NCBI GenBank assembly: GCA_965226095.1
Contig: OZ245336.1
Location: 74,919 to 138,918, forward strand
Direction of reading: 5' to 3'
Length of the DNA stretch: 64,000 nucleotides
Source: Bdellovibrionales bacterium
GTDB taxonomy: Bacteria; Bdellovibrionota; Bdellovibrionia; Bdellovibrionales; UBA1609
Shown in pieces: positions 1-64,000 of the stretch. The position numbers and the translations under genes are program-made. Each line of letters opens with the position of its first letter. Position 1 is the stretch's first letter. Under the pieces are notes generated by a model. The model saw nothing but the letters and a program-made list of their open reading frames with translations. It was not told the DNA's origin and did not search any database.

Positions 1-3000
1 TTCTAATGGTGCCGATACCTTCATCATCTCCGAACTCAGCACCGACAGGTTTGGAAAGTTTCACCCTGAAGGTCTCATTATCATCTTCAATGTCATCATC
101 AACTAGAGTTATTTGAATAATCTTTGAAATTTCCCCTGGTGAAAAAGTTACAAGCCCGTTGCTGACAAATATGTAATCATGTGGCGATCTCGCCGTAATA
201 GCATTTGTTTTATATCTTACTTCAACAGGATAGTTTACAGCCCTGGAAAGGCTTATTGTAAAATCTATTGTACCGTCGCTCTCGTGCGCACTGGCATCCG
301 AAATAGATATTGTTGGCAGAGGAACATATGGAAGAATAGTCATATTACCCAGATATGTTTGAGGATAATCAAAATTTGCATTGCCAGGAGAAGACACAGT
401 ATTATCATAAGCATCAGCTACAAACATTCCATTACGGGGAAATGTAATACGCCCACTAACTCCTGCCTCCACAGTATAGTGAAATACTAACCTGATAGGA
501 TCGGAATCAATACGCCCGCTTCCATAATGAGATCTATGTAAAGTTTGAGTTTCGCTTCCTATGTTCAACCTCATACGAACATCACCACTATAAGAGTACA
601 GGCCGCTAACTTTTTTACTCATATCAACAATGACTGCAAGGATATCACCTTTAGAGGCTTCAAAACTAGAACCTAAGTCAAAAAAAGAATCATTCTGTTT
701 TCTGAAAGACATATTTATAACATAGGGAGGAGTATCAGCTGTCATAAGCTGCACTTCAGTTGTCAATTCACTTTCCACCGTTTCATTAAATCCATCGTCA
801 TCTCTATAGCTAACTATCACTTTAATTTTGGATCTCGCATCTTCACTGCTTATTTGATAGGTACTACTACGCGCTCCAGATATTTGTTGGAGGACATCAG
901 CATTGAGACCAAAATCAGCTACTTTCCACCAGGTGTAAGAAAAACTCCCACTTATTCCATTTTCATCCGTAATAGAAGAAGTACCCGCCGTTAAGGTCTG
1001 CCCCACTTGAGGTGTTCCCGTAACAGTAGGCTGGCCCGAAGGCGAAACATTGGAAACAGTGAAAGTTACTGTGACAGTGGAGTTGGACGAATTAACATTG
1101 TAGTCGGAATCGCCAAGTACCTTAACTGTGAGTGTGCCTTCATTGTTAGAACTTAATGTAAAGGCCTCTTGAGTTTCATTGGCAAGAATAGTTTTGGTAA
1201 AGTCTTCTGTACTAACCCTCTGAACGGTTTCTAGAACTGGCGGATCATCCTGATTTTGTACTTGCTCTTCCCAAGTTACTGTCTTCTGCAAACGAACAGT
1301 GATAGGAGAGCTAAGATTATGATTCGTCCGCGTCAATGTAAAATTAACATTTTCTTTTGCAGGTAATCTACTTTGACCAGATCTCCGAAGAGAGACGGTC
1401 GGCAAAGAGGGGAGATTACTTCTGATCAAACTTGTTTGGCGACAAACCCACTTCTTAGATCCAGTATTTGTCCAATAAAAGCCCCAAACACTAATAATCT
1501 GACCTATATCCGCTGACTGTATTGTATAAGAGTCGCCCCCGCTTATATCTATATATGAATTATTTGAACCATAAGTTGTAGGCAAATCACCTTCTCCGCT
1601 GGAAGAAGAACAGGGTCCGTGACGCCATACTATATTCATATTAGTATCTATTCCTTCAGCATCAGTAATGTGGGAAAAGTCAGCCGTGATAACCCCCGAC
1701 AAAATCTGCTGACCAGTAATGCTTACTGAACCGGAAATTGTATTTACTTCAGCTACATCAACCACATAAATGCGGATCTCTACAGTTTCACATCCGCCAC
1801 GGGGATCACATCCTTTTACATCAAATATATACCCTCTTCCACCATCTTCAAACTCTGGTGCTGTTTCATAATTGAAGCTTTGGTTATAGGAAATGGAAAT
1901 AGTCTGCGCACTATAATGAGCTATCGGATTAGGAGCCGTATTATGAACACGAAAAGCGGACCTGATCGTACTGGCTACATTACTGGGCGTATCTTCCGGA
2001 ATGGAGATACTGTACCTTATTGTATCCTGATCCACGTCAAACATATATGCTTCATCATCATTTGTTGTATCGGGTAGAGTCCCTGAACCTGAGTTCTCAA
2101 GTATATGATAAAAAGCTGGCCCAAAACCAACCCGTGGAGGTGTATTTTCAGGTTCAGGTAGAGTCTCAATCACACCAAAAGTAACATCCTGACAAATCCA
2201 CTTATAATAATTGTTATCTGTCTGATACTGCCCCCAAACACTCACTCTATAGCCAATTTCACTACTCGTTAATTCATAAGAAGAGTCATCGGCCGAGCTT
2301 ATTCTTCGTCTTACAGGCCACCTGCCCAAACCTCTATTAGCAGAGCAAGCTTCCCGACTCCATGCTATAGAGAAATTATTGACTCCCTCTTTATCTTCAA
2401 GAGAGGAAAAGTCAGCAGTAATAGTGTCTCCAACATAAACACCGTTAGAAGCTTCAATAAGCCACCCTGACATGTTAGTTAACTCAGGAACATCCGTCAC
2501 ATAAACAATAATATCCATAGATGTTTCACAACCATTATAACTATCAGAATCATATCCATAAAGCTTTAATCTATATCCTCGGCGACCATTCTCAAAAACG
2601 AGTGATGTTTCATAATCAGCATAACCCTGATAACCCAGATAAGTAATCTCAGCGTACTGTGTACCACTAGTACCACTAGTACCACTTGTTATATTGCGAA
2701 CACTAAAAAAATCCGAACCTTTAATAAAACGTATATTCCTTCCATTAACCAAATATCTTCCAAGAAAATAAATTATTCTATCCCCATCGGGATCTCTCAT
2801 TCCAAAAGAAGTTCCAGAAAGAACCTGACTATCAACAAAACCCTCATCAACACTACTCTCAGACATACTAAAAGAAACTTCAGAGCGAGTTGCAGTGGGA
2901 CATGAGTTTGCTGCACTTTGAGTAGGATATATAATAGCTGAGGCCATTACCATTCCTGTCATTAAAGAAATCAAAAACGATTTATTATTTTTTAAAAATG

Positions 3001-3022
3001 ATAAATTTGAAATATCTTTCAT
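1..3022 (-). CDS. Large secreted adhesin-like repeat protein (cadherin-like/Ig-like modules plus Calx-beta domain); C-terminus lies beyond the window start
   Basis: Absent from the ORF track because it has no stop inside the window. My minus-strand translation starts at the ATG (complement of 3020-3022; GGAG complement at 3031-3034). It reads MKDISNLSFLKNNKSFLISLMTGMVMASA (signal-like). It contains two paralogous ~190-aa modules (YVTDVPE..ITADFSSLEDKEG and YVVDVAEV..ITADFSHITDAEG), an Ig-like GQPTVTGTPQVGQTLTAG..YTWW repeat, and a Calx-beta-like HDYIFVSNGLVTFSPGEISKIIQITLVDDDIEDDNETFRVKL. The frame stays open to position 1. Confidence 0.8.
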   Translation of the reverse strand, partial: MKDISNLSFLKNNKSFLISLMTGMVMASAIIYPTQSAANSCPTATRSEVSFSMSESSVDEGFVDSQVLSGTSFGMRDPDGDRIIYFLGRYLVNGRNIRFIKGSDFFSVRNITSGTSGTSGTQYAEITYLGYQGYADYETSLVFENGRRGYRLKLYGYDSDSYNGCETSMDIIVYVTDVPELTNMSGWLIEASNGVYVGDTITADFSSLEDKEGVNNFSIAWSREACSANRGLGRWPVRRRISSADDSSYELTSSEIGYRVSVWGQYQTDNNYYKWICQDVTFGVIETLPEPENTPPRVGFGPAFYHILENSGSGTLPDTTNDDEAYMFDVDQDTIRYSISIPEDTPSNVASTIRSAFRVHNTAPNPIAHYSAQTISISYNQSFNYETAPEFEDGGRGYIFDVKGCDPRGGCETVEIRIYVVDVAEVNTISGSVSITGQQILSGVITADFSHITDAEGIDTNMNIVWRHGPCSSSSGEGDLPTTYGSNNSYIDISGGDSYTIQSADIGQIISVWGFYWTNTGSKKWVCRQTSLIRSNLPSLPTVSLRRSGQSRLPAKENVNFTLTRTNHNLSSPITVRLQKTVTWEEQVQNQDDPPVLETVQRVSTEDFTKTILANETQEAFTLSSNNEGTLTVKVLGDSDYNVNSSNSTVTVTFTVSNVSPSGQPTVTGTPQVGQTLTAGTSSITDENGISGSFSYTWWKVADFGLNADVLQQISGARSSTYQISSEDARSKIKVIVSYRDDDGFNETVESELTTEVQLMTADTPPYVINMSFRKQNDSFFDLGSSFEASKGDILAVIVDMSKKVSGLYSYSGDVRMRLNIGSETQTLHRSHYGSGRIDSDPIRLVFHYTVEAGVSGRITFPRNGMFVADAYDNTVSSPGNANFDYPQTYLGNMTILPYVPLPTISISDASAHESDGTIDFTISLSRAVNYPVEVRYKTNAITARSPHDYIFVSNGLVTFSPGEISKIIQITLVDDDIEDDNETFRVKLSKPVGAEFGDDEGIGTIR

Positions 3023-3584
3023 AGTTTGCTCTCCTTTTAAATTTTTTAAGCTACTTAATATATAATTCTTATAACCATCTTGGACATATTTCTTAAAAGT
3101 TTAGTATAATTAAGAGTAAAACTTACTCCCATCAGTTTTATTTCCTCCAAAGACCTGTAAGGCTAAGACCTAAATAGTATTGAAAAAGCCCATATTTTTC
3201 CGAAATAAGAAGGATAGGAAAAAAAGTGATGACTTGGTAAAGTTGTCTATGTATTTGAAATATATGAAGAAATTGGGGGGAGGTGAGTTTTTCCGCTGTT
3301 TTTTTACACTTCTTAGCAGAAGATTTCAGCTGCTGAACAGATCCCCAAGGGGTAAACACGGGGGGTTTTGCCTTCAACCGCATAGAAAAAAGGGAACAAA
3401 AAGTTTTAACTAAATTTTCAAACATTGTGAGCCATCGTAAAAACTTTAAACACTTATAATATCAAAAAAAACACTGTTTAATTACATTGTTACCATGTTT
3501 TTCGTCAATTGTTTTATTATCCGATTCCCTTTTTTAGTGGCGATTTTATCTTAAAAACCCCTATATCAAGCCTATTTAATATAA

Positions 3585-3737
3585 TCAATGAAATTCATAC
3601 TGCTCCGTATCAAACCCCTTTTGGACAGGAAAACCCATAAAGCCTTTTTCCCAGGGCTTTTCCCAAATAGGAGTTCCCTTTTCAAGGTCTGAAATAATTT
3701 GATTTGTTATTTCTTGATAAATATCTTTTTTAATCAT
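3585..3737 (-). pseudogene. Truncated ArdC-N/DUF1738-like (antirestriction, ssDNA-binding) N-terminal fragment
   Basis: MIKKDIYQEITNQIISDLEKGTPIWEKPW resembles the conserved N-terminus of ArdC-type proteins as I remember it. The ORF ends after ~50 aa. Its ATG overlaps the stop of the upstream ORF (ATGATTAA). Confidence 0.4.
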
Positions 3738-3972
3738 GATGCGCCGCCTTTTTAAAATCAGCTCCGATGGTATCCTCACCCTTAAGAATGTCTTTTATTT
3801 CATCAGGGCTTAAATTAAGCTCTGTCCATTCAGCAGGGCTTTTATAATTCTCATAAAGGTATTGTTTCCAGTGGTCACAGGCCAGACCCGAAAAATCGGA
3901 ATGGTCAAGAGCCATATCAACGACACTGTCATTGAACATTTTGTTTAGTTTAGTTTTTTCATTTTTAGTCAT
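3730..3972 (-). CDS. Hypothetical small protein (mobile-element remnant)
   Basis: 80-aa ORF translationally coupled to the ArdC-like fragment. No recognisable motif. Confidence 0.35.
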   Translation of the reverse strand: MTKNEKTKLNKMFNDSVVDMALDHSDFSGLACDHWKQYLYENYKSPAEWTELNLSPDEIKDILKGEDTIGADFKKAAHHD

Positions 3973-4114
3973 TGGTTTTTATCCTCTTGGTTTAGGTCTT
4001 TTAAAATGTCAAAGCTAAGAGTAAGAGAGATTTTATAAGTCTCATTTTCTTTTTTGTGCCAAAGAATAATTGAGTCATCCGGGTTGTTATAAGTTAGGAA
4101 AAGTTTTTTTGTTT

Positions 4115-4372
4115 TCATTGGCCCTCCTCCTTGTAAATTTCTTTATACCCGCAGTTAAGACACTCTCTTCCTAAACCGAGGGCAATTTTATAAATAAAGT
4201 GTTTTCTCACTTTCTTACAAAAGGAGCAGAAAAAGTTTTTATTTTCCCTAAAGGACTTAATCCTTTGGGTAGTAAGTGATTTTTTAAACATAATAACCTC
4301 CTTTAATGATTTGCAGTCCTGCCTGCTTGCTTTCTTGGTCACCAAAAAAAAAGCGAAGGGAGTGCTTTGCAA
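4115..4372 (-). CDS. Hypothetical small zinc-ribbon-like protein
   Basis: ORF with CSFC...CLNC (CxxC-N23-CxxC). The start may instead be the internal MFKKSL. Confidence 0.3.
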   Translation of the reverse strand: MQSTPFAFFLVTKKASRQDCKSLKEVIMFKKSLTTQRIKSFRENKNFFCSFCKKVRKHFIYKIALGLGRECLNCGYKEIYKEEGQ

Positions 4373-4591
4373 GAAAAAAATTGGAGGCGACCTTTAGGGG
4401 GAACCGATTTTTTTCTTGAGGACAATTTTTTTATTTTTCTAAAATGTAACGAACAAGAGATATAAAAAAATTGTCCGTCAAAGAAAGCGAGCATAGCTTA
4501 AAAAAACAATAGAAAAGCAAGCAGGCCAGAAAAGAACTCTCTACATACCTTCCTAAAAAATAATCAAAAAAAAGTTAAATTTATCCTCAGA

Positions 4592-4843
4592 AAAGGAGAA
4601 GACCATAAAACAGAGTTTAAAGAGGAAGTATATAAAAAACGTGATAGAGAAATTGTTGCTTTTGCCAACTCATCTGGCGGGAAAATTTATATTGGCATTA
4701 CAGATGATGGCAAAATAAAAAGCATAAATATCACAAACAAACTAAAAAGCCAGATAGAAGATATTGCCAAAAACTGTGACCCGAAAGTATCTATTTCGTT
4801 CCAAGAGATGAAAAAAGAAAAAGTTTTATGGAGTATGATTTAG
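4592..4843 (+). pseudogene. Fragment of an AlbA_2/Schlafen-type DNA-binding domain protein
   Basis: My translation (no ATG, so not in the track) reads GEDHKTEFKEEVYKKRDREIVAFANSSGGKIYIGITDDGKIKSINITNKLKSQIEDIAKNCDP. This fits the EFK...AfaNt.GG.i.iGv.DdG pattern of AlbA_2 domains. It stops after ~80 aa, whereas full proteins are several hundred aa. Confidence 0.5.
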
Positions 4844-4902
4844 GTTTTTTTGATGAACAAACAGGAAAGGTGGAACCGGGAGATAATCCTTTTGCTGAAA
4901 AA

Positions 4903-4949
4903 GTGTTACCTATGTGTCCGGTATAAAGTGTAACCTATGTCTCCGGTAT
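4903..4949. repeat. Two 22-bp imperfect direct repeats (GTGTTACCTATGTGTCCGGTAT / GTGTAACCTATGTCTCCGGTAT)
   Basis: Read directly at 4903-4924 and 4928-4949 (20/22 identical). They end 15 bp before the att-like tRNA-Pro copy. Confidence 0.8.
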
Positions 4950-4964
4950 GGACCCTTTTTCGAA

Positions 4965-4985
4965 TGGTCGGGGAGACAGGATTTG
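4965..4985. repeat. att-like copy of the tRNA-Pro 3' end (21/21 identical to 7108-7128)
   Basis: TGGTCGGGGAGACAGGATTTG occurs at 4965-4985 and again as the 3' end of tRNA-Pro at 7108-7128. Confidence 0.85.
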
Positions 4986-5004
4986 CTTACTCTAGCTGAA
5001 AGTT

Positions 5005-5363
5005 CTATTTCAGATCAATAGTTGTACATTTATTGTTTACACATTCTGATTTCCAGTTACTACATAGATCAACATCGAAACAACGAACCTCTTGTGAGGA
5101 ACATAGCTCCTCTACTTGTTTATTATACCCCTCTACAAGATTGGTGGATGGCTATCATGTTACCTCCACTAGCACAAGGACAACAACCAGCTTTGGTTAA
5201 TAGACAATCTTCATTTGTAGCACAGCTTACTACTTTACGATCATTTTATCCTATTGGTGAGTCTGCTGGTATAGGGTGTTCTGTTGATATAGGTCGCCTT
5301 ACTGTGCAAAATACACAAAACAGACTGCTTAATATAATTAAAGTTTTTAGTGTAAAAAAACAT
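5005..5363 (-). pseudogene. Decayed Cys-rich lipoprotein gene
   Basis: My translation recovers three pieces in different frames. Piece 1 is MFFTLKTLIILSSLFCVFC (lipobox-like), which needs one fewer A in the A7 run at 5354-5360. Piece 2 is an in-frame TAA followed by KVVSCATNEDCLLTKAGCCPCASGGNMIAIH. Piece 3, after a frameshift, is NLVEGYNKQVEELCSSQEVRCFDVDLCSNWKSECVNNKCTT with its stop at 5005-5007. Confidence 0.35.
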
Positions 5364-5615
5364 TTTATGATAACATTTCTCCCGGGCATATTTTATATAT
5401 CGGAATTTTATTATAGAAACTATAATAACACAAAAATCGTCATGCCTGTATAATTGAAAACTCTTTTTGTTCATATAACTGAAAAACCCTGAAAAGCCCT
5501 CCAGCTGCTTTTCAGTTTATCAATATTTTGATCTTAGAATAAGGAAGACTTATCACTAAAAGCTCTTTAAGAGCTTTCAGCCTGCGAAAGTTTATCCCTG
5601 CGTAAAAAAAGTTTA

Positions 5616-5681
5616 TCCCTGTGAAAACAGGGACAGAGGCAGGCATCTAGTTGACTGGATTCCTGTTTGCACAGGAATGAC
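5616..5681. repeat. REP-like palindromes (TCCCTGT-GAAA-ACAGGGA; GGATTCCTGT-TTGC-ACAGGAATGAC)
   Basis: Hairpins read directly at 5616-5633 and 5657-5681. The second belongs to the ATTCCYGY..RCRGGAAT family, also present at 8390-8409 and, inverted, at 41560-41579. Confidence 0.75.
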
Positions 5682-5703
5682 AACCTTAATCAGAAAAAAC
5701 AAA

Positions 5704-6771
5704 TTATTTTAAATCAGATAAATTTGTAAAAATATCTTTCAACATATGATTTTCATTTTTTAGTTCTCTATAAATATTTTCTCCGTCTTTTTCTCCTAAT
5801 TGCCGAAGTATTTGACAGGTGTGTTCTCCAGCTTGATCTAAAGAAAGAAACTTAGCTTGTTCTATCGATGGCATCGTTTGTTCTAAACGATGCACTCTTA
5901 CATTTTTTCCTGAATTTTTTATTTGTGTACACAAAAAATCAGCAATTGAATGGTTAGCCTTTGACTGAACATCCATGGCCAGTTCTGCCAAACCGATTCC
6001 ACCACACCATTGTAATATTCCACCACTGGCGCTTTGATTTAATACGACTTGTCCTGTTGGCGGCGGACAGGTACCTATAGAAATAATTTCAACATTTTGA
6101 TCTGTCTGCGAACAAGATATAGCTTCCATCACAGCAGTTAAAACGGGACTATTTGCCCATAAACTCCCATCCACAAAATCTTCATAAGTATGATGAGTTT
6201 CAGGCTTGGAAATATGAGCGATGGAAAATAACACAGGAGCCGAAGAAGTTGCCAAACAAACATCTGTTAATTTTCTGTTGTTATCTGTGTTGTGACTTTT
6301 GTGTGGAGTTCTAAAAACCTGTGGAGAATGATCTTTAACATGTACAGCAGTGATACACAAAGCAATGTGTCTTTCATCATAAAGTTGTTCCATTGTTTTA
6401 TTGCCAAATATACTTTGAAGCTCCTGAGTCAAAGATTTACTGGCACGAACAGCATTAGATGTATTTTTAAATACCCAAAGTAACTGCTTAAGTCCTCCAT
6501 CAGGAACAGGATGAGTAAATATTTTTTTTCCTTTTTTGGAATATAGCTCTATGATTTGCTTGATGGGCACTCCCATTGCCAAAATGCAGGCCAGAATCCC
6601 TCCTGTGCTGGTTCCCACTATCAGATCAAAAGCCTTTCCAATATCTTTATTTGCTTCATCATCTGATTGAGAAAAATATTTGACAAGAGATTGAAGTACG
6701 GAGGCCGTATATAAGCCTCTCATGCCTCCACCATCCAGAGACAGAACTCTATAAGATTGATTTTCTTTCAT
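5704..6771 (-). CDS. Patatin-like phospholipase
   Basis: DGGGMRGLY oxyanion motif, GTSTGG nucleophile elbow (GxSxG) and DGSLWANSP catalytic Asp motif. Confidence 0.9.
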   Translation of the reverse strand: MKENQSYRVLSLDGGGMRGLYTASVLQSLVKYFSQSDDEANKDIGKAFDLIVGTSTGGILACILAMGVPIKQIIELYSKKGKKIFTHPVPDGGLKQLLWVFKNTSNAVRASKSLTQELQSIFGNKTMEQLYDERHIALCITAVHVKDHSPQVFRTPHKSHNTDNNRKLTDVCLATSSAPVLFSIAHISKPETHHTYEDFVDGSLWANSPVLTAVMEAISCSQTDQNVEIISIGTCPPPTGQVVLNQSASGGILQWCGGIGLAELAMDVQSKANHSIADFLCTQIKNSGKNVRVHRLEQTMPSIEQAKFLSLDQAGEHTCQILRQLGEKDGENIYRELKNENHMLKDIFTNLSDLK

Positions 6772-6855
6772 ATTTATTAAGAAGTTTATTCTTCATCTTC
6801 TTCAAAAGCAACATTTTCTAAAAAACCTTTTCCATAAGATAAAAACCAAAAAATA

Positions 6856-6880
6856 GTCGGGGAGACAAGATTTGCTTACT
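6856..6880. repeat. Second, slightly degenerate att-like copy of the tRNA-Pro 3' end
   Basis: GTCGGGGAGACAAGATTTGCTTACT has one mismatch to the tRNA core. It shares the extra CTTACT flank with the 4965 copy. Confidence 0.75.
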
Positions 6881-7070
6881 TCGTTCGTTCGCATCCCTGA
6901 AAAGTCCACAAGCGACTTTTCAGTTAACTGAAAGCTCTCTAAGAGCTTTCAGTGCGTAAGCTCCCCTCACGAACTCAGAAAATCATCCAGATTTTCTGCC
7001 CTGTATTGAATACTCCACTTAGTCGTATTCAACACAGGTCGTTCGTTCCCTTCAAATACCTGTCCTGTCA

Positions 7071-7105
7071 AAAAAGTAGAGGACTTAATAGTCCTCTACT
7101 TTTTT
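7071..7105. terminator. Bidirectional rho-independent terminator downstream of tRNA-Pro
   Basis: A6-GTAGAGGAC-TTAATA-GTCCTCTAC-T6: a 9-bp perfect stem flanked by A and T runs. Confidence 0.75.
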
Positions 7106-7107
7106 GA

Positions 7108-7184
7108 TGGTCGGGGAGACAGGATTTGAACCTGCGACCCTCTGCTCCCAAAGCAGATGCGCTACCAGACTGCGCTACTCCCCG
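7108..7184 (-). tRNA. tRNA-Pro (anticodon TGG)
   Basis: Hand-folded cloverleaf. Acceptor CGGGGAG/CTCCCCG, anticodon stem TCTGC/GCAGA, loop TTTGGGA, T arm GCAGG-TTCAAAT-CCTGT, encoded CCA. Confidence 0.9.
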
Positions 7185-7338
7185 CTCAATACAAGAATAT
7201 ATAATTTTACAAACATTGTCCGACACAATCAATACTAAGATACTGCTTTGCCAAAAAATTTGATTCTCTTTGGTTAGTATAATAACATACTTTTTTCAAT
7301 ATAATAATGTAAACTCCCCCTGAATTTTAAAGGTTATT

Positions 7339-8361
7339 ATGCAAACCTCTTCTTTGAAAGATATAGAAAAAGCTTTTGAAAGAGTGAAAAACTTTGTTCA
7401 TCACACACCAATTCTTTCTTCTGATCGTTTAAACAAAGCCCTTGGCCATAAACTCTATTTCAAAGGTGAACACCTTCAAAAGATGGGTGCTTTCAAAGCC
7501 AGAGGAGCTTTTAATGCAGTCTCTTTACTAAAAGAACAAAATTTATTACAAAAAAAACTCATCACTTATAGTTCTGGAAATCATTCCCAAGCTATGGCCT
7601 GGGTCGCTAAACAGTTTTCCATACCTATTGACATTTATATGACCTCCTCTACCTCCAAAGCCAAGGTACAATCAACCAAAGATTGTGGTGCTCATGTAAT
7701 TTTTAAGAATACACGACCTGAAATTGAAAAAGCTTACTTAGAAGCAGAATCAGAGGGAAACTTGATCTCATGTAATAATGAATATGTCATCCAAGGCCAG
7801 GGAACTGCCTGCTATGAAGCCCTTAAAGAATTACAAAATGAAAATATATCCGCTGTGTTCGCTCCTCTTGGTGGCGGAAGTCTTCTGTCTGGGTCCATTA
7901 TTGCTGCCAGAGGTTTAAATCCAAATATAAAAATTTTTGGAAGTGAACCTGTCATTGCTAACGACGGAGTTCGTAGTTTAAGAGAAGGTACAGTATTCAA
8001 ATGGCCAGACTCCCCTCCCACTATCGCCGATGGAGTCAGATCACTTTCCATTACAAAAGCTGCTTGGCCTTATATAAAAACGATAGATAAAATATTTGAA
8101 ATTGAAGAAGAAGAAATTATTTATTGGACACAATGGGTTTCACATTTGCTTAAAGCACATATAGAACCAACAAGTGCCCTGGGTATGGGAGCTGCATTTA
8201 GATGGCTTGTGAATCAAAAAACACAACAATCAGTACTGATTATATTATCCGGTGGAAATTTCGATAGCACAACTGCACAAAAAATATGGGAAAAAGAATG
8301 GCTTACTCTTCATCCTTCAAAAAATGAACCAGAAGAGTTTTTAAACCAATTTAAAAACTAA
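7339..8361 (+). CDS. PLP-dependent threonine dehydratase/serine racemase-family enzyme
   Basis: Lys motif KMGAFKARGAFN, SGNHSQAMA and GGGSLLSG glycine loop. ~340 aa, with no regulatory domain. Confidence 0.85.
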   Translation: MQTSSLKDIEKAFERVKNFVHHTPILSSDRLNKALGHKLYFKGEHLQKMGAFKARGAFNAVSLLKEQNLLQKKLITYSSGNHSQAMAWVAKQFSIPIDIYMTSSTSKAKVQSTKDCGAHVIFKNTRPEIEKAYLEAESEGNLISCNNEYVIQGQGTACYEALKELQNENISAVFAPLGGGSLLSGSIIAARGLNPNIKIFGSEPVIANDGVRSLREGTVFKWPDSPPTIADGVRSLSITKAAWPYIKTIDKIFEIEEEEIIYWTQWVSHLLKAHIEPTSALGMGAAFRWLVNQKTQQSVLIILSGGNFDSTTAQKIWEKEWLTLHPSKNEPEEFLNQFKN

Positions 8362-8379
8362 ATAGTCAAATTCTTTTTT

Positions 8380-9288
8380 TCATAGGTGGATTCCCGCGTT
8401 CGCGGGAATGACGACTTTACAGGAATGATACAGAGTCTCTAGATCAATATTGTCCCTAATCATAAAAGCACCATCATTAATAAGATGTAAATTCCCCTGA
8501 TAAATGGAATACAAAGAACTGCCGGGCAAAGTGCAAATTACCGCCCCCGAATGAAGAGCATAACGAGCTGTCACCATCGTACCACTCCTCATTTCCGCCT
8601 GCATAATAAAAACCATGTTGGACATAAAAGCCAATACCCGATTCCTTATATGAAAATAAGATTTTCTCATAAAATCATCAGGAGCAAATACACTGAGTAA
8701 AGCCCCTCCACTGTCCAATATCGGAGAAGTCCACTTTCTTAAATCAGATGGATAATAATGTTTAATTCCACAAGGTAAAAAACAAAGCGTAGGATTCCCG
8801 GAACTTAAACAGAGAGCATGTGCTTTCTGATCCACTCCTCTGGCTCCTCCACTCATTACACAAACTTTTTTCCGATTTAAAAATTGGCTCAGATGAATAT
8901 CCATCCATAGTAAAGTATCCTCGCTGGCCTTACGACTGCCTACAACAGAGAGTAGAAAATGATCCTTCCAACAAGCCTGTCCCTTCCAGGAAATAAGCGC
9001 CGGTGCTTGTTCACAATGCAAAAGAGCTTTTGGATAATCATCATGAAAAGGCCAGGTAGTTCTCACCTTCAGTTTTTCACACTCTTTTTTATCCAGTTCT
9101 GCCTTTTTCCACCAACTTTTATTGATATGTAAAAACTGGAGAGTTTCAGGATGGGAAATATGAAACTGCAAGTCCTCTACCGACCGAATATTGTTATCTT
9201 GCTGGCGAATATTTTTAAAATCCTCCAGCTTAACAATTTGTTTTTGCCAGCTTAAAAAAGCCAAGTACTCCAGCCATGAATTCATCAT
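8380..9288 (-). CDS. dprA: DNA processing protein DprA
   Basis: SGGARGVDQKAH motif and Rossmann-like core. The last ~10 codons (VVIPANAGIHL) are encoded by a REP-like palindrome. Confidence 0.85.
   Translation of the reverse strand: MMNSWLEYLAFLSWQKQIVKLEDFKNIRQQDNNIRSVEDLQFHISHPETLQFLHINKSWWKKAELDKKECEKLKVRTTWPFHDDYPKALLHCEQAPALISWKGQACWKDHFLLSVVGSRKASEDTLLWMDIHLSQFLNRKKVCVMSGGARGVDQKAHALCLSSGNPTLCFLPCGIKHYYPSDLRKWTSPILDSGGALLSVFAPDDFMRKSYFHIRNRVLAFMSNMVFIMQAEMRSGTMVTARYALHSGAVICTLPGSSLYSIYQGNLHLINDGAFMIRDNIDLETLYHSCKVVIPANAGIHL
8390..8409. repeat. REP-like palindrome ATTCCCGCG-TT-CGCGGGAAT
   Basis: Perfect 9-bp inverted repeat of the same family as 5659-5678 and 41560-41579. It overlaps the dprA 3' end. 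Confidence 0.8.
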
Positions 9289-9330
9289 ACTGGTGCTGTA
9301 TGCAAAAACTGTGCCACAATTTTTTGACTG

Positions 9331-10059
9331 TTAGGCACGCTGACATTTATAGATAAAACTGGCTCCAAAACAGAGACTTTTATACTCACACTGTTTAAAA
9401 CAACCCGTGTTTTTTATAATTTTAATCAATTCTTTTCGAGACGGAAAATTTTTTGAAGATTTTTGCAAATACTTATAGGCGGATTTTTCCCCTGTTATCA
9501 AACCTCCGATGCAAGGCATAATCCAACGAAAATATACATAAAAGATCGGATACAGCAGAAAAAAAGGATGATTTCCGGTTTCTAAAACCATCACACTACC
9601 GCCTGGTTTAGTCACTCTGGCCATTTCCAACAGCGTTTGATTTAAAGATTCCGTATTTCTTAAACCATAAGCAATAGTACACACATCAAAACTGTGATCC
9701 GCAAAAGGCAATTCATTGATATCCGCTTTTAAAAACTTTATGCGAGTGGAATCATGCTTTGGAACTTGTTTGAGCATCTCCTCACAAAAATCCACACCGG
9801 TAATGTGCGCTTCCGATCCTAAATGAGCGGCGAACTCCAAAGCCAAAGCTCCTGTGCCTGTTGCACAATCCAACACTTTTCCATTTCGAGGCGCTTCGCT
9901 CCAAGTCACTAGTTTTTTTCTCCATAAGGAATCCATCCCTAAAGTGATAAAGCGATTCGCTTTGTCATAATTCAAAGCTATGGAACTAAATATTTGTTTT
10001 ATATTCTCGGATTTCGGACCGGACAAAGAAGTTTGTTGTGAGGGCTTTGCTTTCTTCAT
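9331..10059 (-). CDS. ubiE: Demethylmenaquinone/ubiquinone methyltransferase UbiE/MenG
   Basis: IFSSIALNYDKANRFITLGMDSLWRKK N-terminus and SAM motif VLDCATGTGALALE. Confidence 0.9.
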   Translation of the reverse strand: MKKAKPSQQTSLSGPKSENIKQIFSSIALNYDKANRFITLGMDSLWRKKLVTWSEAPRNGKVLDCATGTGALALEFAAHLGSEAHITGVDFCEEMLKQVPKHDSTRIKFLKADINELPFADHSFDVCTIAYGLRNTESLNQTLLEMARVTKPGGSVMVLETGNHPFFLLYPIFYVYFRWIMPCIGGLITGEKSAYKYLQKSSKNFPSRKELIKIIKNTGCFKQCEYKSLCFGASFIYKCQRA

Positions 10060-10864
10060 TTTCTTCCAATGGTGGTTTTTCTAATAAGTTTCGATCAAAT
10101 ATTTTTAGCAGTTGTCTGACTTTTTTCATTAAAACACGAAAAGCTTCAAAGTTTAAGGCTTGCTGACCATCAGAAAGAGCCTTTTGTGGATCCGAATGAA
10201 TTTCAACTAAAAGACCATCCAAACCACAAGACACACCAGCCAAAGCCATTGGGATCACCAGGTCTGCACGGCCCACTCCATGAGAAGGATCCAAAATCAC
10301 TGGCCAACCACTTTCTTTTTGAGCCACTAAAGCACCTGACAAATCCACAGTATTTCTGGTGCTGGTCTCAAAAGTGCGAATACCCCTTTCACATAAAATG
10401 ATATGTTCATTTCCCCCCTGAACAAGATACTCCGCCGCCAATAACCACTCTTTAACAGTAGCTGAAAAAGCTCTTTTTAATACCACCGGTTTTTTTACTT
10501 TTCCCAATTCCTTTAAAAGTTCGTAATTGTACATGTTGCGAGTACCCACTTGAAAAAAATCTACAGTATTAAGCAAAGTCGACATCTGCCGTGGATCCGT
10601 AATCTCGGAAACCACTTTTAAACCATATTTTTTTTTCATGGATATAATCAAATCAATAGCCGCTTCCCCCAAACCCTGAAAACTGTCCGGATGAGTGCGC
10701 AGTTTATAAATTCCCCCTCTCATAAAAGGAAGCTTTTCTGCCTGAAGAATTTGAGCTGTGGATTCCATCTGTTGAGCACTCTCTATAGCACATGGCCCGG
10801 CAATGAGCATGAAATCCCGCTTAGGGAACTCAGATTTCTTTACAGAGCCATTATTTTGATTCAT
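9986..10864 (-). CDS. 3-deoxy-7-phosphoheptulonate (DAHP) synthase, type I-beta/KDO8PS-like
   Basis: AGPCAIES, KPVVLKR and ILDPSHG motifs. The ORF tail overlaps ubiE by 74 nt. Confidence 0.85.
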   Translation of the reverse strand: MNQNNGSVKKSEFPKRDFMLIAGPCAIESAQQMESTAQILQAEKLPFMRGGIYKLRTHPDSFQGLGEAAIDLIISMKKKYGLKVVSEITDPRQMSTLLNTVDFFQVGTRNMYNYELLKELGKVKKPVVLKRAFSATVKEWLLAAEYLVQGGNEHIILCERGIRTFETSTRNTVDLSGALVAQKESGWPVILDPSHGVGRADLVIPMALAGVSCGLDGLLVEIHSDPQKALSDGQQALNFEAFRVLMKKVRQLLKIFDRNLLEKPPLEENEESKALTTNFFVRSEIREYKTNI

Positions 10865-10918
10865 TATTTTAAAGCTCTTTCGTTAAAAAACTGTTATAAA
10901 AAATAAAAAAAGAATACT

Positions 10919-11977
10919 ATGAAAAAAACAACAGCTATAGATAAAAGTCAATGGACCAAAGAAGGTTTTGTGTTTCAATTGGCAAAAGATAAGTATTTAT
11001 TAGGTTCTGGTCCTTTTCACCGAGTTGCATCCCCTGCACCTCATACCTGGTCACTCTTTCATCCTTCTTTTTTTGCTTCAGAAAAACTAGTTTGGTTTCA
11101 TCCGGCTGAGACACAAATATATTCCAGAAAAGAATTGAAAACTTTTTTAAAAAACTGTTTGCCCACACAGAATACATTCCTTCAGCCGGCTGAATGGAAA
11201 TGGACAAACCCTCGTTTGCAGGATTTTAAAAACTTTTTTTTCGAAGCACAGAAAAAGATTCAACAAAGCAAACTCCAAAAGGTCGTGCCAGTTCTATTTG
11301 AAACCAGCTCCTATAAGTTACAACCAATGGATATTGTAATTCTACTAAATCGCCTTATCTCTTTCCAGAAAGGTTGGGCTTACGCCTTATGGAGAAAAAA
11401 ACACGCTATTATTGGAAACAGCCCTGAACACCTTTTTCAAAAACAAGGTTTCAAAGTACAAACCATGGCTTTGGCCGGCACAGCTAAAAATAAAAATCAT
11501 AATTTAATGAAAGATGAAAAAGAAAAATGGGAGCATCTCCTGGTGGTAGAAGATATTAAATCAGTCCTGGAAAAATATGGTCGTCTGAAAATAGATAAAA
11601 CTAAAATCTATTCCATTGGAAAGATCCAACATTTGCGAACAAACATACAACTGAATTTAAAAAAACATCTGTCTTTTGAAAAACTCTGTCGACTTTTACA
11701 TCCCACAGCGGCTGTCGGTGGTGTCCCTAGAAAAACTGCTTTAAGTATGCTGAAAAATTTTCATAAAAAAAACACCCCTCGTTATTTCTATGCAGCTCCC
11801 TTCGGAGTATGCAAAGGAGATAAAGGTTTATGTCTAGTGAGTCTGCGAAATATGCAGTTTATCAAAGATAAAGTATTTTTAGGCTCCGGGGGTGGTTTGG
11901 TCAAAGGAAGCAAATGGAAACAAGAATGGAATGAATTAAAATTGAAAAGACAATTTATAAAAAATATTTTATGGTAA
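10919..11977 (+). CDS. menF: Isochorismate synthase (menaquinone-specific)
   Basis: Chorismate-binding motifs GNSPEHLF, ALAGT, EHLLVVEDI and LHPTAAVGGVP. Adjacent to and overlapping menD. Confidence 0.85.
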   Translation: MKKTTAIDKSQWTKEGFVFQLAKDKYLLGSGPFHRVASPAPHTWSLFHPSFFASEKLVWFHPAETQIYSRKELKTFLKNCLPTQNTFLQPAEWKWTNPRLQDFKNFFFEAQKKIQQSKLQKVVPVLFETSSYKLQPMDIVILLNRLISFQKGWAYALWRKKHAIIGNSPEHLFQKQGFKVQTMALAGTAKNKNHNLMKDEKEKWEHLLVVEDIKSVLEKYGRLKIDKTKIYSIGKIQHLRTNIQLNLKKHLSFEKLCRLLHPTAAVGGVPRKTALSMLKNFHKKNTPRYFYAAPFGVCKGDKGLCLVSLRNMQFIKDKVFLGSGGGLVKGSKWKQEWNELKLKRQFIKNILW

Positions 11978-13575
11978 TTAAAATTATGAATATTGAAATG
12001 GCTGAAAAGATTATATCCACATTAGTGGAGCAACATCAGGTGCAAACTTTTTGTGTTTGCCCGGGAGGACGAAATGCTCCTTTTGTATCTGTACTTTCTT
12101 ATGCAAAAGGACTGCAAGTGTTTTCCTTCTTTGAAGAACGATCTGCCGGTTTTTTTGCCCTCGGTCAGTATAAACAAAATAAAAAACCTTGTGCCGTACT
12201 CACCACCTCCGGCACGGCCGTCGCTGAAGTTTTACCTGCCGTTATAGAAGCTTACTACTCTCACCTGCCTTTAATAGTTATAAGTGCTGATCGCCCTTCA
12301 AGCTATAGAGGAAGTGGAGCCCCTCAAGCCATACAACAACCAGGAATATTTTCTCATTATGTAAAACATAGCTGGGATTTGGAAAAAACACTGAATTTTG
12401 ATTTTTCTGATTGGGATCAAATGACTCCATCCCATATCAATGTCTGCTTTGATGAACCATTGATAGATAAGGAAATAAAAAAATCATTGGATTTTTCTAA
12501 TCACAATTTTAGTTCCTCTAAAAACACACCTTCTTGTGTTACCAACACAACTTCACTATCTGATCAAGAACAAATAATAAAAAACTTTTTCTTAGAAACG
12601 AAAAAACCAGTGGTTATCTTATCTGAATTACAAGAATCCTTTAAAGAGCCTATACAAAAAATACTTTTAGAAAAAAAATGGCCATTTTATGCAGAAGCCT
12701 CTTCCGGATTAAGAGAATCAAAAATACTTTCTCAATTAATCATAAAATCAGGAGATAATTATTTACAGGAACTGGCAAATACCAAGAAAATAGATGGTGT
12801 GATTTCTATAGGACGAAGACCTTGTACTCGTTTTTTTAGAGACCTTGAAAACACTTATTCTCATTTACCGGTTTTATCAATTAGCGACCAACAGTATTCT
12901 GGGTTAAGTCGTATTTCTTCAGCGGTGGGTTTTGAAGTTTTTTTGAAAAATTTTTCCAAAACTAAAATAAATAATGAACTAACAATTATAGAAAAAGATA
13001 GAAAATATTTTTCACACTTAAATAAACTCATACTCCAATACCCTCTCAGTGAAGTGAGTTTGATTCATGAATTATCCAAAATCATTTCTAAAAACTCCAT
13101 GGTGTTTTTAGGAAATAGTCTGCCTATCAGAGAATGGAATCTATCAGCTGACTATCAGGATAAAAAAATTAAATACCAGGCCAACAGAGGCGCCAATGGT
13201 ATTGATGGACTGATCTCCACTTTTTTAGGTGCTTGTGAAAAAAATCGGGAGAATTGGTGTCTGTTGGGGGATTTAAGTTGTCTGTATGACTTACAGGGGC
13301 CATGGATTTTAAAACAAATGAATTCTAATATCCGGTGTTTTTTTGTTGTTATAAATAATCAGGGGGGACAAATTTTTTCGCCTTTATTTAAAGAAAATAT
13401 CTTTTTAAATGAACATCAACTTAATTTTAAATCATGGGCTGAATTTTGGAACTTGAATTATTACTGTATTAGTGAATGGACGAGAAAAATCACATTGTCA
13501 TCACCAGCAGTTATTGAATTAAAACCGGATCCCGTGCAATCAAAACAATTCAATCAGGCTTATCAAGCTCTCTGA
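11971..13575 (+). CDS. menD: SEPHCHC synthase MenD
   Basis: ThDP enzyme motifs CPGGRNAPF, ERSAGFFALG, TSGTAVAE and GDLSCLYD. The start could be the ATG at 11986. Confidence 0.9.
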   Translation: MVIKIMNIEMAEKIISTLVEQHQVQTFCVCPGGRNAPFVSVLSYAKGLQVFSFFEERSAGFFALGQYKQNKKPCAVLTTSGTAVAEVLPAVIEAYYSHLPLIVISADRPSSYRGSGAPQAIQQPGIFSHYVKHSWDLEKTLNFDFSDWDQMTPSHINVCFDEPLIDKEIKKSLDFSNHNFSSSKNTPSCVTNTTSLSDQEQIIKNFFLETKKPVVILSELQESFKEPIQKILLEKKWPFYAEASSGLRESKILSQLIIKSGDNYLQELANTKKIDGVISIGRRPCTRFFRDLENTYSHLPVLSISDQQYSGLSRISSAVGFEVFLKNFSKTKINNELTIIEKDRKYFSHLNKLILQYPLSEVSLIHELSKIISKNSMVFLGNSLPIREWNLSADYQDKKIKYQANRGANGIDGLISTFLGACEKNRENWCLLGDLSCLYDLQGPWILKQMNSNIRCFFVVINNQGGQIFSPLFKENIFLNEHQLNFKSWAEFWNLNYYCISEWTRKITLSSPAVIELKPDPVQSKQFNQAYQAL

Positions 13576-13628
13576 TCAAAAATGGAAACTTTGGTATTTA
13601 GTTGGGTGTAATATGTTTTAAAAAACCC

Positions 13629-13641
13629 TGTAATTTTTACA
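13629..13641. promoter_or_regulatory. 13-bp perfect palindrome TGTAA-TTT-TTACA, 87 bp upstream of the repeat-protein start
   Basis: The same 15-mer CTGTAATTTTTACAC recurs at 16169-16183, 86 bp upstream of the helicase gene start. Confidence 0.5.
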
Positions 13642-13728
13642 CAGTACGGATGTTTATCTATTTAAATACAAGCTGATTTGATAGAGTGCAGGCACTTTAA
13701 AAATCATTTCTTAAAATAGGGTTTAAGT

Positions 13729-15162
13729 ATGAAGCACTTATTGATATTTTTTGTTGTTATCTTTTTTTCTTCTTCAGCTTTTTCAGATGCTTGTGAAAAT
13801 TCTTTTTCAGCTGTTACAGACCCACAAGTTTTAAAAACAAAGTTGATCGATACAAATGGAGAGCTTCATCAGAAATACATAGGACAGGAAGGTTGTATTC
13901 AATTTGCTGATACCTATTTCGGAAGCAACATGCGTAAGGTTTTCGATACAATGTCCTCCGCACTTTCTAAAGACATGTTTAAAAGGCTTAGGTGGCAACA
14001 GTTTAAAGGTATGACAAAAGAATTTAAAGAGTTAAAAACTCAGATCTTAGATGAACATGGGGAATTGAGAAAAGAATACATAGGACAGGAAGAAGGTTAT
14101 CCCAGATTTGCGGACACTTACTATGGCGGCGAAAAAAAAGAAAATGGAGATATGCAAAAAGCCTTTCTCAATGTGTCCTCTGTGCTCTCCAAAGACATGT
14201 TTAAAAGGCTTAGGTGGCAGGCATTTTATGGTACTACAAAAGAGTTTAAAGACTTAAAAGATCTGATCTTAGATGAAATAGGAGAACTAAAAAAAGAATA
14301 CATAGGACAAGAGGAAGAAGGTTATCCCAGATTTGCGAACACTTACTATGGTGGTGAAAAAAAAGAAAATGGAGAGATGCAAAAAGCCTTTATCAATGTG
14401 TCCTCTGTACTATCCACAGACATGTTTAAAAGGCTGGGGTGGCAACAGTTTCATGGTACTACAAAAGAGTTTAAAGAGTTAAAAACTCAGATCTTAGATG
14501 AACATGGGGAATTGAGAAAAGAATACATCGGACAGGAAGAAGGCTATCCCAGATTTGCGGACACTTACTATGGCGGCGAAAAAAAAGAAAATGGAGATAT
14601 GCAAAAAGCCTTTCAAAATGTGTCCTCTGTGCTCTCCAAAGACATGTTTAAAAGGCTGGGGTGGCAACAGTTTCATGGTACGACAAAAGAGTTTAAAGAG
14701 TTAAAAACTCAGATCTTAGATGAACATGGGGAATTGAGAAAAGAATACATAGGACAAGAAGAAGGCTATCCCAGATTTGCGAACACTTACTATGGGGGTG
14801 AAAAAAAAGAAAATGGAGAGATGGATAAAGCCTTTCTCAATGTATCCTCCATGCTTTCCAAAGACATGTTTAAAAGGCTGGGGTGGCAACAGTTTAAAGG
14901 TACTACAAAAGAGTTTAAAGAGTTAAAAACTCAAATCTTAGATGAACATGGGGAATTGAGAAAAGAATACATAGGACAGGAAAAAGGCTATCCCAAATTT
15001 ACGGACACTTACTATGGCGGTGAAAAAAAAGAAAATGGAGAGATGCAAAAAGCCTTTATCAATGTGTCCTCTGTACTATCCACAGACATGTTTAAAAGGC
15101 TTAGGTGGCAGGCATTTCAAGGTACTACAAAGGAATTTAAAGAGTTAAAAACTCAATCTTAG
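13729..15162 (+). CDS. Secreted tandem-repeat protein, upstream part of a frameshifted gene (~72-aa repeats)
   Basis: Signal-like MKHLLIFFVVIFFSSSAFS, then repeats of KEFKELKTQILDEHGELRKEYIGQEEGYPRFADTYYGGEKKENGDMQKAFxNVSSVLSKDMFKRLGWQQF. Confidence 0.8.
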   Translation: MKHLLIFFVVIFFSSSAFSDACENSFSAVTDPQVLKTKLIDTNGELHQKYIGQEGCIQFADTYFGSNMRKVFDTMSSALSKDMFKRLRWQQFKGMTKEFKELKTQILDEHGELRKEYIGQEEGYPRFADTYYGGEKKENGDMQKAFLNVSSVLSKDMFKRLRWQAFYGTTKEFKDLKDLILDEIGELKKEYIGQEEEGYPRFANTYYGGEKKENGEMQKAFINVSSVLSTDMFKRLGWQQFHGTTKEFKELKTQILDEHGELRKEYIGQEEGYPRFADTYYGGEKKENGDMQKAFQNVSSVLSKDMFKRLGWQQFHGTTKEFKELKTQILDEHGELRKEYIGQEEGYPRFANTYYGGEKKENGEMDKAFLNVSSMLSKDMFKRLGWQQFKGTTKEFKELKTQILDEHGELRKEYIGQEKGYPKFTDTYYGGEKKENGEMQKAFINVSSVLSTDMFKRLRWQAFQGTTKEFKELKTQS

Positions 15163-15176
15163 ATGAACATGGGGAA

Positions 15177-15986
15177 TTGAGAAAAGAATACATAGGACAA
15201 GAAGAAGGCTATCCCAGATTTGCGAACACTTACTATGGGGGTGAAAAAAAAGAAAATGGAGAGATGGCTAAAGCCTTTAAAAATGTGTCCTCTGTACTAT
15301 CCACAGACATGTTTAAAAGGCTTAGGTGGCAACAGTTTAAAGGTATGACAAAAGAGTTTAAAGAGTTAGCTCAAATCTTAGATGAACATGGGGAATTGAG
15401 AAAAGAATACATAGGACAGGAAGAAGGTTATCCCAAATTTACGAACACTTACTATGGCGGTGAAAAAAAAGAAAATGGAGATATGGCTAAAGCCTTTAAA
15501 AATGTGTCCTCTGTGCTTTCTAAAGACATGTTTAAAAGGCTTGGGTGGCAACAGTTTCAAGGCACTACAAAAGAGTTTAAAGAGTTAAAAGCTCAGATTT
15601 TGGATGAACATGGGGAATTGAGAAAAGAATACATAGGACAGGAAGAAGGCTATCCCAGATTTGCAAACACTTATTATGGTAGAGATATGCAAAAAGCCTT
15701 TAAAAATGTGTCCTCTGTGCTCTCCAAAGACATGTTTCAACAATTAGGCTGGAAATATTTTCAAGGAAGCACTAATCAGTTTCATGCACTGATCATGTAC
15801 TTTAAAGCTCATTCATTTGAAGATTATAGAGGTGTAGAAGAACAAAGACAAATCGCTGAGCTTATCTTTGAAAATAATCTTCGAAGAGCTTATATGAATG
15901 TATCCACTTTAAGGGAGTATTTGTTTATCAATAAAGATGTGTTTAAGGATTTGAGGGAATCCGGCTGGTCCAGAACCTTAAGATAG
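15177..15986 (+). CDS. Downstream part of the same tandem-repeat gene (frame -1 relative to 13729)
   Basis: The same repeat continues. At ~15154 ACTCAATCTTAGATG replaces ACTCAAATCTTAGATG of the neighbouring copy (1-nt deletion). The TTG start in the track is probably not real. Confidence 0.7.
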   Translation: MRKEYIGQEEGYPRFANTYYGGEKKENGEMAKAFKNVSSVLSTDMFKRLRWQQFKGMTKEFKELAQILDEHGELRKEYIGQEEGYPKFTNTYYGGEKKENGDMAKAFKNVSSVLSKDMFKRLGWQQFQGTTKEFKELKAQILDEHGELRKEYIGQEEGYPRFANTYYGRDMQKAFKNVSSVLSKDMFQQLGWKYFQGSTNQFHALIMYFKAHSFEDYRGVEEQRQIAELIFENNLRRAYMNVSTLREYLFINKDVFKDLRESGWSRTLR

Positions 15987-16037
15987 TTTAACAAACTACA
16001 TACTGATCATAGATTATAAAGAAACCATATTTTTTTG

Positions 16038-16121
16038 ATTAAATGGCAACAGCATTATTGGTAGTTGTTGAATAAGTGGTTTTATCTTTTTGTAAAGGCA
16101 AACTAAAACAAGCTCCTCCTA
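16038..16121. repeat. 84-bp direct repeat, copy 1 (downstream of the repeat-protein gene)
   Basis: ATTAAATGGCAACAGCATTATTGGTAGTTGTTGAATAAGTGGTTTTATCTTTTTGTAAAGGCAAACTAAAACAAGCTCCTCCTA, 83/84 identical to 19722-19805. Confidence 0.9.
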
Positions 16122-16169
16122 GGGGGGATATTGGATATTTCATTGAATTTAATAAACTTTAAACAAAGC

Positions 16170-16182
16170 TGTAATTTTTACA
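16170..16182. promoter_or_regulatory. Second copy of the TGTAA-TTT-TTACA palindrome
   Basis: Identical 15-mer context to 13628-13642, with the same spacing to the downstream start codon. Confidence 0.5.
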
Positions 16183-16268
16183 CGATCCCTATAAAAACCT
16201 TTATTTTATGACTGTTCTCCCTATAATCACCCTTACAAGTTGGGGTGTGTATAAAGGTGAGTTGAGTC

Positions 16269-25964: not shown

Positions 25965-26447
25965 ATGTTTAAATGGTTTTTTATTTCATTCATATTGTTT
26001 TTGACCCTATCTTGCAAAACTACACAAAAACAGGACAAAAACAATCTTGTAGGCGCTGAATCCAGCGACATTTTCTCTAAAGACATTGATACGGATTCAC
26101 GGGGCAGTGACAGCGGAACAATTGAGGGATTAAGAACAGTTTATTTTGATTATGACAAATCCACTCTCTCTGAGGAAACTCGATCAGTGTTAATAAATAA
26201 TGTGGATTGGATTAACTCTCACGCGGAAGTTCTAGCAATAGATTTAGAAGGTCATTGTGATCAAACAGGTTCTGAAGCTTACAACATAGGACTAGGTTTA
26301 AGAAGAGCTGAAGCGGTTAAAAACTTTCTTATAGAACAAGGAGTATCAGCAGATAAATTCGCGGTCATTAGCTATGGTGAAGAAAGACCTTTTTCAGAAA
26401 TTGATAATGATAAAAACCGTAGAGTGAACTTCGTTCCTCAATACTAA
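25965..26447 (+). CDS. pal: Peptidoglycan-associated lipoprotein Pal (OmpA-like domain)
   Basis: Lipobox LTLSC, VYFDYDKSTL and LEGHCDQTGSEAYNIGLGLRRAEAV. Confidence 0.9.
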   Translation: MFKWFFISFILFLTLSCKTTQKQDKNNLVGAESSDIFSKDIDTDSRGSDSGTIEGLRTVYFDYDKSTLSEETRSVLINNVDWINSHAEVLAIDLEGHCDQTGSEAYNIGLGLRRAEAVKNFLIEQGVSADKFAVISYGEERPFSEIDNDKNRRVNFVPQY

Positions 26448-26463
26448 TTTTATTTTGCAGGTA

Positions 26464-26757
26464 ATGAAGCTATTCATCGTTGTTATTTTTTTATGTCTAT
26501 GTGCTTGTGCCGGCCGACCTCCCTTCTTAGAGTACAGTATAGCTTTTTCAGCTATTGAGGCGGCTAAAAAAGCGAACTCAGATAAAAATGCTACTGCTGA
26601 ATGGGTGAAAGCTATTCGTTACTATCGCCAGGCAGAAGAGCAATTTCAAGCCAGAGATTATAACACCTCTACATTTTTGTTTAACGAATCTATCAATTGG
26701 GCAGAAAAAGCTGAAAATACCAGTCGTCTGAAAATGAGTATGGGGGAAGGTATCTAA
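26464..26757 (+). CDS. Small lipoprotein
   Basis: MKLFIVVIFLCLCAC lipobox. I prefer the ATG at 26464 over the TTG at 26455. Confidence 0.6.
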   Translation: MKLFIVVIFLCLCACAGRPPFLEYSIAFSAIEAAKKANSDKNATAEWVKAIRYYRQAEEQFQARDYNTSTFLFNESINWAEKAENTSRLKMSMGEGI

Positions 26758-26760
26758 ATA

Positions 26761-27468
26761 ATGAAATTTTATTTTATTTTATTTCTAGCCTTTTTATTAT
26801 CCGGATGCTTACTCACACATGAAGATATTCGTGACGAAATAGAATCAGAAATGGATGGTCAAAGACAAAAAAATCAAGAATCTTATAAAAAGGTACAAGG
26901 GGGAGTTTCTTCCGTACAAACAAAGGTATCAGAAATGGAAGCCAGTGTAAGAGAACTAAGAGGACAAACTGACTTGGTATTGAACAAACAGGAAACACAA
27001 GAGCAATTGAATCAGGAAATACAAACACAAATTGAAGAATTGAACAACAGTTTAAACACTTCACTGAAAAATTTAGAAGAACAAGTCACTTTGCTAACAA
27101 CAGGATTGGAACAACAAAAAGAAGAAGCAAAAAAACTTATGGAAAATGATCCCGAATACCATTTTAAAGTTGCAAAGGATTTTTTCAACAAAGAAAATTG
27201 GAAGAAAGCTATTGTGTCTTATGAACAATATCGTGAAAAAAATAAAACCGGAAAACTTTTTAAAAAAGCCACTTTTCAAATTGGTCAATGCTTTCACAAC
27301 CTGGATATGAAAAAAGAAGCACAAGTATTCTTTAAAGAAGTTGTATCTTCTTTTCCAAAAAGTGAAGAAGCTAAAAAAGCTAAAAGCTTTTTACCTGCCT
27401 CCAAGCCAAAAAAACCTACTGCTGGAAAAGCTAAAAAAACCACAGCTAAAAAATCTATCAAAAAATGA
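26761..27468 (+). CDS. cpoB: Tol-Pal system protein YbgF/CpoB-like (coiled coil plus TPR)
   Basis: Lipobox LLSGC, a Q/E-rich coiled coil and a C-terminal TPR-like region. Positioned after pal. Confidence 0.7.
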   Translation: MKFYFILFLAFLLSGCLLTHEDIRDEIESEMDGQRQKNQESYKKVQGGVSSVQTKVSEMEASVRELRGQTDLVLNKQETQEQLNQEIQTQIEELNNSLNTSLKNLEEQVTLLTTGLEQQKEEAKKLMENDPEYHFKVAKDFFNKENWKKAIVSYEQYREKNKTGKLFKKATFQIGQCFHNLDMKKEAQVFFKEVVSSFPKSEEAKKAKSFLPASKPKKPTAGKAKKTTAKKSIKK

Positions 27469-28505
27469 AATATACCTTAGGAGTGGAAACCAGTTGTGAC
27501 GATACTTCAGTTGCTCTGGTGCGTGAAGATGGTTTCGTTTCCAGTGTGTTGACCGCTAATCAGCATTCTGTGCACCAACCTTACGGAGGTGTTGTTCCCG
27601 AACTGGCCAGCCGTAACCATGCCGGTCTCCTACTTCCCCTTATAGATAAACTTTTTAAAGAATCCACTTTAACATGGAAAGATGTTTCTTCTCTGGCAGT
27701 TACCAATCGCCCAGGTTTGATAGGTTCTTTGGTTGTGGGCCTAGTCACTGTTAAAACACTTTCTTTGATTGTTAAAAAACCTTATACAGCAATCAATCAC
27801 ATAGAAGGACATATCCTATCTGCTTTTTTATGGGATAAAGTAAATAAAAAATTCAAGGATTTAAAATTTCCTTTTTTAGCTCTGATTGTAAGTGGAGGGC
27901 ATACACATTTATTTGAAGTAAAAGATTTTGGACTGTATCGTATCATCGGAAAAACATTGGATGATGCGGCAGGAGAAGTATTAGACAAATTTGCCCGTAT
28001 GTTGGGTTTGGATTATCCAGGTGGAGCTTTAGTGGATAAAATATCTCAATCCGGTCAAAGAGGAAATTATACTTTCCCAAAAGTATCCCTAAAACAGAAA
28101 GGTTTGAACTTTAGTTTTTCAGGATTAAAAACAGCGGCTGTCCATTTAATTAAAAAAATAAATGCAGTGGACAACAAAAACATTTTAGCTAATTTATGTG
28201 CTGATTTTCAAGAAGCAGTTGTGGATCAAATAATGAACAAACTGGACCAGGCAGTACATCAATTAAACTTTAAACAAGTGATCATTGCTGGTGGTGTGAG
28301 CGCTAACTCTCGTTTGCGGGAACGCGCCCTATCCTTGGCTAAAGAAAAAAATATAAAATTATTTCTACCTCCTCTTCAATATTGTACAGATAATGCCGCC
28401 ATGATCGCCTATACTGGCAGTCAATATATTTTAAATGGATTACAATCTTCTACAGACACTCAATGTTCCCCTCGCTCTTTACCAGAAGATTTTAAAGATA
28501 GTTAA
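27465..28505 (+). CDS. tsaD: tRNA N6-adenosine threonylcarbamoyltransferase TsaD
   Basis: LGVETSCDDTSVAL, NHIEGH and GGVSANSRLR. Confidence 0.95.
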   Translation: MKYTLGVETSCDDTSVALVREDGFVSSVLTANQHSVHQPYGGVVPELASRNHAGLLLPLIDKLFKESTLTWKDVSSLAVTNRPGLIGSLVVGLVTVKTLSLIVKKPYTAINHIEGHILSAFLWDKVNKKFKDLKFPFLALIVSGGHTHLFEVKDFGLYRIIGKTLDDAAGEVLDKFARMLGLDYPGGALVDKISQSGQRGNYTFPKVSLKQKGLNFSFSGLKTAAVHLIKKINAVDNKNILANLCADFQEAVVDQIMNKLDQAVHQLNFKQVIIAGGVSANSRLRERALSLAKEKNIKLFLPPLQYCTDNAAMIAYTGSQYILNGLQSSTDTQCSPRSLPEDFKDS

Positions 28506-28511
28506 AAAGTT

Positions 28512-29372
28512 ATGACAGTACACACTATTAAACAAAAAATGGCGGAATTAAATTTTTACCCTAAGAAAATGCTTGGTCAGCATTTTCTTATTAACTCACA
28601 AAAAGTGGATCAAATTATCTCAACTGTAAAAAATTTAAAACCCTCTTTCATTATGGAAGTAGGACCTGGCCTAGGAGTTTTAACTGAACCTCTTTTACAA
28701 ACAATAAATAATAATTCCAAAGAGCCATCTTTTTGCACTGTGGAGATGGACACTCAGTTATGTGAATATTGGAAAAAACGTGGAGTCACAGTATTGGAAG
28801 GAGATATTTTAAAAATCCAATGGCAAAAGTACCTGTCGCCTGGCTCTGTTTTGGTTGGTAATCTTCCTTATCAAGTGGCCAGCCGGTTAATGATTCAATG
28901 TTGTCCTGGTCCGGATAATTTACAAAATATGATTCTTATGTTTCAAAAAGAGGTCGCACAAAGAATTATGGCTCGCCCCCATCACAAAACTTATGGCTTA
29001 CTCAGTGTTATATCTATCTGCTACTGGGATATTCAGCTACTGACAGAAGCTGGTGTAAGGGACTTTTACCCTTCCCCTAAAGTAGCAGGACAGGTTTTAT
29101 TATTTAAAAAAAAGAAACATGATATTCCACAGCCGGATCAGTTTTTAACTTTTGTAAAACATTGTTTTAGTCAAAGAAGAAAATTTCTCATCAATCAACT
29201 AAAGAAAATAATAAAAGAAAAAAATAACTTAAAACAACAATCAGCATTGGATCAAAAAGAGTATCTTTTAAAAATTTTTAATCAACTGAACTTGTCACCT
29301 AAGATCAGACCAGAACAATTGGAACCTTCTCAATTTATCGCTCTTTACAAGTTATTAATATACCCAACATGA
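28512..29372 (+). CDS. rsmA: 16S rRNA dimethyladenosine transferase RsmA/KsgA
   Basis: LGQHFLIN, EVGPGLGVLT and GNLPYQV. Confidence 0.9.
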   Translation: MTVHTIKQKMAELNFYPKKMLGQHFLINSQKVDQIISTVKNLKPSFIMEVGPGLGVLTEPLLQTINNNSKEPSFCTVEMDTQLCEYWKKRGVTVLEGDILKIQWQKYLSPGSVLVGNLPYQVASRLMIQCCPGPDNLQNMILMFQKEVAQRIMARPHHKTYGLLSVISICYWDIQLLTEAGVRDFYPSPKVAGQVLLFKKKKHDIPQPDQFLTFVKHCFSQRRKFLINQLKKIIKEKNNLKQQSALDQKEYLLKIFNQLNLSPKIRPEQLEPSQFIALYKLLIYPT

Positions 29373-30538
29373 GTATTTGGTTTTGGTTTCTTGTTTTCAA
29401 TCCGTTCATATATATCTTGTAAAAGATTTGCCGCTTGAGTATGGCCTTGTGACTGTGCTCTCATCAACCAGGGGATTGCTTTTTCCACATTTTGAGGGAC
29501 ACCTTTACCTGTAGCGTACATACCTCCTACATGAAATTGAGATCCGGCATGACCTCGCTGTGCTGACTTTATAAACCATTGAAAAGCTTCTTCACTATTT
29601 TGAGGTACACCTGTACCTGTAGCATACATACCTCCTACATTGAACTGCGCATCAATATGGCCTTGATCAGCAGATTGTAAAAACCATTGAAAAGCTTCTT
29701 CACTATTTTGAGGTACACCTGTACCAACAGTATACAAAATCCCTGTATTGAATTGAGCCTGAGCATGACCTTGCTCTGCCGCTTTTAAACACCACCCAAA
29801 AGCTTCCTCATTATTTTGAAGCACACCTTTACCTTCGGTATACATGCCTCCTAAAAGGAATTGAGCTCTAACATTATTTTGTTGCGCTGACTTTATAAAC
29901 CATTGAAAAGCCTTTTCATAATTCTGTGGTACTGCCAGACCCTCATAATACATCAACCCTATATTGAATTGAGCTACAGAATGGTCTTCCTCGGCCAACT
30001 GCATAAAACTTTCAAAAGCTTCTTCATGATTTTGAAGTACACCTATACCTGCAGTATACATCATTGCTACATTAAGCCGAGCCTGCATATGACCTTGCTC
30101 TGCCGCTTTTAAAAACCACTGAAAAGCTTCCCCTTGATTTTGAAGCACACCTTTACCCTTAAGATACATCTCCCCCACATTAAACTGAGCCTGAGCATGA
30201 CCTTGCTCTGCTGATTCCATAAATCGCTCGAAAGCTTTTTCATAATCCTGCGGCACTTCCTCACCTGTATAATACCTGAGTCCTAGATTAAACTCATTTT
30301 TATCAGGATCTTTCTCTTCTATTGTTGATGGCTTGGAAACAGCCTGATTGTGAAGAGTATCTAAAGAATCACTCTGGCTACTATTTTGGCGAATACTGAG
30401 ATCATTATTCTGATGTTCACTTTGTTCATTCGGTGGATTAGACACACTACATGCGATTATTAAGCACACAGAAAAAAGAAGAATCATTGATGAATTCATG
30501 CTTAACTTAAATAGTAGCATAAAATATTTTAAACGCAA
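29345..30538 (-). CDS. Sel1-repeat (SLR/TPR-like) secreted protein
   Basis: About eight repeats of the form AxxWFxKAAEQGHAxAQFNxGxMYxxGxGVxQN. N-terminal signal with LIIACS. Confidence 0.9.
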   Translation of the reverse strand: MRLKYFMLLFKLSMNSSMILLFSVCLIIACSVSNPPNEQSEHQNNDLSIRQNSSQSDSLDTLHNQAVSKPSTIEEKDPDKNEFNLGLRYYTGEEVPQDYEKAFERFMESAEQGHAQAQFNVGEMYLKGKGVLQNQGEAFQWFLKAAEQGHMQARLNVAMMYTAGIGVLQNHEEAFESFMQLAEEDHSVAQFNIGLMYYEGLAVPQNYEKAFQWFIKSAQQNNVRAQFLLGGMYTEGKGVLQNNEEAFGWCLKAAEQGHAQAQFNTGILYTVGTGVPQNSEEAFQWFLQSADQGHIDAQFNVGGMYATGTGVPQNSEEAFQWFIKSAQRGHAGSQFHVGGMYATGKGVPQNVEKAIPWLMRAQSQGHTQAANLLQDIYERIENKKPKPNTHVGYINNL

Positions 30539-30691
30539 AAAACGCAGGTGGATAACGCGTTAAAGTTTAAAAATCCTTACATTATTTTAAACAAGTTGTC
30601 CCATATCTTCATAAAACAAATCAGCAAAGGATCGTTCCAACTTCAATCTAGAAGTTGAATATAATTATTGAAATACTTTTATTTCTTATTT

Positions 30692-31150
30692 TCAAATAGA
30701 TTTATTTTCAAAATAATCCTGAAAAACTTTATGGCTTATACTTTGTGTAAATCCCTTATTTATGAGAAAACGAATTACTTTTTGTTTTTCCACTAATGAA
30801 TGACTGTCTATAGCAGAAAACTTTTTTTCTATCCACCATTTGCATTTTTCTTCTTCTTTCTTTTCATCACAGGCAATCTCTGGTAATCTTTTTTGTCTTA
30901 AAGAGTTGATTATATACAGCCATCCCTTTTTTTTTCGATGTAACTCTTCCGTCCATTGATGGGCTAACTCTATAGGTTCTTTGAGCCATTTCTTTTCATA
31001 AGCCAGAGCAATAGCTGATTCCACTTCAGCCAGTGAAAAATGTTTCAGTAATTTTGTTTTCAACTCCTGTTCGGAGTGATCTCTACGGCTTAAAAAACTC
31101 TGCAACTTTAAAATAACCGGATTATGTGTAGGCTTGATTTTTTCTTTCAT
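30692..31150 (-). CDS. recX: Regulatory protein RecX
   Basis: LSRRDHSEQELKTKLLKH N-terminal repeat pattern and three-helix repeats. 152 aa. Confidence 0.7.
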   Translation of the reverse strand: MKEKIKPTHNPVILKLQSFLSRRDHSEQELKTKLLKHFSLAEVESAIALAYEKKWLKEPIELAHQWTEELHRKKKGWLYIINSLRQKRLPEIACDEKKEEEKCKWWIEKKFSAIDSHSLVEKQKVIRFLINKGFTQSISHKVFQDYFENKSI

Positions 31151-31239
31151 TTATTTCCTTTTTATAAGTATACTCTATACTACATGAGGTATTTTAACAG
31201 CTTTTAAGCTATCGTAAAAAGTGATATATTTTAAAACAG

Positions 31240-31740
31240 GTGGATAATTTGAAAAAACAAAAACAGACCAATAAAAAAACACCGGATGATTCTGATTTTA
31301 TGGTGACAATCAACCGCAAAGCTCGATTTGATTACTCCATTCTCAACACTTTTGAAGCCGGTCTGGTTTTGTTAGGCTCAGAAGTAAAATCACTCAGAAA
31401 CGGACAATGTCAATTGAAGGACTCTTATGTGGTATTTAGAAAGCATGAAGCTTTTTTACAAAACGCCCACATCAGTATGTATAACCCAGCGGCACAAAGA
31501 AACCATGATCCGGAGCGTAGAAGAAAACTACTGCTTCATGTTCAGGAGTTAAAACAATTATTCGGCAAGTTACATCAAAAAGGTTTATCTTGCGTACCTT
31601 TAAAGGTGTATTTCAAGCATGGAAAAGCGAAAGTGGAGTTGGCCGTAGTTAAAGGAAAAAAGAGAGGAGACAAACGAATGGCCATTAAACAAAAAGAAAT
31701 GGATCGTTCAGCTCGTCGTGCTCTTAAACACCATCGTTAA
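31240..31740 (+). CDS. smpB: SsrA-binding protein SmpB
   Basis: NRKARFDYSILNTFEAGLVLLGSEVKSLR. GTG start is plausible. Confidence 0.9.
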   Translation: MDNLKKQKQTNKKTPDDSDFMVTINRKARFDYSILNTFEAGLVLLGSEVKSLRNGQCQLKDSYVVFRKHEAFLQNAHISMYNPAAQRNHDPERRRKLLLHVQELKQLFGKLHQKGLSCVPLKVYFKHGKAKVELAVVKGKKRGDKRMAIKQKEMDRSARRALKHHR

Positions 31741-31759
31741 AATCTTACCACCTGATGTT

Positions 31760-32863
31760 TTATGATCCAGTTTCCTGATGACTATCAAAAGAAATACCAG
31801 AAAGAATCATTTTCAAATTGTTGGGAGAAGTAGCAACACTTAAAGCTGTTTTCTCCGAGATCAGATTTTTTTTAACTAGTTCAGCCAGATGTTGATCATA
31901 AGACTGCATTCCATACGCCATAGCACTTTCCTTAATAATATCCCTGAGAGCTTGTGTGGAATTATTTTTTTGAATGGCTTGCTGCACACGAGTGTTATTG
32001 AGCATGATTTCTACAGCAGGGATGACACCTTTTCCATCTTTTCTATCCACTAATCTTTGTCCAATAACAGCAACCAATACATTAGATAATACAGTTTTTA
32101 ATGCCTCCCGTTCCTCACTCTTAAACATACTTAAGAGGCGACTGATGCTCTCTGCAGTATCCTGAGTGTGCACAGTGGAAAAAACCAAGTGTCCGGTTTC
32201 AGCAGCTGTCAAAGCTGTTTGAATGGTATCTCTTACTCTCAATTCGGAAAACAAAATAATATCAGGATCTTGTCTGAGAGAGGTTTTTAAAGCCATCACC
32301 GGATCAAAAAAGTCCACCCCCATATCTCTTTGAGTAACCAGGCAATAATGATCTTTTATTAAAAATTCAACAGGATCTTCAATGGTAACAATATGTTTAC
32401 TTTTCGTATGATTAATATGATTGATCAAAGAAGCCAATGTGGTGGACTTTCCACTCCCTGTATTACCGGATATAAGAATTAAACCTCTTTGGGCACTGTC
32501 CACAATTTCCACCAGTTTTTTTGGTAAATTTAATTCTTCAGGAGTAGGAATCTCGTAAGGAATACGCCGTACAACGACCCGGATAGAGCCTCTTTGAAAA
32601 GCAATATTAAATCGAAAACGGCCAATACCAGCGAGACCATACCCTATATCCACAGAACCATGTTCGTGCAATTTTTCCTGACCTTTTTCATCAATCAAAG
32701 GACCCACCAGCTCATGCATCATTTTATAATCAATAATGGAAAATTCCTGACTAAGAATGGAAAGCTTGTTATTTTTACGAATAATGGGACGAGCACCTAC
32801 TTTTAAATGTAAATCACTTCCCTTTTGTTCAGCTAAGCTTTTTAATAATTCTTTTAATTCCAT
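31760..32863 (-). CDS. pilT: Type IV pilus retraction ATPase PilT family
   Basis: Walker A GNTGSGKSTT, IEDPVEF and SELRVRDT His/Asp box region. Confidence 0.85.
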   Translation of the reverse strand: MELKELLKSLAEQKGSDLHLKVGARPIIRKNNKLSILSQEFSIIDYKMMHELVGPLIDEKGQEKLHEHGSVDIGYGLAGIGRFRFNIAFQRGSIRVVVRRIPYEIPTPEELNLPKKLVEIVDSAQRGLILISGNTGSGKSTTLASLINHINHTKSKHIVTIEDPVEFLIKDHYCLVTQRDMGVDFFDPVMALKTSLRQDPDIILFSELRVRDTIQTALTAAETGHLVFSTVHTQDTAESISRLLSMFKSEEREALKTVLSNVLVAVIGQRLVDRKDGKGVIPAVEIMLNNTRVQQAIQKNNSTQALRDIIKESAMAYGMQSYDQHLAELVKKNLISEKTALSVATSPNNLKMILSGISFDSHQETGS

Positions 32864-32937
32864 TATCTATTTTTCGGCAAACAGAGCCTTGACATTAAAC
32901 TTTTCTATGCCATTAAACAGAGAATAAGAAAAAATAA

Positions 32938-33477
32938 TTGAAAGGAATATTTTTGTTTTCTAAAAATTTTCAATCTATAAAGCACCAGGTTCAGCAAATT
33001 CGAGATTTCATGATAAAAAACAAGCAGACTTTAGCTCTGGCGGAAAGCTGTACAGGAGGTTTATTGTCCTCTTGGCTTACCGAATGGCCAGGTGCCAGTG
33101 ATTTCTTTTTAGGTTCAATAGTGTGTTACTCCTACACGTCCAAACAACAATTCTTACAGATTCCAAAAGAGTTATTGGATCAGCAGGGAGCTGTTAACGC
33201 AGAAGTCAGTCGTTTAATGACACGAAACATTATGAAAAACTGGGGAAGTGACTGGGCTTTATCTGTGACTGGAGTGGCTGGTCCTGGACTAAATCCTAAA
33301 GATCCTCCAGTTGGAACTGTGTTTTTCGGACTTTCCGGGCCTTTTGGTGAAAAAGTGGAACGAATTTTGCTAGATAAAAAAAACCGTCAGGACATTAGGC
33401 ATCAATCTGCACTTTTTGCTTTGGATTTTCTATGTTCTGGTATCAATATGGGGTCACTTAAAAAAGAGGAGGAATAA
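32938..33477 (+). CDS. CinA C-terminal domain/nicotinamide-nucleotide amidohydrolase-family protein
   Basis: [13 protein letters not shown] and SVTGVAGP. Immediately upstream of recA. Confidence 0.85.
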
Positions 33478-33479
33478 AA

Positions 33480-34541
33480 ATGAGTGAAAGACAAAAAGCA
33501 TTGGACTTAGCGATTACTTCTATAGAGAAGCAATTTGGTAAAGGTTCTATTATGAAGCTGGGTGGAGGTAAATCTCTTTACGAAGATGTACCAGTGTATA
33601 GTACAGGCTCAATAGGCTTGGATATTGCTCTGGGTATTGGTGGTCTGCCTAAAGGCAGAGTTGTAGAAATCTTTGGACCGGAGAGTTCAGGAAAAACCAC
33701 CTTGGCCTTGACAACAGCGGCAGAAGCTCAAAAAGCTGGCGGCACTGTTGCTTTTGTAGATGCAGAACATGCTTTGGATATTAACTATGCCAACAAGTTA
33801 GGTGTGAAAGTTTCTGATATGCTCATTTCTCAACCGGACACAGGAGAACAAGCCTTGGAAATTACAGAAACCCTGGTTCGATCCGGAGCAATTGATGTCC
33901 TCATCGTGGATTCCGTTGCGGCTTTAACACCTAAAGCGGAAATTGAAGGAGACATGGGAGATTCTCACATGGGTCTTCAGGCGCGATTGATGTCACAGGC
34001 TTTACGAAAACTCACAGCGGCTATCAATAAAAGCGGCACTTTGGTAATTTTTATTAACCAAATTCGAATGAAAATAGGTGTGATGTTTGGTAACCCTGAA
34101 ACTACAACTGGTGGAAACGCTTTAAAGTTTTATTCTTCTGTACGTTTGGATGTCAGAAGAATAGCTGCCATTAAAAAAGGTGATCTCGTCACTGGTAACA
34201 AAACTTTAGTGAAAGTGGTTAAAAATAAAATGGCACCTCCTTTTGCTCGTGCAGAATTTGACCTCATGTATGGAAAGGGTATTTCCCAGGAGGCTGAGCT
34301 TTTGGATTTAGCTTGCAAGTATGAAATTGTGCAAAAATCCGGAGCCTGGTTTAGCTTTGAAGGCAAAAAAATAGGGCAAGGTAGGGATATGGTTCGTATC
34401 TTTTTAAAGGAAAATTCAGCTGTGAGAAATAAAATTCAGCAGATGGTACTTAAAAAGTGTGAAGTGAAATCTCCTCTTTTAAGTCCAACACCGAAGACGA
34501 AATCAGGTGCTCAGACAAAGACAGCGCCCACTATACAGTAA
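33480..34541 (+). CDS. recA: Recombinase RecA
   Basis: [20 protein letters not shown] and [28 protein letters not shown]. Confidence 0.98.
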
Positions 34542-34582
34542 TTATTAAGAGAAAATTTTCGATAAATTTTTTACATGAACAA

Positions 34583-34610
34583 AGAGGCAGAGGATCTGCC
34601 TCTTTTATTT
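34583..34610. terminator. Rho-independent terminator shared by convergent recA and tadA
   Basis: AGAGGCAG-AGGAT-CTGCCTCT followed by TTTATTT. Confidence 0.7.
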
Positions 34611-35147
34611 CGATCGTTTTTTTTGGAAAAATTCTTTCAGTATTTGAGAACTTTCTTCTGCCAAGAGTCCTTCTGTAACAGCTACCTGGTGATTGAGACG
34701 AGAATCATTTGCTATTTGGTACAAAGAATGAATAGCTCCGGCTTTTGGATCTCTACAGGCATAAATGAGCCGCTTAATACGAGCGGCAATAATAGCTCCG
34801 GCACACATAATACAAGGCTCTAAAGTGACATAGAGATCACAATCATCCAGCCTCCACCGGCCTAGTTTTTTGGAAGCCTCTTCAATAGCCAGTATTTCAG
34901 CATGGCCGGTGGCTTGCTTTTTTTGCTCTTTTTGATTAAAAGCAAAAGCGATTGGTTTACGATTTTGCACTACTAAGGCCCCTACAGGGACTTCTGCTTG
35001 TTTTTCAGCTTGTTTTGCCAGCTCCAAAGCTTGTTTCATAAATCTTACATCGTCGGTTTTTATCAAAAATACTCCTTTGCTTTTTGCAAGCTTGTGTTTA
35101 AAAGTATTATCTGATATTGATGAACTTTTGTTTACTGAAAAATACAA
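34605..35147 (-). CDS. tadA: tRNA adenosine(34) deaminase TadA
   Basis: HAEILAI and [12 protein letters not shown] zinc motifs. The true start may be downstream (MKQALELAK at 35039). Confidence 0.9.
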
Positions 35148-35165
35148 TTTTTTAAGGGAGGATTC

Positions 35166-35363
35166 TTGCCTCGTGTAAAAGTGCGTGATGGAGAAAATTT
35201 TGAACAGGTGCTCAGACGCTTTAAAAAATCCTGTGAAAAATTTGGAACTCTATCTGAAATTAAAAAAAGAGAATATTATGAAAAGCCCAGTATATATAAA
35301 AAGAAAAAAACACTGGCTGCTCGCCGCCGTTCTGTAAAAAAGCTAAGAAGAACAGGAGTATAA
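35166..35363 (+). CDS. rpsU: 30S ribosomal protein S21
   Basis: [30 protein letters not shown] start after AGGGAGG. Confidence 0.95.
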
Positions 35364-35365
35364 TA

Positions 35366-35821
35366 ATGCCTGCCGCTTTAAAAGATCAAATTATGGCTGA
35401 CATGAAATCAGCTATGAAAAATAGAGATCAATCCCGCCTCCAAGCTTTAAAGTTGGTGTATGCAGAATGTAAAAATCAGGAAATTGAACTTCAAAAAGAA
35501 CTAACGGATGTTCAAATTATATCTGTTTTAAAAAAACAAATTAAACATTATGAAGAAAGTATCGAGCAATTTAAACAAGCCGGTCGATCAGAAGATGCAA
35601 AAGATCAGGTGCAAAGACGAGAGATGATTCATGCTTATCTTCCTGAACCTCTTTCCATGGAGGAATTAAAAAAAATTGTGGATGAAATAATTGTTGAATT
35701 AAAAGCTGATTCTATCAAACAAATGAGTGTAGTAATAAAAACTGCACAAGCCAAAACAGCTGGCAAAGTGGATAATCGACATTTGGTGGAATTAGTGAAA
35801 GAAAGACTGCAAAGCAGATGA
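35366..35821 (+). CDS. GatB/YqeY domain protein
   Basis: LKDQIMADMKSAMKNRDQSRLQALKLV pattern. Sits between rpsU and dnaG. Confidence 0.85.
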   Translation: MPAALKDQIMADMKSAMKNRDQSRLQALKLVYAECKNQEIELQKELTDVQIISVLKKQIKHYEESIEQFKQAGRSEDAKDQVQRREMIHAYLPEPLSMEELKKIVDEIIVELKADSIKQMSVVIKTAQAKTAGKVDNRHLVELVKERLQSR

Positions 35822-37764
35822 GGAGATTTTCTCCCGATTTTATTGAGCAGGTTCGTTTAGCCAATAATATTGTGGATATTATTGGAGAAGACACTTTTTT
35901 AAAACCTTCCGGTGCAGGAGATCGTTACACCGGGCTCTGTCCTTTTCCTTCACACAATGAAAAAACCCCTAGTTTTTCTGTATCAATAGACAAACAACTC
36001 TATCATTGCTTTGGTTGCAATGAATCGGGAAATATTTTTACCTATCTTAAGATTCGCAAAGGCTTATCATTTGGTTTAGCCGTGGAGGAATTGGCTAGGC
36101 GAGCCGGCATCACTTTACCTGAACCTGAACCATCCAGTTTTGAAGGCAGAGATGCTTTTACACAAGCCAGAACAACACACAGTGTTTATCTTAAAAATCA
36201 AAAGTTACTAAATATTAACCAATTGGCTTGTGAATTTTATGAAAAACAATTAAAAACATTACCAGCTCATCACCATGTAAAAAAATGTTTAAAACAACGA
36301 GGGTTTTTAGCAGAAACCATTCAACAATTTCGTCTAGGTTACGCTCCAAAATCCTGGGATGCTTTGCTAAATTTTTTACAAAAAAAAGAAGCGGATACAT
36401 CTTTAGCGCTTCAACTTGGAATTATCAGAAAAAAAGATGCTCGCCAATACGATTTATTTAGAGATCGTTTGATGTTTCCTATTTTTGCAAAGAACGGCAC
36501 AGAAGTATTGGGCTTTGGTGGAAGAATTATCGAAGAAAAGGATAAACAGCCTAAGTATATTAATAGCGTGGATTCCGACATTTTTCATAAGGGAAAAACT
36601 TTTTATGGCTGGCAGGAGGCTTCTCCTTTTATCAGATCGGCAGGAAACGTATTAGTGGTTGAAGGTTATACGGATTATTTAAGTCTTTACCAAAAAGGTG
36701 TGAAAAATGTGGTAGCAACTTTAGGCACAGCTTTAACAGCCGATCATGTTCGCTGGCTATCCTGGCACACCAAGCAAGTTTTGGTATTTTTTGACGGAGA
36801 TATAGCAGGAGAAAAAGCCGCTTTAAGAAGTTTATCCGTTCTCTTATCTTTTGGATTAGTTCCTCGTTTACTGAAACTGGATGAAGACCTTGATCCGGAT
36901 TCTTTTGTTTGTAAATTTGGAGTGGAGGGGCTAAAGAAAAAAATTAAAGCCGCACCGGATTTATTTACCTATGTGTTTTCCAAAGAATTAAAAAAACATT
37001 CTGCCGGAGCAGATAGGTTCTCTGTGATAGAAACGGCCGCCAAAATTTTAGCTCACACAAAAAATGAAGCATTAAAAAAATATTACTCAGAGTTAGTAGT
37101 GGATAGTTTTGGCGCTGATGAAAAAATTGCAAGAGAAGCTTTAAAAAAAGCTTTGACTAAAGCCCGTCAATACGGCGGTGATTCAGGTTTTTCAGAACCT
37201 TTTATAAACCCTGCATTTACTACTGTTTCAGAGCCTCATACTGCCTTAAGGAGTAAAAAATCATCTATATCAAAGCAAAAAATATTGAATAACCAGGATT
37301 TAGAAGATGAGGAAATATCTTTACTTCATTGCTCTAAAGTGGAATTATACCTATTGCTTTTAGCTATCCAGGACAAGGAATATTATCAACAAATTGCAGA
37401 ATCCGGAATATTGGACAAATTAAATCATCCTGGAGTTATACGTTTATTTGAAATAATAAAAAACCTACAAAAGGAAAAGCAAATGTTTTATTTTAATACA
37501 CTTCCAGAGACTTTATCGAGTTATTTGGCAGAACCAGGAGTATTACAAATAAAGCATCATCCGATTTTAGCCTGTTTATCAACTGAAAAAACAAAAGTGT
37601 TTATTCAAGACTGTATAAATAAAGTGAAAAAAGAGAGAAAATATTTACAAATAAAACAAGTCACTACTGATATGCGTTTAGATATGGAAAATTCAAAGAA
37701 ATATTTAATGAAAATCAGAGAACTGACGAAACGGAATAAAATGGAGATGAAGCATGACAAATAA
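35818..37764 (+). CDS. dnaG: DNA primase DnaG
   Basis: Zinc ribbon [21 protein letters not shown] and TOPRIM EGYTDYL..FDGDIAG. Confidence 0.95.
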
Positions 37765-39622
37765 AAAAGACTCTTCTGAACAAAAAGCTAGCTCCGCACT
37801 GGAGTCATCCAATAAAAAGAAAAAAAATTTGAAGGTTTTATTGGAAAGTGAAATTGACAAACTCAAAAAAAGCGCTGGTAAGCAGAGTAATGTGCTTCAT
37901 ATCGGTGAATTAAATGAACATTTATCGACAGATATTATTGATCCGGAATTATTGGACTCTCTCATGCTTGAGTTGGAAAAAAGCGCTATAGAAATCAAGT
38001 ACCCGGCTTTATCTAAAAATGGAATGATAAAGGGTAAAAGTAAAGATGGAGAAAATCTCTTTGTATCAGAAGAAGATAATACAGAAGAGGAAGAAACAGA
38101 GTTAAAACTGCGTAGCAATGATCCTGTTCGTTTATACTTGAGAAAAATGGGAGGAGTATCTCTTTTGGATCGGGAAGGCGAAGTGGAAATTGCCCGTCGT
38201 ATTGAAAAAGGAGAGCGAGAGATCATTCGTGCTATCTTAATGTGTCCTACAGGCACCAATGAAGTTATTCGTCTTGGTGAACATCTTAAGTTAGGGCGAT
38301 TAAAAGTAAAATCTATTTTTAGAGGCTTGGAAGACGAAGAACATAAATATAATGAAAAGGAATACATTGATAAAATTTTTGAACTTATTGATCATGTTAA
38401 AAAATATCAGAAAAAAAGTAAAAAATATTTTGTAGCCATAAGAGATAAAACAGAATCTTTGGAAAACATGGAGAAAGCTTTTTTTAATTTAAATAGTGAG
38501 TTAATGAAAAAATTCAAAAGTGTGAATTTCAATCGAAAAATTATCAATCGGTTTGTGATCAAGTTTCATAATCTTCTCAATCGTATGGAAGAATTGCAAA
38601 AGCGAGTAGACTCAGCCGTGGAAAAAACTTTTTCTAAAAACTTTGATGAACTAAAGGAAACTTATACACAGATATACAATAGTGATAAAGAGGCCCTGCG
38701 TGTCCGGCAGGAAACGGGTTTAAATTTTCAACAATATAGAAACTTTTATTTATCCGCTCACGATGCGCAAGATAGGTTGGCCAGATTATATAAAGAAACA
38801 TGGATGAAACATTTATGGGTGAAGCACATTTGTACAGCTATTTGGAAAGGTGAACAAGAGGCGGATAAAGCAAAATCCAAGCTAGTAAAAGCTAATTTAC
38901 GATTGGTAGTATCTATTGCCAAAAAGTACACTAATCGAGGCTTACAGTTTTTAGATTTGATACAGGAAGGAAACATGGGTTTAATGAAGGCCGTAGATAA
39001 ATTTGAATATCGCAGAGGTTACAAGTTTTCCACTTATGCCACTTGGTGGATTCGTCAAGCGATTACGAGGGCGATTGCTGATCAGGCACGAACTATTCGT
39101 ATTCCGGTTCATATGATCGAAACTATTAACAAGATGGTACGAACCACTCGTTATCTCATTCAGGAATTGGGTCGAGAGCCTACACCGGAGGAAATTGCAC
39201 AAAAAATGGAAATGCCGGTAGGAAAAGTGAGGAAAGTGTTACGTATTGCTAAGGAGCCTATTAGCTTGGAGACTCCGGTGGGTGAAGAGGAGGATTCACA
39301 TTTAGGGGATTTTATTGAAGATAAAAAAGTGATCAATCCTTCCTCGGCAATTGTGAACTTAAATTTAATTGAGCAAACCAGAAGAGTGTTGGCGACTTTG
39401 ACTCCTCGGGAGGAACGGGTATTGAGAATGCGATTCGGTATTGGTGAGGAAAGTGATCACACTTTGGAAGAAGTTGGTCAGGATTTTAATGTAACCAGGG
39501 AGCGTATTCGTCAGATTGAAGCCAAGGCTTTACGTAAGCTCAGACATCCCAGTCGTTCTGGCAAACTAAAAACTTTTGTAGCTGTAGACAGTGAAATGGA
39601 CAGTGATATAGAAGAACAATAG
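37754..39622 (+). CDS. rpoD: RNA polymerase sigma-70 factor RpoD
   Basis: [11 protein letters not shown], region 2 [37 protein letters not shown] and region 4 [20 protein letters not shown]. Confidence 0.97.
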
Positions 39623-39651
39623 CTACTAGTTGTTGTTTTGTATTATTGGTT

Positions 39652-39728
39652 GGGGGCTTAGCTTAGTTGGTTAAAGCATCCGGCTCATAACCGGAGGATC
39701 GAAGGTTCGAGTCCTTCAGCCCCTACCA
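39652..39728 (+). tRNA. tRNA with CAT anticodon (Met, or Ile2 if lysidinylated)
   Basis: Hand-folded. D stem GCTT/AAGC, anticodon stem TCCGG/CCGGA with loop CTCATAA, T arm GAAGG-TTCGAGT-CCTTC, acceptor GGGGGCT/AGCCCCT (G1-U72 wobble), encoded CCA. Confidence 0.85.
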
Positions 39729-39731
39729 CTT
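39713..39731. repeat. attL core (3' end of tRNA-Met)
   Basis: Identical 19-mer to 62543-62561. Confidence 0.85.
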
Positions 39732-40957
39732 ATCTTCTTAACTATTGGAATTACTTGAATTTTTTTCTCACAATCTATCTCGCTGTGATTCTCGCTGTGA
39801 TTTTTAAAAGAACTTCCAAAAAGATTAAAAGCTTTGGTGGTTTTTTCTGCTGTATCTCTGTTTAAAAGAGCTACCACTTTGGCATACTTTTCTGTCATAC
39901 GACTTGAAGTATGACCAAGGCTTGCCTGCACAGAGGACATATCTCTTGTAGCTATTAAAGCCATTGTTGCATAGGAATGTCTTAGAATATGCGTTGATTT
40001 CCAAGGAAGCTTCAATGCTTTAAAGCCAGCATTAAAAGCTGATTGAATGGCATTGTATTTTAAAGCCTCTCCCTGTTTATCTGTGAAAAGCAAATCTGTA
40101 TCACCATTTTCCTCTTTCATCTGTTTTAATATCTGTATCAATTCATCAGATAAAATCAGAAGACGAACAGAGGCAGAAGTTTTTGTATCCTCTTCTAAAG
40201 ATGGTCTTTTTGTTTTATGGTCCCACCTTATTTTTCGGATAACTCTTGCCTTTCCCTGTTCCAATTCCACAGCAGACCAAAGCATTCCGCAAGCCTCACC
40301 AACTCTGGCTCCTGTAAGAACCATAAAAGTTGCAAGCCTCCAATAAACCGGATTACTTCTGTTTTGCCTTAACCACTTTATCCAATCTCTTAACTCCTCC
40401 GGTCTTGCATAGTAATCAGGACGCTGAGGAGGAACGGGTTTATAGTAGCAAAGCTGTCTGTGCTGTTTCGTAATGGGAACATTAAAATTCTCATCTACAA
40501 AGTTTCTATACCAATTTAATATGGCAGAGAGCAGTTGCAATTCATGCCTAAAAGTTTTCCGGCCCTTATTTTTAGCTGTAGGATGTTTCTTAAGCCAGTT
40601 TATCCATTTATGGACATATTTGGCATTAAGATATTCCATTTTAACTATGCTTAAAGGTCCTTTTGTAAAATATCTGAACCTTGCCTCGTAACCTTGCTGC
40701 GTAGCTGTTTTAAGTAAAGGAAAAGCCTCTTCCAAATACTGCTTAAAGCACTCGGAAAAAAAGACACTTTCTTTTTCCTGATAAAATTCTGAAGGGTTTT
40801 TTAAAAGTTGTTGTTTTTGTTTGTCATGCCAGACACAAGCTTCTGTTTTACTTTTAAAGGTCCTGCATGTTAGGCGGAAGCCTTTGACATAAACCTGTGC
40901 TTGATAACAAACTTTTCTTTGTCCATTTTTCTTTATATATCTTTTGATTATAGACAT
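39716..40957 (-). CDS. int: Tyrosine-type site-specific integrase
   Basis: LTGARVGE (catalytic Arg), HILRHSYAT (HxxR) and GHTSSRMTEKYAK (catalytic Tyr). The N-terminal arm-binding-like domain reads KRYIKKNGQRKVCYQAQVYVKG. The stop codon lies inside the tRNA/att core. Confidence 0.95.
   Translation of the reverse strand: MSIIKRYIKKNGQRKVCYQAQVYVKGFRLTCRTFKSKTEACVWHDKQKQQLLKNPSEFYQEKESVFFSECFKQYLEEAFPLLKTATQQGYEARFRYFTKGPLSIVKMEYLNAKYVHKWINWLKKHPTAKNKGRKTFRHELQLLSAILNWYRNFVDENFNVPITKQHRQLCYYKPVPPQRPDYYARPEELRDWIKWLRQNRSNPVYWRLATFMVLTGARVGEACGMLWSAVELEQGKARVIRKIRWDHKTKRPSLEEDTKTSASVRLLILSDELIQILKQMKEENGDTDLLFTDKQGEALKYNAIQSAFNAGFKALKLPWKSTHILRHSYATMALIATRDMSSVQASLGHTSSRMTEKYAKVVALLNRDTAEKTTKAFNLFGSSFKNHSENHSEIDCEKKIQVIPIVKKISGRG
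39779..39802. promoter_or_regulatory. Perfect 12-bp tandem direct repeat CTCGCTGTGATT x2 (candidate integrase arm-type sites)
   Basis: Read directly, inside the int 3' end. Near-identical pairs (CTCACTGTGATT TCGCTGTGATT) occur at 56800-56822 and 62405-62427 in the right-end arms. Confidence 0.5.
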
Positions 40958-41328
40958 GGTTTTTCCTTTCGGTTAAGCCATGCTTTTAGACTCTTGGGAC
41001 GAAACATAACTTTCTGGCCACACTTCACATAAGGAATTTTGCGAAGATAGACCCAGTTATGGATTGTCTTGGGAGCCACCCCCAGCATTTCCGCAACAGT
41101 TTTCACACTTACCAAATTGTCAAAGAGCTGTTCTGTCTTTGGAGAATTTTTTAGCTCCAAAGACAGAGTTGCCAGATTAAGTGCTTTTGTGTTGTTTGGC
41201 AATGTCCATGAAGCAGGCTGTCCAACCAGATTGCTTTGTGTTCTTATTGATTCTATGTGTCGATCTTGCTCTTCGTTTAGTTCTTCATTGTATGAGTTTT
41301 TAAATAAAAAGCTTAATTGCTTTTCCAT
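40948..41328 (-). CDS. xis: Excisionase/AlpA-type helix-turn-helix protein
   Basis: VKTVAEMLGVAPKTIHNWVYLRKIPYVKCGQKVMFRPKSLKAWL. Overlaps the int start. Confidence 0.8.
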   Translation of the reverse strand: MEKQLSFLFKNSYNEELNEEQDRHIESIRTQSNLVGQPASWTLPNNTKALNLATLSLELKNSPKTEQLFDNLVSVKTVAEMLGVAPKTIHNWVYLRKIPYVKCGQKVMFRPKSLKAWLNRKEKPCL

Positions 41329-41559
41329 AGCTTCTCCTTTGGGGAAAGAATTTTTAATTATTGCAAGCTCCTTTCATAGATGATTGTTTTGGGTGGTTCT
41401 TCTTTCCTGTGTAAAGACACACCATCTCTTTCCTTATATTTTTTTAGCCTCCACTCGCTTGCAGTAAAGGGACTACGTTCGCCTGTGGCGATGGCCTGAG
41501 GGCCACCCTTGACTGGGCAAGCTCGTTTCGGCTTACTTGCTTATTTACAAAAATATGTC

Positions 41560-41579
41560 ATTCCTGCGAAAGCAGGAAT
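41560..41579. repeat. REP-like palindrome ATTCCTGC-GAAA-GCAGGAAT (inverted orientation of the family)
   Basis: GTCATTCCTGCGAAAGCAGGAATCC read directly. Confidence 0.75.
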
Positions 41580-41700
41580 CCAGAAATCATATTATTAAAA
41601 ACTCATCATTCCCATAGCTTTCCTCATATCTACAAAGACATCCAGAAAGCCAAATACTCATGCTCAATTAAAAATTTAAACTTACCAGCACATACCTCTC

Positions 41701-41730
41701 ACCAGCTTTTCCCACAGTTTCCCGCTCTCC
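41701..41730. promoter_or_regulatory. Inverted copy of the 10-bp-phased (C/T)GGGAAA repeat block found in the island right-end arms
   Basis: The reverse complement GGAGAGCGGGAAACTGTGGGAAAAGCTGGT matches GAGCGGGAAACTGCGGGAAAAGCCGGG (62438-62463) and GAGCGAGAAACTACGGGAAAAGCTGGG (56834-56860). Confidence 0.5.
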
Positions 41731-41801
41731 TAAATCTCTCTCCTCTATCTCTCTCTCTTCCTCTCGAACCTAGACCCCACCAAATTAAATAAAATACACA
41801 C

Positions 41802-41858
41802 ACGGACCGTGACCACCACCGCGAAACCAAAGGATGAGTGGGGGTGGTCACGGTCCGT
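41802..41858. other. GC-rich 16-bp perfect stem-loop (ACGGACCGTGACCACC ... GGTGGTCACGGTCCGT)
   Basis: Read directly, with a 25-nt loop, in an otherwise AT-rich non-coding stretch upstream of xis. Confidence 0.7.
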
Positions 41859-42280
41859 ATCTGGAAAAACCTTTTATTTTCAGATATTTAAGAGAAATGA
41901 AAAGTTTTCGACTTTGCATCTGTGTTTGCGATCTATGCTCATGATTTCCTCATACTTTGAAACCCAAAACATTGCTTTAAGAACCCTGTTAGCTGTTGTT
42001 TACTGTCTTCAAAAGTGAAATTTTCTAACCTCCAAACCTTCAGTAAGCCTTCTTTATGGGAAGCCTTAGCGATCAAAATAGCTACCTATAGAGAATTTTT
42101 CTTGTCTCTTTTTTTAAACCTAAGCCTGTCAATCGATTGATAAATTGAACCAAAAACTTCTAAAGTGAATGTGATACGAAGACTGAAACATGATCTTTCC
42201 AGTATATGAAAGGGTCAAAATCCTTCTCTCTCATGCCCCCGATAAAGGGTTAAGGGGGCATTCGGGAGGGCGGATTTTTG

Positions 42281-42580
42281 TTATTTACTTATGTTAGTTT
42301 TTATAGAACTTGAACTGATTTCTGCTTCTTGGATAGAACGAGCTTCCTTTAAAGAAAGACTTTTGGCAAACAAACCCCTAGCTGTTCTAACAACCAAGAC
42401 TTCCACAATATCTCTCTCATTAAGCTTTTCATAAGAAGTATTGATAAATTCTGTTACAGTAGAAAAATATACATCTTGTTTATTCTTTTTATCCCAAATA
42501 GCACCAAAACCAATATCTGGCATAATTCGCCGAATAGCCCCTTTTGCTGTCCCTTTAATTTCTAATATCTTTTCATACAT
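42281..42580 (-). CDS. Cold-shock-domain (OB-fold)-like small protein
   Basis: GTAKGAIRRIMPDIGFGAIWDKKNKQDVYFS...NERDIVEVLVVRTARGLFAKS follows the G.V....GFGFI....DVF.H...L..G..V.F.......G..A pattern. Confidence 0.6.
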   Translation of the reverse strand: MYEKILEIKGTAKGAIRRIMPDIGFGAIWDKKNKQDVYFSTVTEFINTSYEKLNERDIVEVLVVRTARGLFAKSLSLKEARSIQEAEISSSSIKTNISK

Positions 42581-42633
42581 CTAACTTGCCTCTAGTTTCT
42601 ATCCTTTTTAACCGTAAAACTGTACATCCTCTC

Positions 42634-43545
42634 TCATATATCAAGTAATATCTTTCTATATCTTCTTTCATTTGGTTTTAAAGACATTAGGTCTTTACGT
42701 TCATTAATTATCTTCACTAAACACTTACGAGAAACATCACAGACGAATTTTACGGGATTTTTTACCTTCTCAAACAATTTGTTGAGATTGGATTCACCAC
42801 CATGAACAATTCGGTTTCTCGCATTATATACCTCTTTTAATTCGTCATAAAATTTTTGTTTATCTTCTGGATCAAGTAATTTTAAAATAGATCCACATAC
42901 TTTTAGCTGTGTTTCGCCTGGTCCCCCAAAGAGTGATTCCCAAGCAATTACACCATCAACTATTGCATCAATAGGGTGTCGGCGTTCAGAAAGTATTAGA
43001 TGCAATCGATCAAACGCAATTTGAAAATGTTTATAAATAGAATCATCTATCTTTTTTAACCAATATGAAAATGAAATAAAGTCGTCATTTTCTAATACAT
43101 TAAAGCTATGGAAAGTAGTTGGGTTAGAAACATAGCTGCCTGGATGCTCTAAAGCAAAACCACTTTCTGAAAATGTAATAGTAATGCCATTATTTTTATT
43201 TAATGCAAAAAATAATGATACATTTATCTTTTTCATCAGTTTAGAAATTTCTTTATCAGGGTGAACTTTTAAATTCGATCTCTCTTTTCCTGATCCAACC
43301 ACCTTAATAGGAATTTTAATACATGCAATTGCCCCAAGAAGTTTATTATTTTCATGACCAGAAATAAGAGATGTGTATAGCCCGGGGTTATCTGCTGAAT
43401 CCAGGGGGCAGATTAACATATCCTCTTTTTCAATCCTTTTTTCAAGATGTATCCACGAAAGTCCTATAAAATAGGAAAACTTGGTTTGTTTTCCTTCAGC
43501 AAGGTCTCTCAGGCTCTTTAATAAGATTTTTAATTCGTTTAACAA
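42634..43545 (-). CDS. Unknown N-terminal domain fused to a C-terminal HEPN-like domain (RNxxxH)
   Basis: C-terminal helical region ...AIVDGVIAWESLFGG...LKEVYNARNRIVHGG carries the Rx4-6H motif in its RN..H form. The N-terminal ~190 aa are unrecognised. Confidence 0.65.
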   Translation of the reverse strand: MLNELKILLKSLRDLAEGKQTKFSYFIGLSWIHLEKRIEKEDMLICPLDSADNPGLYTSLISGHENNKLLGAIACIKIPIKVVGSGKERSNLKVHPDKEISKLMKKINVSLFFALNKNNGITITFSESGFALEHPGSYVSNPTTFHSFNVLENDDFISFSYWLKKIDDSIYKHFQIAFDRLHLILSERRHPIDAIVDGVIAWESLFGGPGETQLKVCGSILKLLDPEDKQKFYDELKEVYNARNRIVHGGESNLNKLFEKVKNPVKFVCDVSRKCLVKIINERKDLMSLKPNERRYRKILLDI

Positions 43546-44243
43546 TCTTCAAGCGTATAATTCATCTGGTTACATGAGTTTTGAAAAGCTCTCCGTACTA
43601 TTGTTTCACAGAACAAACTTATTTGATGAGAAATGTTCTCTCTATTTGATAACTTGAAACAGAACTCGTAATTAAAGCCCTCTTTTTTATTAATTAACTT
43701 ATTTAAAATATCTTGTTTTAACAAAATTTCAGATTTTTTTAATAAGTGAGGGTTTAAGGCCAAATTAGGTAATGGAGATCGTATAGGTTTCTTTATATAC
43801 TTTATAAGTAGATAAGGATAGTTTTTGATCGTTAAGTCAGATAAAAATTCAAAAACAGGATCTTCTTTCTCAATTTGCGGGATGTGACCACCACAGATTC
43901 TTCTTAGGTTATTGAAAGTTGAAAGTTCTATTTGTTTAACCCTAATTTCAAAGCAATCCTTAAACTCAAACAATTCACCTTGTTTAGTGTGTGAGTTCTG
44001 ACTGTTGTTACTTATAAATTCAATTTTGGAACCATCTTTAGTTTCACTTTGAGTAAACCATAATTGCCAGCATTCTTTCTTTATGTTATCAAGAAATTTT
44101 AATACATCTATTTGATTTTTATTTAATTTCAGTTCTTCAAGTTTAATTTTTTCGCTAAGCACGCCATCATAATTGATAATATACTGAATAAATTTAATCC
44201 CGAAATATCTCTTAATAATTTCATAGTTTTCCTGGTTCATCAT
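43539..44243 (-). CDS. Hypothetical protein, translationally coupled to the HEPN gene
   Basis: 234-aa ORF. Its stop overlaps the downstream start by 7 nt. No motif recognised. Confidence 0.6.
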   Translation of the reverse strand: MMNQENYEIIKRYFGIKFIQYIINYDGVLSEKIKLEELKLNKNQIDVLKFLDNIKKECWQLWFTQSETKDGSKIEFISNNSQNSHTKQGELFEFKDCFEIRVKQIELSTFNNLRRICGGHIPQIEKEDPVFEFLSDLTIKNYPYLLIKYIKKPIRSPLPNLALNPHLLKKSEILLKQDILNKLINKKEGFNYEFCFKLSNRENISHQISLFCETIVRRAFQNSCNQMNYTLEDC

Positions 44244-44436
44244 ACCTCCATAAGATTTAAATCTATCGAACTATTTGATCTATTTTTCATTTTATGAAAA
44301 TCACCTCCTACTATTCTAATCAAGTAAAAAAATTATGATTTGTATAAGAGAACAGAACTTAAAACCCTTCTCCTCTCCTTCATCTCCTCAAAAAGGGTTG
44401 AGGATATGTTCGAGAGAACAGATTTTATACCCATAC

Positions 44437-45654
44437 TCAAACTCTTTTCCTGTTAATGCTTTTTAAATATAACCTTCTTTGCTTGTACATAAGCCACATA
44501 ACAAGAAACTTATGTTTGAGTGAGATTTTTTTTATAAGTTCTTTAAAAAGATCATATGATCCAAAACTACGAACATACATAGTAATATTCAAGGCAGTCC
44601 GCAAAAAAACATTTAGTATCTTTTTTTTATATTTTTTTATCTTTGATTGTTCTTCCTTTTTAAATTCTTTCTTTATTTTTTCAAACATAAAAATGATTTC
44701 TTTATCTATATCTGGATTTTGACTAATCATTTCCAAATTCTTCTGCCAATTATCAGATTGTTTTTTCTTTCCCAGATTAACAGATAGAGATAACGAATAG
44801 CTTGGATTATCTTCTGCTTTCATACTATTTTCTAATAGTTCCAATATTTCTATAAATATTTCTGGCTTCAATATAAAAGAGGGCTTTCCCATAAATGAAA
44901 ATTTGTTAAAGTATTGATGCTCATTCAGATCACTCTGCCTTAACCACTCTTTCATCGCGCTAACGCTCATATCCCATACAACTGTTATTCTAGAAAAAGG
45001 GCAATCTTCTATTTTTAATACTTTTTTTCTGACTTCCAGAAGCCCATGATGAATTCTTGTTATAAAATCATCTAATACATTTTCTACTCTCATGACTCTA
45101 ATTGGAGGTGTTGCAAACCATAGTGGTAAACCTATTACCAGATGCCCTTTCCCAATACTGTTAACATTTTTATTATACGATGGTTTGTTTATTTTATCAT
45201 CAATTGACTTCATTACTTCATCAGCAACAAGCCTCTGTTTATGTCTTAGAGGACGTGCCATATTCACTTTATTTATTAGTTTTTTAAATTTCTTTTTTTC
45301 CAAATTTCCTACATCATTCCACTCTTTCATTGCCTCACTTATCTCTTTTCCATTGTTATATGCAAATACCTCAGTTATTTCAAACCATGTTAAACCACTT
45401 TTTGTGTGACTTAAACCAGTAGAGTTTTGATAAATAAAACTGTCTCCAGGGATATCTGTACCCTGTCTCTTTATTGGATAAGGTATTGTTAGGGATGCTA
45501 ATTCTTTCTCCATATCACTAGATGTATTCTCCTCCTTCTTTATCCAATATTGCTCTCTGAGATAAGAAATTTTATTTTTATCTTTTATGTATTTCCACTC
45601 TGGATGCTTTTTTCCAATATCTGTATATAAGATAGACAAACCAAGTTTCTTCAT
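44437..45654 (-). CDS. Hypothetical protein (405 aa), immediately downstream of the NYN gene
   Basis: Long ORF in AT-rich DNA, 12 bp after the NYN stop. No motif recognised. Confidence 0.6.
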   Translation of the reverse strand: MKKLGLSILYTDIGKKHPEWKYIKDKNKISYLREQYWIKKEENTSSDMEKELASLTIPYPIKRQGTDIPGDSFIYQNSTGLSHTKSGLTWFEITEVFAYNNGKEISEAMKEWNDVGNLEKKKFKKLINKVNMARPLRHKQRLVADEVMKSIDDKINKPSYNKNVNSIGKGHLVIGLPLWFATPPIRVMRVENVLDDFITRIHHGLLEVRKKVLKIEDCPFSRITVVWDMSVSAMKEWLRQSDLNEHQYFNKFSFMGKPSFILKPEIFIEILELLENSMKAEDNPSYSLSLSVNLGKKKQSDNWQKNLEMISQNPDIDKEIIFMFEKIKKEFKKEEQSKIKKYKKKILNVFLRTALNITMYVRSFGSYDLFKELIKKISLKHKFLVMWLMYKQRRLYLKSINRKRV

Positions 45655-45666
45655 GTCGATCTGTAT

Positions 45667-46455
45667 TCAACCCCAACTTTTTGGTTTAGAAATTCCATTG
45701 ACTACAGTAGGAAACTGACTATTTTTTAAATGCTCTTCTGTTAAGCTAATAGTCTTATTTGATATTTTTTGCAAATCCTGATGAGCGCCTAAAGGAACAA
45801 TAACTCCCTTTTCAGTTTCAGTAGGAGTGATAACAACCACTCTCTTCTTTAATTTCTTTCTGGCAAACCAAAGAGGTAATTTTAAATCTGTGTCATTTGA
45901 TAATAGAACTATTGAACCTATGTTTTCCTTACAACAATCATATATGATATGTGTTGCGATATTAACATCTGTCTCCTTTTCTTTATACTTAAAAAACGGG
46001 CTAATATTTTTTCCTAGAATATTTTTCAGTTGTTTTAACTGTTTAGAGTTTTTTATGACAAGTGATGCATTTATATGCCGCTTTTTAAATTTTCCATATA
46101 TTATTTCCACTTTTTGAAGTGTTTGAACAGTTCGTAAATACATATTTTGTCTAATAACATTAGACGGGTCTTTTGGTTTTCTTTTTACCTGGGCTGTAAA
46201 ATACTTTATTTGAGTTATATTATGCCAAGAAGGATCTAATACAGAATTAACAAGTGCTTCTATATTCAACCATTTATAAGGAGTGTTTTTTAATGAATAG
46301 TAAAGATTGAAGCCATCAATATAAACGATTGTATTAAAAGGATTTGAAGTTATTGGTTTCAAAATATTGCTCTCAAAAAAGACGAAAGCGACCATAAGGT
46401 CGCCTCGCACCCACCAGTCTAAACGAGTGGGGATATCATTTATTAATATCGGCAT
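45667..46455 (-). CDS. NYN-domain (PIN-like) predicted ribonuclease
   Basis: VYIDGFNLYYSLK, YFTAQV, KETDVNIATHII and VLLSNDTDL acidic motifs typical of NYN/LabA-like nucleases. The start may be the internal MVAF. Confidence 0.8.
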   Translation of the reverse strand: MPILINDIPTRLDWWVRGDLMVAFVFFESNILKPITSNPFNTIVYIDGFNLYYSLKNTPYKWLNIEALVNSVLDPSWHNITQIKYFTAQVKRKPKDPSNVIRQNMYLRTVQTLQKVEIIYGKFKKRHINASLVIKNSKQLKQLKNILGKNISPFFKYKEKETDVNIATHIIYDCCKENIGSIVLLSNDTDLKLPLWFARKKLKKRVVVITPTETEKGVIVPLGAHQDLQKISNKTISLTEEHLKNSQFPTVVNGISKPKSWG

Positions 46456-46547
46456 TTTTTATGAAAAATCAAGGTAAAAATAAAATTTTTTATTTTAATA
46501 TTCAGAAAAATGAAAATTCGCTACAAAAACAATCCCCATCCACGACC

Positions 46548-46763
46548 GAAGCCCCTGATCATTTCAAAAATCCGTGTAGCCAAATATGTAACACCATGTA
46601 GTACAAGATTGAAATATCGGGAAATATCCCGACATAAATACAGTAAAATGGTGGTCTCCTAATTTACCAATAAACACGGGGACTTGAAATACCCCGACAT
46701 TTCCTGAAATCTCTACATCATGAATTTTAAAAAGTTGTAAAATCAAATGGTCGGGGAGATAGG
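46548..46763. repeat. ~215-bp dispersed repeat, copy 1 (ends in a tRNA-Pro-like 16-mer TGGTCGGGGAGATAGG)
   Basis: Aligns by eye with 48680-48886 along its whole length. Contains hairpins TCGGG-AAATAT-CCCGA and CGGGG-ACTTGAAATA-CCCCG plus the palindrome ATTTCCTGAAAT. Confidence 0.8.
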
Positions 46764-46926
46764 TAAATTTCAAATGTAACTGTAAAACCTATAGTACGAA
46801 CAGTCCGTGTTTAGTGTAAAAAAAACCCATATTTTTCAAGTTTTTCTATACTTTATCCGACAAATAAAATATGCAAAAAACAATAAAAAAATTAATACAA
46901 ATAAAGCTATTTTAATAGGATTGACA

Positions 46927-47178
46927 ATGAAAGATGTTTTATCTCTAACTATGAGAATAGTTATTGGAGTGTTTTGGTCTCTTTTAGCTCTACTGCCAAT
47001 ATGCGCAGTTATTGCTTTAGTGGCCTCTTTTGTTCTGGATGTTAATATATCAGTATGGCAAGTAATCAAAATAATAATTGGTATTCATATTGCCATTCCT
47101 TTATTCATTGTTATAATAGCTTTACCTTTTCTAGGTTATGAAAAGATATTTCTCCAGAGGAGAAAAATCAAAAAATAA
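46927..47178 (+). CDS. Small integral membrane protein
   Basis: Two to three hydrophobic helices (IVIGVFWSLLALLPICAVIALVASFVL; IIIGIHIAIPLFIVIIALPFLG). I prefer the ATG at 46927 over 46807. Confidence 0.5.
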   Translation: MKDVLSLTMRIVIGVFWSLLALLPICAVIALVASFVLDVNISVWQVIKIIIGIHIAIPLFIVIIALPFLGYEKIFLQRRKIKK

Positions 47179-47707
47179 ACCTCAGAGCGTAAAATAATTT
47201 TTCTATTAGTTTAGACTTGAAGAAATCTTATTATTCCAGCTTGAATTGTCTTAAGTCAATGAAACTTGAGACCAATAATCTAGGTATGGATGATTTTGAA
47301 ATAGCTAATTCAATAGGCTGAAATTTAGGACGAGCATTATCACTTCCAGTAATGCTTCTTATATTTTGGTTGATTAAAGTACTTATTAAAAAAACTGTGA
47401 AATCTATAAAATCTGCAAATCAGATTCTAAAATCACAATGGCACAAGACTATGAATAAAGCTGCTGACCGGATAAAACGAAAACCAAAACAAATAAACAT
47501 TTTAATTATAAATAATATTAATTATCCTAATCCTGAAACAAAAAATCATAAAAAAGAATGTAAAACTGTCTCCAACTTTTAAAATATAAAACGATAATAA
47601 CGTAAAACAGGATATTTTAAAAATTAAATCTGCTTAAGATTTTCTAAATTACAACCGATAAAGTGTATATGAAAACATTATTTTTATTATTACTAGGAAC
47701 TTTTTAG

Positions 47708-48061
47708 ATGTTGCTTGTACTTAGTATGTTAGTATTGACCCCATTTGCTTTCGGACATAGCACCTCTGAAAAGATGTGCCTAAGTCACGAATTATTATAT
47801 ATGCGAAATCAGATAAGTTATAACTCATATTATGAAAATATTGTAAACAAATTACCTAATAAAGAAAAAATAAAGTTTCTTGATAGGTTGATGGAATATT
47901 TAGATGAAGAATCTAAGTTAAACAATGAAGCAGAAACACTTTTAAAAAATGAGATTATTAACAACTTTAAACTTTGTGAAAAACAAGTTAAACTTGAACT
48001 TAAAATTCAAAAATTTTGGACTAAATACATACATTATATAACACCGAAACAAAAAAAGTAA
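47708..48061 (+). CDS. Small secreted hypothetical protein
   Basis: Signal-like MLLVLSMLVLTPFAFG. An upstream in-frame MKTLFLLLLGTF is cut off by a TAG. Confidence 0.4.
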   Translation: MLLVLSMLVLTPFAFGHSTSEKMCLSHELLYMRNQISYNSYYENIVNKLPNKEKIKFLDRLMEYLDEESKLNNEAETLLKNEIINNFKLCEKQVKLELKIQKFWTKYIHYITPKQKK

Positions 48062-48237
48062 ATAAGAAAACTATTGATACATATATCTTCTCCCTAAAAA
48101 TCACTTGATAAAATTCCTATAAAATTGGTACAATTTATACTAATTTCATAGGTTTTAAAAAAGTTTTTTCTTAACCTTTAATAAAACTCTTCTTAAACTA
48201 CAATACAAACCAAACACAAAATTTACGAAGTAAATGA

Positions 48238-48624
48238 TCAAGACTTTAAAGAATCCATACCAAACCTATTAACTCCAATTGTTCCTTTTACAAACCATAA
48301 CTTAAATAAAATATAAATGTTGTAACCAGGAACCAGTAATGCAAAAAAATACTTACTTGACATATTGATGTCATGAAATCTTTTAGCTGTTAGGTTAAAA
48401 CCACAAAAATAAAATAAGGAAATAACAGAAATTAATAAAATAATTGTTAGTATTCTGATGAAAAACGAAGGACTTGTTATAAATGGTTCTAAAACTGTCC
48501 ATTCTAATTCTCTGCCTATCTGCAAAGGAGAAAATAAAATTCCCAAAGCACTCGACCATAACAAATATCGCTTTCTGTTTAATCGACCTCTATGACTAAA
48601 AAACATTTTAAAAAGAAGTTTCAC
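48238..48624 (-). CDS. DUF805-family inner membrane protein
   Basis: GRLNRKRYLLWS and AKRFHDINMS motifs with hydrophobic helices. Confidence 0.7.
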   Translation of the reverse strand: MKLLFKMFFSHRGRLNRKRYLLWSSALGILFSPLQIGRELEWTVLEPFITSPSFFIRILTIILLISVISLFYFCGFNLTAKRFHDINMSSKYFFALLVPGYNIYILFKLWFVKGTIGVNRFGMDSLKS

Positions 48625-48679
48625 AAAGGATTCATCGGATTAAAGTCATTTTTGCTTTAATTTCTTTCCAACAACCAAA

Positions 48680-48886
48680 GAAGCCCCTGACCAATTTAAA
48701 AATCCATGTAGCCAAATATGTAGCCCCATGTAGCCCAAAATTGAAATGCTGGGAAATACCCAGACATAAACACAGTGAAATAGCAGTTGCCTGATTTGTT
48801 AGGAATGTCGGGGACTTGAAATACCTCGACATTTCCTGAAATATTAATAATAAGAATTTTAAAAAGTTGTGTTGAAAAATGGTCGG
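48680..48886. repeat. ~215-bp dispersed repeat, copy 2
   Basis: GAAGCCCCTGA...AAATCCATGTAGCCAAATATGTAG...GTCGGGGACTTGAAATACCTCGACATTTCCTGAAAT...AAAAAGTTGT...TGGTCGG aligns with copy 1. Confidence 0.8.
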
Positions 48887-48969
48887 ATCGACTGGATAAA
48901 AGATAAAGTATTCAAAACACTAAAATACCTTAATAAATCAATAAAACCTCTCCTATTTTTCCTGTTAGT

Positions 48970-48999
48970 AACCGCTGATAACCGCTACTAACCGATGTA
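48970..48999. repeat. Three 10-bp-phased direct repeats TAACCGCTGA TAACCGCTAC TAACCGATGT
   Basis: Read directly. Exact helical-turn spacing, iteron-like. Confidence 0.7.
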
Positions 49000-49244
49000 T
49001 CCCATTAAAATTGGTCGTATTTTTTCGATTCGACCTTATGTTTTTTTATAATAAAATTTCACTAAAATATGTAATAATTTCAGATGTTTTATACTGCCAG
49101 TTATTCCGGAATCCATCAGCATAGATAAAAATTTTTGATTTTCTCATAGGTATTAAAAATACGAAAGTATTAAATTACATGTAAAGAAATAATAAAATAA
49201 GATCAAGTATGATTCCCATTTTTTTGTAGCTTTTGAACTTCTTT

Positions 49245-50618
49245 TTATATTGGATTCGCAACCTTACCTATAAATAAAATTTGCGCTGTTTTTCTTTCTT
49301 GTATCAGAAACAAAAAAGGATGATCTGCTTTGAATACAGGAGGCATAGAAGATGGTACCATCATTGCTACACCAGTAACAGCCACCGCTTCCGTTCCCTC
49401 TTCATTCACATCAATAAAAGACTTGTGTATAATATCTTTTATATATAAATTTTGATCTTCTTTATTTTTTATATTTTCAGCAAACTTTAAAAAATCTGCT
49501 TTCTTTTTGTTAAATGCTAAAGGCATATACTGTTTTAATATTTTTGAAAGTTTATAATTCTTTTTAAAAGTGAACTTTGGAAGATACACTGTTATTTCTC
49601 TCTCGAAAAAATCTTTTTTCCAGGTTTTAAGATTCTCTTTAGTCAATGATTTTTCAAGAGAAATTAAATCTGCTTTCTTTAAAGTCTTTTTTGTATTTGT
49701 CATAAAATTACCCTCATAATTATCTCTCTCCTTTGGCTTTCCTGGAAAATCCTTAGGTAGAAGAATTAACATGGAAAGCTCTTTACCTTTATAAGGTATT
49801 TCAAGCATCTGCATAGTTTCTGTTTCCATATAATTAAAAATTTCTGTCATTCTCATCATAGAAACTTTAATTTTTTCTTTTTTACTGATTATAAATCGCT
49901 GTTTTTTGGTATTTGATTTTTTAAATTTCTGATTCCAATCCCCTTTAAAATAAATAGTATTGATTAAACTTAAGCCACAAAGTTCGGTATCTGTAGGTTT
50001 ACAATCTTGAACCACATTTTTGAATTTATTCACAGTTTTATGTTCTATCCATTGATTGATTTTTTTTGCGGGAGTATTTATAAATACCTTTGCTCCATAA
50101 TATTTTTGTATATCTTTAAATATTCTTGATTGTAAGTTTTCTTGAATCCACAAAGCATTAGCTGTAAGAAATTGATACTCTGTTTTTGGCTTATTTAATT
50201 GGTTATAGATATTAGCTATCGCCGGCCTGCGAACATTGTTGTTTTCAGAGAAATAAAACACAGATTGCATTTCATTAGCCGTTTGACCATTAGCACCCTC
50301 ATAGGCCATTGCCATAGCTGTAAAAATCCCATAGGGAGAAAAAAATATATTTTTATTAGGTTTTTCAGAACTCAAATAGGCATACAAATTTAATGCAAAT
50401 TTGTTATTTGCAGAGATAATTACCTTTTTACTCTCTTTCGTGACGCCTGTATCATCTGCTTTTTTGAAATCAGCCTCTACTTCATTTGATTTTTCTTTTT
50501 TTAAATCTATTAAACCAGAAGTTTCTTTTCTAGAGTTTTTACTTACACATGAGATTGTCAATCCGACTAAAAGGAAAAGTAAAGTAATATATTTTATAAA
50601 AAGAATAATAACTTTCAT
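49245..50618 (-). CDS. Serpin (serine protease inhibitor) lipoprotein
   Basis: FSPYGIFTAMAMAYEGANGQTANEM, hinge/RCL EEGTEAVAVTGVAMMVPSS and FKADHPFLFLIQE. Lipobox LTISC. Confidence 0.9.
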   Translation of the reverse strand: MKVIILFIKYITLLFLLVGLTISCVSKNSRKETSGLIDLKKEKSNEVEADFKKADDTGVTKESKKVIISANNKFALNLYAYLSSEKPNKNIFFSPYGIFTAMAMAYEGANGQTANEMQSVFYFSENNNVRRPAIANIYNQLNKPKTEYQFLTANALWIQENLQSRIFKDIQKYYGAKVFINTPAKKINQWIEHKTVNKFKNVVQDCKPTDTELCGLSLINTIYFKGDWNQKFKKSNTKKQRFIISKKEKIKVSMMRMTEIFNYMETETMQMLEIPYKGKELSMLILLPKDFPGKPKERDNYEGNFMTNTKKTLKKADLISLEKSLTKENLKTWKKDFFEREITVYLPKFTFKKNYKLSKILKQYMPLAFNKKKADFLKFAENIKNKEDQNLYIKDIIHKSFIDVNEEGTEAVAVTGVAMMVPSSMPPVFKADHPFLFLIQERKTAQILFIGKVANPI

Positions 50619-51099
50619 ATGACCCTTACAAAGTTTCTTAAGAGATTTTAAAAACCAATTTATTGATTTAAATACTACAACTTTTTTGGTTTAAATGAAA
50701 TTCTTTTTTAAGAGCTTTAAAAGCTTTCTTTTTCTTTATATTTTTACAATCTTGATATTCGTCACGTGTTCTAAAACATTTTTGACAAGTAAAGCAGTAG
50801 AATAGACATCTCTCCTTATTTATTATATTACACTTAGAACTTATTGGTTCATTGCATTATCTTTATTTTCTTCAAACTCGAGTTGTTTTATTTAGGACAT
50901 AGATTTGTTCCCTTGAATTACTTTAATTGATCTACCAAAGTTTTGGTGACTTTAAACTCTTCCTCTGCTCTGTTATATTTAGCTAATATTTTTCTCCATT
51001 TCTCTCCTCCTAATTGTTTTATTTTATCTTTAGCTTCTTTAGACTTAGATGCTATTTTTCTCAGAAGATCAGAGTTAAGGAGATCTTTATCAGTCTTAA

Positions 51100-51714
51100 T
51101 TATTTTTTTTCAATAACATTAACAATGAGAGCTTCGCCCATTTCATGTCTTGCTTTATCTCTTTCAGCTACTGCTCTTCTAAATTCGGGAATAGTTCTTT
51201 TTAATTCGGCAAATACCTTGTCTCTTTCAGCAGCAGCTTTGTTTTTCTTATCCATTGCTCTTTGTAAAACAGTAAAAAGTTTTCTCTGTTCATCATCAGC
51301 TTTTTTATCTTCTGGACTAAGTTTAGCTAAAAAAAAAATTCTTCTAGATTCCCTCATAGCCCAATAACTCTTATTAGATTCATTAGAGGCTTTTTCCTTT
51401 TTAACATCAATTTTCTCCCACCTGTCATCTAATTTTGCCCATTCATTATAAGCCTTTTCCTTGTATTTATCTTCAGCCTTTATCCACTTATCAAAAGCTT
51501 TATCTCTCTTATCTTTAATTTTTATCCATTCATCCTGAATTTTTAAAAACTTAACTAAGGTTTTGTCTTTAAGCTTGGCCATCCACTTATTATTAGTTTT
51601 ATTTTCTTTAGTTACAGTCTCTACTAGATTACCTCTGTTTAATTCAGCTGAAGAATCAAAAGATAAAAAAGAACAGGCGAAAAAGAGTACATATAAAGAG
51701 AAAGATAATTTCAT
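51100..51714 (-). CDS. Secreted Lys/Glu/Asp-rich coiled-coil protein
   Basis: MKLSFSLYVLFFACSFLSF signal, then charged helical repeats (DKWIKAEDKYKEKAYNEWAKLDDRWEK). Confidence 0.6.
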   Translation of the reverse strand: MKLSFSLYVLFFACSFLSFDSSAELNRGNLVETVTKENKTNNKWMAKLKDKTLVKFLKIQDEWIKIKDKRDKAFDKWIKAEDKYKEKAYNEWAKLDDRWEKIDVKKEKASNESNKSYWAMRESRRIFFLAKLSPEDKKADDEQRKLFTVLQRAMDKKNKAAAERDKVFAELKRTIPEFRRAVAERDKARHEMGEALIVNVIEKK

Positions 51715-52036
51715 AATAAAGCAATATCGGTTGATGATCATAAAAATTCAATAACATCTTCCAAAATATGGTCCAAACTAAAGCTGGTGTTTACATTTTG
51801 GGAGGTGATTTGGAAGCGAGTCTCCTCTTCATCCTTCCATTAGGATCAATTGGAGGCCAAAATAACTATTGAAAACTGAACAATGAAGCCTAGTACACTA
51901 TCCACTTTTCAGGGACAATCCATTTCTTAAAATGAGACACTATTTTTATTCGTAACAGGTAAAGAGATATAATGTCGTAGCTTTTTATAATTATAAAATC
52001 CTTTACTGAGATTAGTGCTTCGCCGATGAATATCTT

Positions 52037-53074
52037 ATGAGAATTAAATACTTTCTTATTCTTTTACTCAGCTTTTCGGCCAATGTATCAGCTCAAGATA
52101 ATACTTGGAGAGGACTTAAAATAGAAAAAGAGAATCGATGTTCTCCCTACAATCGCTCAAAAGATTATGTCTATCCTCAGACAGTAGAAAATAAAATTGT
52201 AGAAACTTTGGGAAATAAAATTTATTCTCCTTATTCTGGAAAATTTTTCAAATCAATAGAAGAAACAGACATTGAACATATTGTTTCATTATCTGAAGCT
52301 CATGACAGTGGCCTTTGTGCTGCTGATGAGAAGATAAAAAATCGTTTTGCTTTGGATATTCACAATCTTACTTTAGCTTCTCCAACTGTTAATCGTGATG
52401 AAAAATCAGGATATGATGCTTCTGACTGGCTTCCTGAAAAAAACAAGTGCTGGTTTGCCAACAAAGTTATTGCAGTTAAAAAAGCCTATAACTTAACAGT
52501 TAATTCAGAAGAGTTGGTGGCCTTGGAAAAAGTAATCTCTCAGTGTCCATCTTTTGAAATGGTCTTTTTTGAAAACAAGAATAGTTCTCCCAATCCAGTA
52601 CAAAAAAATACTGGATCACATATAGTAGCAGGATTTACAGGAGGCCTGAATGTCAAAAAAAGCAGATCGGGAATATGTCACTGGAAAGTCTCCAGTCCAT
52701 ACTATTCTATGACGAAGCATTATCAGTCCTTTCCTGATGTTAAATCCTGTTTAAATTCAGGAGGTAGATGTCCGAAAAAAGATTTACAATGTCAAAATAC
52801 CACTGCTAATAATAAGGAAAGCTCTCATAAACAACAAAAGGTTTCTTATGCGCATAAAACCAATGCTGAACAACTAACTATCAATCAAGGAAATGAGCCG
52901 AACGTTAAAAAGAGCAGATCGGGAATATGTCATTCAAAAAATTCAAGTTCTAGTTATTCCAGAACGAAGAATTTTACAACCTACCAGAGCTTGGAGTTGT
53001 GTTTAAATTCAGGGGGCAGGTGTCCTAAGAGGGACTCTGTGTGTAAAAATAAAAGGGCTCCTGCTGCTTATTAA
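52037..53074 (+). CDS. Secreted His-Me finger (HNH/DUF1524-like) nuclease with two C-terminal Cys/His-rich modules
   Basis: Signal MRIKYFLILLLSFSANVSA, then DIEHIVSLSEAHDSG...HNLTLASPTVNRDEKSGYDASDWLP. A duplicated module NVKKSRSGICHxKxSSxYSxTKxxxxxxSxxxCLNSGGRCPKxD follows. Confidence 0.7.
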   Translation: MRIKYFLILLLSFSANVSAQDNTWRGLKIEKENRCSPYNRSKDYVYPQTVENKIVETLGNKIYSPYSGKFFKSIEETDIEHIVSLSEAHDSGLCAADEKIKNRFALDIHNLTLASPTVNRDEKSGYDASDWLPEKNKCWFANKVIAVKKAYNLTVNSEELVALEKVISQCPSFEMVFFENKNSSPNPVQKNTGSHIVAGFTGGLNVKKSRSGICHWKVSSPYYSMTKHYQSFPDVKSCLNSGGRCPKKDLQCQNTTANNKESSHKQQKVSYAHKTNAEQLTINQGNEPNVKKSRSGICHSKNSSSSYSRTKNFTTYQSLELCLNSGGRCPKRDSVCKNKRAPAAY

Positions 53075-53226
53075 AAATAATTATTTATCATTATTTTCCT
53101 CCTTATTACTTTTATCACCTACAAAAAGATGAGAATTATATAAAATAAGTCAAGTAAATGATATAAAAAAATTCCATAAAACTTGTAACGTATTAAAAAA
53201 TATTGATAAATATTACATGAGGATTT

Positions 53227-53703
53227 ATGAAAAATATTTCAATAAATAGAAAAGGTTTTACCTTATTTGAAATCCTGGTGACTGTAGGAATTATATGGGT
53301 ATTATCCACCTTTGTTGTTACTCCTGCTTGTGATCAATATAAAAAATCAGCTTCTCAATATAAAAATAATAAAGATTATAATAAAAATACTGTTTGTGAA
53401 AAGGCTAAAGAAGCTTATAAAAAAGCACACCTTGAATTTTATAAATTCAATAAATATGAAGAAGCAAAAATGTGGAAGTATCTTGATAAACTAGAATCAC
53501 AAGGAGTACCCGTTGACGATATATCAGCTTCTCAATTAGCAAAACGTGATCCGAAGTATGCCAAACATCTTAAAAAAAAGACTACTATTCATGATAAACA
53601 TCAAAAGCAAAAAGATCAATATTTTAAGATATGTAAAACAAAAAAAGATTTAACCTGGAAACAAATTATAAAAGAATGGAAATCTCAAGGACTTTTGCCT
53701 TAA
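53227..53703 (+). CDS. Orphan type IV pilin/pseudopilin-like protein
   Basis: Prepilin signature NRKG|FTLFEILVTVGIIWVLS (G-1, F+1, E+5), then a Lys-rich helical region. Confidence 0.75.
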   Translation: MKNISINRKGFTLFEILVTVGIIWVLSTFVVTPACDQYKKSASQYKNNKDYNKNTVCEKAKEAYKKAHLEFYKFNKYEEAKMWKYLDKLESQGVPVDDISASQLAKRDPKYAKHLKKKTTIHDKHQKQKDQYFKICKTKKDLTWKQIIKEWKSQGLLP

Positions 53704-54258
53704 TAAACAGTAATCTTTTTTACACTTCTTAAAGCATTAAAGTTGTTTTCAAAAACCTAATAAAGTATTATTACAAATTGAAAGACTTTATATTTTTCAA
53801 AACTTATAGTATGCTTAAAATCTAGTGAGAAATATCTCAAAAGAGATTCTTTGTATGATAGTTTCAGGAAATCATCTTCTCATTTATAATTCTTAATAAA
53901 GGAAATTTATGGCATCTCTTACAGAAAAAGAAAAAAAAGGAGTTATTAAAATGGAAAAAAGCAATTAAAGCTTTATTTTTAATCCCAGTAAAGATTTTTC
54001 TTTTTCTATCTATAAAAATCAGAAAGCAATTTGATGGATTATTTTCAGCTTTTATTCTTGTAATATCTTGTATCATTTTTTCATACTTTGTATTTTTTTG
54101 TATTACTTTTTCATATAATAAATTTAAGTTTTTTAAAACTATTCCGATATGTTTATAGCTACAATCAATCTCTATACTTTTGATGATAGGCTCTCTTATT
54201 TGCTTTGATTGTAGTTATTCAATAGCAGTAAGATGGCCGCTTTTTAAGGAAAGTAGTT

Positions 54259-54873
54259 ATGGGAAAATCTCTTATTATTTTTGTAGTGTGTTTTGAGTTG
54301 TGCTTATTGCTATTTTTTTTCATAGGTTGTGAAAAAAAAACAGAAACACTAGACTCTATAATAAACGAGAGTATCGAAGTTGAAAAACAGCTAGAAACAG
54401 TAAATAACCAGCTAGATAAGGAGCTTTTGTCCGATATTGAAAGAGAACGATTGAGAATACAACAAGAGCAATTAAGAGTTGAACAGGAACGATTGAGAAG
54501 ACAAAAAGAACAAGAGCAATTAAGAATACAACAAGAGCAATTAAGAGCTGAAGAGGCCCAAAGAAGAGCTGAAGAGCAAAGAAGAGCTGAAGAGGTTCAA
54601 AGAAGAGCTGAAGAGGCTCAAAGAAGAGCTGAAGAGCAAAGAAGAGCTGAAGAGCAAAGAAGAGCTGAAGAGCAAAGAAGAGTTGCTGAACAATGGTGTT
54701 CATCACAAAATGAAGGTTGCCTATATTTTTGCGGACAGGACTTAAATATATGTAGAGTGGAAGCGGACCGTAGGAATGATTTTTTTGAATCCAATTGTAG
54801 CAATACGGCTCAATCATGTCGTTATGGATGCAATCGAGAGGAAGTTGCTTGCATTTTAAATGCAAGATTATAA
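54259..54873 (+). CDS. Lipoprotein with (Q)RRAEE(x) low-complexity repeats and a Cys-rich C-terminus
   Basis: Lipobox FFIGC, 18/21-bp tandem repeats at 54540-54680 and eight Cys in the last 60 aa. Confidence 0.7.
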   Translation: MGKSLIIFVVCFELCLLLFFFIGCEKKTETLDSIINESIEVEKQLETVNNQLDKELLSDIERERLRIQQEQLRVEQERLRRQKEQEQLRIQQEQLRAEEAQRRAEEQRRAEEVQRRAEEAQRRAEEQRRAEEQRRAEEQRRVAEQWCSSQNEGCLYFCGQDLNICRVEADRRNDFFESNCSNTAQSCRYGCNREEVACILNARL

Positions 54874-54940
54874 GAGGGTGCTTTGCCTGAAAATTTTATA
54901 GAACAGGCTGTAAAATAGGAGAAAACTGAACAGAATTTTT

Positions 54941-56110
54941 TCACTCCTGAATAACAGAAGATTTAAAGTTCTCTTCTAAATTTTTGCAAAAGAAATCAAA
55001 GGGCCAAATTTCAATTCCTTCTTCTGTTTTTCTTATAGCTTTACCTAAGTAAACCACGATTCGTTTTTTAACAGCAGATAGTTCATTAATAGCTTTCAAC
55101 CCTCTATAATCTTGTGAGGACACTTGAGTTTTGGCTTTAACTTCAATGGCTATTAATTCTTTTCCTCTTTTTAAAAGAAAATCCACTTCTGTTTTTTTTG
55201 CTTCCGAAGAAGACCAGTAGTAAATATCTTCATAAAGATTACAATAATCTTTATAAGCTCTTAAGATTTGGGCTATCAACCCCTCAAACAGAAATCCTTT
55301 TTCTTCAACAGACACAGGGCCAAAATTTTTCTTTAAAGCTCGTACAATCCCTGGATCAATCAAATAAAACTTATCTCTTTTTTGCTCTTTTACACGAAGC
55401 TTTGCTTGATAAGCAGGTAGAAAAAAGCCCAGCATTGTATCTTCTAAAATAGAAAAAAAATCACGAACATGATGTATTTTATTTTCAGAATCTCTGGCAA
55501 CACTACTCTTGTTTACAACTTGTCCATGGTATAAACCAGCTATTTCTAAAAAGCGAACAAAAGCAGGGAGGTTTCTTACTAAAGCTTCAGCTTTAATTTC
55601 TTCTGTAAGATAAGTTTCAGTGTAGTCTTTTAATTTATCACTTCTATCAGGAGAAAACCATACAATAGGAAGTAGTCCGTATCGTAAAGCTTGATCTAAA
55701 TTAAAATCTTCCCCTAGTTCTTCAGGTACAAAAGGGTGGAGGAGTTTTTTACCCGCCCGACCACCTAAAAGATTTACTCCTTTAGCTTTGATCTTACGAG
55801 CACTGGAACCGGTAAGAATAAAACGACGATTAGAAGATTCAATAAGGCGATGAACTTCATCTAAAAGCTGAGGCATTTTTTGAATCTCATCCACAATAAC
55901 CAAGCCATCATTTCTAAAAGCATTAACTGTTTCATAAAACTGCCCGATGTTGGAAAGGTAGCTTTGATAAAGAGATGTATTTAAAAGATCAATATAGAGA
56001 GCTTTAGGGAACAATCGTTTTAAAAGAACTGTTTTACCACTTCCTCTAACACCAAACAAAAAGGTACTTTTATTTTCAGAAATTTTAATCATCCGATTTT
56101 TGTATATCAT
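54941..56110 (-). CDS. AAA+ ATPase (AAA_14 plus DUF4143-type)
   Basis: Walker A GVRGSGKT and Walker B LVIVDEIQ. C-terminal EVDFLLKRGKELIAIEVK, a PD-(D/E)xK-like segment typical of this family. Confidence 0.8.
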   Translation of the reverse strand: MIYKNRMIKISENKSTFLFGVRGSGKTVLLKRLFPKALYIDLLNTSLYQSYLSNIGQFYETVNAFRNDGLVIVDEIQKMPQLLDEVHRLIESSNRRFILTGSSARKIKAKGVNLLGGRAGKKLLHPFVPEELGEDFNLDQALRYGLLPIVWFSPDRSDKLKDYTETYLTEEIKAEALVRNLPAFVRFLEIAGLYHGQVVNKSSVARDSENKIHHVRDFFSILEDTMLGFFLPAYQAKLRVKEQKRDKFYLIDPGIVRALKKNFGPVSVEEKGFLFEGLIAQILRAYKDYCNLYEDIYYWSSSEAKKTEVDFLLKRGKELIAIEVKAKTQVSSQDYRGLKAINELSAVKKRIVVYLGKAIRKTEEGIEIWPFDFFCKNLEENFKSSVIQE

Positions 56111-56345
56111 ATTGACATTTTTCGTCGTTTTTTGTAAAAAGTCAATTGAAAAACAGGTTGTTTTTATAAAAATAACGGCATTTATGGATTTTTAAGGTGT
56201 TTTGAAACCAGCTTATATTTACTTCAAAACTGCAAAAAAATGCATTTTTTGAACACTATAAGCCTTATTTTTCAAGTTGTTTGTAAGGGTCAGTTTCAAT
56301 GCCTTTTGAGCCGGCCGTTCTTTTCAAAAGGTTTATCCTCAAACT

Positions 56346-64000: not shown

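Follow-up and report, generated by a model that had tools for sequence, protein, structure and literature searches.

Four genes, probably in three separately assorting modules, in a tRNA-Met defence island of a Bdellovibrionales-type genome

Introduction

Among the known systems closest to the locus is ApeA, a single-protein HEPN abortive-infection system, which comprises a helical and catenin-like N-terminal domain (residues 1-198), a Mid domain (199-309) and a HEPN domain (335-583) and acts by tRNA anticodon cleavage (bioRxiv 10.64898/2026.01.26.701840). Cleavage of tRNA anticodon loops is common to ApeA and DARNA. The NYN family HEC-09 takes its definition from a gene located inside Hma systems and is catalogued as a single-gene candidate; it protected against none of the phages assayed, and the defence role of HEC-09 itself is therefore only putative (Payne et al., bioRxiv 10.1101/2024.01.29.577857).

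In the window analyzed here, a stretch of 64,000 nucleotides from a Bdellovibrionales bacterium (contig OZ245336.1), a first-pass annotation had proposed a single five-gene module encoding NYN, HEPN and cold-shock-domain proteins together with two unrecognized ones, and had matched the combination to no named system. The analysis described below indicates that the region is probably a variable cargo segment, near the integrase of a defence island that has inserted at tRNA-Met in a Bdellovibrionales-type genome, with four genes that represent three separately assorting modules and not one system.

Results

The tRNA-Met island

The location on a tRNA-Met island given by the first-pass annotation was borne out by 19-bp direct repeats at 39713 and 62543, which bound an element of ~22.8 kb (39.7-62.6 kb); a low-GC block (26-31%) ends at the right repeat (Table 1). 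The cluster lies 952 bp from the excisionase-like gene. Since MzaB, MzaC, PDC-S01 and a GmrSD_C-type HNH protein are also encoded on the element, it is a defence island. Defence genes are likewise found near homologues of the HEPN protein, namely SduA_C with AAA_14/DUF4143 in locus L006 and AbiEi/AbiEii in L008, and the homologue in L007 is accompanied by type IV secretion genes and an integrase.

Table 1. Coordinates of the genes and non-coding features in the window
Feature	Positions	Strand	Remarks
tRNA-Met (CAT)	39652-39728	plus	ARAGORN; Rfam tRNA 73 bits; integration target
Left copy of 19-bp direct repeat	39713-39731	plus	3' end of tRNA-Met
Tyrosine integrase (int)	39716-40957	minus	55% identical to Phage_integrase partner in L008
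Excisionase-like HTH (xis)	40948-41328	minus	52% identical to HTH_17 partner in L008
GC-rich structured element upstream of xis	41446-41533	minus	83-86% identical in L003, L011
Hairpin terminator element T2 (AAAATCC...GGATTTT)	42217-42279	minus	directly after CSD gene; fold -27 kcal/mol
CSD99	42281-42580	minus	99 aa
HEPN303 ORF	42634-43545	minus	303 aa; TTG start
U234 ORF	43539-44243	minus	234 aa
536-aa three-domain protein with C-terminal HEPN	42634-44243	minus	split in window into 234-aa/303-aa ORFs
Hairpin terminator element T1	44361-44426	minus	in 193-bp gap after U405; fold -24 kcal/mol
U405	44437-45654	minus	405 aa
NYN	45667-46455	minus	262 aa
Repeated element, ~230 nt, upstream of NYN	46537-46764	minus	terminal inverted repeats
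Right copy of 19-bp direct repeat, CCTTCAGCCCCTACCACTT	62543-62561	plus	candidate attR

Gene structure of the cluster

All five ORFs of the first-pass annotation were recovered on the minus strand at their original coordinates, with exactly the reported spacings (12 bp, 193 bp, a 7-nt overlap and 53 bp), and the quoted motifs were found in the translations. The 7-nt overlap is, however, a frameshift within one gene and not a gene boundary. Two independent assemblies from Logan, L001 (3379 bp) and L002 (2409 bp), which are otherwise 100% identical to the window, read GATTGTTTAAAC where the window reads GATTGTTAAAC; one T has been lost from the T-run at 43541-43542 (1-nt deletion), and both assemblies join the 234-aa and 303-aa ORFs in one 536-aa frame. 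Full-length homologues, of 507-528 aa, can be aligned from one end to the other in one HSP that spans residues 2-536 of the repaired protein. AF2 returned one three-domain model for the latter (pLDDT 91.3, pTM 0.90), with helices at 1-190, a beta-rich region at 193-384 and helices at 386-536. Because the two ORFs together make up a single gene that carries a frameshift, the cluster consists of four genes rather than five, one of which is disrupted or mis-assembled in the window, where this copy may be non-functional.

The HEPN protein family

The 536-aa protein belongs to a large and so far unnamed family of ApeA-like HEPN RNase proteins, with at least 2,005 cluster representatives across several phyla. 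In an alignment of 60 diverse relatives with a mean column identity of 26%, no motif other than Rx4H (R476-x4-H481, repaired numbering) is strictly conserved, and R476 and H481 account for two of only three invariant columns. The sole recurring profile matches of the family are HEPN families, including RiboL-PSP (4 members), MAE_28990 (3), Apea (1) and CARF_HEPN, and distant members bear the NCBI name "HEPN domain-containing protein". The initial recognition of the RNxxxH segment as a HEPN motif is thus upheld, and the invariance of this catalytic motif over so many clusters and phyla indicates purifying selection on the family. No Pfam HEPN match above threshold was obtained for the family; the window HEPN ORF alone reached 19.6 bits (E 9e-4) against PF18735, below the threshold of 28.4. 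Pfam, NCBIfam and PADLOC hold no model for the family, a Foldseek search of the PDB with the whole repaired model gave no match with E <0.2, and no solved HEPN protein was matched in a sequence-profile search with the family. The C-terminal domain is predicted to adopt the HEPN fold from the motif and the profile matches.

The NYN, U405 and CSD genes

The NYN protein carries the acidic signature and scores 31.7 bits against Pfam NYN (threshold 24.2), which makes it the bona fide NYN/PIN-like protein that it had been called. It also matches PADLOC HEC-09 (1.1e-35, model positions 5-189 of 203) and phrog_7929 (1e-36), so that at least this component belongs to a named candidate family. A hairpin followed by a T-run lies at 46385-46406, inside the annotated N-terminus, and the true start codon may be Met21 or a later one.

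U405 is a true orphan, for which a set of 5.8 billion proteins yielded no more than 12 homologues. Its N-terminal core of ~300 aa is conserved, no family member gave a Pfam signal, and its AF2 model (pLDDT 78.7, pTM 0.79) gave no match in the PDB or among viral folds.

CSD99 has 65 homologues of ~92 aa (identity 69-92%) in Bdellovibrionales/Oligoflexia MAGs. Its match to Pfam PF00313 (E 0.026, 14.8 bits) is below the threshold of 27, and the top four PDB matches of the family profile are all Csp proteins (CspA, CspE, CspB) with full-length alignment; the cold-shock call therefore holds for a divergent domain.

Non-coding elements

T1 is a diverged copy of T2. Copies of T2 that show compensatory stem changes also lie behind the final cargo gene of L003, L007, L011 and L012/13. 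Within the ~230-nt element upstream of NYN are three GGCTACATGG repeats and a palindrome, CATTTCnGGAAATG, that is invariant. It recurs on the same strand at 48669-48896 and, partially, at 57043-57093, and is present in 4-5 copies in L003 and in further copies in L011, L007 and L006; the element may be a portable promoter/operator or a MITE. The structured element upstream of xis has a consensus fold of -40 kcal/mol, with 3 compensatory pairs in an alignment of 3 sequences; it lies outside the cargo genes and may represent a small RNA.

Assortment of the four genes across loci

In a sample of about 12 related loci, which come from one clade and mostly from metagenome assemblies, some of low coverage, no locus contains more than two of the four genes. 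L003 has U405 with a tandem paralogue and NYN only as a 28-aa remnant, and in L004 and L005 U405 occurs without the other three genes. The HEPN protein is encoded without NYN, U405 or CSD in L006, L008 and L009 and together with a degraded NYN in L007, and L010 carries a 5.3-kb insertion. In L011, NYN (80% identical) and CSD (91% identical) flank wholly different genes, SLFN_AlbA_2 and one for a 1190-aa protein. The CSD gene is usually found behind MmeI-type restriction-modification genes, as in L012, L013, L134 and L135, where it is preceded by a TATAAT box of its own.

Discussion

Proposed modules and alternative explanations

In the preferred reading, module 1 would comprise the repeated promoter-like element, NYN (HEC-09) as a PIN-like RNase, the orphan U405 and T1, whereas module 2 would be the single 536-aa protein, with N-terminal helical, middle alpha/beta and C-terminal HEPN RNase domains. 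Module 3 would be the small CSD gene, self-contained with its own promoter, as seen at other loci, and terminator T2. The boundaries are drawn at the conserved hairpins after U405 and CSD, the repeated 5' element and the CSD TATAAT box of other loci. Shared non-coding elements and flanking genes may have recombined and so brought the modules side by side. The frameshift and gene structure, the absence of co-occurrence, the sizes of the families, the conservation of Rx4H and the setting in the island are observed, and from them we infer neither more nor less than a probable arrangement; RNase activity, an abortive-infection role and any anti-phage function of the genes are inferred. Like ApeA, module 2 would most likely act on its own as an abortive-infection effector, in which the N-terminal and middle domains could keep the HEPN domain switched off until an infection is signalled; the HEPN domains might then pair to form a composite Rx4H active site that cleaves tRNA or mRNA, leading to translation arrest.

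The original proposal, a single RNA-targeting system of defence or abortive infection to which all genes contribute, with the two RNases and the OB-fold RNA-binding protein acting together with partners, draws on their common strand and tight packing in a defence island, on the presence of two nuclease-type domains together with a CSD, and on the exact array in L001 and L002, which, being 100% identical DNA, are not independent of the window. It is highly improbable and already largely refuted, since the genes are not found together elsewhere: every other locus has at most two of them, and each is found intact without the others. In addition, the 234-aa and 303-aa ORFs count as a single gene, and the array is split by T1 and T2, with a separate CSD promoter seen elsewhere.

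It is also unlikely that NYN is a shared leader (regulator, sensor or co-nuclease) for an interchangeable effector behind it (U405, SLFN_AlbA_2 with the 1190-aa protein, or the HEPN protein), with CSD as an optional trailing factor. NYN heads the genes that follow the repeated 5' element in the window, in L007 and in L011, its remnant lies ahead of U405 in L003, its spacing to the next gene is an identical 12 nt in the window and L011, and in L011 it flanks different cargo together with CSD; such recurrence before different partners could reflect a functional link to whatever follows. However, the downstream genes are intact in L003 and L007 although NYN is degraded or deleted there, U405 and the HEPN protein both occur without it, HEC-09 is catalogued as a single-gene candidate, and recombination at shared homology arms would equally give a conserved flank with variable content. 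A role in addiction or stabilization, with toxin-like RNases keeping the island, or decay to functionless cargo is similarly doubtful as a substitute for anti-phage defence. Decay is frequent, as seen in the frameshift here, the insertion in L010, truncated copies (P0015, P0019 and P0022) and degraded NYN in L003 and L007; the genes adjoin int/xis, and HEC-09 did not protect when tested. Against this stand the invariant catalytic motif of the HEPN family, the recognized defence genes in the neighbourhood and the fact that no cognate small antitoxin gene is evident.

Comparison with known systems

The first-pass annotation had set the locus apart from the single-gene ApeA arrangement. The repaired HEPN gene, in contrast, encodes a single polypeptide which, like ApeA, falls within roughly 530-580 aa, combines N-terminal helical and middle alpha/beta domains with a C-terminal HEPN domain bearing a catalytic Arg/His pair, and occurs as a stand-alone gene in defence-rich regions. 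Weak Foldseek matches of its model to alpha-catenin domains also recall the N-terminal domain reported for ApeA. The two nevertheless have no detectable sequence relationship, and by sequence the protein does not belong to ApeA: among 60 family members, PADLOC ApeA matched 0, Pfam HEPN_Apea matched 1 (E 0.098) and ApeA_NTD1 none. DARNA/PD-T7-3, HEC-08, HepT and AbiF/AbiD resemble the 536-aa protein in that an Rx4-6H HEPN RNase is joined to a domain that is not catalytic and presumably senses infection, but their PADLOC models did not match it, and the HEPN domain is N-terminal in DARNA and HEC-08 whereas it is C-terminal here.

The window NYN matches the HEC-09 model at near full length and shares the acidic signature of NYN proteins; instead of being embedded in Hma, its gene heads a variable operon on a tRNA island. 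CSD99 is similar in size to cold-shock proteins of the CspA family (PF00313) and has RNP1-like (IGFGAI) and RNP2-like (DVYFS) segments, but differs in its below-threshold Pfam match, in a C-terminal tail and in its linkage to MmeI-type restriction-modification and other defence genes, in contrast to the housekeeping contexts of cold-shock proteins. As a whole, the region resembles variable defence hotspots, such as the core defence hotspots (PMC10250203), in that conserved flanks (in the related elements, the 5' element, NYN, CSD, hairpin and xis/int) surround interchangeable defence-type cargo. It differs from them in its Bdellovibrionales host, in flanking elements that are specific to this island family, and in cassettes that are bounded by shared hairpin terminators and the repeated ~230-nt element.

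Array layout and the frameshifted HEPN gene

Five open reading frames, all on the minus strand, were found where the first-pass annotation had placed them, and the spacings of 12 bp, 193 bp, a 7-nt overlap, and 53 bp between them were likewise reproduced. The array is separated from xis by 952 bp of ORF-poor DNA, and the 3′ end of the tRNA-Met gene forms a 19-bp direct repeat whose second copy lies at 62543; the repeat pair delimits a low-GC island of approximately 22.8 kb. The island cargo also includes a serpin of 457 aa (Pfam Serpin, 6e-94) whose N-terminus resembles a signal peptide, an unusual gene for a bacterial mobile element to carry.

Coordinates of the array, its surroundings, and related features (L numbers, related loci)
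Feature	Locus	Position	Strand	Remarks
NYN	window	45667-46455	minus	262 aa
Hairpin and T-run within NYN	window	46385-46406	minus	around Met21
U405	window	44437-45654	minus	405 aa
T1 hairpin	window	44361-44426		diverged T2 copy inside the 193-bp gap after U405
U234	window	43539-44243	minus	234 aa
HEPN303	window	42634-43545	minus	303 aa, TTG start
CSD99	window	42281-42580	minus	99 aa
T2 hairpin	window	42217-42279		63 nt, AAAATCC...GGATTTT, about -27 kcal/mol; follows CSD99
Palindrome	window	41802-41858		between CSD gene and xis
GC-rich element	window	41446-41533	minus	88 nt, upstream of xis
xis	window	40948-41328		followed by int
int	window	39716-40957		after xis
tRNA-Met	window	39652-39728		
Repeated element	window	46537-46764	minus	about 210-230 nt, upstream of NYN
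Repeated element	window	48669-48896	minus	further copy
Repeated element	window	57043-57093	minus	partial copy
Repeated element	L003	2482-2708, 3995-4166, 11438-11663, 12952-13125		4-5 copies
Repeated element	L011	2408-2574		
Repeated element	L007	6846-7037		
Repeated element	L006			
Serpin gene	window	49245-50618	minus	island cargo
Tandem U405 paralogues	L003	5025-7555		411 and 420 aa
Split HEPN-family gene	L010	4271-10405		5.3-kb insertion
MmeI-CSD pair	L012	5055-8279		
MmeI-CSD pair	L013	1-1852		
MmeI-CSD pair	L134	4882-8279		
MmeI-CSD pair	L135	4927-8282		

The array comprises four genes rather than the five counted initially, as the 234-aa and 303-aa ORFs are the two halves of one frameshifted gene. 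Homologues of the 303-aa ORF are 507–528 aa in length, and their N-terminal halves correspond to the 234-aa ORF. The ORF junction reads ...NYTLENCLNELK... in relatives and GATTGTTAAAC in the window, where a stop comes after TGT. Two independent short-read Logan contigs of otherwise identical DNA, L001 (3379 bp) and L002 (2409 bp), show one single gap relative to the window, and their junction, GATTGTTTAAAC, gives one uninterrupted frame. The repaired 536-aa protein was aligned with its relatives as one segment covering residues 2–536, and an alignment of 60 sequences yielded a confident single model (pLDDT 91.3, pTM 0.90). The homologue lengths, the frame of the Logan contigs, the single-segment alignment, and the single model together identify the 7-nt overlap as the loss of one nucleotide from the T-run at 43541–43542, caused either by mutation in the strain or by an assembly error in the homopolymer. 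A programmed frameshift at this junction was also considered and rejected because the sequence lacks a slippery heptamer and the additional T is present in identical DNA elsewhere.

Non-coding landmarks and modular organization

The hairpin T2, a terminator following the CSD gene, belongs to an element that, with compensatory stem changes, also stands behind the final cargo gene of L003, L007, L011, and L012/13; its diverged copy T1 follows U405. In other loci, the CSD gene possesses its own TATAAT box, and similarity of these loci to the window starts only ~45 nt upstream of the CSD ATG. The repeated element upstream of NYN has terminal inverted repeats (CCCCGACCA...TGGTCAGGGG); it carries three repeats of GGCTACATGG and a palindrome, CATTTCnGGAAATG, that is invariant. 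The element lies in front of different cargo operons of the island family, always points the same way as the genes that follow it, and is a candidate MITE or portable promoter/operator. No covariation in support of an RNA structure of this 5′ element was detected with RNAalifold. From the hairpins, the CSD promoter, and the 5′ element, it follows that the array can be read as three parts, of which the first reads as the 5′ element, NYN, U405, and T1, the second as the HEPN gene, and the third as the CSD promoter, the CSD gene, and T2. Each of these parts recurs elsewhere in other combinations.

When metagenomes were searched with the 27-nt core of this 5′ element, none of the contigs recovered carried the island genes, and all of the at least 120 matches belonged to an unrelated conserved element. 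This non-coding element (...CCATTCGACAGATTTCAGGAAATCTCGAGAAATTTCAAGC...) is present in at least 120 high-GC JGI soil metagenome contigs (L014–L133), with a divergent YciI-like gene ~80 nt away and ECF-sigma-like genes near it. Two further non-coding features lie on the xis side of the array. The 88-nt GC-rich element shares 83–86% identity with its counterparts in L003 and L011, has a predicted fold of -40 kcal/mol and three compensatory pairs among only three sequences, lacks an Rfam match, and is a candidate small structured RNA. The other feature, kept in L003, L008, and L012/13, is a palindrome with a perfect 16-bp stem (-37.5 kcal/mol) and a T-rich tract behind it.

Distribution of the four genes in related loci

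Related loci were gathered starting from each array protein and derive from Bdellovibrionales/Oligoflexia MAGs. In L003, U405 (83% identical) and a tandem paralogue are found with a 28-aa NYN remnant upstream and xis/int downstream, and in L004 and L005, U405 stands alone in unrelated chromosomal surroundings. The HEPN protein is encoded without NYN, U405, or CSD in L006, L008, and L009, near SduA_C and an integrase remnant in L006 and near AbiEi/AbiEii, with an integrase 55% identical, in L008. A degraded NYN precedes the HEPN gene in L007, where conjugation genes adjoin. In L011, NYN (80%) and CSD (91%) flank unrelated genes for SLFN_AlbA_2 and a 1190-aa protein, followed by xis/int, and in L012, L013, L134, and L135, the CSD gene comes directly after an MmeI-family restriction-modification gene.

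Among the related loci collected, none except the window and its identical fragments had three or all four of the genes. The proposal of the first-pass annotation that the cluster forms a single RNA-targeting system is therefore unsupported, as the component genes show neither co-occurrence nor synteny across the loci examined, an outcome that the annotation itself had named as speaking against its reading. The region is a variable segment of defence cargo that comprises a HEC-09 candidate, an orphan, a frameshifted copy of an ApeA-like HEPN gene, and a CSD gene. A different unity would arise if a conserved frame, composed of the ~230-nt 5′ element, the NYN leader, the trailing CSD gene, and the shared hairpin, were a scaffold on which islands of the Bdellovibrionales exchange their defence effectors. 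NYN and/or CSD would then be common cofactors, for example as an RNA-processing or RNA-binding helper, serving interchangeable effectors such as U405, the ApeA-like HEPN protein, SLFN_AlbA_2 with the 1190-aa protein, or MmeI-type enzymes; this we judge improbable. The variable-cargo organization illustrates how a reading of the raw sequence can make a false operon out of a frameshift and a cargo mosaic. In the island family, the non-coding landmarks stay fixed while the cargo between them is swapped, which provides a natural series.

NYN, U405, and CSD proteins

The NYN/PIN-like domain of the 262-aa protein was corroborated by Pfam NYN (31.7 bits versus a cut-off of 24.2) and by the presence of IDGFN, ETDVN, and SNDTD in the translation. 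The protein also matches the PADLOC profile HEC-09 (PDLC04163; E 1.1e-35, 121 bits, profile positions 5–189 of 203) and phrog_7929 (1e-36). The earlier statement that the combination could not be mapped to a named system thus has to be amended for NYN, since HEC-09 is an already named, unvalidated candidate. HEC-09 was described as a single-gene candidate with MARF1-like NYN aspartates, and its published representative did not protect against the phages with which it was challenged (bioRxiv 10.1101/2024.01.29.577857). A hairpin with a T-run lies within the annotated N-terminus, and L011 shows a frame change at the equivalent position; translation of NYN probably begins beyond the annotated ATG.

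U405 and U234 found no match in Pfam, NCBIfam, PADLOC, or PHROGs. U405 has only 12 homologues among 5.8 billion proteins, none of its family members carries a Pfam signal, and none was found on viral contigs. The conserved core of ~300 aa contains the invariant or nearly invariant polar residues D71, E92, E95, Q140, K154, K157, D195, and R200. Foldseek searches with the AF2 model (pLDDT 78.7, pTM 0.79) against PDB and BFVD gave no fold match with E below 0.1 and one faint match to PaqCI (probability 0.18). The modelled order, alpha-beta-beta-beta-alpha-beta with strands 2 and 3 bearing the acidic residues, is reminiscent of restriction-endonuclease-like enzymes, an inferred resemblance to which only the PaqCI match lends faint support. 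This orphan fold constitutes a further lead. The tandem paralogues in L003 are 30% identical over the N-terminal core.

The 99-aa protein, a predicted cold-shock-domain protein, has 65 homologues at 69–92% identity. Pfam PF00313 scored 14.8 bits versus a threshold of 27, with weak or faint marks in some homologues. The top four PDB matches of the family profile were CspA, CspA, CspE, and CspB, end to end, but with E values of only 0.07–0.7. Sequence searches of solved structures with the window proteins and family profiles returned nothing significant, the weak Csp matches being confined to the CSD family. A weak match to NCBIfam retron_eff_Se72 (E 0.042) was also obtained; a retron reading with CSD99 as a Se72-type effector was rejected, as the cluster contains no reverse transcriptase and 39–48 kb no Rfam match. 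The commonest neighbour of the CSD gene is the MmeI-type enzyme; in four distinct genomic contexts, this type IIL restriction-modification gene is directly followed by the CSD gene. No literature linking MmeI to cold-shock proteins was found, and the recurrent pair is a further lead.

The HEPN family and its relation to ApeA

The novelty resides mainly in the family of the 536-aa protein, together with the unexplained CSD and NYN linkages. An exhaustive profile search recovered 2,005 cluster representatives at E <= 1e-3, of which 793 remained at E <= 1e-10, mostly of 510–540 aa and aligned end to end, from Bdellovibrionota, Actinomycetota, and Alphaproteobacteria; the named members, from Micromonospora and Hyphomicrobiales, are annotated as "HEPN domain-containing protein." A scan of GTDB genomes gave one locus only, a disrupted copy in a Bdellovibrionales MAG (L010), while three distant loci were found on viral contigs and two weak matches, termed "hypothetical protein," on Rhodococcus plasmids. 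In L010, the gene is interrupted by a 5.3-kb insertion with 1108-aa and 283-aa ORFs, and truncated homologues (P0015, P0019, and P0022) also occur, which indicates that the family decays often.

The HEPN assignment draws on the conserved motif. Across 60 sequences whose mean column identity is 26%, the sole invariant columns are R476 and H481, which form the Rx4H motif, and R528, with E436, D426, and D430 nearly so. Curated HEPN models were reached only below threshold; the recurring Pfam matches were to HEPN families only, namely RiboL-PSP in four members (9e-4 and 19.6 bits versus a threshold of 28.4 for the window protein), MAE_28990 in three (1.7e-3), and Apea in one. PADLOC returned CARF_HEPN once (5.5e-4) among the 60 members, and NCBIfam gave no match. 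The model consists of a helical N-terminal domain (1–190), a beta-rich middle domain (193–384), and a helical C-terminal domain (386–536), with the Rx4H motif at the end of helix 462–480 and the C-terminal 150 aa all-helical. Neither sequence profiles nor Foldseek of the model against PDB (no E below 0.1, and no HEPN structure) found a solved relative. The family is thus far covered by no Pfam, NCBIfam, PADLOC, or PHROG model and lacks a solved relative.

Deoxydinucleotides activate ApeA, a tRNA anticodon nuclease that comprises a catenin-like helical N domain (1–198), a Mid domain (199–309), and HEPN (335–583) (bioRxiv 10.64898/2026.01.26.701840). The repaired 536-aa protein, modelled as a single polypeptide with a helical N-terminal, an alpha/beta middle, and a predicted C-terminal HEPN domain, resembles ApeA at the level of layout only, and weak Foldseek matches of the model to alpha-catenin domains are no more than suggestive. 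In contrast, the PADLOC ApeA profiles matched 0/60 family members at E <= 1, Pfam HEPN_Apea matched one of the 60 (E 0.098), and ApeA_NTD1 matched none. The exclusion of a single-gene ApeA arrangement in the first-pass annotation is contradicted by the layout of the repaired gene; membership of the protein in the ApeA family itself could not be demonstrated. The protein probably works like ApeA or the DARNA-type stand-alone HEPN effectors. The HEPN family alone may represent a new, widespread single-gene abortive-infection system, convergent with ApeA or diverged from it beyond recognition, a proposal to which we assign somewhat less than an even chance. Were the family an ApeA-like abortive-infection RNase, it would add a large, now invisible family to defence annotation and would provide a second, sequence-unrelated instance of the N-Mid-HEPN design.
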